The notes under the pieces: generated by a model
Told to the model about the DNA's origin: nothing
Seen by the model: the letters and a program-made list of their open reading frames with translations, nothing else
Databases searched by the model: none
Shown here: positions 1-46,503 of the stretch, piece after piece
How the letters are laid out: each line of letters begins with the position of its first letter
How positions within the stretch are numbered: position 1 is the first letter of the stretch
Made by a program: the position numbers and the translations under genes
From: Candidatus Actinomarina sp.
GTDB taxonomy: Bacteria > Actinomycetota > Acidimicrobiia > Actinomarinales > Actinomarinaceae
DNA length: 46,503 nucleotides
Direction: 5' to 3'
NCBI GenBank assembly: GCA_041234785.1
Contig: JBEROH010000030.1
Location: 1 to 46,503, forward strand

Positions 1-1
1 T

Positions 2-307
2 GAGCAAATTAGTAATTCTTCAATTGGTTTATTAATAAATCCACCAGATAAGCATTCAAAATATTTCACTTCCCCATTAAAATATTTTGAATATATTGCA
101 GGTGGTTTAAAAGTAGTAGCTGTTGACTATCCTGCGCATAGAGACCTTCCTTTTCAGGAAAATATTTACTATTTTCGAGAAAATGATGAAGATTCGCTTT
201 TATCAGCTATAAAAAATGCTATGGAAAAAGAATTTATTAGAATAAAAAAAGATAGTATTTCTCTAGATCAAAGAATAAAAAAAATTATCGATTTTTATAA
301 TAAATAA
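2..307 (+). CDS. Glycosyltransferase (GT4/GT-B like), 3' end only; truncated by window edge
   Basis: Not in ORF track. Frame 2 is open from the edge: EQISNSSIGLLINPPDKHSKYFTSPLKYFEYIAGGLKVVAVDYP...SLDQRIKKIIDFYNK*. SPLKxFEY-x-A-x-G is the GT4 nucleotide-sugar motif. Confidence 0.8.
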   Translation, partial: EQISNSSIGLLINPPDKHSKYFTSPLKYFEYIAGGLKVVAVDYPAHRDLPFQENIYYFRENDEDSLLSAIKNAMEKEFIRIKKDSISLDQRIKKIIDFYNK

Positions 308-309
308 AG

Positions 310-383
310 CACGCCTGGAGGGATTCGAACCCACAACCTTCTGATCCGAAGTCAGATGCTCTATCCAGTTGAGCTACAGACGC
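310..383 (-). tRNA. tRNA-Arg (anticodon UCG), CCA not encoded
   Basis: Reverse complement folds as a cloverleaf: GCGTCTG acceptor, D-arm GCTC..GAGC, anticodon arm TCTGA-CTTCGGA-TCAGA, T-loop TTCGAAT. Confidence 0.95.
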
Positions 384-430
384 AAGATTTTCTTTAAAAC
401 TTTTCTATAACTTATATAATAGTTTCAGCA

Positions 431-1165
431 ATGAAAACAACTAAGGTTTTAGAAACTTATATTTCAAATACAACAATATCTGAAGTTGCTCAGATTTTAA
501 CTTCTAGTTCCAAAAATCTAGTTGCTATTTGTAATACAAATACAGTTGTAAGAAGTTTAAAAAATGAAATGCTCAGAGAGACTCTAAATAGTTTTAATAT
601 TAAAACTCCGGATGGGTTTCCAATAGCAAAAGCCCTGTCAATAATTAATAGAGAAAAACAAGAAAGAGTAGATGGCTATAAAGTTTTCCTAGAAACAATA
701 CAGGAAGGACTAAAACATGACACCAAACATTATTTTTTCGGAAATAATGAAGAAACTGTACAGCTCATGATTAAAAACATAAAAGAAAAATTTCCTAATA
801 TCAAAATTGAGGGTTACTTATGTCCCGATGTTTTATCTTCAAGCGAATTAGTATCTTTATATAAAGAGACCCTTTCTAAGACTAATGCGAATATTTTATG
901 GATATCACTTGGTTTTCCAAAACAAGAATTATTTATGTATGAACTTGTAAATACAGCAGAAGTCAACTCAAACTTAGTTGGTATTGGAGGTGTGTTTAAC
1001 TGGGTTGCAGGAACAAAAATGAAAGCTCCTGAATGGATAGCAAATTTAGGATTAGAGTGGGCTTTAAGGTTAGTCCAAGACCCAAAAAGACTATACAAAA
1101 GATATTTAATTGACAATACTCTGTTTATTTACTACTTTTTTAAACAACTTCTTAATAAAAAGTAA
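431..1165 (+). CDS. WecB/TagA/CpsF family glycosyltransferase (GT26)
   Basis: PDGFP, RVDG, LGFPKQE, GIGGVF and APEW..GLEW..RL..DPKRL.KRY motifs. Confidence 0.92.
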   Translation: MKTTKVLETYISNTTISEVAQILTSSSKNLVAICNTNTVVRSLKNEMLRETLNSFNIKTPDGFPIAKALSIINREKQERVDGYKVFLETIQEGLKHDTKHYFFGNNEETVQLMIKNIKEKFPNIKIEGYLCPDVLSSSELVSLYKETLSKTNANILWISLGFPKQELFMYELVNTAEVNSNLVGIGGVFNWVAGTKMKAPEWIANLGLEWALRLVQDPKRLYKRYLIDNTLFIYYFFKQLLNKK

Positions 1166-1213
1166 ACTAGTTATAGAAACAATTCTGACATATAGCTGAT
1201 AATATTTACAACA

Positions 1214-2854
1214 ATGAATAACTTATTAAACAAAATTAGAATTAATTTAACTGCTGTTTTACTAAGTTATGATTTAAATGATGATGTACAATTTATTATT
1301 TCAAAATTTCCTGAAGTTGACCTACAAATTAATAACTTGGTTAAATATAAAGAGGAGAATTTTTTTGATCAACTCCTTAATAAGTTTCAAACTATTTTAG
1401 AAGAAACAAATATCTTCAGTGAAATTAAAAGTAGTGATATCGGGTTTTTAAACTTGAGTTTTAACCACTCGTATCTTTCTAATATCATTAAAAATTCTAA
1501 AGATGAGCTTGAGACTAATGTAAAAAGAACTCTCTTGTTTGATTATGGAGGACCTAATATTGGAAAGCCACTACATGTAGGACATATCAGAACATTAAAT
1601 ATTGGTAGAAGTCTATATAATTCTAATTCTTTTATAGGGAACACAGTTAAAAGTGATACTCATTTGGGAGACTGGGGTATGCCAGTTGCTCAAATAATTA
1701 CATATCTAGAAAAAAATAAAATTTCACCTGAAAGTGTTACTGCTGGTGATCTTGAAATAATATACCCAAAAGCAAGTAAAGAGTACTGGGATAACGTAGA
1801 TTTTAAAAAAAGGGCTCAAGAAATAAACAAATTACTAAATAATGGCGACAAAAATTTGTATGAAATTTGGAAAATAATTAAAAATATATCCTTAGAAAAT
1901 TTAAAGATTGAACTCAAAAAATTAAACCAAAATTTTGACTACTGGTACGGAGAAAGTGATGTTAATAACTTAATCGCACCAATGATTAATGACTTAGTGA
2001 ATAACAAAAAAGTAATTAAGGATGAGGGTGCACTGATTAGTTCAGAAAATGTTGATCCTAAAATTTTAATTACTAAAACTGATGGATCATATCTATATAT
2101 CACTACTGACTTAGCAACTGTTTTGTATAGAAAAAAATATTTACCCTATGATAAGGCTTACTATATTGTAGACAGTAGACAATCGCTTCACTTTAAACAA
2201 TTGTTTAGTTCAATTAATTACTTTGAATTTAGTAATGCAGAACACGAACATATAGCTTACGGAACAATAAACGATGCTAAAGGAAACCCTTTTAAAACAA
2301 GAGATGGGGGTACTAAATCGTTAAATGAATTATTTCAAGAAACAAAAAACTATATAAAAAATATCAATAACAATATTGATGAAGCAATTCTCGATCAGTT
2401 AACAAACTCTGTTTTAACTTTTAGTGACCTTCTTACAAATAGAAAAACTGACTATAAATTTGATCTCGAAAAATTTACAAATATTAATGGAAAAACTGGC
2501 ATTTATGTTCAATATGCACAAGTTAGAGCTAAAAAATTATTACTGGAAATTGGAGAAAATAAAAAAGATCTCGATTCATTAGTATTAAGTTCTATCGATA
2601 AAGATTTACTATCAAAACTTTATTTGTTCGGATATCATCTGGAACAATGTGTTCAACTAAGTGAACCTCATCATCTTGCAAATTATTTATATGAAATATC
2701 AAGTTTATTTAATGCTTTTTATGAAGAAGAAAAACTTAACAATATAACAAATCAAGAACATTTAGCATCTAAAATTTTAATTTTAAAATTATTTTTAACT
2801 ACAAGTCAAAACGTTATGTTTTGTTTAGGCATGGAGCCTGTAGAGAGAATGTAG
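1214..2854 (+). CDS. argS: Arginine--tRNA ligase
   Basis: PNIGKPLHVGH (HIGH), HLGDWG, KTDGSYLY.TTDLA, FKTRDG and YVQYA..R motifs. Confidence 0.97.
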   Translation: MNNLLNKIRINLTAVLLSYDLNDDVQFIISKFPEVDLQINNLVKYKEENFFDQLLNKFQTILEETNIFSEIKSSDIGFLNLSFNHSYLSNIIKNSKDELETNVKRTLLFDYGGPNIGKPLHVGHIRTLNIGRSLYNSNSFIGNTVKSDTHLGDWGMPVAQIITYLEKNKISPESVTAGDLEIIYPKASKEYWDNVDFKKRAQEINKLLNNGDKNLYEIWKIIKNISLENLKIELKKLNQNFDYWYGESDVNNLIAPMINDLVNNKKVIKDEGALISSENVDPKILITKTDGSYLYITTDLATVLYRKKYLPYDKAYYIVDSRQSLHFKQLFSSINYFEFSNAEHEHIAYGTINDAKGNPFKTRDGGTKSLNELFQETKNYIKNINNNIDEAILDQLTNSVLTFSDLLTNRKTDYKFDLEKFTNINGKTGIYVQYAQVRAKKLLLEIGENKKDLDSLVLSSIDKDLLSKLYLFGYHLEQCVQLSEPHHLANYLYEISSLFNAFYEEEKLNNITNQEHLASKILILKLFLTTSQNVMFCLGMEPVERM

Positions 2855-3397
2855 TTATAGAAATATCTGAGTAGAGATCGTCCAAACCAACAACACTAAA
2901 CTATAGGAATATTTGTTTATAAAATCTATATTTTTACCAAAATTGTGAGCTAAAAATAATACGAGTGGAATAGATATAAAGCCAGAAAAAGAAACTGCTC
3001 TAGCTATCACGAGATATTGATTCAAAAAAATATTTTTACCACTTAATAATAATTGAAAAAGGACTAATAAAACCATAGATATCATGATTACTGAAACTAT
3101 ATTTGAAAGTAGGTCTTTAAAAGATCTGTTGTTAATAGAGTAAGTATCAAAAAACTCTACAGGGATAAATAGTATAAATAGAGCCACAAAAAAAGTAATC
3201 AAAGACCAAAATAAACCCTGTCCGCTCCAGTTTATAAACATTTGAGAAGTGTAACCAATTGCTTCTAAAAATAAGTAGATTGAAAAACCTAATATTGCAG
3301 TGCCAAGTACAAAAAAATACAAACCAATAATTGATAAAAACTGATTTTTATTTAGTGAAACATTCCTTTTATTTAAATTACTAAGTTGATATTCCAT
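2855..3397 (-). CDS. Hypothetical integral membrane protein (about 5 hydrophobic segments)
   Basis: 180-aa ORF filling the gap; hydrophobic stretches; no family recognised. Confidence 0.75.
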   Translation of the reverse strand: MEYQLSNLNKRNVSLNKNQFLSIIGLYFFVLGTAILGFSIYLFLEAIGYTSQMFINWSGQGLFWSLITFFVALFILFIPVEFFDTYSINNRSFKDLLSNIVSVIMISMVLLVLFQLLLSGKNIFLNQYLVIARAVSFSGFISIPLVLFLAHNFGKNIDFINKYSYSLVLLVWTISTQIFL

Positions 3398-3441
3398 ACA
3401 GACATATAATAACTGCTTTTATATTAAAATAATTATTAAAT

Positions 3442-3684
3442 ATGGAATTAATAGATACACCAAATCCGAATGCCAAAAAAATTATGTATAACCATGGATT
3501 AGAGATAGCAAGCTATATCCAGAATGATAGTAATGATATTAAAAAAGAGTTGAAAGACATACTTAACATCAAAGGTGTAAAAGCTTTATTTACTGGGCCA
3601 GGATTTTTAACCATCACGAAAGAAAATGATGCGGATTGGTCTACGATAAGCAGTAATATTAAAAATATCTTTGATACAATATAG
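3442..3684 (+). CDS. Stand-alone NifU/Nfu N-terminal domain protein
   Basis: TPNPNA.K N-terminus, I.GV..LF...FLTITK...DW pattern. Confidence 0.85.
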   Translation: MELIDTPNPNAKKIMYNHGLEIASYIQNDSNDIKKELKDILNIKGVKALFTGPGFLTITKENDADWSTISSNIKNIFDTI

Positions 3685-3686
3685 CT

Positions 3687-4295
3687 ATGGAAACATTTAA
3701 TTCAGATCCTAAACCTGGAAGAATTGTACTACCTTTAGTGCTTATTGGAATGATTGCTACAACTTACACCTTTGTAAACAGAGTTGCAACTAACAATGAT
3801 TTAGATCTTATTGTGACAGATACCGTAGTGGAAACAACTATAGAAACTGATGCTCCAGAAACTACTACCTCAACGACAACAACCACCCTTCCAGTAGAGT
3901 ATGTAGCTTACTTAGAAGAAATCACGGCAGAAAAAATCCAAGCTACAGAACTTGGGAAAAAAGTGTTAGAAGCAAATGATAATTGGGATGAAAAAACTGT
4001 TACATATCAAGAAGCAAAACAAGAGTTCAATGCTTTTATTGAATATGCAGAAGAATTTGTTTTAACTGTTACTGACCCAGGTCCTCCAAATGAGTATGCA
4101 AATCTAGTTACTGGACACGAAGAATTAAAGACTCTTGTGAACCTTGTTTACTTAGACACAGTAGAGCTTTTAGCTGGTTTAGAGTCATCTGATAAAGGAG
4201 AGCAGAGAGCCGCCGCCCTTGATTCCTTTAATACGAATTTAGACCAGTTTATTGATAAAGTTGAAGAAATAGTTGCTGCCGCTACGTCTAGCTAG
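3687..4295 (+). CDS. Hypothetical membrane-anchored protein with Thr-rich linker and acidic helical ectodomain
   Basis: One N-terminal TM segment, PETTTSTTTTTLP linker, Glu/Asp-rich remainder. Confidence 0.8.
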   Translation: METFNSDPKPGRIVLPLVLIGMIATTYTFVNRVATNNDLDLIVTDTVVETTIETDAPETTTSTTTTTLPVEYVAYLEEITAEKIQATELGKKVLEANDNWDEKTVTYQEAKQEFNAFIEYAEEFVLTVTDPGPPNEYANLVTGHEELKTLVNLVYLDTVELLAGLESSDKGEQRAAALDSFNTNLDQFIDKVEEIVAAATSS

Positions 4296-5316
4296 AAGCT
4301 GCTGAACAAACCGTATCAATCATTAACATTGCAATCAAATATGGATCACCATTAGCATTTGGTCTTCTGTCTTCTAAATAACCTTTTTTATCTACTTCAA
4401 CTTGCCAAGGGATACGTATTGATGCACCTCTGTCACTTACACCGTATGAAAACGTATCAAATCGTTGTGTTTCGTGTGCACCAGTGAGACGATCTTCTAT
4501 TCTGTCTCCATAATTTTTTACATGTAAATCTGCATTTTTTCCAAGAGCTTCACATGCATCAATAATTGCTTGGTAACCACCATCTTCACGCATTTGCTTT
4601 GTTGAAAAGTTTGTATGCATCCCTGCTCCATTCCAGTCACCTTTTACTGGTTTTGGATCAAGCGTTGCAGAAATCTTCCAATCTTCTGCAATTCTGTATA
4701 GCAACCATCTTGCAACCCATATCTGATCACCTATTTCTGGAGCTCCAATTGGTCCAATCTGAAACTCCCATTGTCCTGGCATTACTTCCGCATTTGTCCC
4801 TGATATCTCAAGACCAGCTTTTATACAAGCTGTTGCGTGAGCCTCTGAAATTGCTCTTCCATAAACCTCATCGGCACCAACACCGCAGTAGTATCCTCCT
4901 TGTGGAGCAGGATATCCAGATGGTGGAAAACCTAAAGGCTGACCATATTTTAGAGAGTCATAGGATTGCTCATAAAATGTGTACTCCTGTTCCATTCCAA
5001 ACCACGGTTCAAATTCTTTAAAATTGTTTGCTGATTCAATTAATGCAGCACGGGTGTTTGAAGTATGTGGTGTCATGTCAACATTTAAAACTTCACACAT
5101 CACCAAAATATTATCTCCACCTCTAATAGGGTCTGCAAATTGAGCAACTGGTTTTAATACACAATCAGAAGCAGCTCCTACAGCTTGTTTGGTACTTGAT
5201 CCATCAAATCCCCAAATTGGTAATTCAGAACCTTTATCGATAATTTTTGTTTTACTCCTTAATTTTGCGGTTGGAGTTTGACCGTCAATCCATATATATT
5301 CTGCTTTTATCTTCAT
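4288..5316 (-). CDS. glnII: Glutamine synthetase type II (eukaryote-like GSII)
   Basis: 342 aa; AEYIWIDG, WGFDGSST, GMEQEY, NAEVMPGQWEFQIGP, DWNGAGMHTNFST, RLTG.HET, DRGASIRIP and EDRRP motifs. Confidence 0.95.
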   Translation of the reverse strand: MKIKAEYIWIDGQTPTAKLRSKTKIIDKGSELPIWGFDGSSTKQAVGAASDCVLKPVAQFADPIRGGDNILVMCEVLNVDMTPHTSNTRAALIESANNFKEFEPWFGMEQEYTFYEQSYDSLKYGQPLGFPPSGYPAPQGGYYCGVGADEVYGRAISEAHATACIKAGLEISGTNAEVMPGQWEFQIGPIGAPEIGDQIWVARWLLYRIAEDWKISATLDPKPVKGDWNGAGMHTNFSTKQMREDGGYQAIIDACEALGKNADLHVKNYGDRIEDRLTGAHETQRFDTFSYGVSDRGASIRIPWQVEVDKKGYLEDRRPNANGDPYLIAMLMIDTVCSAASS

Positions 5317-5349
5317 GAAAGTAATGTAATATGTATTTCAGGAAATGTT

Positions 5350-5376
5350 GTTGCAGATATGTTAAATTATTGTTTC
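5350..5376 (-). promoter_or_regulatory. Putative GlnR box upstream of glnII
   Basis: Minus strand reads GAAAC-n6-TTAAC-n6-GCAAC: three pentamers at 11-bp period, resembling the actinobacterial gTnAc-n6-GaAAc consensus. Confidence 0.6.
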
Positions 5377-5381
5377 GAAGA

Positions 5382-6011
5382 ATGATAGACTCTTACTTGA
5401 ATATTGACCCTGACCATAAAGACTTAGAAAAGTTCTTTAAAGAAGCGGGGGTTAAAAAACAGACTCTTAATGGTATAACTTCACCTAGCCAACTTGATTT
5501 AATTATCACTTCACTTAACAAATATGGTGAAACCAAAAAACATCTCTCTAACTTAGAATCTTCTTCTAAGCCGTTTCCAACTTTAATAATTGTTAATGAA
5601 GATGAATTTGAACAAACAATTGATCTTATTCAAAATCCTCATATCCAACTTATATCAAGTGCTTGTAATTCTGATGAAATTAAGGCAAGAGTACATGCAC
5701 TGGTTGGAGACACAACTTCAGAAGTTCTCACATTTAAAGATTTATCTATAAACTTAAAAACATACGAAGCAAGAATTAGTCAAACACTTCTCGATTTAAC
5801 TTATATGGAATATACTTTACTTAAATTTTTTGTTGAAAACCAAGAAATTGTTTGGTCTAGAGAACAGCTCTTAGAAAAAGTCTGGGGATATGACTATTTT
5901 GGCGGCGCAAGAACTGTTGATGTACATGTTAGAAGGCTACGAGCAAAACTAAGTGATAAGCGAAAAGATTGGATAAAAACAATTCACTCAGTTGGTTATA
6001 GATTTAACTAA
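5382..6011 (+). CDS. glnR: GlnR-like OmpR-family response regulator (atypical receiver); start moved from 5331 to ATG 5382
   Basis: wHTH LDLTYMEY.LL..SREQLL.KVWGYDYFGGARTVDVHVRRLRAKL closely matches actinobacterial GlnR; divergent from glnII. The 5331 start would overrun the intergenic promoter region. Confidence 0.8.
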   Translation: MIDSYLNIDPDHKDLEKFFKEAGVKKQTLNGITSPSQLDLIITSLNKYGETKKHLSNLESSSKPFPTLIIVNEDEFEQTIDLIQNPHIQLISSACNSDEIKARVHALVGDTTSEVLTFKDLSINLKTYEARISQTLLDLTYMEYTLLKFFVENQEIVWSREQLLEKVWGYDYFGGARTVDVHVRRLRAKLSDKRKDWIKTIHSVGYRFN

Positions 6012-6351
6012 AGCTGTTACCACACCCGCAGGTTCTTGATACATTAGGATTGTCAATTGAAAAACCAGTTTCCATTAGCCCTTCTTTATAATCTAATGTT
6101 GAACCTTTAATGTGCTCTAAACTTTGAGAATCTACAACAATGTTGACTTCACCATATTGTTCTACAACATCACCATCAAATTCTTCTGTATCAAAAAACA
6201 TTTCGTAAGAATATCCTGAACACCCGCCAGGTTTAACACCCATTCTTAAAAAACTATTTTCAGATTCTTCTACTGCTTTCAATTCAATTAATTTTTTAAC
6301 AGCACTTTCAGTAGCTAAAACAGCTCTTGATGATTTAATTTGTATATCCAT
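6004..6351 (-). CDS. A-type Fe-S carrier (HesB/IscA/ErpA family)
   Basis: GGCSGYSY and NPN...TCGCGNSF motifs. Confidence 0.95.
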   Translation of the reverse strand: MDIQIKSSRAVLATESAVKKLIELKAVEESENSFLRMGVKPGGCSGYSYEMFFDTEEFDGDVVEQYGEVNIVVDSQSLEHIKGSTLDYKEGLMETGFSIDNPNVSRTCGCGNSFS

Positions 6352-6428
6352 GAAACCAGTATAGCAAAAACTATTTTATTCCATAAATTTGTTATTACAT
6401 CTTTCTCAAACTTCCTTAGAATATTTAT

Positions 6429-7556
6429 ATGGTTCAAAGTGATTTATTGTTAAAACATCTCTCAACAGTGTACGATCCTGAACTTGGGGTCAACATTGTA
6501 GATTTAGGCATGGTAAAAAATGTGGTGCACAATAAGAACAGTGTCGATATTAAGTTAGCATTAACCATTGCGAACTGTCCAATGAGAAATCAAATTGAAC
6601 AAGAGATAAAAAGAAAGTTATTACTTATTGAAAACGTATCAACTGTCAATATTGAGGTAGTAGCTATGGATCAAAAAGATAGGTCTTCTGTTATGGAGAA
6701 AGCAAGAAAAAAAGCTAGAGACAATGCACAGCCTACAAAAATTGATCCTAAAACTAGAGTCATTGCAATAGGTAGTGGAAAAGGTGGTGTCGGCAAATCA
6801 ACCATTTCTGCAAACGTCGCTGTTGGATTATCAGACGCCGGATACAAAACTGGTTTATTAGATGCAGATATCTGGGGTTTCTCAATTCCAAGGCTTCTTG
6901 GCATATCGGGAAGAATTAAAGCCAATGATGAGAAGCTCATGATTCCATATTCTCACAATAACTTAAAAGTCATTTCTACTGGATTGATTACAGAAAATGA
7001 AGACACAGCTTTAATGTGGAGAGGTCTAATGTTAAGCAAAGCTTTAGAGCAATTCTTAACAAATGTTGAATGGGGTGATTTGGATTATTTAATAATTGAT
7101 TTACCTCCTGGAACAGGTGACATTCAAATGGCATTAAGTCGTCTTCTTCCTCAAGCTGAATTAATTGTTGTCACAACACCACAACGAATGGCCCAAAAGG
7201 TAGCAACGAGAGTTGCGGACATGGCAAAACGTAGTTTTATACCTTTATTAGGTGTTATAGAAAATATGTCTTATTTTCAATCAAAATCTGGAGAACAGTT
7301 TAATATTTTTGGATCTGGTGGTGGAGATGCTCTCGCTAATCAGTTTGGTTTATCTATACTTGGAAAAATTCCAATTAGTGAAGATACAAATGATATCGCA
7401 GATGACGGAATTCCTTTGATCTTGCAAGAAAAAGACTCTCCAACAAAACAAGCTTTAATTCAACTAACAAAGAATATTGCTGAGCAGCTACCTCCTATTA
7501 AAGATGAAACATGTACTGGTCGGTTAGCTAAGGTTTTTGAAGAGCTTTCAAAATAA
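6429..7556 (+). CDS. mrp: Mrp/ApbC/NBP35 ATPase with N-terminal DUF59 (FeS assembly) domain
   Basis: VYDPELGVNIVDLGMV..T...CP (DUF59); SGKGGVGKST, LDADIWG, WRG, DLPPGTGD and ENMS motifs. Confidence 0.93.
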   Translation: MVQSDLLLKHLSTVYDPELGVNIVDLGMVKNVVHNKNSVDIKLALTIANCPMRNQIEQEIKRKLLLIENVSTVNIEVVAMDQKDRSSVMEKARKKARDNAQPTKIDPKTRVIAIGSGKGGVGKSTISANVAVGLSDAGYKTGLLDADIWGFSIPRLLGISGRIKANDEKLMIPYSHNNLKVISTGLITENEDTALMWRGLMLSKALEQFLTNVEWGDLDYLIIDLPPGTGDIQMALSRLLPQAELIVVTTPQRMAQKVATRVADMAKRSFIPLLGVIENMSYFQSKSGEQFNIFGSGGGDALANQFGLSILGKIPISEDTNDIADDGIPLILQEKDSPTKQALIQLTKNIAEQLPPIKDETCTGRLAKVFEELSK

Positions 7557-8851
7557 TGAATTCGATTTCTGTTAACGATTTAGCTGAATCCTCCAGTCTT
7601 GAACTTCCAAGAGAGATTAAGCTTTTTCTTGCAAAAAAAGTTCTCGCAGAAACTAGAGATGGAGATGAAGCACTAAAGCAATTCAACCAGGTTGTAAACA
7701 AGTTAAGTATCGATAAACAGAAAAAAGTTATTAACGCTACCGGAACATTGCTCCACACAAACCTTGGTAGAGCCCCAAGCAACTTATTATTTCCCGGTGG
7801 ATACACAAATGTAGAATTTGATTTACTCGAATCTAAACGAGGGATGAGAAGTATTTACCTCAAGACTAGTATGAAAACTCTCTTGAATACAGAGGATGTG
7901 ACGTTTGTAAACAATAATGCCTCTTCTCTGTTTATTACTCTTGCAAGTTTAAAAAAAATTCACAATAAAAGTCACGTAATTGTCTCTCGAGGTGAAATTA
8001 TTGAAATCGGAGGTTCTTATAGACTTCCTGAAATTATTAATGAAACAGGTTTAGTCCTCATTGAAGTTGGTACCACCAATAAGACCCGTATAAAAGATTA
8101 TGAAGATGCACTAAAAAAATATGATAATGCGGTGATATTAAAGGTACATAGGTCAAATTTTTCAATTACAGGATTTACAGAAGAAACAACAATTGCTCAA
8201 CTAAAGGAATTAAAAGATTCATATCAAACAATGCTCATCCACGACTTAGGTAGTGGACTTGTAATAGACAGGGGCTTTCTAAGTAAATATGATTTACATA
8301 TTTTTGACACTGAACCAAGAGTGCAAGATTCGCTTGATTCTGGATCAGACTTGGTCTTATTTTCAGGAGATAAATTGTTTGGATCGGTTCAGTCGGGAAT
8401 CATTGCAGGAAATAAAAATATAATTGAATCAATTAATGGGTTCAGCTTGTATAGAACGTATCGCTGTTCTCCAATAATTTTATTTGAACTTCAAGAAACG
8501 ACAGATAAGTACTTATCAAAGAATGAAATAGAGATTCCATTTTGGCATCTAGTATCAACACCATACAGCTCTTTAGAAGAAAGACTATCAACGATTGTTT
8601 CAAATTGTAATGTGCAGTATGACATCGTTAGGGGCGAAAGTGTAATTGGAGGAGGGACTTTACCTGATAAAACCTTAGAATCTCCATTACTCATTTTTAA
8701 CGAAAATTCTGTAAAAGATTTAATGTTTAAATTTTTAAATAATGTGTTTCCAATAATTCCTCGCATTTTTAATGGAAAATTAAGTCTCGATATTAGAAGT
8801 GTTTCAATTGATGAGGATAAATATATAGCAGACTTCATAACATCTTTATGA
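7556..8851 (+). CDS. selA: L-seryl-tRNA(Sec) selenium transferase
   Basis: VINATG.LLHTNLGRAP, VNNNA, VSRGE.IEIGGS.R, EVGTTN.T, LKVH.SNF, DLGSG and FSGDKL.G..Q.G (PLP Lys) motifs. Confidence 0.97.
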   Translation: MNSISVNDLAESSSLELPREIKLFLAKKVLAETRDGDEALKQFNQVVNKLSIDKQKKVINATGTLLHTNLGRAPSNLLFPGGYTNVEFDLLESKRGMRSIYLKTSMKTLLNTEDVTFVNNNASSLFITLASLKKIHNKSHVIVSRGEIIEIGGSYRLPEIINETGLVLIEVGTTNKTRIKDYEDALKKYDNAVILKVHRSNFSITGFTEETTIAQLKELKDSYQTMLIHDLGSGLVIDRGFLSKYDLHIFDTEPRVQDSLDSGSDLVLFSGDKLFGSVQSGIIAGNKNIIESINGFSLYRTYRCSPIILFELQETTDKYLSKNEIEIPFWHLVSTPYSSLEERLSTIVSNCNVQYDIVRGESVIGGGTLPDKTLESPLLIFNENSVKDLMFKFLNNVFPIIPRIFNGKLSLDIRSVSIDEDKYIADFITSL

Positions 8852-10527
8852 CCGTTTTAGCTACAGCAGGACATGTAGATCACGGTAAGTCAACTTTAGT
8901 AAACTTTCTAACTGGTCAAGAGACTGATAGGTTAGATGAAGAAAAAAAACGTGGTCTCACTATCAATCTTGGATTCACATATTTTGAATATCAAAATGAA
9001 TTTGTATCAATTGTCGATGTACCTGGTCACAAAGATTACTTTAAAAACACAGTCGCAGGCTTTTCAAATGTTGATGCTGTGTTGTTCTGTATTGATGCTG
9101 TGCAAGGATGGTCTCAACAATCAGAAGAACACTTTCAAGCATTGATAAACCTTGATATTAAAAATATATTTTTTGTATTTACAAAAATCGATAAAATGGA
9201 AAACCGTAATCATATTGACAAATTAAAAACAAAAATTAGTAACTACACTACTTTCAATTTTGAAATTCTTGAATACAGTTCTATAAAAAGCGACAGGAAT
9301 GAAGTACAAATTAAAATTATTAACTATCTAAAAAATATAATAAAACCTTCATACCCACCATGTTTATGGGTTGATCGAACGTTTAATATTGATGGTGTCG
9401 GTAAAGTTGTAACCGGTACTGCAAGTAAAATTTTCAATTTAGAAAATATTTTTGTAGATTGTGACCAAACAAAATTGGACATTAGAGAAGTTCAAAATGT
9501 AAGTAATAAAATTAAGTCAATTTCCTCTTCAAGCAGATTGGCAATTTCATTTAAAAAAAATAATGAATCTCTACCCGAACGAGGTTCGCTTCTAACAAAT
9601 CAATTAAACCAACGATATAGATATGTTTTTATAGAGGAAAACGATGCAAGTGATGAAATAACTACTAAGGGCACTATAAGAATTTATATGGGGACAGGAA
9701 ATTGTATTGTTAAAAATATTCAGTATTTAAATATTGAACAAAAAAAAGTTCTACTTATTGAATTCAATAATTATCAAGTATTAATTCCAAATCAAACCAT
9801 CCTCCTACACAATCTTTCTACAAACGAATTTTATGGAGGTAAAATTATTGAAGCCTCTAACAATTACTTTCATATAAAAAAACTTGTTAATGATTCTAAA
9901 AATGAAAATTTTCTTTCAATTGATGATTTACATATATTTTATGAAAAAGAGAATCCTTTGAATATCAAACATTTTGTAGAAATTCATAACAAACTAATAC
10001 CTAAAAAGAAATTTGAAAATATATCGATTGATATTTTAAATAATCTTGAAAAAGTAAACTCTATTGGAGTTTATGAATATCTTTTTAAAGTTCATTTTGT
10101 TGAAACTGAGTTTGTTGAAGACCTTTGTAAGGCAATCGCAGATATAAAACTATCTAACAATCAAATTTTTCTAGATAAAAATAGTAAAGTGAATGAAACA
10201 TTATATTTAAAAATAAATAGCCTTCTTTCCCAAGATTTAAACGTAAACAAAGTAGATTTAAGCAACTTTAATAAAAAAGATATTAAGACATTATTTATGA
10301 ATGAATATTTGTATAGAATTGATAGCAATTTATTAATCTCTAGAGAACATAAAAATAAACTACTCCAAGTAATTGAAGAGCTACCTAATCAATTTTCAGT
10401 CAGTGATTTTAAAAACCTTACAAATCTATCACGAAAATACTCAATACCTTACTTAGAATTTTTAGACAAATTAAACATTACATCAAAAATTGATAGTGAC
10501 GGTACACGAAAAAAACTAAAAAAATAA
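8848..10527 (+). CDS. selB: Selenocysteine-specific elongation factor
   Basis: TAGHVDHGKSTL, TDRL.EEK.RG.TI.LGF, DVPGH, Q..EH, TKID; C-terminal winged helix LSRKYSIP.LEFLD; ATGA overlap with selA. Confidence 0.95.
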   Translation: MTVLATAGHVDHGKSTLVNFLTGQETDRLDEEKKRGLTINLGFTYFEYQNEFVSIVDVPGHKDYFKNTVAGFSNVDAVLFCIDAVQGWSQQSEEHFQALINLDIKNIFFVFTKIDKMENRNHIDKLKTKISNYTTFNFEILEYSSIKSDRNEVQIKIINYLKNIIKPSYPPCLWVDRTFNIDGVGKVVTGTASKIFNLENIFVDCDQTKLDIREVQNVSNKIKSISSSSRLAISFKKNNESLPERGSLLTNQLNQRYRYVFIEENDASDEITTKGTIRIYMGTGNCIVKNIQYLNIEQKKVLLIEFNNYQVLIPNQTILLHNLSTNEFYGGKIIEASNNYFHIKKLVNDSKNENFLSIDDLHIFYEKENPLNIKHFVEIHNKLIPKKKFENISIDILNNLEKVNSIGVYEYLFKVHFVETEFVEDLCKAIADIKLSNNQIFLDKNSKVNETLYLKINSLLSQDLNVNKVDLSNFNKKDIKTLFMNEYLYRIDSNLLISREHKNKLLQVIEELPNQFSVSDFKNLTNLSRKYSIPYLEFLDKLNITSKIDSDGTRKKLKK

Positions 10528-10535
10528 GAGCACTG

Positions 10536-12224
10536 TCATTTATTACTTTTAATAAACTCTTCGATTTTCATTTCCAAGATTGGTAATGTAATGCCTCCGT
10601 CACAAAGAACTTCATCATGGAAAAGTCTTATATCAAATTTTTCACCAAGTTCACTCTCTGCTTTCTTGCGTAACTCTTGAATTTTTAACTGCCCCATTTT
10701 ATAGGAACACGCCTGTCCTGGCCAAGCAATATATCTATCTGTTTCAATATTTGCGTTTATTTCTTCTATTGGTGAATTAGCCTGAAAGAAATCAATTGCT
10801 TGGCCCCGAGACCAACCCAATCCATGCATTCCAGTGTCTAATACAAGCCTACAAGCTCTCCAGGCATCATTTCCTAACCTACCTAATTGTTGAACATTAC
10901 TTGAGTAAAGCCCCATTTCGTTTGCAAGCTGTTCTGCATACAATCCCCAACCTTCAACAAAGGCAGTAGAAGCAGTATATTTTTGAAAATCAGGTACTCC
11001 TTGTAATTCAACTGCAATTGTTCTATCTAAATGATGCCCCGGAATAGCTTCATGAAATGCAACACTTTCTGCTTCGAACACACTCTTAGTTTCTGCCTTA
11101 TATGTGTTTAAAAAATATGTTCCGTCTCTAGATCCATCAGGAAGAGGTGGAAAATAATATGCTGGTGGAGCATGTTTTTCTGACTCAGCAGGGACTGGTA
11201 ATACTTTACATGGTGATTTAGGAAAGACTGTAAACCATTCACTAAGAGGTTTATAAGCTCTTTCAATAGTATCAATTGCTAGTTGTAACATTTGTTCTTT
11301 ACTTTCATAACGCATAGAAGGTTCAGTTTGCATTAAGTTAAGCACTTGTTCTGGGGACTCAACGCCATTAAAAACACTCTTCCCTATTTCAAAAAATTCA
11401 ACTTTTAATCTTTCAATCTCTGACATTCCTATCTCATGAACTTCTTTTACAGTTATATCTTTATGACCAGTAAATTTTCTTAGATTTCTTAAATAAATTT
11501 CTTCACCCCCTTCGATCCACATAATGCCTGCTTTTTCATCTGGTCTTCCAGCGGGTAGATGATTATTTTTTAATTGGTCAAGATAAGAGACAACTTGAGG
11601 TCTAACGTAAATTTCAAGAATTTCTTTAGCTTTATCTTTCCAACTACCTATTTCTTGTTCTGTAAAGGTTGGAGAAAAGTTGACTAATAACATGGGGTCT
11701 TGATCTAGACTAGTTGCTAAATAACTCTCTAATTGATCAATCGTTCTTAAAATATTTCTTTCTGTTGCTACTTTGTTATTTGCAAGTCCTAACGATTGAA
11801 CTTCTTCAATTTGGCTAAATAATTTTTTATAAAGTTCAAACCTTTTTAACAACATATCTGCAGATTCATGATCTGGAACAAAAAGTTGTTGATTGTAATC
11901 TATTAAAAAACTTTGGAATCCCATTACACCAGCGTCATATTCCCAGCTTTTGTCTAATAATGAATTCTTGTTTGATTCCAATGCAAATTGCAGCATGCCG
12001 TGAGTTACTTTTTCTCTACTACTTAATTCTGTAAAATTAAATTTTTCCAGCCTTGAAGTCAGGTCATTTACGGTTTTTAAATCTTTTTCGTACTGTTCAT
12101 TAGAGAGGTCTTCAATTTTATCGAAATATTCTTTTTTGCCCCTCATGATCGCAGATGTAGGTGAAGAATTTAGAGAAGCCTTAAAAAAATCTTCAGACAG
12201 TTGTTGTAGTTGGATATTTTTCAT
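10536..12224 (-). CDS. DUF885 family protein (putative metallopeptidase fold)
   Basis: HEAIPGHH, AFVEGWGLYAE, WRA.RLVLDTG.H, RYI.WPGQA.SYK.G motifs. Confidence 0.9.
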   Translation of the reverse strand: MKNIQLQQLSEDFFKASLNSSPTSAIMRGKKEYFDKIEDLSNEQYEKDLKTVNDLTSRLEKFNFTELSSREKVTHGMLQFALESNKNSLLDKSWEYDAGVMGFQSFLIDYNQQLFVPDHESADMLLKRFELYKKLFSQIEEVQSLGLANNKVATERNILRTIDQLESYLATSLDQDPMLLVNFSPTFTEQEIGSWKDKAKEILEIYVRPQVVSYLDQLKNNHLPAGRPDEKAGIMWIEGGEEIYLRNLRKFTGHKDITVKEVHEIGMSEIERLKVEFFEIGKSVFNGVESPEQVLNLMQTEPSMRYESKEQMLQLAIDTIERAYKPLSEWFTVFPKSPCKVLPVPAESEKHAPPAYYFPPLPDGSRDGTYFLNTYKAETKSVFEAESVAFHEAIPGHHLDRTIAVELQGVPDFQKYTASTAFVEGWGLYAEQLANEMGLYSSNVQQLGRLGNDAWRACRLVLDTGMHGLGWSRGQAIDFFQANSPIEEINANIETDRYIAWPGQACSYKMGQLKIQELRKKAESELGEKFDIRLFHDEVLCDGGITLPILEMKIEEFIKSNK

Positions 12225-12964
12225 TAATTTTCCTTTTTTAAGTTTTGAATTTCAATTTCAAGTTTATCTATTTTTTTAGCTAACTCGTCCATTGTCATCT
12301 CATTATCGCTAAAAGTAGATATAAAATAGGATGAAATTGCAGCAGTTATTGTGGCTATAAAGCCAATACCCATAATCATTAGTGTACTTGCAATTATCCT
12401 TCCCAATGTCGTCATAGGAGTTATGTCCCCATACCCAACTGTTGTAATAGTAACTAATGCCCACCACAAGCCATCGCTGTAAGTATTTACTCCAGGTTCT
12501 GAGATGAAAAATAAAAAACCAAAAAACAGAATTATGCCTATTGTTGCATAAACAATAAATCTTAAACCTTTGGAATTAAAAATTGATTTTACTGTATAAG
12601 TAAATTTTGTAAGTAGAGCGGCAAGTCTAAAATATCTTAATCCATTTAAAAGTCTAGGAAGTCTTGCAAATCTTAAAAATCCTGACGACTGCAATCCTTG
12701 AGGGACGATAGGAAAAGAAAATATAACGATTATTAGTTCAATCTTATGTGATTTTATAAAATCTGATTTATTTTCAGCTAGATAAAGCAATACAGCATAT
12801 TCAAGAAAAAATATTGTCCAAATTCCCCAATTTAAATTAACTGCAACAGTGATTAGACTTTTAGCCTGGTACTCGATAATAAAAACAGGAATTAACATCA
12901 TAACTGAAATCATTACTGGAATTTCAAAAAATTTTTGAGCCTTTAAAAATTGTTGACTATTCAT
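12224..12964 (-). CDS. Voltage-gated-type potassium channel (6TM)
   Basis: Selectivity filter WW..VTITTVGYGD; Arg-periodic S4-like segment RFARLPRLLNGLRYFR. Confidence 0.93.
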   Translation of the reverse strand: MNSQQFLKAQKFFEIPVMISVMMLIPVFIIEYQAKSLITVAVNLNWGIWTIFFLEYAVLLYLAENKSDFIKSHKIELIIVIFSFPIVPQGLQSSGFLRFARLPRLLNGLRYFRLAALLTKFTYTVKSIFNSKGLRFIVYATIGIILFFGFLFFISEPGVNTYSDGLWWALVTITTVGYGDITPMTTLGRIIASTLMIMGIGFIATITAAISSYFISTFSDNEMTMDELAKKIDKLEIEIQNLKKEN

Positions 12965-13020
12965 ATAGACATTATAAAACTAGCAAACAAAGTTTTGTGA
13001 ACTATTGTTAAAATTAAGTT

Positions 13021-14301
13021 ATGAACAGGGTTCTTTTTTTCGTATTATTTTTTATCATGATAATAATTCCTCTTCGCGCCAATGATTCTAATTTTGAATT
13101 TATTGACAATTTTTTAATAAATAGTTTAAGTGGGGATTTAGAAAACTCAGAGACTGAAGAAGAAAATAAAAATTCTATCAAATTAACTGATGTCCAACTT
13201 ATTACACTTCAAGATAAATTTAATGAATTAAATAAAATTACTGAACTTTCCAATGCAAAACTAATTAATGATTATGAAAAATTTTTAGAGGAAAATCAAA
13301 AAAAACTGAATGTAATATTAGCGTTTCATAGATTTGAAACCTTTAAAGAAAAAGAGAACGGTATCAAAGGAATCTATGTAAACGGTTACGATTTTATCAG
13401 AGATTCAAAAATGGATAGTATTAAAAATATACTTTCCACGACAGTAGTAAATACATTAGTTCTTGACGTAAAAACAGATAATGGTCATCTAATGTACCAA
13501 AGCACTTTAGAAGAAGCTCTAACTTTGAACAATATAAGAGTTAAATATGACAAGGAAATATTAAATCAATTTAAAAATGAATATAATGTTTATCTCATTG
13601 GGAGAGTAGTTGCTTTTCAAGACCCAATTTTTTCAAAAATATTTACTGATTCAGCAATCTTAGACGCAAAGGATGATCAACCTTATTCTCAAAATGAGCA
13701 GTACTTTTTAGACCCTAGTGATGATTTCGCTAAACAATATATTTTAAATATCGCTTTAGAGGCCTGTGAGTTAGGTTTTGATGAAATACAATTTGACTAT
13801 ATTAGGTATCCCGATACTAACTATAGTGATTTAATTTTTGATCAAGAAAGTACAACAGAATCTAGAGTTCAAAATATAAACTATTTTTTAAAGACTGCAA
13901 CCTTAGAGATAAATCAAAAAGGCTGCTTAGTTTCAGCTGACATTTTTGGTATTGCTATAAATGTTAAAAATGATAGTGGGATTGGTCAATATTTAGAGAC
14001 TTTAACCGAACAGGTAAATTTTATTTCTCCTATGGTTTATCCATCACACTATTCTTCAGGTTCATTTGGATATAAAAATCCTAATGATTTTCCATATGAA
14101 GTTATTACAGCTTCTTTAAAACAAGGTCTATCAAGAGGTGTTCCTGAAGCTAAACTAAGACCGTTCCTCCAGGCATTTTGGCACACTAATGAAGAGATTC
14201 GTTTAAATATCAAAGCATCTGAAGATCTGGGGTTGGATTGGCTTTTGTGGAATAATTCAAGTCGATATGATGCAGAAATATTTAGTAAACTTAATTCATG
14301 A
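13021..14301 (+). CDS. Putative glycoside hydrolase (DUF4015-like), secreted or anchored
   Basis: Signal-like N-terminus; KGIY, V.DVK.D.G, RVV.F.D, GFDEIQFDYIRYP and SPMVYPSHY motifs. Confidence 0.85.
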   Translation: MNRVLFFVLFFIMIIIPLRANDSNFEFIDNFLINSLSGDLENSETEEENKNSIKLTDVQLITLQDKFNELNKITELSNAKLINDYEKFLEENQKKLNVILAFHRFETFKEKENGIKGIYVNGYDFIRDSKMDSIKNILSTTVVNTLVLDVKTDNGHLMYQSTLEEALTLNNIRVKYDKEILNQFKNEYNVYLIGRVVAFQDPIFSKIFTDSAILDAKDDQPYSQNEQYFLDPSDDFAKQYILNIALEACELGFDEIQFDYIRYPDTNYSDLIFDQESTTESRVQNINYFLKTATLEINQKGCLVSADIFGIAINVKNDSGIGQYLETLTEQVNFISPMVYPSHYSSGSFGYKNPNDFPYEVITASLKQGLSRGVPEAKLRPFLQAFWHTNEEIRLNIKASEDLGLDWLLWNNSSRYDAEIFSKLNS

Positions 14302-15446
14302 CAAATAAAGAAAAATTTAAAAAATCACTAGATAGTATTTACCAAGAATTATGTAATGTTAATGACTGGATGTACGAAAATCCAGAACTGGGTTTCGAAG
14401 AGTATAAAACTTCCAAATACCTTGTTGAGTTTATTGAAAAATATAGTTCGAAAGTTCAGTACCCAACCCATGAACTAGACACAGCATTTCAAATAACTTT
14501 TGGAGAAAGTGGTCCACTTGTTGTTATATGTGTTGAGTATGATGCATTACCTGAAATTGGTCACGCATGTGGGCATAATATCATTGCCACAGCTGCACTA
14601 GGAGCTGGACTGAGCTTAAAAGAACTCGCTAGTGAGTTAGGAGTTAGAGTAAAATTGTTAGGCACTCCAGCAGAAGAAGGTGGAGGAGGTAAAATTGTTC
14701 TTCTTGAAAGAGGCGCATTTGAAGATGCTTCTTGTTCTATGATGATCCACCCTGGTTTTGAAAATGTTGTTAATCCTACATTTACAACTATTCAGCAATA
14801 CACTGTGGAATATTTTGGAAAAGATGCACATGCAGCTGGTGCTCCAGATCAAGGGATTAATGCATTAGATGCTCAAATTCAACTTTTTGTTAACGCTTCT
14901 ACGTATCGCCAGCAAATGGTGCAAAGTAATAGAATGCACGGAGTAATCAGAGATGGGGGGTATAAACCAAATATAATACCTTCGTATACAAAATCAGAAT
15001 GGTATTTACGTTCATTAAATGGCGAAGGGTTGGTAGAGTTAGAAAAAGATTTTCATAATTTTGTTAATGCTGCAGCTTTAGCGACAAAATGTAAGGTAAA
15101 AATTTCCTCCCCAGATTATCGTTATGAAGAAATAGTTAACAATGAAACGTTATTCAATTTATATTTAGAAAATTCTCTTGAAGTTGGAAGAAAAATGATT
15201 TTACAACAAGATGCAACAAGACCGGGGCTAGGGTCAACAGATATGGGAAATATTTCTAAGGCATTTCCATCCATTCACCCAATGTTATCTATTGATGCAG
15301 TAGATGCTGTGAATCATCAACCAGAATATGCAGCAGCAACAATAACCAAAGGAGGTCATAAAGCTATCTACGATGGAGCTTATGCTATGGGTGCGACCAT
15401 TATCGATTTAGTTGAGAAAAACCTATGGAGCAAACTTAAGGATTAA
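14298..15446 (+). CDS. M20 family amidohydrolase (ACY1L2/AbgB-like)
   Basis: [33 protein letters not shown] and GSTDMGN motifs. Confidence 0.92.
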
Positions 15447-16171
15447 AGAATTTGACTTAAGAATAGTTTAGTTCGATCACTCTTTGGGTTGTTAAAGAAC
15501 TCATCTGGGGTATTTTCTTCAACTAACTGGCCATCATCAAACAACATTACTCTGTCTGCAACCTCTTTTGCAAAACCCATTTCGTGAGTGACGACAATCA
15601 TTGTCATCCCAGATTTTGCTAGCTCTTTCATTACATCGAGCACTTCTTTAATCATTTCTGGATCAAGTGCAGAAGTAGGTTCGTCGAATAACATAATTTT
15701 TGGTTCCATAGCTAAAGCTCGTGCAATAGCAACTCTTTGTTGTTGTCCACCAGATAGTTGTCCTGGAAACTTATCTGCCTGTTCTGGAATTCCCACTCTG
15801 TTTAGTAGTTCCATAGCTTTTTCTTCTGCTTCTGATTTACTTTTTTTCCTTACCCAAATAGGAGCTAATGTAATATTTTGCATAACAGTAAGGTGCGGGA
15901 AGAGATTGAAGCTTTGGAAAACCATTCCCACTTCAGATCTAATTGCTTCAATGTTTTTAATGTCATTAGTTAATTGAATTCCGTCAACAACTATTTCTCC
16001 ATCTTGATGTTGTTCTAATCTATTGATGCAACGAATAAAAGTTGATTTACCAGAACCAGATGGCCCACAAACAACCAACACTTCGCCTTCTTGAACTTCC
16101 ATAGTTATGCCTTTTAAGGCTTGGAAATCTCCGTACCATTTTTTTACATCTTTTGCGGATATTATGCTCAT
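15443..16171 (-). CDS. aapP: Polar amino-acid ABC transporter ATPase (AapP/BztD/GlnQ type)
   Basis: [24 protein letters not shown] and [11 protein letters not shown] motifs. Confidence 0.9.
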
Positions 16172-16176
16172 AATAT

Positions 16177-17991
16177 TTATCTTTCTCCTAATCCTAATCG
16201 TTTTTCAATTTTCATGCTTCTTCGAGAAAAGCTATAAGTAAAAACCCAATAAAGCAATGCACAGAATACAATGTTTTCCAAAACAGTGCCTAAAAAGTTA
16301 GCCCCTTGTGACTGAGCGGGTATAACTTTAATTCCAACAAATAATAAATCAAAAAGACCAACAATTGCAACTAGGCTGGTGTCTTTAAATAAACTGATTA
16401 CTTGACTTACTAATGTAGGGATAACTGCTCTTAATGCTTGAGGTAGTACAATTAAACTAATTCTTTGAATTGTATTTAAGCCGACTGCATCAGCAGCCTC
16501 AAACTGTCCTTTATTAATTGACTGTAATCCACCTCTAACATTTTCAGCAAGATAAGCTGAGCTAAATATTGCTGTTACAGCTATAGCTCTTACAACTTCG
16601 TCAAACTCAACACCACGAGGAAGAAATAGAGACAGCATGACACTACCAAAAAATAACCAAGTAATAAATGGGACTGATCTAACTAATTCAATAATTGCTG
16701 TGCATATTATTCTCACTATTGGCAATTTTGAAGTTCTGCCAAGAGCTAATAAGATTCCAAGTGGTGATGAAAGTAGAACACCAAAATAGGCAATAATCCA
16801 AGTAAGAGCAAATCCTCCATAAATTGAAGAACCAGGAACTTCAATAAGAGTTTCTGAAGTTCCACCCCTCATTAAAAATAAAATTATTGAAATAGACAAT
16901 GTCCAAATAATCAATAAATTTTTAGAGTTCTCCTTTGTGTTAGAAATGTATGGAGATACAGATGTGAGTAAAAAATAAAGAAAAAATATTATTTTTAATT
17001 GTCTTAATATTGGTAAAAATAACGATACAAAAAAAATAGCTAGGGTTATGTAGAAAAAATATTTTTGGTACTTTTTATTTTTTTCTTGATTCAATATAAA
17101 CAAAGAAATGTAACCTAAGACCACACCTACAGCTATTAGTGGTAAGTCAATTGAGTATATAGAAACTAGACTAAAATCTGGTTTTCTATATATCCAAGTA
17201 ACAACGAGTAAAGGTAGTAAAAACCACGATACTGGTATCACTTTTTTAAGTGCAGTTACTTGTTTTGAATTAAAAGATTTACCAAGATAATAAAAGCCAA
17301 TTAGGACAAAATATAATACAGTCCATGGAATCGTCGTTGAACTTGCAACAGGCAGATACTGATCTTGAACTCTAACATTTGCACTATCAAAAACTACAGT
17401 AGGAACTTTAACTATCCAAATAGAAAGTACAAAAATACCAAGATATGCAAAACTTAATAAATCTTTTAATACTTGAGTATTTGAAAACTTTAGCCTTACA
17501 AATATCGTAACACCTAACAAAATTGTCACATACCCCAAAAAAAGTAACCTGGTATTTAATTGAAAAACTTCCTCTTGAATACCCTGGACTTTGTCTGTAG
17601 TAACAGATGTAGGTGTTATTAAAACAAATAGAAATAATACAACAAATAGTTTAATTAATTTGTCCATAGCATTTTTAATTGTTATATGAATATTTTCTGA
17701 ATTATAACCCCAGGTTAATCCAAACATTACAATTACAAGCCCAACAGTAATCCAAACTCTAATAAAGTCAGACTCTGGATAAGCTTGTACCATATAAAGT
17801 TGTAAATTGTAAGTAATCGCAGTCCACTGTCTTTCAGGTGAAATAACAAAACTTATTATTCCACGAAATAAACCTATCAGAGCAACGATTGTAGTTAATG
17901 TTAAAACCACTGATCTGTAACTTGAGAACAAATTTTCCCTAAGCCATCTTTTTACAACTCCATAATCAACTTTTGTAGTTGTTTCAATCAT
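16177..17991 (-). CDS. aapM: Amino-acid ABC transporter permease (AapM/BztC type, enlarged)
   Basis: [41 protein letters not shown] motifs. Confidence 0.85.
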
Positions 17992-19538
17992 TATCTCTCC
18001 ACGATCTTTAACTTTTTGTTATAAAAATTAACAATAGATGATAAGGTCAAGCTTACAAATGAATAGAAAGCCATCCAAATTAAAAAGACCGCTATAGTTT
18101 GGCCTTCCTGATTGTACAGAGTTTGACCTACCGAAACAATCTCTGGAAATGCTACAGCTATGCCTAATGAAGTATTTTTAGCTAAGTTTAAATATTGATT
18201 ACCCATTGGAGGAAGCATTATTCTGAGAGCTTGAGGTAATACAATCAGACGAAGTAAGGTGCTTCTTTTAAGACCTAATGATAGACCGGCTTCGCTTTGT
18301 CCTTTAGCAACAGCCATGATTCCAGATCTAACTACTTCTGAAATAAATACAGATGTATACAAAACAACACCTACCCAAGTTGCAAAGTAACCTACGGTCA
18401 TAACTTTTCCAACTTCTTGTGAATAATTTGTAAAGGTAGAGGACCCAGCTTGTATAGCTTCTGGATAGCTAACAGAAAATGGAGATCCAGAATAATTCCA
18501 GTCAAGTTTATTTTGTATACCTTGAAAAAACTGTGGGATTCCCCAATTTGATTTAAAAAATGATTCATTCCCAAGTAAAAAGTCTGAGATTGCAATACCT
18601 AGTGGTAAAAACATACCAATTATTAAAGCCAACAACAATAGAACAGTTATAACTAACTTAAATATATCGTCATCTGTTAAAATACCTTTGTTCTCAGCAC
18701 TCCTAGTTCTCTTCACTTCGCTTGTAATATATCGAACTGCATAAAATGAACCAATCGCAATAAATAAAATTTGAATACCAATACGAGGAAACACGTCAAA
18801 TACACTCCCCACAAGTGCAGCAACATACCCCACTACACCAACTAGTTTATAGGCACCCATCCAACCTAAAATGTTTGAAATTATTAAGAAAAGCAGAGAA
18901 TATATACCTGGATAAGCTTCTCGTCCATATTTTTCTAAAACAGAAACTCTCCATTTAAAAACTTTTCTGGTCAAATATAGCGAAAGAATAAACCATAATC
19001 CAAATAACCAACTAGATTCTCCTGGATCTAACCACGGAAATGCTATTCCTTTAGCGCTGATATGAATAACATGTTGGCCTCTGTCAGTTGCTTCAAGTCT
19101 TGGAAAGGAGATGAGAACAGCTTGCCAAAAGAAGATTTGAACTAAAAGTGGTATGTTTCTTACTAACTCAACAAGACCTGTAGTCGATTTCTCAACAATC
19201 CAGTTTTTAGACAATCTTGCTATACCCATAATTGTTCCTAATATTGTTGCAAAAAATATACCGGAAACAGTTATTCTTAACATGTTCGCTATACCTATTT
19301 GTATAGCTTCTATACCAGATTCTGGATAAGTTTTAAAACCTTCTGAAACTTGGATTCCTGGAGTTGTTCCTAAAAATCTCCAAGAAAATGGAAGATTTGT
19401 TGCAGTCAGATTAGTAATTGCTTGAGAAAAAAATCCTCTTAATGAATTGAATACTAAAAATAAAACAAATATTTGAAAAGCCCATTTTAAAAACCTAACA
19501 TCTCTCCAAAATGCAAAATTAAATTTACTTTTATTCAT
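17991..19538 (-). CDS. aapQ: Amino-acid ABC transporter permease (AapQ/BztB type, enlarged)
   Basis: GIARLS.NW, RNIPLL.Q, SEVVRSGI.AV.KGQ.EA, NQYLNL.KNTSL motifs. Confidence 0.85.
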   Translation of the reverse strand: MNKSKFNFAFWRDVRFLKWAFQIFVLFLVFNSLRGFFSQAITNLTATNLPFSWRFLGTTPGIQVSEGFKTYPESGIEAIQIGIANMLRITVSGIFFATILGTIMGIARLSKNWIVEKSTTGLVELVRNIPLLVQIFFWQAVLISFPRLEATDRGQHVIHISAKGIAFPWLDPGESSWLFGLWFILSLYLTRKVFKWRVSVLEKYGREAYPGIYSLLFLIISNILGWMGAYKLVGVVGYVAALVGSVFDVFPRIGIQILFIAIGSFYAVRYITSEVKRTRSAENKGILTDDDIFKLVITVLLLLALIIGMFLPLGIAISDFLLGNESFFKSNWGIPQFFQGIQNKLDWNYSGSPFSVSYPEAIQAGSSTFTNYSQEVGKVMTVGYFATWVGVVLYTSVFISEVVRSGIMAVAKGQSEAGLSLGLKRSTLLRLIVLPQALRIMLPPMGNQYLNLAKNTSLGIAVAFPEIVSVGQTLYNQEGQTIAVFLIWMAFYSFVSLTLSSIVNFYNKKLKIVER

Positions 19539-19599
19539 TTTTATTAGTTGATGATACCATTCGAAAACTTTCTTATCTAGTGTACTTTTTAAAATTTGT

Positions 19600-19627
19600 A
19601 AAAAGAAAGGGGCTTAGAGCCCCTTTC
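19600..19627 (-). terminator. Intrinsic terminator after the substrate-binding protein gene
   Basis: Perfect 10-bp stem GAAAGGGGCT-cta-AGCCCCTTTC followed by TTTTT on the minus strand, 20 nt after the stop. Confidence 0.85.
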
Positions 19628-19647
19628 CCTAAAACGTTAAGTTTTAA

Positions 19648-20715
19648 TTATCTTGCTGGAGGTGAGTAGATTAATCCACCTTCTGTCCAACTAGCATTTG
19701 CTGATCCTTCTCTATAAAGTCCAACTGGATTTAAGTTTTTAGAATAAATCTCATCGTAGTTTCCTACTTGTTTAATGACGTTATAGAAAGCATCGGCTGA
19801 TAAGCCCATAACAGTTTGTAGCTGTCCATCGTTCTTACCTGTGAGACGACCCATTTCTGGATTAGCATCATAATCAAATGAATCAACATTTGATCTACCA
19901 ACTCCGTACTCATCAGCAATAAAAGTAGCATAAACTACCCAATTGACGATGTCACCCCATTGGCTATCATTTGAACGATATACAGGACCTAAAGGTTCTT
20001 TCGAGATAGGTGTTGATGGGAAAATTGCCCAATCATTTAATGCACCTTCTGATGCTCTGTTACCTACAAGAGCAGAACCGTCGGTTGTGACGATATCACA
20101 TGCACCAGCTTTGAATTTCTCCATAGCTTCTGCAAATGTTTCAACTGTTTCAAGAACAATGCTTGCAACAGCAAGTCTTGCTCCTTCAGTTATATTTTTC
20201 TCTGTTGTTGTACCAGCATTTGTACACACTTTAAGACCATCAATGTCCTTAAGTGTTGAGGATGCAGATAATCCATCAGCATTTCTACCCATTAACTGTT
20301 GTCCGTCAAAATAGGTAGTTGGTCCAAAGTCAAGACCAAGTTCTGTGTCTCGGCTTTGAGTCCAAGTTGTGTTTCTGATTAATACATCTACTTCTCCTGA
20401 TGATAAAGCTGTAAATCTTTCAGCAGCGGTAAGCGCTGTAAATTCAACTTTACTGTAATCTCCCAAAACTGCTGCAGCTACTGCATAACAATAATCTGCA
20501 TCAATTCCTGTTACAGAACCATCAGCTTGTGTTTCAGAGAAAGCAACTGCAGTTCCAGAGACTCCACATTTAAGGAATCCTCTATCTTTAACTGTATCCA
20601 AAGTTGATTTTGCTTCAACAACTTCAACAGCAGCTTCTTCTGTTGCGGTATCTGTAGCACATGCTACAGCTAATAACGCAAGTACAAGCAGAGAAACGAT
20701 TGCTTTTTTATTCAA
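19648..20715 (-). CDS. aapJ: General L-amino-acid ABC transporter substrate-binding lipoprotein (AapJ/BztA type)
   Basis: Lipobox LAVAC; V..RG.L.CGV, RFTAL.SGEVD.L.RNTTWT.SRD, ISKEPLGP, VGNY.E and W..GGL.Y.PP.R motifs; AAGGAG before a TTG start. Confidence 0.9.
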   Translation of the reverse strand: MNKKAIVSLLVLALLAVACATDTATEEAAVEVVEAKSTLDTVKDRGFLKCGVSGTAVAFSETQADGSVTGIDADYCYAVAAAVLGDYSKVEFTALTAAERFTALSSGEVDVLIRNTTWTQSRDTELGLDFGPTTYFDGQQLMGRNADGLSASSTLKDIDGLKVCTNAGTTTEKNITEGARLAVASIVLETVETFAEAMEKFKAGACDIVTTDGSALVGNRASEGALNDWAIFPSTPISKEPLGPVYRSNDSQWGDIVNWVVYATFIADEYGVGRSNVDSFDYDANPEMGRLTGKNDGQLQTVMGLSADAFYNVIKQVGNYDEIYSKNLNPVGLYREGSANASWTEGGLIYSPPAR

Positions 20716-20771
20716 TGTTTATCTCCTTTTAATTAAAAGTAGACAGCTTCAATAAGAAGCCGACTGATACC

Positions 20772-20800
20772 AATTTAGTACATTTTAAATCTCTATACAA
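20772..20800 (-). promoter_or_regulatory. Putative sigma70-type promoter of aapJ
   Basis: TTGTAT-17 nt-TAAATT; predicted +1 near 20765, at the base of a leader hairpin (20741-20765). Confidence 0.55.
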
Positions 20801-20916
20801 AGTTTATTTAATGAAAAGTTTAAAATATTTTGCAAAATATTAAAATATCGCTAAGAAACTTCTTCTTATTGTCTAAAAGTTCCATTAATATCCTATGTTG
20901 TACATAAGGAGATAAA

Positions 20917-22188
20917 TTGTCGACTACCGTAGTACTCGGAGCTCAATGGGGTGATGAAGGTAAGGGTAAAGTCACAGATTTTTTTGCTTCATCAGCCGAT
21001 TTTGTTGTCAGATTTCAAGGTGGTAATAACGCTGGACATACAATTGTTGTTGGAGAAGACAAAATTGCTTTATCATTAACACCTTCTGGAGTGCTTTACC
21101 CAGATTGTGTTCCGGTAATAGGGTCGGGATGTGTTATTGACTTAGGAGTACTTAAAAAAGAGCTTGAAATGCTAAATACCAAAGGCATCAACACTTCTAA
21201 TTTAGCAATTTCATCTAATGCTCATATAATCATGCCATACCACAAGAAACTCGATGCATTAATTGAACGACATCTTGGAAAGAACAAAATTGGTACAACA
21301 AAGCGTGGAATTGGACCTTGTTATGCTGATAAAATACAGAGGCAGGGTATAAGAATTCAAGACCTACTTGATAAAAAAATATTTGAAGAAAAAGTTAAAA
21401 CCAATTTAGAAGATAAAAATAAGTTATTTACTCGTATTTATAACCAACTTCCAATTGAACTTGAAGAAGTGTTGGAAGAGTTTAATGATTACAGGGAACT
21501 TGTTTCTCAACACATGCAAGACACGTCTCTTCTCATTGCTAATGCAATTAAAGACGAAAAAAATGTTTTGTTTGAAGGGGCCCAAGGCACTCTCCTTGAT
21601 ATTGATCACGGCACATATCCATTCGTTACTAGCTCAAACACTACTTCTGGTTTTGCAGCAATTGGATCCGGTGTTGGTCCATTAAATCTTGAAAAAATTG
21701 TTGGAGTAACTAAAGCATATATTTCTAGGGTAGGTACAGGACCGTTTATAACAGAACAAAAAAATGATATCGGTGACTATTTAATTGAAAAAGGCGCGGA
21801 GTTTGGAACTGTTACCGGAAGAAGACGTCGTTGTGGTTGGTTAGATTTAATTTCATTAAAATACTCGGTAAGAGTCAACTCCTTAACTGAGTTATTTATT
21901 ACTAAACTTGACGTTCTATCGGGGCTTGAAGAACTAAAACTCAGTATTGGTTATAAATTTAATGATGAAATTATATCTGATTACCCTGTACAACAAAGAA
22001 TTCTCTATGATGGCGAACCGGTATATAAAACTATGGAAGGATGGTCAGAAGATATTACTTCCGTAACTAAATTTGAAGATCTACCCTTAAATGCACAAAA
22101 TTATTTAAAAGCAATTGAAGAGTATATAGAAATACCAATTACGTTCATTTCAGTCGGTCCTGAAAGAACTCAAAATATCATTATCTAA
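20917..22188 (+). CDS. purA: Adenylosuccinate synthetase
   Basis: GAQWGDEGKGK, RFQGGNNAGHT, EGAQG.LLD.DHGTYPFVTSS and TVTGR.RRCGWLD motifs; AAGGAG before a TTG start. Confidence 0.98.
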   Translation: MSTTVVLGAQWGDEGKGKVTDFFASSADFVVRFQGGNNAGHTIVVGEDKIALSLTPSGVLYPDCVPVIGSGCVIDLGVLKKELEMLNTKGINTSNLAISSNAHIIMPYHKKLDALIERHLGKNKIGTTKRGIGPCYADKIQRQGIRIQDLLDKKIFEEKVKTNLEDKNKLFTRIYNQLPIELEEVLEEFNDYRELVSQHMQDTSLLIANAIKDEKNVLFEGAQGTLLDIDHGTYPFVTSSNTTSGFAAIGSGVGPLNLEKIVGVTKAYISRVGTGPFITEQKNDIGDYLIEKGAEFGTVTGRRRRCGWLDLISLKYSVRVNSLTELFITKLDVLSGLEELKLSIGYKFNDEIISDYPVQQRILYDGEPVYKTMEGWSEDITSVTKFEDLPLNAQNYLKAIEEYIEIPITFISVGPERTQNIII

Positions 22189-22189
22189 T

Positions 22190-23452
22190 ATGATTGAAAG
22201 ATACGAACATCCAGAAATCAAATATATTTGGGACGATCAAAATAAATTTAATACATGGAAAACAATTCAATCTAAATATGTAGAAACTTTAGAGGATTTA
22301 GACATAGCTCCAGCGGGAATAGCAAAAAAAATTGATGATGTTGAAATAACAAAAGAGGAAGTTTACAAAAAAGAAGAAGTTACCAACCATGACCTTGCGT
22401 CTTTTGTTGATGTCTTACAGGAAAAAGTTGGGGAAGGGAGCAATTGGATTCACTATGGACTAACTAGTTCTGACATCGTTGATACGGCAAATAGTCTGCT
22501 CATCTCACAATCAATAAAAGTAGTTAAAGATTTAATTAACAATCTTTTAGAAGAATTAAAACTCAAAGCAATAAATGAAAAAAATACAAAAATTATTGGC
22601 AGAACGCATGGGGTGTTTGCAGAAGTTACATTTCTCGGAAATATTTTTGGCAATTGGTATCTTGAAATTGAAAGAGGACTTCAGAGAGTGCTCTCAGCAG
22701 AAAGAAATATTCGCATTGGAAAGTTAAGCGGTCCTGTTGGAAACTATTCAGTTGTTACAGAAGATATAGAGCTCCAAACATTAAATAAGTTATCTTTAAA
22801 ACCTGAAATTTTTGCAAGCCAGATTGTAAGTAGAGATAGATATGCTGAAGTAGTTTCTTCAATAGCTATCCTTGCTTCAACTTATGAAAGGGTTGCAACT
22901 AATTTAAGACACTACCAACGTTCGGAAATATCTGAAATGTTTGAACCATTTAAAGAAGGACAAAAAGGGTCTTCTGCAATGCCTCATAAAAAAAATCCGA
23001 TTGGAAGTGAGAGAATCACAGGTTTAGCAAGAATTTTACGAGGTTACTCTATTAGTAGTCTAGAAAACATGGTGCTTTGGAATGAAAGAGATATATCAAA
23101 TTCTTCTGTGGAAAGGATTACACTTCCAGATACATTCCATCTTGTCACCTTTATGACAGCCGAATTAAGCACAATAGTAAAACATTTAGTAATTAATTAT
23201 GAGCAAATTAATAAAAATTTAAAAAAAGCAGAAACGAATTCAATTAGTCAAAAAATATTATCCTTTTTGGTTAAGAATGGTATTGATAGGGATATTGCTT
23301 ATAAAAAACTACAAGAGGAACTTTTTAAAAATTTATCTATTGAAAAATTACAAGATATTCTTGAAAAGGAATTTAATTTAAGTTTTCCAAAATTTCATGA
23401 AGAGGAAAAGTTCAATGGCAATGACTCAGATTTTTTAAGTAAATTTAAATAA
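22190..23452 (+). CDS. purB: Adenylosuccinate lyase
   Basis: MIERY, HYGLTSSD, GRTHG, GSSAMPHKKNP and ERDISNSS.ER motifs. Confidence 0.97.
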   Translation: MIERYEHPEIKYIWDDQNKFNTWKTIQSKYVETLEDLDIAPAGIAKKIDDVEITKEEVYKKEEVTNHDLASFVDVLQEKVGEGSNWIHYGLTSSDIVDTANSLLISQSIKVVKDLINNLLEELKLKAINEKNTKIIGRTHGVFAEVTFLGNIFGNWYLEIERGLQRVLSAERNIRIGKLSGPVGNYSVVTEDIELQTLNKLSLKPEIFASQIVSRDRYAEVVSSIAILASTYERVATNLRHYQRSEISEMFEPFKEGQKGSSAMPHKKNPIGSERITGLARILRGYSISSLENMVLWNERDISNSSVERITLPDTFHLVTFMTAELSTIVKHLVINYEQINKNLKKAETNSISQKILSFLVKNGIDRDIAYKKLQEELFKNLSIEKLQDILEKEFNLSFPKFHEEEKFNGNDSDFLSKFK

Positions 23453-23453
23453 A

Positions 23454-24134
23454 TTGAAAAATTTTAAAAAAAAATTTATTGAAATAAAAGAGGAATTAAA
23501 AGAACTAAATCCAAACAATGAAAATATTGTAGATTCTATAATTGCACCAATTTTTTTTGTTATAGTTTCAAATTTCTTAAATCTAAATCAATCGATATAT
23601 ATAACTGCTTTGTTGCTATTAGTTTTATTAATATTTAGAGCACTAAAAAAGCAGAAAATAAAATATGTATTCTATGGATTCTTAGGATCTCTTTTAGCTC
23701 TCTACCTTGCAAGGATTCAAGGAAGTACCTCTGGTTTTTTTATTCCAGGAATCATCAGAGACGGAGCTATAGCAATTATTGGCTTTGTTTCTGTAATTAT
23801 TGGAAAGCCATTTACAATATACAGCTCAAAAGCTTTTAGAAACTGGCCAAAAAATTGGTATTACCATCCACAAGTTAAGCCTGCCTATACCCGAGTAGCA
23901 TTAATTTGGAGTTTTTATTTACTATTTAAAGCATTACTTCAAGTCTATTTTTTTAATAGCCCCGAAGTATTAGTAATAATTAAACTTGCAACTTCAAATC
24001 AAACAACAATAATTTTATTAATAATTTCTTACATGATTGGTCAAAACAATTTGCAATCTTTAAATGGTCCTAGCGTTGAAGAATTCTTAGAAGAAAAACC
24101 AAAACCTTGGATAAGCCAACAAAAAGGATTTTAA
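23454..24134 (+). CDS. DUF3159-like integral membrane protein
   Basis: Hydrophobic; ..FF.PG, S.....P, AY..V...W pattern of actinobacterial DUF3159. Confidence 0.7.
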   Translation: MKNFKKKFIEIKEELKELNPNNENIVDSIIAPIFFVIVSNFLNLNQSIYITALLLLVLLIFRALKKQKIKYVFYGFLGSLLALYLARIQGSTSGFFIPGIIRDGAIAIIGFVSVIIGKPFTIYSSKAFRNWPKNWYYHPQVKPAYTRVALIWSFYLLFKALLQVYFFNSPEVLVIIKLATSNQTTIILLIISYMIGQNNLQSLNGPSVEEFLEEKPKPWISQQKGF

Positions 24135-24149
24135 AGGTAACATTGAACT

Positions 24150-25370
24150 ATGGACAATTTAATTAGTACTGAATTAACTTCTCTTTCTTTTATGTTGGGG
24201 TTGCTAGTAGGAGTATATTTTATTGTTAGGGTGATTTTATTCCCTGTTGTTAAAAAAATTGCCAAAAAAACTTCTACGCTTATGGACGACCTTTTTGTAG
24301 ATAAAAAATTTTTAAATAGACTTTCTTATTTAATTGTATTTGTTTTTTTTCATATACTTTCTTCCACACCTCTCTTTGATTTAGAAGTTTTAAATTATTT
24401 AGTCGTTGAAAGAATTCTAAACTCTATATTTGCGCTCGTAGTTGGAGCAACGATTCTTGAAGTATTAACAGTGTTAAACAATGTATCTTCTCAAATTGAA
24501 TTTTTAAAGAACAAGCCTATAAAAGGTTATGTCCAAATTGTAAAAATTATTATCACCTCATTCGTTTTTATAATAATTTTTGCAATAATTACTGGCCAAC
24601 CTGTTGCATATTACATAAGTGGTCTTGGTGCTTTAACGGCTGTTTTACTTCTAATTTTTCAAGATACAATTTTGTCTTTCGTGGCATCCGTCCAAATTAC
24701 TCAAAATGACATAATCAAGGTAGGCGACTGGATTGAAGTTCGAGAGTTTGGTGCGGACGGTGATGTGATAGACATTGCCCTACATACGATCAAAGTACAA
24801 AACTGGGATAAAACTGTCACTACAATTCCAACCTCAAAAATTGTTAGTAGCTCTGTTAAAAACTGGAGAGGAATGTCAGAATATGGAGGACGTAGAATCA
24901 AACGATCAATAGCTATTGACATTTCAAGCGTAAAGTTTTTATCACAAGCTGAAATTTTAGAATTAGAAAAACTAGCTCCTCTTAAAAATTACATTGCCCA
25001 AAAAAAGATTGAACTTGAGGAATATAACAAATCAATAGAGCAATCAGCTCATATCTTCGAATTCAGAAAGTTAACAAACATTGGTACTTACAGAGCTTAT
25101 ATTGAAAATTATTTAAAACAGAATGAAAATCTAAACACCGAAACTATGACTTGTTTAGTAAGACAACTCTCATCAACTCCTGAAGGAGTACCAATTGAAA
25201 TTTATACCTTTACAAATACAACTGAGTGGGTCGCTTATGAGAAAATACAGTCAGATATTTTTGACCACTTATTTGCAATCCTTCCAAAATTTGGATTAAG
25301 AGTTTTTCAAAATGGATTGTTAGAAGCTGTGGCTATGAAAAATCTTCCTTTTAATCAATTTGATGAGTAA
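24150..25370 (+). CDS. Mechanosensitive channel, MscS family (YbdG/MscM-like)
   Basis: GLGA.TAVLLL.FQDTIL..VAS.Q, GDWIE...GADG.V.DI.L.T.KVQNWDKT and NWRGM...GGRRIKRS motifs. Confidence 0.93.
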   Translation: MDNLISTELTSLSFMLGLLVGVYFIVRVILFPVVKKIAKKTSTLMDDLFVDKKFLNRLSYLIVFVFFHILSSTPLFDLEVLNYLVVERILNSIFALVVGATILEVLTVLNNVSSQIEFLKNKPIKGYVQIVKIIITSFVFIIIFAIITGQPVAYYISGLGALTAVLLLIFQDTILSFVASVQITQNDIIKVGDWIEVREFGADGDVIDIALHTIKVQNWDKTVTTIPTSKIVSSSVKNWRGMSEYGGRRIKRSIAIDISSVKFLSQAEILELEKLAPLKNYIAQKKIELEEYNKSIEQSAHIFEFRKLTNIGTYRAYIENYLKQNENLNTETMTCLVRQLSSTPEGVPIEIYTFTNTTEWVAYEKIQSDIFDHLFAILPKFGLRVFQNGLLEAVAMKNLPFNQFDE

Positions 25371-26841
25371 AAAATTTTTTAAAAAATATTAACATCAATG
25401 CAATTAATAAACTCATATAGTTGAAATAGTTTCCATACCTACTGTAAAAAGTTACTGAATCGACAGGATAAATAGTTTCTGTTAAAAGAGATGTGGTGAA
25501 CAAGTCTGTTTTTGATATTACGTTTCCTAAATTATTAATGAATGCAGACTTTCCTGTTATAGCAGCATGAACAATTGGTCTATTATTTGATATTGCGTTA
25601 GCTTGCGACATTAATATAAACTGATCAGACATACCACTCTCTCCATAGCTCGCTTGGTTGGTAAGAATAATAATTACTTCAGCACCTTGATTGACACTTT
25701 TTCTAATGTATCTTTGAAAAGAGCCTTCAAAAGAAATGACTGAAGCAATCCTGACCTCATCAAGATACAAAATTTTCTCTCTGTCTCCCCTAATCATGTC
25801 TCTAGGCACTTGTGCCAAAGGAGGAATCCAATCTAAATATTTTCTGAATGGAATATACTCACCAAATGGTACTGGGTGTTGTTTAAGATATTGATCAATG
25901 ACAAGACCTTGCGTATTGATAAATACACCATAATTTTCGAAATTTTCATTGCCTATTGGCCTATCCCCTCCAATCAGAAAATATGAATCGAGTCGTTTTG
26001 CTTCAGTTTGAATTTCACCTAAAACTTCTTTGTGAACTAACGGATCATTATTAAAGCCAGTAGAACTTTCTGGCCAAACAACTAAGTTAACATTTTGATT
26101 AATTTCTTTTGTTAGGTTTAAGTGACTTTCATAAATTCTTTGTCTCTCGTTGGAACATTTATTTTTTGTTCCAGGACAAGGACTGTTGCCTTGAACAATT
26201 GAAATTGTCAAACCCTCTTTTGTAGCATTACTCTTTTCAAAATTAAATAAGTCAACAGTGGAAATTAATAATGGAATTGAGATCAAAAAAACATAGCCTG
26301 TAAAACTTTTTAAAATTCTACCCTTTTTAGATTCTGAAATGAACAACACAAGAAATAAAACAAAGCTTTGAATTATTAATGATAACCCTGACGGCCCATA
26401 AGTTTTAAACAAATTCGGTAATAAGTATGTGCTATATTCTGAATAACTTGTTAACAGCACAGTTGAACTAAATCCCCAAGGAAAACCTCCGAAAGGAAAA
26501 TATGCTCGCATTAAATCAAAAGAACTTATCACACCTATTAGTACAAAAAAATGATTCTGAAATTTATTTTTGAAAAAAACGAAAATAACTCCAAAAACAC
26601 CGTAGGTTAAACCCATTAGGATTGTTAACGGTATCCAAGCCTCATATCCAATTGACTTAATACCAAGCAAAATCACACTATAAGCAATGCTTCCAAAAAT
26701 AAATCCAGAACTAAAGCCATTTTTACTTAAAAGTAATGCTCGGTAAAAAAAATACAATGCTGGAAAGATTAGATACCATAAATTAAATGGAGGGAAGCTT
26801 AAAAAGTAAAGAGCCCCTGCTAAAACAGCACTTATTTTCAT
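25351..26841 (-). CDS. lnt: Apolipoprotein N-acyltransferase (catalytic Cys replaced by Ser)
   Basis: LSFPP, PFGGFPWG, VQGN, VVWPES, Y.K.HPVPFGEYIP, ISFE (normally ICYE/ICFE), and TG.SA motifs. Confidence 0.92.
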   Translation of the reverse strand: MKISAVLAGALYFLSFPPFNLWYLIFPALYFFYRALLLSKNGFSSGFIFGSIAYSVILLGIKSIGYEAWIPLTILMGLTYGVFGVIFVFFKNKFQNHFFVLIGVISSFDLMRAYFPFGGFPWGFSSTVLLTSYSEYSTYLLPNLFKTYGPSGLSLIIQSFVLFLVLFISESKKGRILKSFTGYVFLISIPLLISTVDLFNFEKSNATKEGLTISIVQGNSPCPGTKNKCSNERQRIYESHLNLTKEINQNVNLVVWPESSTGFNNDPLVHKEVLGEIQTEAKRLDSYFLIGGDRPIGNENFENYGVFINTQGLVIDQYLKQHPVPFGEYIPFRKYLDWIPPLAQVPRDMIRGDREKILYLDEVRIASVISFEGSFQRYIRKSVNQGAEVIIILTNQASYGESGMSDQFILMSQANAISNNRPIVHAAITGKSAFINNLGNVISKTDLFTTSLLTETIYPVDSVTFYSRYGNYFNYMSLLIALMLIFFKKFFTHQID

Positions 26842-26877
26842 ATGTTTAATGTTAGTAATTTGAATTTTTGAAAGAAA

Positions 26878-27612
26878 TTAATTTATATTTCTTAGAATTA
26901 CGATAATTCCTGAAAAAATTGAAAAATAAGTTACAGCATTCGCAATAAAATTGTCTGAAAATCTTGAAAAAATTTTACTCGAAGTAGCAAAACCAAATAA
27001 GACAAAAGGTACAAAAACTATAAATAATCTTAGATGATCAAATGTCAGGTTATTGTTAAGAACTAGTAGTACTAAAGTTATTATTATTCCGATACTAAAA
27101 ACACTATTTAATGATGGTCGGAACTCGTCTGATTTTGTCTTTCTATAAAGAAGTGCAACAGGTGGTCCTCCAACAGCAGCTACCATTCCAAATATTCCAG
27201 AAAATGTTCCAGCTAGAAAAGAATTAATAGTCGTTTTGTTTATAACCCAACCAAAAAAAGAAGCTAGCCCGCCTATTAGTACGATGATTCCAACTAGTAA
27301 GGATAGGTATTTTTGGCTTAAGTTTATTAGTAAAAATAGACCAATTGGTCCACCAATTAATCGACCAACTAAAAGAGGTTTAACTTTAGAAAGATTTACT
27401 TTGTCTCTTTCTCTATAAAAAACTTTAAGAGCTAAGGGTAAAGCTAATAGAGATAGAAGTTGGGGAACAAGATTTGGATTTAATTGTACAACAATAGGTG
27501 AAGCGATAACTGCAAAACCAAAGCCAAGCACTCCTTGTACAGCAGAGCTAATAAAAAATAAAAATGCTAGAAATAGAAGTTCATTAATTGATAAATCAAA
27601 AGGTATTGTCAA
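26878..27612 (-). CDS. Sulfite exporter TauE/SafE family membrane protein
   Basis: S.VQG..GFG.A....P and G..SG..G.....GGPP repeats; about 8 TM segments; TTG start overlaps the upstream TGA (TTGA). Confidence 0.9.
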   Translation of the reverse strand: MTIPFDLSINELLFLAFLFFISSAVQGVLGFGFAVIASPIVVQLNPNLVPQLLSLLALPLALKVFYRERDKVNLSKVKPLLVGRLIGGPIGLFLLINLSQKYLSLLVGIIVLIGGLASFFGWVINKTTINSFLAGTFSGIFGMVAAVGGPPVALLYRKTKSDEFRPSLNSVFSIGIIITLVLLVLNNNLTFDHLRLFIVFVPFVLFGFATSSKIFSRFSDNFIANAVTYFSIFSGIIVILRNIN

Positions 27613-27845
27613 CTAAGAGCTTTATCTAATAAACTTAGAATTTCCCCATCTTCAGCATGTCTACCATTTGCAGTTTTGGAATATAGCAATGTGTTATTCA
27701 AATACAATTCAAAAACTCCACCTGAACCAGGAATCAAATTAATAGAACTAACAGCCTTGCCATACTTTTCTAGAATGTCTTCAACCGTACTAACTGCACG
27801 GGGTGTGTAGTTTCAAACTACACAAAATTCGAGTTTGATATCCAT
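27609..27845 (-). CDS. Rdx (SelT/SelW/SelH) family selenoprotein, 78 aa, Sec at codon 11 (TGA 27815-27813)
   Basis: Not in ORF track. Reads MDIKLEFCVVUNYTPRAVSTVEDILEKYGKAVSSINLIPGSGGVFELYLNNTLLYSKTANGRHAEDGEILSLLDKALS*: CxxU, LIPGSGGVFE and LYSK..GR are Rdx hallmarks; downstream SECIS-like hairpin; selA and selB are in the window. Confidence 0.93.
27785..27801 (-). promoter_or_regulatory. Bacterial SECIS element
   Basis: CCGUGC-AGUUA-GUACGG: 17-nt hairpin (6-bp stem, GU-containing loop) starting after an 11-nt spacer from the UGA, the geometry of the E. coli fdhF minimal SECIS. Confidence 0.8.
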
Positions 27846-27886
27846 AATAGAAATACTATCATTAAAAAAATTAAAGGAGATTCAAA

Positions 27887-29785
27887 TTGTACGATTATTC
27901 AAATGTAAGTAAAGACAGTCTTGAGCTAGAGCTAAATACATCAATTGATAAATGTAAAAACTTAATTGAAGAGATAAAACAAAAAGAAGTAATTGTTTTA
28001 GAAAATTTTGATGAATTTGAAAGGCAAGTTGCTGAAGTGACTGGTAAAGTAGCATTTTTGTCTAATGTTCATCCACAAAAAGAAATTAGAGATTTTGGAA
28101 ATGAGGCTGAATCAATTCTTGAAAACTATATCCTTGATACCATTACCGATGAAAAATTATTTGAACAATTCAAAAAAATAGACACTACCAAGTTCAATCA
28201 TGAATCTCTAAAATATTTCAAAAGTTTAGAACGAGACTTTTTAGATGCTGGTCATAATCTTGATAAACCTTCTAAAGGTCGACTTATTGAAATTGAAAAA
28301 AAATTAATTGAACTTGAAATTTCATTTTCAAAAAACATTGCTGATGATAAATCTAAAGTTCTTCTTTCTCTAGAACAGCTTGACGGTTTAAGTGTAGAAG
28401 AAATTAGCAATTTCAATAAAAGTGAGGAAAAATATGTGATTACAATGGCATACCCTGATATAAATGCTGTTCTAGAAAATTGCATAAACAGAAGCACGCG
28501 AGAAGTTGTATGGAAAACTTTTAACAATAGAGCGGTAAATACAAACTCTTCAATTCTTAAGGAAGCTGTTGTACTTAGAAATGAAAAAGCAAATTTATTT
28601 GGTTTTGCTACTTGGGCAGAATACCGACTACAACATAGAATGGCAAAAAATCCTAAAAATGTAAATCAAATGTATAGTAATTTAATACCTAAACTTCAAC
28701 AATCTGCGCAAAACGAAAAAGAAGAGTTGGCATCTGATGGAATTGAGGCAAGTAGTATTGCCCCATGGGATATTAGATATTTCATTACAAAAAAAAGAAA
28801 TGAAGTTAGCACAGTTGACAATAGTGAAATTAAAAAATATTTCTTCATTCATGATGTAAAAAAAGAAATGTTTTCAATATGTGAAGAGGTCTTCAGTATT
28901 GAAATAAAACAAGAAAATTCAGATACAGCTTGGCATGAAGATGTCGAACTGTGGTCCATCTGGGATCAAGGTGAAGAGCTTCTTGGATACTTTTATTTAG
29001 ATCTTCACCCTAGAGATGGTAAATATACCCATGCCGCAGTTATGGATGTTTCACCGGGAAACGAACAAAAAGCACAGCTTCCAATTTGTTCAATGGTTGC
29101 CAATTTTCCAAATCCAAAAATAGGAGATGGGCTCATGACTTTTGATGAGGTAGAAACTTTATTTCACGAATTTGGCCATGTGTTACACATGGCAATAGGA
29201 AAATCAAAATTCTCTAGATTTATAGGTGCAAGTGTCGAGTGGGATTTTGTTGAAGCACCTAGCCAAATAATGGAGCATTGGGTTTGGAAAAGCCAATGTA
29301 TGAAAAGAATCTCAAAACATATTGAAACAGGCGAGTCTCTTGAAGATAGTATTTGTAAAAAATTAAATGATTCCAAAAATATTGGTATTAGCTTGCTTAC
29401 TTTAAGACAAGTTTCATTTGGGTTAGCCGACCAACACTTACATGGAGAAAACTTTAATGATTCACTATTAGATATTGAAAAATCAGCACAATCCGTAACT
29501 ACCATAGATTACCCAACAGACATAAACCATTTAGCATCATTTGGTCACCTTCTTGGAGGCTATGATGCAGCATATTATGGATATCTTTGGGCTGATATTA
29601 TTGGAGATGATTTGTTTAGTAGATTTGAAAATGAGGGAGTTCTCTCTAATACAGTGGGTGTAGACTATAAAAATAAAATTTTAAGCCCAGGTGGCACTAA
29701 ATCTGCTGAAGAGCTAGTTGAAAATTTTCTTGGTAGAAAATGGAATGATCAAGCATTTTTATTACAAAAAAACTTGCTAAATTAG
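27887..29785 (+). CDS. M3 family metallopeptidase (thimet oligopeptidase/oligopeptidase A-like)
   Basis: YLDL.PR.GKY.HA, ETLFHEFGH..H, WDFVEAPSQ..E.W and GYDAAYYGYLW motifs; AAGGAG before a TTG start. Confidence 0.95.
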   Translation: MYDYSNVSKDSLELELNTSIDKCKNLIEEIKQKEVIVLENFDEFERQVAEVTGKVAFLSNVHPQKEIRDFGNEAESILENYILDTITDEKLFEQFKKIDTTKFNHESLKYFKSLERDFLDAGHNLDKPSKGRLIEIEKKLIELEISFSKNIADDKSKVLLSLEQLDGLSVEEISNFNKSEEKYVITMAYPDINAVLENCINRSTREVVWKTFNNRAVNTNSSILKEAVVLRNEKANLFGFATWAEYRLQHRMAKNPKNVNQMYSNLIPKLQQSAQNEKEELASDGIEASSIAPWDIRYFITKKRNEVSTVDNSEIKKYFFIHDVKKEMFSICEEVFSIEIKQENSDTAWHEDVELWSIWDQGEELLGYFYLDLHPRDGKYTHAAVMDVSPGNEQKAQLPICSMVANFPNPKIGDGLMTFDEVETLFHEFGHVLHMAIGKSKFSRFIGASVEWDFVEAPSQIMEHWVWKSQCMKRISKHIETGESLEDSICKKLNDSKNIGISLLTLRQVSFGLADQHLHGENFNDSLLDIEKSAQSVTTIDYPTDINHLASFGHLLGGYDAAYYGYLWADIIGDDLFSRFENEGVLSNTVGVDYKNKILSPGGTKSAEELVENFLGRKWNDQAFLLQKNLLN

Positions 29786-29814
29786 AATTACTATCTACAA
29801 TTACTATGTTAAGC

Positions 29815-29832
29815 TTGTGAATATATTCACAA
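29815..29832. promoter_or_regulatory. Perfect 18-bp palindrome: Rex operator consensus (also fits CRP/GlxR)
   Basis: TTGTGAA-TATA-TTCACAA, located between a candidate promoter (TTGCTA 29774, 16 nt, TACAAT 29796) and the RBS of the 64-aa gene. Confidence 0.7.
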
Positions 29833-29850
29833 AGTGTAAAAAGGAAACAA

Positions 29851-30045
29851 ATGACAGACGGATTAAAAGCTAGTCAAATTAAAGGTGGAATTAGACCTTC
29901 AAAAAGTTTTGACCAGGGTAGGGTTTGCAAGGACGAAACTTGTAACACTCAACTTAGCATATACAACAAAAGAGATCATTGCTTCAATCATGCTCCGGTT
30001 AAGTACCCGAGAGTAAGAGGCAGAATTCTTCAAGAAACAGCGTAA
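29851..30045 (+). CDS. Small hypothetical Cys/His protein (C-x4-C-x12-C-x2-H), possibly metal-binding
   Basis: AAAGGA RBS; GRVCKDETCNTQLSIYNKRDHCFNH; basic C-terminus. Confidence 0.8.
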   Translation: MTDGLKASQIKGGIRPSKSFDQGRVCKDETCNTQLSIYNKRDHCFNHAPVKYPRVRGRILQETA

Positions 30046-30089
30046 TTATTTAAACTCCCCCTTTTACGGAATCTCCACAAGAGGTTTCT

Positions 30090-30118
30090 TTAAGCCCCTA
30101 TTAAATATAGGGGCTTAA
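30090..30118. terminator. 12-bp perfect inverted repeat (terminator and/or copper-regulator operator)
   Basis: TTAAGCCCCTAT-TAAAT-ATAGGGGCTTAA between the small gene and copZ; weak U-tract. Confidence 0.6.
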
Positions 30119-30149
30119 TTATAATTCTCCTTCTATTAATATCATCCTC

Positions 30150-30353
30150 ATGGATATCAAATTTACTGTACCTGAAATTAGTTGTGGTCATTGTAAAGAA
30201 ACTATTGAATCAACATTAAATAATGTAGATTCTGTTGAGAGCGTAACTGTTAATATTGAGAAAAAACTGGTAGAAGTTGTATCATCTGATGATTTAGAAT
30301 TATCTTTAATTTCTGATTTGTTAGACGCTCAAGGCTACTCAGTTGTCCAATAA
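30150..30353 (+). CDS. copZ: Copper chaperone (HMA domain)
   Basis: VPEISCGHC metal motif, C-terminal GY; directly upstream of a P1B-ATPase. Confidence 0.92.
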   Translation: MDIKFTVPEISCGHCKETIESTLNNVDSVESVTVNIEKKLVEVVSSDDLELSLISDLLDAQGYSVVQ

Positions 30354-32421
30354 CAAAAGTACAATTTCATTAGACATTGATGGTATGACCTGTGCTGCTT
30401 GTGCAGGTCGAATTGAACGTGTATTGTCTAAAGATGCTCAAATTTTAGATGTTTCTGTAAGCTTTCCATTAAAGTCTGCTGTAATAGAAGTTGACAACAA
30501 AGAAAGTTTTAATCTTTCATCAATTTTAAAAAATATAAATGATATTGGCTATACAGCCAAAGAAGCCAGTGAAGAAGGAACTCAAGATAAAGTTAAGTTT
30601 AAATTTATTATTCCTTTGATTTCTTTATTTTTAACTATTTCTTTAAAATTTTTTTTTGAAGCAAAACTAGATTTTATTGCATACATTATTGGTTTTATAA
30701 TTATTCTTTACTTCGGTAGAGGTTTTCATATTTCTGCATTTAAGAAAATAAAACATTTAGATTTCAATATGGATACGTTAATTTCACTAGGGAGTTTAAG
30801 TTCCCTTGTAATTTCTCTTCTCCCTAATGAGCTCACAAGCAATGGATTAATGTCAGGATCAGAAAATAAAATGTTTCTTGATACAGGAGCTTTTATAGTT
30901 TCATTTATTTTGATAGGAAAATCTGTTGAAGACAAAGTTGTAGAGGAATCTATAAAAACTACAGAATCAATTAAGAGTAGAATGCCAAAATCTTTAATAG
31001 TAAGTAGAGAAGGTGTATCTACACAATCTGCTTTAAAAGATATCAAAACTGATGACATATTTACTGTACTCTCAGGAGAAATTATTCCTGTTGATGGAGA
31101 GGTGTTAACTGGTGAAACTACTGTTGATGAGAGTTTACTAACTGGAGAATCTATACCATTGTTGAAAAATATTGGAGATAGAGTAGTTGGAGGAAGTATT
31201 AATTTACAAAACAAAATTGAAGTCAAAGTAACTGGAGACTATCAAGATTCAACATATAACATTATCGAAGAGCTAATTCGAAAAGCTCAGTCGACAAAAC
31301 CAAATATTCAAAAGTCTCTTGATAAGCTAACCCAGTTTTTTGTACCAATTGTTTTGGCAATAAGCTTTTCTACTTTCTTTTTTAGATTTTTAATACAAGA
31401 CTATTTACTAATAGAAGCGCTCAAAAATGCTATTGCAGTACTTGTAATTGCATGTCCATGTGCTCTTGGTCTAGCTACTCCTATTGTGTTATTTAAAACT
31501 GCAACAAGTAGTAAAAAAAGTGGATTTTTATTTAAAAATTTTGATCTATTACAAAAATTTGGCGATATTAAAACAATTGTTTTTGACAAAACAGGAACAT
31601 TGTCATCTGGAGTATTTAAGATAAAAAAAATAGATGTTCAAAATTCCGACTTAACTCATGAAAACATTTTACAACTAATTGCTAGTGTTGAAATCTATTC
31701 TCAACACCCTATTGCTAGAAGTATTGTATATGAAGCAGAGATGAAAAATTTGCAAATGTTAACAGCAACTGAAGTGAAAGAGTTTACTGGGGTTGGTATT
31801 GAAGGCATAGTGGAAGGTAAACGAATAAGCATTAAGAAAAACAATACCAGTGATGAATCTTCTTTAGAAGTAATGATAGATAATAAAAGAATAATTCTTT
31901 ACATAGAAGAAGAATCCGCAGTTAGTTCAAATTTTTTAAGCGAGCTTGAAAAAAATAAAGAAATTGTAATTTTGTCTGGTGATAAAAATGTTAATGTCAA
32001 AAAATTTGCTGAAAGTATTAGTATCAAAGAATTTTATTCAGACAAAACCCCTGAAGAAAAATTAGAATTTATTAAAAATAAACAACTCAGTGAAAGAGTA
32101 ATATTTATTGGAGATGGAATAAATGATTCACCATCAATTAAACAAGCTGATGTTGGTGTCACAACTTCTACTAGTAGTCAAATCGCTCAAGTTTCTGGTG
32201 ATATTCTTATTCACAAAGGTGGCTTGGAAACACTGAATAAAATTTTTATTCTTTCAAAAAAATCTAAATATAGAATTTATCAAAATTTATTTTTAGCATT
32301 TATTTACAATACGTTGATGATTCCACTTGCTGTACTTGGTTTTATAACTCCAAATTTAGCAGCATTGGCTATGGCCCTATCTAGTATTTCTGTTGTATTG
32401 AATTCTGCAAGAAAACTATAA
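30343..32421 (+). CDS. copA: Cu(I)-translocating P1B-type ATPase
   Basis: GMTCAAC, TGES, ACPCALGLATP, DKTGT, HP, GDGIND, YN and MALSS motifs. Confidence 0.95.
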   Translation: MSNNKSTISLDIDGMTCAACAGRIERVLSKDAQILDVSVSFPLKSAVIEVDNKESFNLSSILKNINDIGYTAKEASEEGTQDKVKFKFIIPLISLFLTISLKFFFEAKLDFIAYIIGFIIILYFGRGFHISAFKKIKHLDFNMDTLISLGSLSSLVISLLPNELTSNGLMSGSENKMFLDTGAFIVSFILIGKSVEDKVVEESIKTTESIKSRMPKSLIVSREGVSTQSALKDIKTDDIFTVLSGEIIPVDGEVLTGETTVDESLLTGESIPLLKNIGDRVVGGSINLQNKIEVKVTGDYQDSTYNIIEELIRKAQSTKPNIQKSLDKLTQFFVPIVLAISFSTFFFRFLIQDYLLIEALKNAIAVLVIACPCALGLATPIVLFKTATSSKKSGFLFKNFDLLQKFGDIKTIVFDKTGTLSSGVFKIKKIDVQNSDLTHENILQLIASVEIYSQHPIARSIVYEAEMKNLQMLTATEVKEFTGVGIEGIVEGKRISIKKNNTSDESSLEVMIDNKRIILYIEEESAVSSNFLSELEKNKEIVILSGDKNVNVKKFAESISIKEFYSDKTPEEKLEFIKNKQLSERVIFIGDGINDSPSIKQADVGVTTSTSSQIAQVSGDILIHKGGLETLNKIFILSKKSKYRIYQNLFLAFIYNTLMIPLAVLGFITPNLAALAMALSSISVVLNSARKL

Positions 32422-32464
32422 ATTATTTTTTAATTTAAATTTTCTAAAACATTATTCTTTCATT

Positions 32465-33313
32465 ATGGAAGATGTAGTTTGGTATAGAAAACCTCTGTTG
32501 TCAGATCCAGTTGCAATTCTTGCATTTGAAGGATGGAGTGATGCTGGTAACACTGCTACTGGTTGTGTAGAAAATCTCAGCAGTACATATGATGTAGATC
32601 CATTTGCCGAACTTGATTCAGATTCCTTTTACAACTATCAAATGAGAAGGCCGGTAGTAGAAGTTCAGGATTTTGGAGAAAGAACTTTTCACTGGCCTCA
32701 AACTTCTTTTTATTCAATTGAAGATTTTAAAATTAAAAGTGATCTTATATTAGTTTTTGGAGAAGAGCCATCCATGAGATGGAAAGATTATTCTCGAAAT
32801 ATTTCGGAAACTTTACTAGAGCTTGGAGTTAGAAGAGCCGTAACTCTAGGTGCATTTTTTGGTCAGGTAGCTCATACTTTACCCGTTCCTCTTTTTGGTG
32901 TTAGTAGTGATCCAACATTTCACTCAAGATTCAATGTTTTGAATCCAAATTATTCAGGCCCTACCGGAATCACAAATATAGTTGGACAAACATTGAGAGA
33001 TAGTGGTATTGAAACCTCTGGTTTATGGGCAGCAGTTCCCCATTATCTAAGTAGTGGAGGCTACCCTAAAGGAATGAGTGCGCTTTTAAACAAAACATCA
33101 GAAATATTAAAAATCGATATTGACGATACTGGTATTCAAAGTGAAGGTCAGCAATTTGAACTTAAAATTAATAAGGCTATGGAAAACTCTCAAGACTTAG
33201 CAGAATATGTATCTAAGCTTGAAGATGCAGAAGTTAGTATTGAAGACAATTTTTCAGAAGATAGCTTAGTTGAGCAAATTGAAGATTTTCTAAATGAAGA
33301 AAGAGAAGTTTAA
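32465..33313 (+). CDS. PAC2 family (proteasome assembly chaperone-like) protein
   Basis: AFEGWSDAG, FY.YQ..RP, G.EP..RW, Y.GPTGI, LWAAVPHY and YV..LE motifs. Confidence 0.9.
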   Translation: MEDVVWYRKPLLSDPVAILAFEGWSDAGNTATGCVENLSSTYDVDPFAELDSDSFYNYQMRRPVVEVQDFGERTFHWPQTSFYSIEDFKIKSDLILVFGEEPSMRWKDYSRNISETLLELGVRRAVTLGAFFGQVAHTLPVPLFGVSSDPTFHSRFNVLNPNYSGPTGITNIVGQTLRDSGIETSGLWAAVPHYLSSGGYPKGMSALLNKTSEILKIDIDDTGIQSEGQQFELKINKAMENSQDLAEYVSKLEDAEVSIEDNFSEDSLVEQIEDFLNEEREV

Positions 33314-33409
33314 CTAGACGTTTTTCTTCTTATGTCTATTTGATTTACGACGCTTACGATATTTATGTTTTGACATTTTTTTGCGTCTTTTTTTAATCAA
33401 AGATCCCAT
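33314..33409 (-). CDS. 30S ribosomal protein bS22 (AURKAIP1/COX24 domain), 31 aa
   Basis: Not in ORF track. MGSLIKKRRKKMSKHKYRKRRKSNRHKKKNV* matches the actinobacterial MGSVIKKRRKRMSKKKHRK pattern; AAAGGA upstream. Confidence 0.92.
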   Translation of the reverse strand: MGSLIKKRRKKMSKHKYRKRRKSNRHKKKNV

Positions 33410-33496
33410 ATTTTAAAAATTTATCCTTTTTTCCTAACTGCGAAAGTCTAACTGATTTTCATCATTAAATGAAAAAACTTTTGTAATTTTTAGAAT

Positions 33497-34324
33497 TTAT
33501 TTATTTTTTATGGCTTTTAACAATGCTTCGTCGCCTTTATTGTCGAAAGGAGATTTTCTTTTAGCCCACAAACCCCAAGTAATCATAGATAATGTTTGAA
33601 ATAATTTAAATTTTGTTATTTCTTCAGTTTTAGAAAATCCTAGCTCTTTTAAATACATCCCTTGAAGGTTTTCATCATCTATTTCATTTTGCCAAAATAA
33701 ATCTGCATAATCAAAGTATGGATCTCCTAATGATGAGTATTCCCAATCAATTAAAAAAGTTTTGTCCTTATAAATCACAAAATTACCAGAATAAAGGTCT
33801 TGATGACAGGGTTTACGCTGCAAGCCAATCTCTTCTAGTTTTGCAACAATATTATTTCCTACTTCCACTGCTTCAATTTCAAGTGAATTTTGACTATCAG
33901 CTAGGTTTCTAAACACTTTTAAAGGAGAAAAGTTTTCCATAAAATTTAGGTCTGAATTATGTAACTTTTTAAGTGATAAAAATGCTGCGTTTCTTAGTTG
34001 TTCGTTCAAAAAATCTGACTCTTTATATGTATAGATTTCAAAATATTCCGAAATTTTTACTCCACTAACTTCATCAAATACTAGATAGGGCAAAGTGAGT
34101 TCTAGCTCTTGCACCAATAAGGTATTATTTTTTTCTGCATTTCGATTAATTTCATCAGGATTATCACCTGGAATTCTTAAAACAAATTGTTTACCGTCCA
34201 CCTCAACAATAAAACTATGGTTTGTAATTCCCTCTAGTTCTTTTATAAAGTAAGCTGTCTCATCTTTATTGTTTGAAATATCATATTTTAAAAATATTTC
34301 TACAACTTTACTAGTTTCAAACAT
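33497..34324 (-). CDS. Choline/ethanolamine kinase family phosphotransferase; start most likely ATG 34324 (alternatives 34330, 34336)
   Basis: GITN, VLRIPG, INR..E, CHQDL...NF and LIDWEYS..GDP.FD motifs; TATGAT 7 nt upstream of 34324. Confidence 0.85.
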   Translation of the reverse strand: MFETSKVVEIFLKYDISNNKDETAYFIKELEGITNHSFIVEVDGKQFVLRIPGDNPDEINRNAEKNNTLLVQELELTLPYLVFDEVSGVKISEYFEIYTYKESDFLNEQLRNAAFLSLKKLHNSDLNFMENFSPLKVFRNLADSQNSLEIEAVEVGNNIVAKLEEIGLQRKPCHQDLYSGNFVIYKDKTFLIDWEYSSLGDPYFDYADLFWQNEIDDENLQGMYLKELGFSKTEEITKFKLFQTLSMITWGLWAKRKSPFDNKGDEALLKAIKNK

Positions 34325-34346
34325 ATTCATTATCATAATATAAGTT

Positions 34347-34547
34347 ATGAATGATCCTTTTGCACTTGATTTAACGATTATCCTACTGCTCCTTGGTATA
34401 GGTGGAGCAATGTTGTTTGGAAATCTTTTTGCAATAATAAAAAGTAGACAAGAAAAAAAAGAATTATATTTTTCTAGAACTATTTTTCTATTAATGGTGG
34501 GGTTGATAATTACAACTTGGTCGATTGCTTCTTTAATAAGCAGATAA
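34347..34547 (+). CDS. Small two-TM hypothetical membrane protein
   Basis: 66 aa with two hydrophobic helices; fills the gap. Confidence 0.75.
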   Translation: MNDPFALDLTIILLLLGIGGAMLFGNLFAIIKSRQEKKELYFSRTIFLLMVGLIITTWSIASLISR

Positions 34548-34591
34548 AATATTTAGAAATAGGTTATTATGTTCAAAGAGAAAAGTAATAA

Positions 34592-35152
34592 ATGCTATCA
34601 GACAAAGATATAAAAAATTCACTGGAACAAGGAGATGTAATAATATCTCCACTAAGTCCTGACTTTATTCAACCATCAAGTGTTGATTTAAGAGTTGGTG
34701 CTGAATTTAGAGTGTTTGAAAACCATAAATATTCTCACATAGATCCTAGAGAAGAACAAGAAGACCTTACCAAGCTGGTAATAGCCACTGTCGAAGAACC
34801 GTTTGTACTACATCCTGGTGAGTTTGTGCTTGGCACCACTTTTGAAAAAGTAACACTTTCAAATAAAGTAGTTGCAAGGTTAGAAGGTAAAAGTTCACTC
34901 GGTAGAATTGGCCTCTTAATTCACTCTACTGCTGGATTTGTTGATCCAGGGTTCTCTGGATATTTAACTCTCGAACTTTCTAATGTGGCAAATCTTCCAA
35001 TTAAAATTTATCCAGAAATGAAAATTGGACAAATATCGTTTTATTATCTTAACTCTCCATCAGAATCAGAATATGGTTCTAAAGTTTACGGAAGTAAATA
35101 TCAAGGACAGCAAGGACCAACACCAAGTAAAAGCCACAACGATTTTCAATAA
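34592..35152 (+). CDS. dcd: dCTP deaminase
   Basis: [39 protein letters not shown] and KYQGQ.GP motifs. Confidence 0.97.
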
Positions 35153-35154
35153 TT

Positions 35155-35838
35155 ATGATTCCTGGAATCGGTACTTTAATAAATGCTTTCGGAGTAATTG
35201 GGGTTGGATTATTAAGTAGAATTTTCATTAAAAAAGAAATCAAAAATTTTGAAAATAATTTACTACCTCTTGGATTACTTGTTTTAACTTTAGGTATTAG
35301 AGAGTCATTAAAAAGTCCTGAGTTTCTACTAACTCTTTTAGCAGTTTTGATTGGATCTATTATTGGAACTTATTTAAAAATTGAAGAAAGAATTAAAAAT
35401 TTTGGAGATTATTTACATAGAAAATTTGAAAAAAATAATGATGAAAAAAATTCATTTATTGAAAGCTATTTAACAGCTTCGTTAATAGTAATTACAGGCC
35501 CACTAGCTATTGTCGGACCATTTCTTGATGTAGTGGAAGGAAATATTGAGTTGCTTTTAATAAAAACAGCATTGGATTGCTTTCTAGTTTTGTTTCTTGT
35601 CTCAAGTGGAGGCAAAGGTGCTACCTACTCTGGAATTTCAATACTTATCTACCAAGGTTTCTTTACTTTATGCGCATTTGCTTTAGGTGGAACGATTGAC
35701 CAAATTGTTTCGGACTCAATCGCAGGAATTGGTGGCGTATTATTAGTCGGTGTAGGAATAAACTTACTAGGTTTAAGAAAAATACCAGTTGGCAATTATA
35801 TTTTGAGCCTTTTTGTACCCTTTTTTATAACATTTTAA
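35155..35838 (+). CDS. DUF554 family membrane protein
   Basis: GT..N, G..IG..L.IE, ASL....GPL.I.G, L..K..LD and YQG motifs. Confidence 0.88.
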   Translation: MIPGIGTLINAFGVIGVGLLSRIFIKKEIKNFENNLLPLGLLVLTLGIRESLKSPEFLLTLLAVLIGSIIGTYLKIEERIKNFGDYLHRKFEKNNDEKNSFIESYLTASLIVITGPLAIVGPFLDVVEGNIELLLIKTALDCFLVLFLVSSGGKGATYSGISILIYQGFFTLCAFALGGTIDQIVSDSIAGIGGVLLVGVGINLLGLRKIPVGNYILSLFVPFFITF

Positions 35839-36475
35839 AAGTACGAGTAGCCCCTTTTACGTCTTCAAAAATTTCTTCAAGTCTTTTTGATTCTTCTTCG
35901 AAAGTGCCCCTGACAAAATGATACTGTTTGATATTAAAACACCTATTTTTGAAATCTATTTCGACTGGTACATATGGAATATTTAATCCTTTGGCTAAGT
36001 AGTAATATCCACTTCTAAATTTTTCAACGGGTTCTACACCACCTTCCGGTGCAATAACTAATATATAATTGTCATGTTTTTTGAATTCTTCAACTGCACC
36101 TCGAATTAATCCCTTTGAATTTACCCTATACACTGGTATCCCTCCCAGTTTGACTAATAGGTATTTTTGTAACCACCAAAAAGGCCAAGGGATGCCTTGT
36201 CTATCTAAATTTTTAGATATTGTGAAAAGACTTGGCAATCTTGTAAATACCCATGCTGCACCAAAGAAATTTATTTTAATTTCTAAAGCCCATACAGCTA
36301 AAAGTGCATACCATGCATCCCTCATAGCGGTATGAGGGATTCCAACTAAAACCATTTTGTCTAAATTAGGTATCGTCCCTTTAATTTCCCAATTAAATAT
36401 TTTGAGAAGAAATCTTCCAATAGGACCAAGTATAATTCTTTTTTTTTGGGCTACTTGTTCTGGTACAGTAATCAT
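35825..36475 (-). CDS. PlsC-like (1-acyl-sn-glycerol-3-phosphate) acyltransferase
   Basis: HxxxxD (PHTAMRD), GGIPV.R, IAPEG and F.SG.Y..A motifs. Confidence 0.85.
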   Translation of the reverse strand: MITVPEQVAQKKRIILGPIGRFLLKIFNWEIKGTIPNLDKMVLVGIPHTAMRDAWYALLAVWALEIKINFFGAAWVFTRLPSLFTISKNLDRQGIPWPFWWLQKYLLVKLGGIPVYRVNSKGLIRGAVEEFKKHDNYILVIAPEGGVEPVEKFRSGYYYLAKGLNIPYVPVEIDFKNRCFNIKQYHFVRGTFEEESKRLEEIFEDVKGATRTFKML

Positions 36476-37458
36476 AAAGTTGAAACATGCTTTGCAATTT
36501 GAACTGCATTCAATGCAGCACCTTTTAGTAAATTATCCGAAACAACCCAGAAGTTAAGTATTTTATTGCTTGAAAGCCCTTTTCTGAGTCTTGAAACTAA
36601 AACATTATGATTACCTTCAGCGTCTAAGGGTGTGGCAAGAGGTTCATCCCAGTACTCAGTTCCTTCAAAATTATTAATTAGTGCAATAGATTCTTCGACG
36701 TCAACTTCTTCTTCAAAAATTGCTGAGCAAAAAGTTCCATGACCTGTTTCTACACCAACTCGTGCATTAGAAGGTTCTACTAACAAATTAGTGATTTGTA
36801 AAATTTTTCTTGACTCATTGACAAACTTCATTTCTTCATCAGAGTAGCCATTTTCAGTCAGGCTGCCTGCTAGTGGTATTATATTTTTAGCAATTGGTCT
36901 TTTGTAGAAACCACCACTGTATTCAGCAGTTAATTTATCTCCAAGTTTTAATTCATTGTCTAGGGATTGTACAGCTCTAATACCAGAACCAGATACAGCT
37001 TGATAAGCAACAGGAGTTATTGCCTTTAAATTAAATTTATCGTGTAATGGTTTAAGTGCCATTACTAAGCCCATCGTTGTGCAGTTTGGATTAGAGATAA
37101 GTTTAGTGTTTTTAGTAATCTGACTCTGATTTACTCCATAAACCACTAAGGGGACTTCATCTAACATCCGAAAAGCTGAAGAATTATCAATAACATATGA
37201 CCCGTTTTCTACAAATTCTTGTGCAAATACTTTTGATCTCTCACTACCTGCAGAAAATAAACTTATATCATAGTGAGCAATATCTTGATTATTAAGTTCT
37301 AAAACTTCAACTCTCTTGTTGGCAATTTCAACAAATTTACCAGCAGAATTCTTAGAAGCAAATAAGGTATACTCTGTTTCTTCGCTAAAACTTTTTTCGC
37401 AAAGCTGTATAATCTTGGTACCAACAAGACCGGTTGCTCCTACAATTGCAATTTTCAT
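36472..37458 (-). CDS. asd: Aspartate-semialdehyde dehydrogenase
   Basis: [30 protein letters not shown] and [15 protein letters not shown] motifs. Confidence 0.97.
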
Positions 37459-38666
37459 TTTTTAACTATAAATTCATCATGTAGCGCATTAAGAGCAACT
37501 TCAATATCTTTACTACTAATAACACATGAAACTCGGATTGGGGAAGTAGAAATCATAGAGATGTTAATGGAATTCTCTCCTAGAATTTTAAACATTTTTG
37601 AAGCAACTCCAGATTCAGACTTCATTCCTGCACCAATAATGGAAACTCTGGCTACGTTTTTGTCCACATCAAACCCTCCAGCATTAAGTTTTGTGGAAAC
37701 ATCTTTTAAAGCTTCTTCTACATCATTTTGTTGATCAAGAGGTGCGGTAAATGAAATATCTGTAATTGAGTCTTTGGAGACATTCTGAACAATCATATCT
37801 ACATTAATTCCCTTATCTGATAACGCACCAAAAACAGTACCAGCTATACCAGGTTGATCAGGTACACCAAAAAGGGTAAATTTAATTTCTTTGTCGTTGT
37901 GAGTAACACCGCTAACTATAGATTCTTCCATTACTTTTTCTTTTACCTTTGTACCCTCATTATTTGTAAAAGTAGATTTTACAATTATTGGTACATTATA
38001 CCTTCTACCAAATTCTACAGACCTTGCCATTAAAACCCCGGCCCCAGTTGAAGACATTTCTAACATTTCTTCATATGTTATTTCTTTAATTAGTTTGGCA
38101 GACTCAATAACTCTAGGATCAGCAGTAAAAACACCTTCTACATCTGTAAAAATTTCACATCTTTCAGCACCAAGAGCAGCAGCTAGTGCAACTGCAGTAG
38201 CATCAGACCCACCCCTTCCCAAAGTAGTTATCTCTCTAGTGTCTCGATTAAAACCTTGGAAACCTGCAACGATAACAATATCTCCATTACTGATGCCTTG
38301 TCTAACACGTTCTCCAGTAATTTCTTCTATTTCTGCTTTACCGTGTCTAGAAGTAGTAATAATTCCTGCTTGAGAACCTGTTAACGAAAAAGATTTATAA
38401 CCTAAGCTGTTTAAATGGATTGAAAGGAGAGACATAGTAATTCTTTCACCAGCAGTTAAAAGCATATCTAACTCACGAGGAATTGGTTTTTCAGAAAGCT
38501 CATTAGCAAGTTGTAAAAGCTCATCAGTACTGGTCCCCATTGCGGAAGGTACAACAACTACATCATTACCTTGTTCCTTGCACTCAATTATTCTTTGTGC
38601 AACGAGTTTTAACGAATCCGTATCCGCTACACTGGTGCCACCAAATTTTTGCACTATTAAAGTCAT
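37455..38666 (-). CDS. lysC: Aspartate kinase with two ACT domains; start moved to ATG 38666
   Basis: [34 protein letters not shown]; TAGAAT 7 nt upstream of 38666. Confidence 0.96.
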
Positions 38667-38721
38667 TGGAAACATTCTAATTAGTTTCTTAAAGAATTAA
38701 AGAGCCTAGTACTCTAGTTTT

Positions 38722-39600
38722 ATGAGCATAGACTTACATACGCATTCGATAAACTCTGATGGAACTGACTCAATTGATAACATCATAAATAATGCAATAG
38801 AGTTACAATTAGAAGCTATTTGTATATCAGACCATGAATATCTCAATACACAAATAAATCATCCTAAAATCGAAATCATTTCAGGTGTTGAAATAAGTGT
38901 TACTTGGAAAGAGTTAAACAAGTACAATCAATTTGCAGGCATACATTTACTCATATATTTTCTAAAAGATGATTCGCCACTAAATCAAAAGCTTCAAACC
39001 TTAAGAAAAAATAAGATTGGGAGAAACTATAGAATCTTAGATAACTTAAATGATATTGGAGTATCTATTACTCGCGAGGAATTAGATTCTCTGGATACAA
39101 AAGTTCCTGGAAGACCACATATTGCTGAGTTAATGGTTAAAAATAATTATGTCCAAAATATCGGTGAAGCGTTTATACAATATCTTGGCAATGGAAAGAT
39201 TGAAGATTTAGATACACATCAAGAAGATATTGAAGAAATTATCAAACTAGCAATAGAATCGAAATCCTTAATTTTTTTAGCACACCCACATACACTTATG
39301 AGTAATAAGTCTTATTCAAAAAATGATAACTGGGTAAACCAAGAATTCTGTGACTATATCAACGATCTTAAACAATTAGGCATTCATGGTTTAGAAGCCT
39401 ATTACCCGGGTTATAACCAATCAACACTAGATTCTCTTAAAGACATCGCAGAAGATTTTCAACTTCTGGTTTCTGGAGGCAGTGACTACCACGGTACGAG
39501 AAAACCTAGTAATTTATTGGGAATTGGGTACGAAAATAGTCCTTTAAAGGTGCCTTATGAATTACTATCAAGAATGAGAGAAGCTCATGAAAAATTATAA
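38722..39600 (+). CDS. PHP domain phosphoesterase (TrpH/YciV-like)
   Basis: DLHTHS..SDG, SDHE, GVEIS, GRPHIA, LAHP and GGSDYHG motifs. Confidence 0.92.
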   Translation: MSIDLHTHSINSDGTDSIDNIINNAIELQLEAICISDHEYLNTQINHPKIEIISGVEISVTWKELNKYNQFAGIHLLIYFLKDDSPLNQKLQTLRKNKIGRNYRILDNLNDIGVSITREELDSLDTKVPGRPHIAELMVKNNYVQNIGEAFIQYLGNGKIEDLDTHQEDIEEIIKLAIESKSLIFLAHPHTLMSNKSYSKNDNWVNQEFCDYINDLKQLGIHGLEAYYPGYNQSTLDSLKDIAEDFQLLVSGGSDYHGTRKPSNLLGIGYENSPLKVPYELLSRMREAHEKL

Positions 39601-41065
39601 AAAACTTCTAGGTTCAATCTCTATTGTTACATTTTCTTACGCTGCGAGTAGGATTCTTGGTTTTGCAAGAGAAATTTTGTTAGCAAAATGGGCTGGTGTT
39701 TCAAGTGCTACAGATACTCTTGATCTTGCATTTATAATTCCTGATTTCTTATTTTATTTATCAGCTGGTGGCTATTTAGCAATTACATTAATTCCACTAT
39801 TAAGCAATAAAAAAGAAGAAGAATTAACAGAATATTTTCTTTCTCTTTTATATGGGCTTTCTGTTGTATTTATCTCCGTCTCACTAATTACTTTTTTATT
39901 TAGAAATCAGTTTGCAAATTTTCTAGAAGTAGAATCTCCAGATTTTTTTATTGAAATATTTACACCTATTATATTTAGTCAAACTTTCTTTTTTATTGGG
40001 GCAATATTAATGGCTTTTCAATATTTTAAAGATCAATTCTTATATGCGGCAGCAGCACCAGTTATTTATAATGCAACCATCATCCTATTTGGATGGCTGA
40101 ATTCAACATCACCTGAAAATACAATTAGAGGTTTCGCTGTAGGAACTTTAGTAGGTTCAATACTTGGTCATCTAGTTATTCAAATTATTGGTGTAAAAAA
40201 ATCTGGATTGAAATTCAAACTTGTCTCGCCAAGAGTAAAAGATTTAAAAGAGTATCTATTAATTTCACTTCCTCTAGTTATTGGTCAATCTATTGCAGTA
40301 GTGGATGAGCAGCTCTTTAGAATTTTTGGTTCATTACTCTCTGTTGGAACCGTTGCTACATTTAGGTATGCTCGAAGAATTGCATTACTTCCTGTTGGAA
40401 TTGTAGCGCAAGCGGTAGGGGTTGCTAGCTACCCTTTACTAGCAAGACTTTATAAAAATAATGAAATTGAAGAATTAATTTTATTAATCAAAAAACAGAT
40501 TAGTTATTTGTTCTTGGTTAGTGGTTCACTTATGCTCGTCGGTATTTTAAATTCAAATTTAATCGTAAAAGTTGTATATGAAAGAGGTGCTTTTACTACT
40601 GTAGATACCAACAGAGTTGCTACAGTTTTTTCAATAATTGTATTGGCAGTAATACCGTGGTCACTAAATCAGATTGTCACTAGATCATTTTATGTCCAAC
40701 AAAAATTTTGGTTTCCTGTTTTATGGGGTTCTATAGTAACCTTGTTGACTTCTCTTGTTTTAGTTTCAATTTCAAAAAGTGCAGTAAATTATTCTTCGAC
40801 TATTGTTATTTCACTATTTGTTTATTTTGTCATCCTGATATTCACACTTAAATTTAATGAAACTCCCGTATTGGATTCTTTTTTAATTTTTGATTTACTT
40901 AAAATGTCTTTAGTTTTTTATATAACTTACCTTGTTTCAAACAAGTTTATTACGGAGGCAACTTTTCTAAGTTTTGGCGTAAGTTTAATTTCTGTTTCAA
41001 CTTTAATTTTTGTCTCACTTAAATTGCTAAAATTTGAGTATATTAATATAGCTAAAAGAAGATAA
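39587..41065 (+). CDS. murJ: Lipid II flippase MurJ/MviN
   Basis: SRILGF.RE...A, AF.IPD, YA.R...LP.G and ERGAF motifs; many TM segments. Confidence 0.9.
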   Translation: MKNYKKLLGSISIVTFSYAASRILGFAREILLAKWAGVSSATDTLDLAFIIPDFLFYLSAGGYLAITLIPLLSNKKEEELTEYFLSLLYGLSVVFISVSLITFLFRNQFANFLEVESPDFFIEIFTPIIFSQTFFFIGAILMAFQYFKDQFLYAAAAPVIYNATIILFGWLNSTSPENTIRGFAVGTLVGSILGHLVIQIIGVKKSGLKFKLVSPRVKDLKEYLLISLPLVIGQSIAVVDEQLFRIFGSLLSVGTVATFRYARRIALLPVGIVAQAVGVASYPLLARLYKNNEIEELILLIKKQISYLFLVSGSLMLVGILNSNLIVKVVYERGAFTTVDTNRVATVFSIIVLAVIPWSLNQIVTRSFYVQQKFWFPVLWGSIVTLLTSLVLVSISKSAVNYSSTIVISLFVYFVILIFTLKFNETPVLDSFLIFDLLKMSLVFYITYLVSNKFITEATFLSFGVSLISVSTLIFVSLKLLKFEYINIAKRR

Positions 41066-41406
41066 TGCAAAAATTTCCATTAAAAAAAGGTTTATCCAGT
41101 GCTCAAGAGTTGCACGAAGAAATTAATACCTACATTGATGTCATAATGGGTCACATCACTCCTCCAATTGCAGATGGTGTTGATACACTATTTGAAGTTA
41201 GTAGCACCTACCTTGCAAGAGCAAAGGAAATAGAAATTAAACTCTTAGAAAGAGAACGTAGTACAAAAATCGATGCTGGAGATGATCTAAAAAAGTTTCG
41301 TACAGGCGAACTAAGAAGTTTTATTGAGCTATGTAAGAGTGCTCAAAATCAAGGTTCAAGAAGAATTACTGTTGCTTTAAGCGAACTTAACTTAAAAGAA
41401 AGCTAA
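41065..41406 (+). CDS. Hypothetical soluble helical protein, 113 aa
   Basis: TAATG overlap with murJ; composition typical of a real protein; family not recognised. Confidence 0.8.
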   Translation: MQKFPLKKGLSSAQELHEEINTYIDVIMGHITPPIADGVDTLFEVSSTYLARAKEIEIKLLERERSTKIDAGDDLKKFRTGELRSFIELCKSAQNQGSRRITVALSELNLKES

Positions 41407-42947
41407 TCGACATCTTTAACATCAAAGATTTGGTTGATATTATCACGTACTTCATCGCCAAGATTAACTTGATCAAAAACTCCGTTAAAGCTTTGTATTA
41501 CTACTGATACATTGATTCCCATTTTTTTTGCAATACTTGACTCAATGTATTCTTTAATATCATCAGCTTTATTTAACTCAGCTAATAAATACTCATTATG
41601 CTTTTCAATAAATAAGACTAGTTTTTCATCATCAATATCGGGTTTTACTAAAGTTAAGTATGAGTATTTTCTTGGAGTTAATACTTGTTTAGCTTCTTCC
41701 AAAATCTTTGGCCAATAAACATCAAAATTTTCGATACTGTTCTTTTTTGAAGTTTTGACAACAATATCTTTTTCTATTTGCTTACTTACTTTTTTAGTAA
41801 CTTCATTATCTTTTGTTACCAGTTTAGGAGGAGGGGTTTTGCTTTCTTGTGTTCTTGGATGTGATATTTGCCCTTCAATAAGATCTAAACGTCTAACGAT
41901 AGAATTTGCGTCTGTTGCTAGTTGAGGTTTTATTAATTTAATTAAAAATAGCTCTAATTTTAACTCCTGTGAAGGTGAACTTTTTATTTGTTGATTAACA
42001 TCATCTAACATGTCTAATATTCTGGCAAGTTGTTTTGCTGTAATTAAGTCATTGCAATCTTGAACTAGTTTTTTTTCATTTTCACTTAAATTTACAAAAT
42101 TGGAATCAGTCGGTAGATATTTTAGATAGAAAACACTTCTAAAGAGATGTGTAATCGAAGTCAAAATATCAATTGGCTGAAGTCCTTTGTTGTAATTCTG
42201 TTTTAGAACTGAAAGAACTGACCCCGTATCTTGTGTAGTCATTGAATTAATTATGAGAAGTAAATCTTCGATTGAAACTTTTCCTAAAATATTATATAAA
42301 TCATCTAAGTTTGCTTTTTCACCAAAAGTATTAAAAGTTTGTTCGTATAAATTAATTGCATCACGCAATGAACCGTCACTGTAATTTGCAATGTTATCAA
42401 TAACATTTTTATCAAGCTTAATTTGTTCTTTCTTACCAATCATTTCAAGAGTTGAGATGATGTCCTTGTTAGATATTCTCTTAAAAGCTATATGGGTAGT
42501 TCTACTTTTAATTGTCTCTATAACTCTATCAGGCTCAGTTGTAGCAAGAATAAATATAATATGCGCTGGGGGTTCTTCTAAAGTTTTTAAAAAAGCATTA
42601 GAAGCAGCATTTGAAAGCATGTGTACCTCATCAAGAATAAAAACTCTTCTTTTCCCAGGACTGCTGGCAATAAAATTTATACTTTCATTTAATTCTCTAA
42701 TGTCATCAACTTTATTATGTGAAGCAGCATCAATTTCTGTAATATCAAAAATTGGATCGCATCCTATAGTTGAGGCGATTATACGTGCTAAAGAAGTTTT
42801 TCCTACGCCTCTTGGGCCAGAAAATAAAAATGCATGACTTAAATTATCATTCTCAATTTGTTTACTTATCAAAGTAACTGCTTCAGATTGGCCAATCAAC
42901 TGCTCTAAGGTCGATGGTCTATACCTTCTGTAAAGTGCTTCTTGCAT
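41403..42947 (-). CDS. dnaX: DNA polymerase III subunit gamma/tau; start moved to ATG 42947
   Basis: ALYRRYRP, GPRGVGKT, EIDAAS, DEVHMLS..A.NA.LKTLEEPP, SRT and GSLRDA motifs. Confidence 0.96.
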   Translation of the reverse strand: MQEALYRRYRPSTLEQLIGQSEAVTLISKQIENDNLSHAFLFSGPRGVGKTSLARIIASTIGCDPIFDITEIDAASHNKVDDIRELNESINFIASSPGKRRVFILDEVHMLSNAASNAFLKTLEEPPAHIIFILATTEPDRVIETIKSRTTHIAFKRISNKDIISTLEMIGKKEQIKLDKNVIDNIANYSDGSLRDAINLYEQTFNTFGEKANLDDLYNILGKVSIEDLLLIINSMTTQDTGSVLSVLKQNYNKGLQPIDILTSITHLFRSVFYLKYLPTDSNFVNLSENEKKLVQDCNDLITAKQLARILDMLDDVNQQIKSSPSQELKLELFLIKLIKPQLATDANSIVRRLDLIEGQISHPRTQESKTPPPKLVTKDNEVTKKVSKQIEKDIVVKTSKKNSIENFDVYWPKILEEAKQVLTPRKYSYLTLVKPDIDDEKLVLFIEKHNEYLLAELNKADDIKEYIESSIAKKMGINVSVVIQSFNGVFDQVNLGDEVRDNINQIFDVKDVD

Positions 42948-43006
42948 ATCAATAAATGGTAGTATCTTTTCTTTATATATTGCAATACACAATTAAACTA
43001 AGTCAA

Positions 43007-43558
43007 GTGAGAATAGGTGTTGACTTAGATGGTGTTGTGGCTAATTTTACTGAAGGCTGGACTTCTCAATATAAAAAAGACTTTGGTAAGGAAATTCTAG
43101 ATTCTGAAATTACAGAGTGGGGCCTTGCAAAACCATTAACTCATTTTGATAAAGAAATAGATTTTTGGAACTGGGCCAAAGATATAAATGGTTCTTCTAT
43201 TTTTAGACATTTAAAAACCTATAAAAACTCTGTGGAAACACTTCGTGAATTAGCTTTTGCCGGTTATGAAATAATAATTCTCTCTTCTAAGCCATGGTGG
43301 GCAGTTCACGATACATTGATGTGGATTGGTGAAAATAAAATACCTTCAAAAGAAATTCACTTTATTGAAGATAAGTGGAACGTTGAATGTGATGTCTACA
43401 TTGATGACGCACCTCATCAATTAGAAAGCTTTGTAAAACATGCTCCGGAAAAATTAATCTTAAGGTTTGTCAGAGAATACAACAGGCCTGTGCAAGGGAC
43501 TCTAGACTTACACAACTGGTTGGAATTAACTTCTTTACTAGAAAACCACAACTTATAA
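43007..43558 (+). CDS. HAD-family 5'(3')-deoxyribonucleotidase (NT5C-like); start most likely GTG 43007
   Basis: RIGVDLDGVVA (DxD), K..V.CDVYIDD motifs; TAAACT 7 nt upstream of the GTG. Confidence 0.82.
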   Translation: MRIGVDLDGVVANFTEGWTSQYKKDFGKEILDSEITEWGLAKPLTHFDKEIDFWNWAKDINGSSIFRHLKTYKNSVETLRELAFAGYEIIILSSKPWWAVHDTLMWIGENKIPSKEIHFIEDKWNVECDVYIDDAPHQLESFVKHAPEKLILRFVREYNRPVQGTLDLHNWLELTSLLENHNL

Positions 43559-43567
43559 AATATAGTT

Positions 43568-44548
43568 ATGAATGATTCATTTGTTTTAAGAGATAGAATT
43601 TGGCGTGAGCATAATGAGCAAATGACATTATCTAGTGGTGCAACATTATCCAGCAAATCATTAGGTAGAGAACAAAAAGAAGAACATGACATCTTCAGAA
43701 CATGTTTTGAACGTGATCGTGATCGAATTATTCACTCTAAAGCTTTTAGAAGACTGAAGCATAAAACACAAGTGTTTATCAATCCCGATGGTGACCACTA
43801 CATAACAAGAATGACTCACACATTGCAAGTTACTCAGATAGGTAGGGCGATAGCAAAGACTTTAGGGTTGAATCCAGATTTGACAGAAGCTATCTGCCTT
43901 GGACATGACGTGGGGCATTCACCATTTGGTCATACTGGAGAAGATGTACTAAATGAGATGCTAAAAGATGGTTGGAGCCATTCTGAAAACTCCGTAAAAA
44001 TTTTATCTTATATAGAGCCTTTAAATTTATCTAAAGAAACTCTTAATGGAATTGAAAAACATCCATGGAAATACAGCGACCCACCTTTTACACCTGAGGG
44101 AATGGTGTGTCGACTAGCAGATAGAATTGCATATTTATCTCATGATGTAGAAGACGCAATAAGGGCGGGAGTCTTGAATGTAAATAATATCCCTAAAAAT
44201 ATTATAAATGAGCTAGGTCCACCTGGAAAAAGTTGGATCAACTCTCTAATATCAGGTGTGATTAAAGGTTCTTCTTCAGGAGAGTTGTCAATGGATGCAA
44301 GTGTGTTGGAAACTATGAACACCTTAAGAGAGTTTATGTTTGAGAATGTTTATCTCAGAGAAGAAACCATGCAACAAAGGTCTGATGCAAAAAAGATAGT
44401 TGAGTTTTTAGTTTTATATTTTCAAAATAATCCTGAACAACTTCCTTCTTCTTATGTTCAAGAACAATCTGAGATTCAAAATTCAGTTGATTACGTTGCA
44501 GGTATGACTGACAGATTTGCTATTGCTACCTATGAATCAATTAATTAA
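43568..44548 (+). CDS. dgt: Deoxyguanosinetriphosphate triphosphohydrolase-like HD protein
   Basis: FERDRDRIIHS.AFRRL.HKTQVF, HD.GH.PFGH.GE, AD.IAY..HD.ED and DYVAGMTD.FA motifs. Confidence 0.95.
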   Translation: MNDSFVLRDRIWREHNEQMTLSSGATLSSKSLGREQKEEHDIFRTCFERDRDRIIHSKAFRRLKHKTQVFINPDGDHYITRMTHTLQVTQIGRAIAKTLGLNPDLTEAICLGHDVGHSPFGHTGEDVLNEMLKDGWSHSENSVKILSYIEPLNLSKETLNGIEKHPWKYSDPPFTPEGMVCRLADRIAYLSHDVEDAIRAGVLNVNNIPKNIINELGPPGKSWINSLISGVIKGSSSGELSMDASVLETMNTLREFMFENVYLREETMQQRSDAKKIVEFLVLYFQNNPEQLPSSYVQEQSEIQNSVDYVAGMTDRFAIATYESIN

Positions 44549-45350
44549 ACTTCGGGTCTCTTTTTTCGAGAAAGGCAGTTACTCCCTCTTTTAAATCTTG
44601 AGAGAGTAAAAAACTAGTATTCCAGAGTTGTACAAAATCTAATGCTTGCTCTGTAGTAAGGTCTTCACCCTTGTCTAAAACTTGTTTAACACCTTGTACT
44701 ACATCTTCAGCATTGTTTGCAATTTCTTCAGCTAAAGCTACTCCTGCTGAAAAAAGCTCTTCAAATGAATCATAGGTATTGTTTACAAAACGAATTTTCT
44801 CAGCATGAACGCCATCAAACATTTTTCCTGTATAGGCTAACTCTCTAACATCACCTTTAGAAACAATTTTTGGCATCCGTTGCAATATTCCAACGTCTGC
44901 AACAAGTCCCAACTTGGTCTCTCCAATTGAAAATTTTGCATCCTTGGTTGAGAGTCTTATGTCACAAGCTGAAATTAAGTTAGTTGCTCCTCCAATACAG
45001 TAGCCGTGAGCGAGTGCGATGACTGGTACTGTGGTTTTTGATAAAGAGGTAAATGCTTGTTGCATTTTTTCAATTGAAGATTTTAATTTTTTTCGATCTT
45101 TTGATGATGTGGTCATTTCCTCATTAATGACAAAGTCAGACATAAACATTGAAATATCAATTCCAGCTGAAAAGGAGTCTCCCTTGCCTGCGATGACAAT
45201 ACATCTCACACTTTCATCATCATCAAGCTCTTTAACTAACTTTTGTAACCCAAACCAAAGGTCTGCATCTAAAGCATTTTTCTTTTCGGTTCTATTAAGC
45301 CATACATATCCAACATTGTTTTTCACTTCTTTTATTAATTTGTCTTCCAT
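44541..45350 (-). CDS. Crotonase/enoyl-CoA hydratase family (dienoyl-CoA isomerase-like)
   Basis: LNR.EKKNA, FSAGID, HGYCIGG...SACDIR, E..LG..AD.G and AFLEKR.P.F motifs. Confidence 0.92.
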   Translation of the reverse strand: MEDKLIKEVKNNVGYVWLNRTEKKNALDADLWFGLQKLVKELDDDESVRCIVIAGKGDSFSAGIDISMFMSDFVINEEMTTSSKDRKKLKSSIEKMQQAFTSLSKTTVPVIALAHGYCIGGATNLISACDIRLSTKDAKFSIGETKLGLVADVGILQRMPKIVSKGDVRELAYTGKMFDGVHAEKIRFVNNTYDSFEELFSAGVALAEEIANNAEDVVQGVKQVLDKGEDLTTEQALDFVQLWNTSFLLSQDLKEGVTAFLEKRDPKFN

Positions 45351-45376
45351 TTAATTAATATTAGTAAGATAGTTTA

Positions 45377-46039
45377 ATGGATGTATTCGAAGCGTTATAT
45401 ACAACTAGAGCAATGCGCAGGGTTTCTGAGGACCCAATTCCAGAAGAAGTTTTAAAACAAATGGTAGATGCCGGAATTAGAGCGCCAAGTGGTTCTAATA
45501 GACAGGGGTGGAAGTTTATTGTAGTGACTGATCCATCAATAAAAAATCAACTTGGAGATATTTATAGAGAGGCATGGAGTTTCTATGTCAAAGAATTTTA
45601 TGGCAATAATCCTGATCTAGGGGCATCAAATGTAAGCAACTCTGAAAAAGCAAAAGAAGTGTCAAGAATTAGTAATTCAGCAACTTGGTTAGCTCAAAAC
45701 TATCACAAGGTACCAGCATTGTTTGTAGTACTTTCAAGAAACGATCCGACTGGTTCATCAATTTATCCAGCTGTATGGAACATAATGCTAGCAGGTAGAG
45801 CTCATGGAATAGGAACTTGTCTTACAACTGTATTGGGCATGTTTAAACCAGATCAAGCTTTTGATGTTTTAAAAATACCTAAAGACAAAGGCTGGAAAAT
45901 TGATGCTGTCATAACTGCGGGCTACCCACTTGGCAAGTGGGGTGTGGCTAAACGTACACCTGTTGATGAAGTTACGTATTTAGATACATGGGGAAATGAA
46001 ACAAATTGGAATGTAAATGAACCCCTTTGGAATTATTAA
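45377..46039 (+). CDS. Nitroreductase family protein
   Basis: TRAMRR...PIP, APSGSN.Q.W.F.VV, SIYPAV.N..LA.RA.G.GT and GYP motifs. Confidence 0.92.
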   Translation: MDVFEALYTTRAMRRVSEDPIPEEVLKQMVDAGIRAPSGSNRQGWKFIVVTDPSIKNQLGDIYREAWSFYVKEFYGNNPDLGASNVSNSEKAKEVSRISNSATWLAQNYHKVPALFVVLSRNDPTGSSIYPAVWNIMLAGRAHGIGTCLTTVLGMFKPDQAFDVLKIPKDKGWKIDAVITAGYPLGKWGVAKRTPVDEVTYLDTWGNETNWNVNEPLWNY

Positions 46040-46056
46040 AAAATTTTTTTAAAGTT

Positions 46057-46263
46057 CTAAGGATTAAAATTTATCCCTGAAGTATTAATGCTATTTAATA
46101 TTCTTTCTTTTTTTGCTTGCTGTGTTCCAACTTTTAAATCAATGTCTCTACAAATAGAATCTGTAAAATTTGCGTCAAAAGATGCACAATTTTTTTCCGT
46201 TTCATAATAATTTTCACCACAGCTTAGGAAGCAAATTAGAAAGAAAAATAAAATTTTTTTCAT
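46057..46263 (-). CDS. Small putative lipoprotein
   Basis: MKK, hydrophobic core and FLSC lipobox; two further Cys; TAAACT 7 nt upstream of ATG. Confidence 0.65.
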   Translation of the reverse strand: MKKILFFFLICFLSCGENYYETEKNCASFDANFTDSICRDIDLKVGTQQAKKERILNSINTSGINFNP

Positions 46264-46295
46264 AAAAAATAGTTTAGTAAGTAATTATTTCGAAG

Positions 46296-46369
46296 CACGC
46301 CTGGAGGGAGTCGAACCCCCAACCTTCTGATCCGTAATCAGATGCTCTATCCAATTAAGCTACAGGCGC
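46296..46369 (-). tRNA. tRNA-Arg (anticodon ACG), CCA not encoded
   Basis: Cloverleaf; anticodon arm TCTGA-TTACGGA-TCAGA; T-loop TTCGACT. Confidence 0.95.
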
Positions 46370-46503
46370 AAAAGTTCTAAAATTTTTTCAGTTCTATGGT
46401 CTAAGCTTAGCTTAGGAATTTGATTTAAAATTTTTACTTTTTTGTTTTTAACAATTTCTTTATTCAATAAACTTTTAAGAACATCATTGAAGTGGCCAAA
46501 ATC
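46360..46503 (-). CDS. 3' end of an upstream gene (possibly a glycosyltransferase), stop codon inside tRNA-Arg(ACG)
   Basis: Open frame from the window edge: DFGHFNDVLKSLLNKEIVKNKKVKILNQIPKLSLDHRTEKILELLRL*. The SLDxRxxKI ending resembles that of the GT at 2-307. Confidence 0.55.
   Translation of the reverse strand, partial: DFGHFNDVLKSLLNKEIVKNKKVKILNQIPKLSLDHRTEKILELLRL

Follow-up and report, generated by a model that had tools for sequence, protein, structure and literature searches.

A conserved Rdx-TauE gene pair of Candidatus Actinomarina in which permease synthesis may depend on selenocysteine decoding

Introduction

Can the reading of a single UGA codon as selenocysteine (Sec) decide whether a bacterium makes the membrane transporter encoded by the next gene? 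The question is raised by a locus of Candidatus Actinomarina sp. lying in a 46,503-nt stretch of DNA (contig JBEROH010000030.1, the whole of which is hereafter called the window), where a short selenoprotein gene with an in-frame UGA close to its start overlaps the start codon of a TauE/SafE-type permease gene. A preliminary description of the locus had proposed that the permease is made mainly by ribosomes that have decoded the UGA as Sec and then re-initiate at the overlap, the pair acting as a selenium sensor without a regulator. Both halves of such a mechanism, control through a Sec UGA and coupling through an overlap, are already known, and it is their combination that would be new.

Results and discussion

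Two genes sharing four bases

The two genes, their junction and the next gene downstream are located in the window as follows.

27845..27609, minus strand: Rdx/SelW-like selenoprotein gene with the motif CVVU, 78 codons including the TGA stop (PF10262, TIGR02174)
27612..26878, minus strand: TauE/SafE (TSUP) permease gene, 244 codons including the stop (PF01925)
27612-27609, minus strand: TTGA, in which the TTG start of TauE overlaps the TGA stop of Rdx, found in 59 of 59 loci
25351..26841, minus strand: apolipoprotein N-acyltransferase gene (Lnt; Pfam LNT_N and CN_hydrolase), 36 nt downstream of TauE

The Rdx reading frame runs from an ATG (27845-27843) through an in-frame TGA at codon 11 (27815-27813) to a TGA stop (27611-27609) and, with TGA read as Sec (U), its product begins MDIKLEFCVVU. 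The frame was overlooked by gene callers. The product is a member of the Rdx/SelT-SelW-SelH family, with matches to the Pfam profile PF10262 (E 4e-17, 62.6 bits, cut-off 22.6) and to TIGR02174 (49.3 bits, cut-off 34.2); with the Campylobacter equivalog NF041051 it stays under threshold (76 against a cut-off of 88). Its redox motif is C8-V-V-U11, in which C8 is invariant across 58 aligned family members, the Sec column of that alignment holding C, or W where TGA is read through. Sequence matches in the PDB are the SelW-related proteins 2fa8, 2ojl, 3dex and 2p0g. A single-sequence AF2 model of low confidence (pLDDT 65.6) has a predicted beta-alpha-beta-beta-beta-alpha order, which is thioredoxin-like, and its fold matches are 2fa8, 2obk, 2oka, 3dex and 2p0g (TM 0.69-0.73), with thioredoxins coming next.

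The permease matches PF01925 with E 4.1e-19 and 69.6 bits (cut-off 32.6), residues 16-236 covering profile positions 2-235 of 237, so that both family assignments of the preliminary description are borne out. A crude scan finds hydrophobic segments along the entire length of the protein, NCBIfam profiles give no match and a PDB sequence search returned no relative. It is like the TauE/SafE sulfite exporters, with which KEGG K07090 has been equated (10.1101/2024.12.10.627767), in its full-length Pfam match and in its size (about 240-250 aa), but differs from them in that its identity to anything outside the clade is at most 39% and that no sulfonate-degradation genes adjoin it in the window. 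Transport of sulfite or a related anion by this protein is plausible on the family name only.

The TauE start (TTG, 27612-27610) lies one base ahead of the Rdx stop, giving the four-base overlap at the coordinates first described. Since the TauE frame has a TAG immediately ahead of it, no start further upstream is open to this frame; downstream, the first canonical alternative in frame is a GTG at codon 28, and an ATG is met only deep within the protein. Residues P4, F5 and L7 are invariant across 35 orthologues, which indicates that translation does start at the TTG. None of GGAG, GAGG and AGGA occurs in the 17 nt upstream of it (ttagataaagctcttag), a Shine-Dalgarno (SD) call being here an SD-like 4-mer; the 3' end of the 16S rRNA, which would hold the anti-SD, is absent from the assembly. 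The start is thus, as had been claimed, weak, SD-less and far from any in-frame ATG.

The in-frame UGA and the selenocysteine machinery

The elements that bear on the decoding of the UGA are these.

27815-27813, minus strand: Sec UGA, codon 11 of Rdx, aligned with the family Cys, TGA in 59 of 59 loci
27824-27804, minus strand: perfect 9-bp hairpin with the Sec UGA as triloop, from fold and alignment
27801-27785, minus strand: SECIS-like hairpin CCGUGC-AGUUA-GUACGG, from fold and covariation
7556-8851, plus strand: selA, 355.9 bits, over cut-off, about 17 kb from the Rdx-TauE cassette
8848-10527, plus strand: divergent selB-like gene, model positions 2-572 of 581, 201.9 bits, below the cut-off of 242.25

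The UGA at codon 11 is a genuine Sec codon. This part of the preliminary description is upheld by the invariance of the TGA, the presence of the Sec machinery and the covariation of the SECIS-like stem. The source genome is small (911,159 bases in 55 contigs, 72% complete, G+C 31.6%) and carries, besides selA and a full-length selB-like gene joined to it by a four-base overlap, a tRNA-Sec (70.8 bits, over cut-off) and a selD over cut-off with an in-frame TGA of its own.

The fold of the UGA region is unusually stable (z -3.4 for a 61-nt stretch, with 0 of 200 shuffles equally stable). In a covariation set of 58 orthologous sequences, 31 of them distinct, the 9-bp hairpin around the UGA has 93.5% of its cells paired and one GC-to-AU compensatory pair among the distinct sequences. 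The SECIS-like hairpin, a 6-bp stem with a 5-nt AGUUA loop containing GU, begins 14 nt past the first base of the UGA (11 nt past its last base), is paired in 100% of cells and has a basal pair that is UA in 18, CG in 12 and GC in one of the 31 distinct sequences. In bacterial SECIS elements the distance from the UGA to the loop G is 16-37 nt. We take this downstream hairpin to be the SECIS, with SelB as its putative ligand. An Rfam scan gave no SECIS or other relevant match, and the SECIS of selD differs in shape from the Rdx hairpin and has no loop motif in common with it.

Conservation and distribution of the pair

We compared 59 loci, that is, those of 58 genomes and a second copy on another contig (C11) of the source genome. 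All 59 operon sequences are distinct, yet the loci are all kin from one genus and their counts overstate independence. Identity to the window sequence falls to 52% for TauE and 62% for Rdx, and the TTGA overlap, the Sec codon 11, the ATG, the 78-codon length and the TGA stop are identical in all 59. In the genus alignment of Rdx, 37 of the 78 columns are invariant. The copy on C11 was considered as a paralogue and rejected, being 99.6% identical over 1300 nt with the locus of another species.

With the TauE protein as query an orthologue was found in 22 of 24 congeners, and with Rdx a match in 57 of 63, each having one in-frame TGA; a Cys variant of Rdx was found nowhere in the genus (TGA in 58 of 58 matches). 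The single genome of the order's only other genus gave no match for Rdx. In this sister genus, Lnt and an M3 peptidase gene are divergent and 20 nt apart with nothing between them; in Candidatus Actinomarina these genes lie on either side of the cassette, Lnt after TauE at all 24 loci examined and the M3 peptidase before Rdx at 15 of them. Since the cassette is missing as a whole between the sister-genus neighbours, Rdx-TauE behaves as one unit. Neither selA nor selD was found in that sister-genus genome, which is 71% complete. Judged from these sequence comparisons, Rdx-TauE is a conserved, inserted, lineage-specific two-gene cassette of the genus. Lnt has a -10-like TAACAT of its own 7 nt before its ATG and is probably a separate transcription unit.

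In three congeners (G010, G431 and G433) Rdx, TauE and selA were not found. Loss of the pair together with the Sec trait was rejected, since a selD with in-frame TGA is still present in each of them, and it is likelier that the region is unassembled or variable in them. The flanking M3 peptidase is also missing in G010.

Outside the genus the two genes part company. The Rdx gene occurs in 94 of 401 genomes of the phylum (a tally that includes 11 flagged as unpublished), most matches having an in-frame TGA, and no TauE was seen beside it among 87 neighbouring ORFs at 25 other actinobacterial loci (the best 30 minus five from unpublished genomes). We also examined 80 Sec-Rdx loci of other phyla, among them Marinimicrobia/Fidelibacterota, Planctomycetota, Chloroflexota and Acidobacteriota, all of which were drawn by one query and share its motifs. 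The TGA stands at the CxxU position in all 80, with CxxU at residues 8-13, and TauE is absent from 109 flanking ORFs of 160-420 aa, the scan covering this size range, above which lie a further 61 ORFs. Conversely, tblastn found no Rdx at seven class-level TauE loci. The pairing expected by the preliminary description therefore holds at all 59 loci of the genus, overlap included, and fails at the 25 actinobacterial and 80 other-phyla loci. The protein resembles other bacterial SelW-like/Rdx proteins (PF10262; 2fa8, 2p0g) in its length of about 80 aa, its CxxU near the N-terminus and the thioredoxin-like order of its model, and it differs from them in its neighbour, those found outside the genus being unrelated genes such as LemA, DAHP synthase, malate synthase, PP2C and homoserine dehydrogenase, with no TauE. 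Translation of a bacterial selW has been shown in Campylobacter jejuni (10.1101/2022.11.09.515450).

Putative promoter and probable co-transcription

A promoter-like element stands immediately before Rdx.

27861..27853, minus strand: extended -10-like element TGATAGTAT, with the hexamer TAGTAT at 27858-27853, 7 nt before the Rdx ATG

At every one of the 59 loci the Rdx ATG is preceded at a distance of 6-7 nt by a TANNNT hexamer, extended by TGn in 42 cases, and an SD-like 4-mer at -20..-4 of this ATG occurs in none of the 59. With a start predicted in this way, the Rdx-TauE mRNA is probably leaderless or near-leaderless, and on an mRNA of this kind the only obvious point of ribosome entry would be the 5' AUG of Rdx. 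The junction is spanned by metatranscriptome contigs (27531-27826 and 27565-27787) that come from two runs of the same study, although contigs are no proof of one continuous transcript and such libraries may also contain DNA. In two further RNA runs (X2 and X4) coverage came down to short or shallow pieces, whose gaps carry no information.

Proposed re-initiation at the TauE start and its alternatives

We propose that ribosomes would enter a leaderless bicistronic mRNA at the 5' AUG of Rdx, insert Sec at codon 11, aided by the hairpin just downstream, complete the 78-codon frame, terminate at the invariant UUGA and re-initiate on the SD-less UUG of TauE. If TauE is made by termination and re-initiation its synthesis depends on Sec decoding: it would be capped by, and dependent on, the synthesis of full-length Rdx and would fall when Sec-tRNA(Sec) is short. 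Without Sec-tRNA(Sec), ribosomes would end at codon 11, about 200 nt ahead of the UUG. Rho-dependent polarity on the RNA left untranslated could strengthen the effect, polarity having been shown for fdhF(Sec) of Treponema primitia (PMC3892789); a search for Rho gave scores over the cut-off for 23 of 26 congeners and no hit in the source genome (72% complete). We give this reading, in which re-initiation makes TauE synthesis dependent on Sec decoding, a probability of roughly one half. For the cassette itself, we infer the leaderless start, re-initiation as the sole route to TauE and the selenium dependence.

An experimental parallel is the work of Huber et al. 2019 (PMC6728339) on 14 overlapping pairs of Haloferax and E. 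coli: in 13 of them the second gene was no longer translated once a premature stop had been placed in the first. Rdx-TauE is like those -4/-1 termination-reinitiation pairs in its co-directional, ATGA-type overlap, and differs from them in that its premature stop is natural and conditional and in that its start is an SD-less UUG on an apparently leaderless mRNA.

The main alternative, which we regard as possible though clearly less probable, is that of an ordinary operon in which the TauE UUG is used de novo, through SD-independent loading or an internal promoter within Rdx, the overlap being a product of genome compaction and any effect of selenium small. The start statistics of this genome, obtained from crude ORF-based gene calls, bear on it from both sides. 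SD-like motifs are found at 33 of 145 clean intergenic starts and are wanting at the other 112 (77%), so that this ribosome may also initiate de novo without one, and the SD-like 4-mer is likewise absent from 57 of 81 ATGA and eight of 14 TTGA overlaps. However, the SD-less intergenic genes mostly begin with ATG and have a -10-like hexamer 5-9 nt upstream, as leaderless genes would (63 of the 145 intergenic starts have the hexamer, against 12% of random coding positions), and a strong SD accompanies nine of 19 intergenic TTG starts against seven of 111 ATG starts. Because strong SDs go with TTG and rarely with ATG starts, a TTG without one looks dependent on coupling, and the organism seems to have three ways of starting: ATG on leaderless mRNAs, TTG with help from an SD, and overlaps. 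UUG is moreover a poor codon for leaderless starts in E. coli and mycobacteria, which also counts against de novo use.

The junction itself is similarly two-sided. It is AU-rich and the fold of a 101-nt stretch around it is not unusually stable (z -1.2), so the TauE start is not visibly masked by structure and could be reached directly. A TANNNT hexamer, TAAGTT, lies at -25..-20 from the TTG, 20-25 nt upstream, and could be a candidate internal promoter, but a consensus scan found no promoter-like site on the same strand inside Rdx. The experiments of Huber et al. can also be cited for de novo initiation, since the remaining one of the 14 pairs, bioBF, was initiated de novo although its SD is weak, and removal of the SD usually weakened re-initiation in E. 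coli (PMC6728339). Against it stands the constancy of the TTG. The last codon of Rdx varies among AGT, GGT, GAT and GTT with T as third base in all 59 loci, and in the loci with GGT (14) or GTT (2) an A or G at that base would be synonymous and would turn the start into ATG or GTG, neither of which was seen. In 32 of the 59 loci there is, furthermore, no other ATG, GTG or TTG within the first 40 codons of TauE. The start thus appears to be held weak by selection, with the proviso that the genomes are kin. The type of junction is in itself ordinary for this genome (81 ATGA, 14 TTGA and 6 GTGA four-base overlaps among 885 crude ORFs), though its conservation is not due to chance, and the sole special feature is an upstream cistron with a Sec UGA ten codons from its 5' end.

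The preliminary description went further than coupling and saw in the pair a selenium sensor without a regulator. In its stronger version this would be an evolved sensor, the early UGA serving as a checkpoint in the manner of a leader peptide that switches on a selenite/sulfite-type transporter. We consider this stronger version unlikely. It can draw on all the evidence for coupling, on a UGA only 10 codons from the 5' end and on a TTG that is kept weak; a TSUP/TauE member is, by family annotation only, a plausible carrier of sulfur or selenium oxyanions, and the sister genus, in whose genome neither selA nor selD was found, lacks the cassette at this site. But the early Sec is a trait of the family, with CxxU at residues 8-13 in 80 of 80 loci of other phyla and likewise in the family alignment, and no adaptation specific to this locus; Rdx, with its 37 invariant columns out of 78, is a conserved protein and no disposable leader; and the pairing is absent from the loci examined outside the genus. 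An exporter against excess selenium seems unneeded in an ocean with 0.5-3 nmol/L of dissolved Se (10.64898/2026.04.03.716425), and an importer that needed selenium for its own synthesis would lock itself out. The genus offers no Cys variant for comparison (58 of 58 TGA). In leader-peptide attenuation, as in the trp and his operons, expression of the downstream genes is set by the translation of a short ORF ahead of them, which responds to the supply of one charged tRNA; the present case differs in that the upstream ORF encodes a conserved protein and that no alternative terminator and antiterminator structures were found. It is equally doubtful, in our opinion, that a functional selenoprotein ORF doubles here as a Sec-tRNA-sensing leader cistron, with UGA-11 as the sole gate to the SD-less UUG on a leaderless mRNA, so that a TSUP transporter acting on Se or S species jointly with the SelW-like protein would be switched by selenium without any regulatory protein. 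We rather read the selenium dependence of TauE, within the re-initiation model, as a by-product of making a membrane partner and a selenoprotein together at a low fixed ratio.

Finally, a mis-annotation, with TauE fused to Rdx by a programmed frameshift or starting elsewhere, could be imagined from the two frames lying one base apart at the junction, but was rejected, since the TauE-frame codon before the TTG is a stop in 43 of 58 aligned junctions (TAG 33, TGA 10), a slippery heptamer is absent from CTTAGTTGA, the match to the Pfam TauE profile begins at its position 2 and database relatives are called at 244 aa.

Relation to published systems

In regards to selenium control without a dedicated regulator, there is a precedent in fdhF(Sec) of Treponema primitia, whose transcript beyond the UGA becomes more abundant with selenium (Matson et al. 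2013, PMC3892789). The likeness lies in the absence of a dedicated regulator, in a Sec UGA that decides whether ribosomes continue and in downstream expression that rises with selenium; the difference is that the fdhF effect is on transcript level and within the same gene, whereas that predicted for Rdx-TauE is on a separate, overlapping cistron by way of re-initiation. In our literature searches we found no paper joining a SelW-like protein with TauE and none in which Sec decoding gates a re-initiated downstream cistron, T. primitia being the only case they returned of selenium acting via coupling. The word selenocysteine is absent from a 2025 review of coupling (PMC12548453), and TauE/DUF81 is not mentioned in a 2015 comparative study of selenium genes or in a 2026 review of selenoproteomes. 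The suggestion that the arrangement was undescribed is thus sustained, within these searches, for the gene pair and its gating, and has to be qualified for regulator-free selenium control as such, given T. primitia (PMC3892789).

A recent preprint, 'Actinomarina, resolved' (10.64898/2026.04.03.716425), finds the Sec machinery to be universal in this lineage, with a selB that is divergent and a selD that itself contains Sec, and its most abundant predicted selenoprotein family has 78 aa and is termed 'uncharacterized'. From its length and lineage that family is very probably the Rdx gene described here; the terms SelW, Rdx and TauE have 0 occurrences each in the available part of the preprint's text. 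The same source gives a selenoprotein group matching K07090 and maps its candidates to called genes by same-strand overlap. With this way of mapping, we suspect that what was counted as the K07090 group may be the Rdx ORF, credited to TauE because the two genes share 4 nt.

Implications

The present analysis gives the 78-aa selenoprotein family of the preprint, very probably the Rdx of this cassette, a family assignment. If the dependence of TauE on Sec decoding is real, the cassette would be a minimal, regulator-free tie of a membrane transporter to selenium status, made from Sec recoding and re-initiation. It also suggests that the downstream cistrons of any operon with a Sec gene in first place may be selenium-conditional. 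If true, the link to an obligatory transporter partner would give the bacterial SelW-like proteins a first functional handle, and would do so in a marine lineage that is very abundant.

Hairpin at the selenocysteine codon

The Sec UGA (codon 11) of the Rdx/SelW-like gene, which overlaps the TauE/SafE permease gene, lies within a hairpin of the transcript:

27804-27824, minus strand: perfect 9-bp hairpin, UGUGUAGUU-UGA-AACUACACA, of which the Sec UGA is exactly the triloop

Between the hairpin and the probable 5′ end lie 21 nt. Over 31 distinct sequences from the genus, 93.5% of cells stay paired; one GC-to-AU change is compensatory, and in one species (locus L040) the structure is broken. The Marinimicrobia homologue lacks the hairpin.

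Within the TauE gene itself, a hairpin resembling a terminator, with a T run after it (27339-27362, minus strand), coincides with the conserved codons for LIGGPIG. The scan of 1.4 kb gave no other site of this kind; about 0.5 would be expected by chance.

Translation signals and selenocysteine genes

The translation signals of the assembly as a whole (G000) look unusual. According to crude ORF calls, an SD-like motif precedes only 33 of 145 clean intergenic starts, a -10-like hexamer is found 5-9 nt 5′ of the start codon at 63 of the 145, and strong SD sequences are concentrated on TTG starts. The window also carries genes for selenocysteine incorporation:

7556-10527, plus strand: selA and a selB-like gene, overlapping by ATGA

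The alignment of the selB-like gene to TIGR00475 spans the entire model and scores below its cut-off, in agreement with the preprint "Actinomarina, resolved" (10.64898/2026.04.03.716425), which calls selB divergent in this genus.

Rdx homologues in other phyla

Eleven loci of Marinimicrobia/Fidelibacterota (L078:2700-3494, L079, L082-L084, L087, L088, L090, L092, L093 and L096) carry a Sec-Rdx gene with a clear SD, and in most of them the 3′ end of this gene is overlapped by an ORF of 243-275 aa. These ORFs gave no Pfam match at E 1e-6, and the one at L078, the sole copy read, does not encode a polytopic membrane protein. Separately, a Rdx homologue in a Bacillota MAG (L111:1469-1684) has TGA at both motif positions (..EY*TS*GY..), possibly a UxxU form or a sequencing artefact.

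Copies of the cassette and its insertion site

The same assembly holds a second cassette on another contig:

G000:C11:6840-7804: second Rdx-TauE cassette

Since this copy shares 99.6% identity across 1300 nt with the Rdx-TauE locus in the genome of another species (L030), we rejected it as a paralogue; judging from sequence identity, the contig is probably that of a congener binned into G000. In one of the 58 genomes (L167, G454:C5), a one-base insertion at nucleotide 210 breaks the TauE frame after 77 codons; either the extra base is a sequencing error or the gene is a pseudogene. In the sister genus (L203, G470:C45:1-4303), the Lnt and M3 peptidase genes are divergent and adjoining, with 20 nt between them, and this adjacency marks the exact site that the Rdx-TauE cassette occupies in the Ca. 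Actinomarina genus.

Follow-up and report, generated by a model that had tools for sequence, protein, structure and literature searches.

Does the DNA between two genes of Candidatus Actinomarina, which translation with table 11 leaves empty, hold a gene of its own, and how would the stop codon that interrupts this gene be read? Actinomarina is very abundant in the ocean, and its genome measures about 1 Mb. In the stretch of 46,503 nt analysed here, referred to as the window in the following, the table 11 frames at 26878..27612 (minus strand) and 27887..29785 (plus strand) leave an apparent gap of 274 bp. A first-pass annotation, made from the letters alone, had placed a hidden selenoprotein of the Rdx/SelW type in this gap, together with a hairpin that could direct the insertion of selenocysteine (Sec).

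The reading frame in the gap

The gap does contain the proposed 78-residue frame; it lies on the minus strand, a detail that the annotation had left unstated. When TGA is translated as U, the frame at 27845..27609 yields 78 residues followed by a terminal TGA, and under the standard code it breaks after 10 codons. The N-terminus reads M-D-I-K-L-E-F-C-V-V-U-N-Y-T-P-R-A-V..., so that the C-V-V-UGA motif is indeed present, at codons 8-11. Related public records bear titles naming Candidatus Actinomarina, the OCS155 cluster and Acidimicrobiia. The sequence comparisons described below point to a working gene for a SelW/Rdx protein of Candidatus Actinomarina with a thioredoxin fold and the putative redox motif Cys8-x-x-Sec11, a reading to which a probability of roughly 0.92 is assigned. 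The features of the locus are collected in Table 1.

Table 1. Features of the SelW-like locus and of the Sec machinery in the window
Feature	Position	Strand	Remarks and evidence
SelW-like/Rdx selenoprotein CDS (predicted), 78 codons	27612..27845	-	ATG 27845..27843; stop TGA 27611..27609 just beyond the range; translation, Pfam, TIGR02174, AF2, Foldseek
In-frame UGA, codon 11, in C8-V-V-U11, probably read as selenocysteine	27813..27815	-	Conservation; aligned Cys in homologues
Bacterial SECIS-type hairpin, 6-bp stem, loop AGUUA	27785..27801	-	11 nt past the UGA; folding, covariation, frozen synonymous sites
Second hairpin, 9-bp stem, UGA as 3-nt loop, genus only	27804..27824	-	Folding, pairing in the genus
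TGATAGTAT, extended -10-like element	27853..27861	-	7 nt ahead of the ATG; sequence; conserved in part of the genus
TTGA: selenoprotein stop overlapping the TTG start of the next gene	27609..27612	-	51/51 genus loci
TauE/SafE-family membrane protein, 244 aa	26878..27612	-	No in-frame TGA; Pfam PF01925, 69.6 bits, profile positions 2-235 of 237
Apolipoprotein N-acyltransferase (Lnt), third same-strand gene	25351..26841	-	Pfam CN_hydrolase and LNT_N
selA (selenocysteine synthase)	7556..8851	+	TIGR00474, 355.9 bits, over the cut-off; Pfam SelA; 19 kb off in the window
selB (Sec-specific elongation factor), divergent	8848..10527	+	TIGR00475, 201.9 bits; Pfam GTP_EFTU plus SelB-wing_3

Protein family and fold

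Searches with family profiles, which the annotation had suggested as a check, place the product in the Rdx family: Pfam Rdx (PF10262) scores 62.6 bits (cut-off 22.6) and NCBIfam TIGR02174, which describes SelT/SelW/SelH, scores 49.3 bits (cut-off 34.2). The Pfam match spans residues 3-74 and covers profile positions 2-73 of 74, and the family motifs thus lie on either side of the UGA, as had been proposed. The best-scoring NCBIfam model is NF041051 (SelTWH_Campy), an equivalog of Campylobacter SelT/SelW/SelH (seleno)proteins, whereas the lineage of the present frame is, by record titles, Actinomycetota; since the score of 76 bits over residues 3-73 stays below the cut-off of 88, the frame is not a member of this equivalog.

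Sequence matches among the structures of the PDB comprise six solved bacterial SelW-related proteins, among them 2fa8 (E 6.4e-8) and 2ojl, as well as human MIEN1. The C-T-Q-C of both 2fa8 and 2ojl aligns with C-V-V-U, the UGA standing opposite the second Cys. An AF2 model was built from 76 sequences, none of which deviates at C8 or position 11. It reaches a pLDDT of 96.8 on average and a pTM of 0.85; its elements follow the order strand-helix-strand-strand-strand-helix, with C8-V-V-U11 located between strand 2-8 and helix 14-31. Foldseek comparison of the model returns bacterial SelW-related proteins at the head of the list (TM 0.84-0.91, rmsd 1.2-1.4 A), the best match being 2fa8 (TM 0.91, rmsd 1.2 A), followed further down by mouse SelW (2npb, TM 0.70) and thioredoxins (TM about 0.55-0.6). 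The product is most likely a small selenol/thiol oxidoreductase.

Conservation of the UGA codon

A genome search at the genus level yielded 24 matches with one TGA each, which come from 22 of 24 other genomes of the genus and, in two cases, from the window's own assembly. Together with 27 named records these form a set of 51 genus loci, in which some genomes are counted twice and which holds 34 distinct sequences. All 51 have TGA at codon 11 and again at codon 79. Across the genus the amino-acid identity is 62-82%, and the frame is free of further stops and of frameshifts. Residues before and after the UGA alike are conserved, which excludes a shorter gene starting downstream of this codon.

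Beyond the genus, a search of the class Acidimicrobiia with TIGR02174 found a match in 107 of 251 genomes, among them 53 of the 59 same-genus genomes, in which the matched gene has one TGA without exception. The annotation had anticipated an interchange of Cys and UGA among homologues, and this is what the class displays: 106 of the 109 matches carry one TGA, and the three TGA-less ones (L046, L113, L114) have Cys at the site, as do the solved homologues. The Sec form of the SelW-like protein is hence spread over much of the class. Six of the 59 same-genus genomes, which are 66-87% complete, gave no TIGR02174 match; some Actinomarina species may be devoid of the gene.

Selenocysteine machinery

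Reading UGA as selenocysteine demands a dedicated apparatus, and the genome encodes all of it: tRNA-Sec, SelA, SelB and SelD. The annotation regarded the SelW-like protein as a client for SelA and SelB of this lineage, and the genes of both are found within the window itself. The tRNA-Sec gene, the absence of which would have spoken against a selenoprotein, lies outside the window (70.8 bits, anticodon TCA), as does a Sec-type selD that has an in-frame TGA of its own. Although SelB scores below the TIGR00475 cut-off of 242.25 bits, the match covers profile positions 2-572 of 581 and the protein has the SelB winged-helix domain; on these grounds selB is divergent but apparently full-length. Family match, conserved UGA, covarying hairpin (see below) and Sec machinery all support the original proposal of an Rdx/SelW-type selenoprotein.

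A covarying hairpin downstream of the UGA

The hairpin that the annotation had described, 17 nt after a spacer of 11 nt, is present as CCGUGC-AGUUA-GUACGG, a 6-bp stem closed by a 5-nt loop. How distinctive its folding appears depends on the length of the segment: taken alone, the 17 nt reach an MFE of -7.2 kcal/mol (z -3.45; 2 of 200 shuffles fold as well), a 36-nt context gives -8.2 kcal/mol (z -1.22; 19/200) and a 90-nt context a z of -0.89 (40/200). In the two longer contexts the stability of the hairpin is thus unremarkable. The real support for a functional element is comparative, namely covariation in the stem and frozen synonymous sites.

In the genus, 16 distinct hairpin sequences have 100% of their cells paired. 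One stem pair occurs as U-A (8 sequences), C-G (7) and G-C (1), and two more alternate between G-U and G-C. The stem is formed from the codons of the family-conserved P-R-A-V-S-T-V stretch. In the covarying pair, the third position of a Pro codon is matched with the first position of a Val/Ile/Leu codon, which ties a silent change to an amino-acid replacement.

The same picture emerges in the class, for which 65 distinct sequences were compared, with compositions from 32% GC to high GC. To the genus this set adds 43 of the 51 Sec-form matches from outside it, the eight weakest matches being omitted, and it excludes duplicates, one N-containing sequence and the three Cys forms. Pairing amounts to 96.9% of cells and falls to 14-51% in a control in which the partner strand is slid by 1-3 columns. 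Four of the six pairs are changed on both sides, in 32 cells compared with a shuffle mean of 8.5, a value that none of 500 shuffles reaches. The loop has G at position 2 and U at position 3 without exception. The possibility that the hairpin is not conserved, which the annotation had named as a reason to abandon the reading, thus runs counter to the pairing at both levels.

Codon usage in the genus is constrained in the same region. For each of R16, A17, V18 and T20, 36-37 of 37 distinct genes use the same codon, whereas other four- to sixfold degenerate sites vary freely; the mean synonymous entropy is 0.41 at codons 8-21 versus 0.96 elsewhere.

Reach of the hairpin model and a second hairpin

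Can the hairpin serve as a general detector of SECIS elements in this organism? A covariance model of UGA plus hairpin was tried in this role and, across the whole genome, matched the two SelW-like copies alone, at 64.1 and 60.6 bits; the match ranked behind them had an E-value of 0.07. Downstream of the selD UGA a different structure is predicted, which is not the SelW-type hairpin. The annotation's expectation of a SECIS model for this lineage therefore has to be narrowed: the model holds for this gene family across Acidimicrobiia, but not for all selenoprotein genes of the organism. Since the model finds no other site and the selD context differs, one SelB would have to accept dissimilar hairpins. 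The covarying hairpin offers a possible test object for SelB recognition in Actinomycetota.

The UGA itself forms the loop of the second hairpin (MFE -8.7 kcal/mol, z -3.54, 0 of 200 shuffles). Among 16 distinct genus sequences 91.7% of its cells are paired, and one pair changes from GC to AU in two of them. By eye, this hairpin is not kept in the other Acidimicrobiia sequences compared.

Transcription and probable coupling to tauE

An extended -10 element 7 nt ahead of the ATG had also been proposed. The sequence, TGATAGTAT, is there, with no Shine-Dalgarno motif between it and the start codon; most genus sequences have either TGATAGTAT or TGATACTAT at the -10 place, and one subgroup has a shifted TATAGT. 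As a sequence the putative -10 element is thus conserved in part of the genus, but a consensus promoter scan does not list TGATAGTAT because a -35 partner is missing; the scan found no terminator either. The position of the element and the lack of a Shine-Dalgarno motif suggest that the SelW-like mRNA is leaderless or nearly so.

The order SelW-like gene, tauE, lnt is the same in 51 of 51 genus loci. In all of them the last base of codon 78 is T, the base at which the TauE match starts, and TGA follows as codon 79; the resulting TTG is the only canonical start ahead of the TauE Pfam domain. At five loci of other Acidimicrobiia there is no shared neighbour and no TauE; because the neighbours differ, gene context says little about function.

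Three RNA runs cover small shares of the stretch, as contigs that carry no transcript ends, strand or level, and the uncovered parts are uninformative. One metatranscriptome contig (27531-27826, depth 75, 1 mismatch in 296 nt) runs across UGA and hairpin to the end of the frame and takes in 82 nt of tauE; it fits co-transcription of the SelW-like gene and tauE, and carried-over DNA in the library would also account for it. A 52-nt piece from an RNA library reaches 23 nt upstream of the ATG and, with four mismatches, probably stems from a relative; it speaks neither for nor against a leaderless start.

The elements of the locus could act together in the following manner: The mRNA probably starts at or just ahead of the ATG. 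On a ribosome that has arrived at UGA11, the 6-bp hairpin with the conserved G-U in its 5-nt loop would be positioned 11 nt downstream, at the mRNA entrance. As in the established bacterial mechanism, the hairpin would recruit SelB-GTP-Sec-tRNA(Sec), and selenocysteine would be incorporated instead of termination taking place. Codon 79, a UGA lacking such a hairpin, would cause termination. This second stop overlaps the TTG of the TauE/SafE gene, and co-transcription and translational coupling of the two genes are probable.

The overlap also allows a reading in which the gene is real but its role mainly regulatory. UGA and hairpin would then form a selenium gate: only ribosomes that insert Sec would reach the TTGA and re-initiate on tauE, so that the amount of the membrane protein would track selenium supply. 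The conserved TTGA with its sole canonical start points in this direction, as do the absence of a Shine-Dalgarno-like run before the tauE TTG (the divergent peptidase gene has AAAGGAG) and the RNA-library contig that bridges the gene junction. However, streamlined genomes often have stop and start codons that overlap, which need not imply regulation, the strongly conserved and well-folded protein is no mere leader peptide, and the link to TauE is absent at the five other Acidimicrobiia loci. A mainly regulatory role, which would be compatible with a working selenoprotein, is rated as unlikely, and the more elaborate version, in which the genus-specific 9-bp hairpin with the UGA in its loop tunes the gate on the coupled TauE/SafE protein, as slightly less likely again. 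If such a gate did operate, how much of an anion exporter one of the most abundant bacteria of the ocean produces would be set by the supply of selenium.

Rival readings: a tryptophan codon or a dead gene

A rival reading holds that TGA encodes tryptophan (genetic code 4) and that the product comprises 84-92 residues with Trp at position 11. It derives from protein databases, in which homologues of 84-92 aa show W at both position 11 and position 79. In a large protein database 101 relatives were found, all of at least 43 aa despite the table 11 stop after 10 codons. Eleven of these were inspected: nine are full-length calls (74-92 aa), the tenth, of 67 aa, has a gap inside, and the eleventh has neither the native N-terminus nor the Sec site. 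The ten that include the Sec position have W there. In nine of the ten the terminal TGA, too, is translated as W, and the 5-13 residues beyond it vary from orthologue to orthologue; the 74-aa relative stops short of this point. Two cluster representatives bear the JGI name "selenoprotein W-related protein".

The window itself argues against this reading. Its 39 long table 11 frames, which make up 94% of the sequence, have no in-frame TGA, and five of them end in TGA; in this organism TGA is otherwise a stop. Moreover, the tails past the second TGA are unconserved between orthologues, the start of the next gene, which is conserved, overlaps the second TGA, tRNA-Sec (TCA) and selA/B/D are present, and where homologues have a sense codon at the site, it specifies Cys rather than Trp. 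The Trp-bearing relatives are code 4 gene calls on short metagenome contigs and no proof of tryptophan in the orthologues. The annotation had conceded that orthologues with Trp or another non-Cys residue would tell against Sec; what the 51 genus loci have is TGA throughout, and the Trp of the databases is an artefact of gene calling. A tryptophan codon is thus extremely improbable, and the SelW-like database entries provide a cautionary case of Trp at a Sec site combined with a false tail.

Just as improbable is a dead gene, a decaying intergenic remnant whose Cys codon mutated to a stop: the standard-code frame is indeed broken after 10 codons, but the TGA is kept in 51/51 genus loci and 106/109 class matches, further stops and frameshifts are absent at 62-82% amino-acid identity, the downstream hairpin covaries and has frozen synonymous sites, and the AF2 model folds with high confidence.

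Comparison with known systems

SelW-like CxxU proteins and bacterial SECIS elements within the gene are textbook knowledge, and no principle is changed by the present locus. Genes like the SelW-like one found in it are well known from marine bacteria, and it is an ordinary example of this kind. In the E. coli fdhF-type system the minimal SECIS is a 17-nt upper stem-loop 11 nt from the UGA, the stem of which has a bulged U. The Actinomarina hairpin resembles it in the 11-nt spacer, the 17-nt stem-loop and the G-U placed early in its small apical loop, and differs in that its stem lacks the bulged base and its sequence is unrelated.

The hairpin also fits a published bSECIS model (PMC13188914), in which the loop has 3-9 nt and the stem 4-16 bp, a G stands within the first two loop positions, the loop lies 16-37 nt from the UGA and the MFE is at most -7.5. 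The corresponding values are a loop of 5 nt, a stem of 6 bp, G-U at loop positions 2-3, a distance of 17 nt between UGA and loop, and -8.2 kcal/mol in the 36-nt context. An Rfam scan of 27400-28000 returned no SECIS family up to E = 10, its sole match being a chance one to a snoRNA (E 3.1). This is expected, because in the preprint "Actinomarina, resolved" (Nielsen and Lui, bioRxiv 10.64898/2026.04.03.716425) the Rfam SECIS models failed likewise; bacterial SECIS elements are there called poorly represented in Rfam.

According to the main text of the same preprint, selC, selA, selD and a divergent selB occur in all 84 complete genomes, and about five selenoproteins are predicted per Actinomarina genome. 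The most abundant family has 78 aa and one Sec; it is counted in 59 genomes, with a variant in 35, of 113, and is called uncharacterised with no database hit. The words SelW, Rdx and thioredoxin do not occur in the main text, nor do the N-terminal letters of the present frame. Genus, length, the single Sec and the set of selA, divergent selB, selC and Sec-type selD agree with what is found here, and by length and ubiquity the family is probably the one described above. The family name would thus be given to what is probably the most widespread, hitherto "uncharacterized", selenoprotein of Actinomarina. Apart from this name, the class-wide covarying SECIS-type hairpin and the conserved TTGA overlap, with its probable coupling to the TauE/SafE gene, appear to be new.

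The solved CxxC proteins (2fa8, which is Agrobacterium Atu0228, 2ojl, 2obk, 2oka, 2p0g and 3dex) share with the Actinomarina protein the fold and the place of the redox motif. They have Cys at the site of its Sec, are 17-24% identical to it and are longer, with 103-108 residues compared to 78. The stretch S-K-x-x-x-G-R-H-A-E is conserved in the clade of the Actinomarina protein, whereas 2fa8 and 2ojl have other residues there.

A further parallel is provided by marine metagenomes, in which no selenoproteins are commoner than the SelW-like ones with CxxU (Zhang and Gladyshev, PLoS Genet 2008, PMC2398784). There, too, a small Rdx protein with CxxU has its SECIS within the gene, and the dominance of the Sec form matches the 106 of 109 observed in Acidimicrobiia. 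Whereas those sequences are unassigned reads, the gene described here is placed in Actinomarina and other Acidimicrobiia genomes, together with its hairpin, operon partners and Sec machinery.

A hairpin enclosing the UGA

In Actinomarina, the in-frame UGA of the SelW-like gene lies at the tip of a hairpin made up by the codons C-V-V-U-N-Y-T, in which it forms a loop of 3 nt above nine uninterrupted base pairs. Its calculated stability is -8.7 kcal/mol, which was equalled in none of 200 shuffled sequences; in part of the genus, a G-C is replaced by an A-U at one pair. This hairpin was absent, as judged by eye, from the other Acidimicrobiia sequences of the class-wide set.

Coordinates of the features discussed
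Feature	Position	Strand	Remark
SelW-like/TauE overlap	27609-27612, within TauE 26878-27612	-	4 nt
Hairpin with UGA as loop	27804-27824	-	9 bp; folding and shuffles
M3-family oligopeptidase	27887-29785	+	divergent neighbour of the SelW-like gene
Cys-form homologue (L114)	G194:C6:566592-566962		one of three Cys forms in the class
Second SelW-like copy (L047)	G000 contig C11:7571-7804		short contig
selD (L017)	G000 contig C14:17316-18239		in-frame TGA

Neighbouring genes and gene calls

Since AAAGGAG precedes the TTG start of the M3 oligopeptidase, a Shine-Dalgarno-led gene lies back to back with an apparently leaderless one in the 274-bp region. On the other side, the TauE gene of the window contains no in-frame TGA; K07090, the label of a group in the preprint cited below, is presumably TauE/SafE. 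In the selenoprotein preprint, candidates were assigned to genes via same-strand overlap (bioRxiv 10.64898/2026.04.03.716425), which, given the 4-nt overlap of the two reading frames, could have placed the SelW-like ORF on the TauE gene.

Genetic code 4 was apparently used for the public protein calls of the SelW-like gene. All 101 public relatives listed comprise at least 43 residues, yet under table 11 the frame ends after 10 codons; among the 11 that were read, ten carry Trp at the Sec site, nine of these together with a false C-terminal tail beyond the true stop.

Further copies and selD

The genome of the Cys-form homologue L114 also encodes a Sec form. At the position of the SelW-like hairpin, L114 retains a 5-bp remnant that lacks the G-U loop, as would be expected if Sec had been replaced by Cys recently.

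The window's own assembly, G000, carries the entire locus again (Lnt, TauE, SelW-like gene and M3 peptidase) on the contig of L047. At the protein level, L047 shares 69% identity with the copy in the window, and it is identical to L032, from the genome of a different species (G017), over the 85 bases compared. The contig was most likely co-binned from a second Actinomarina species rather than representing a paralogue.

With its TGA read as U, selD of the same assembly begins M-R-L-T-E-Y-S-H-G-S-G-U-A-C-K. Compared with the SelW-like hairpin, the predicted selD structure has a longer stem, which begins at the UGA itself.
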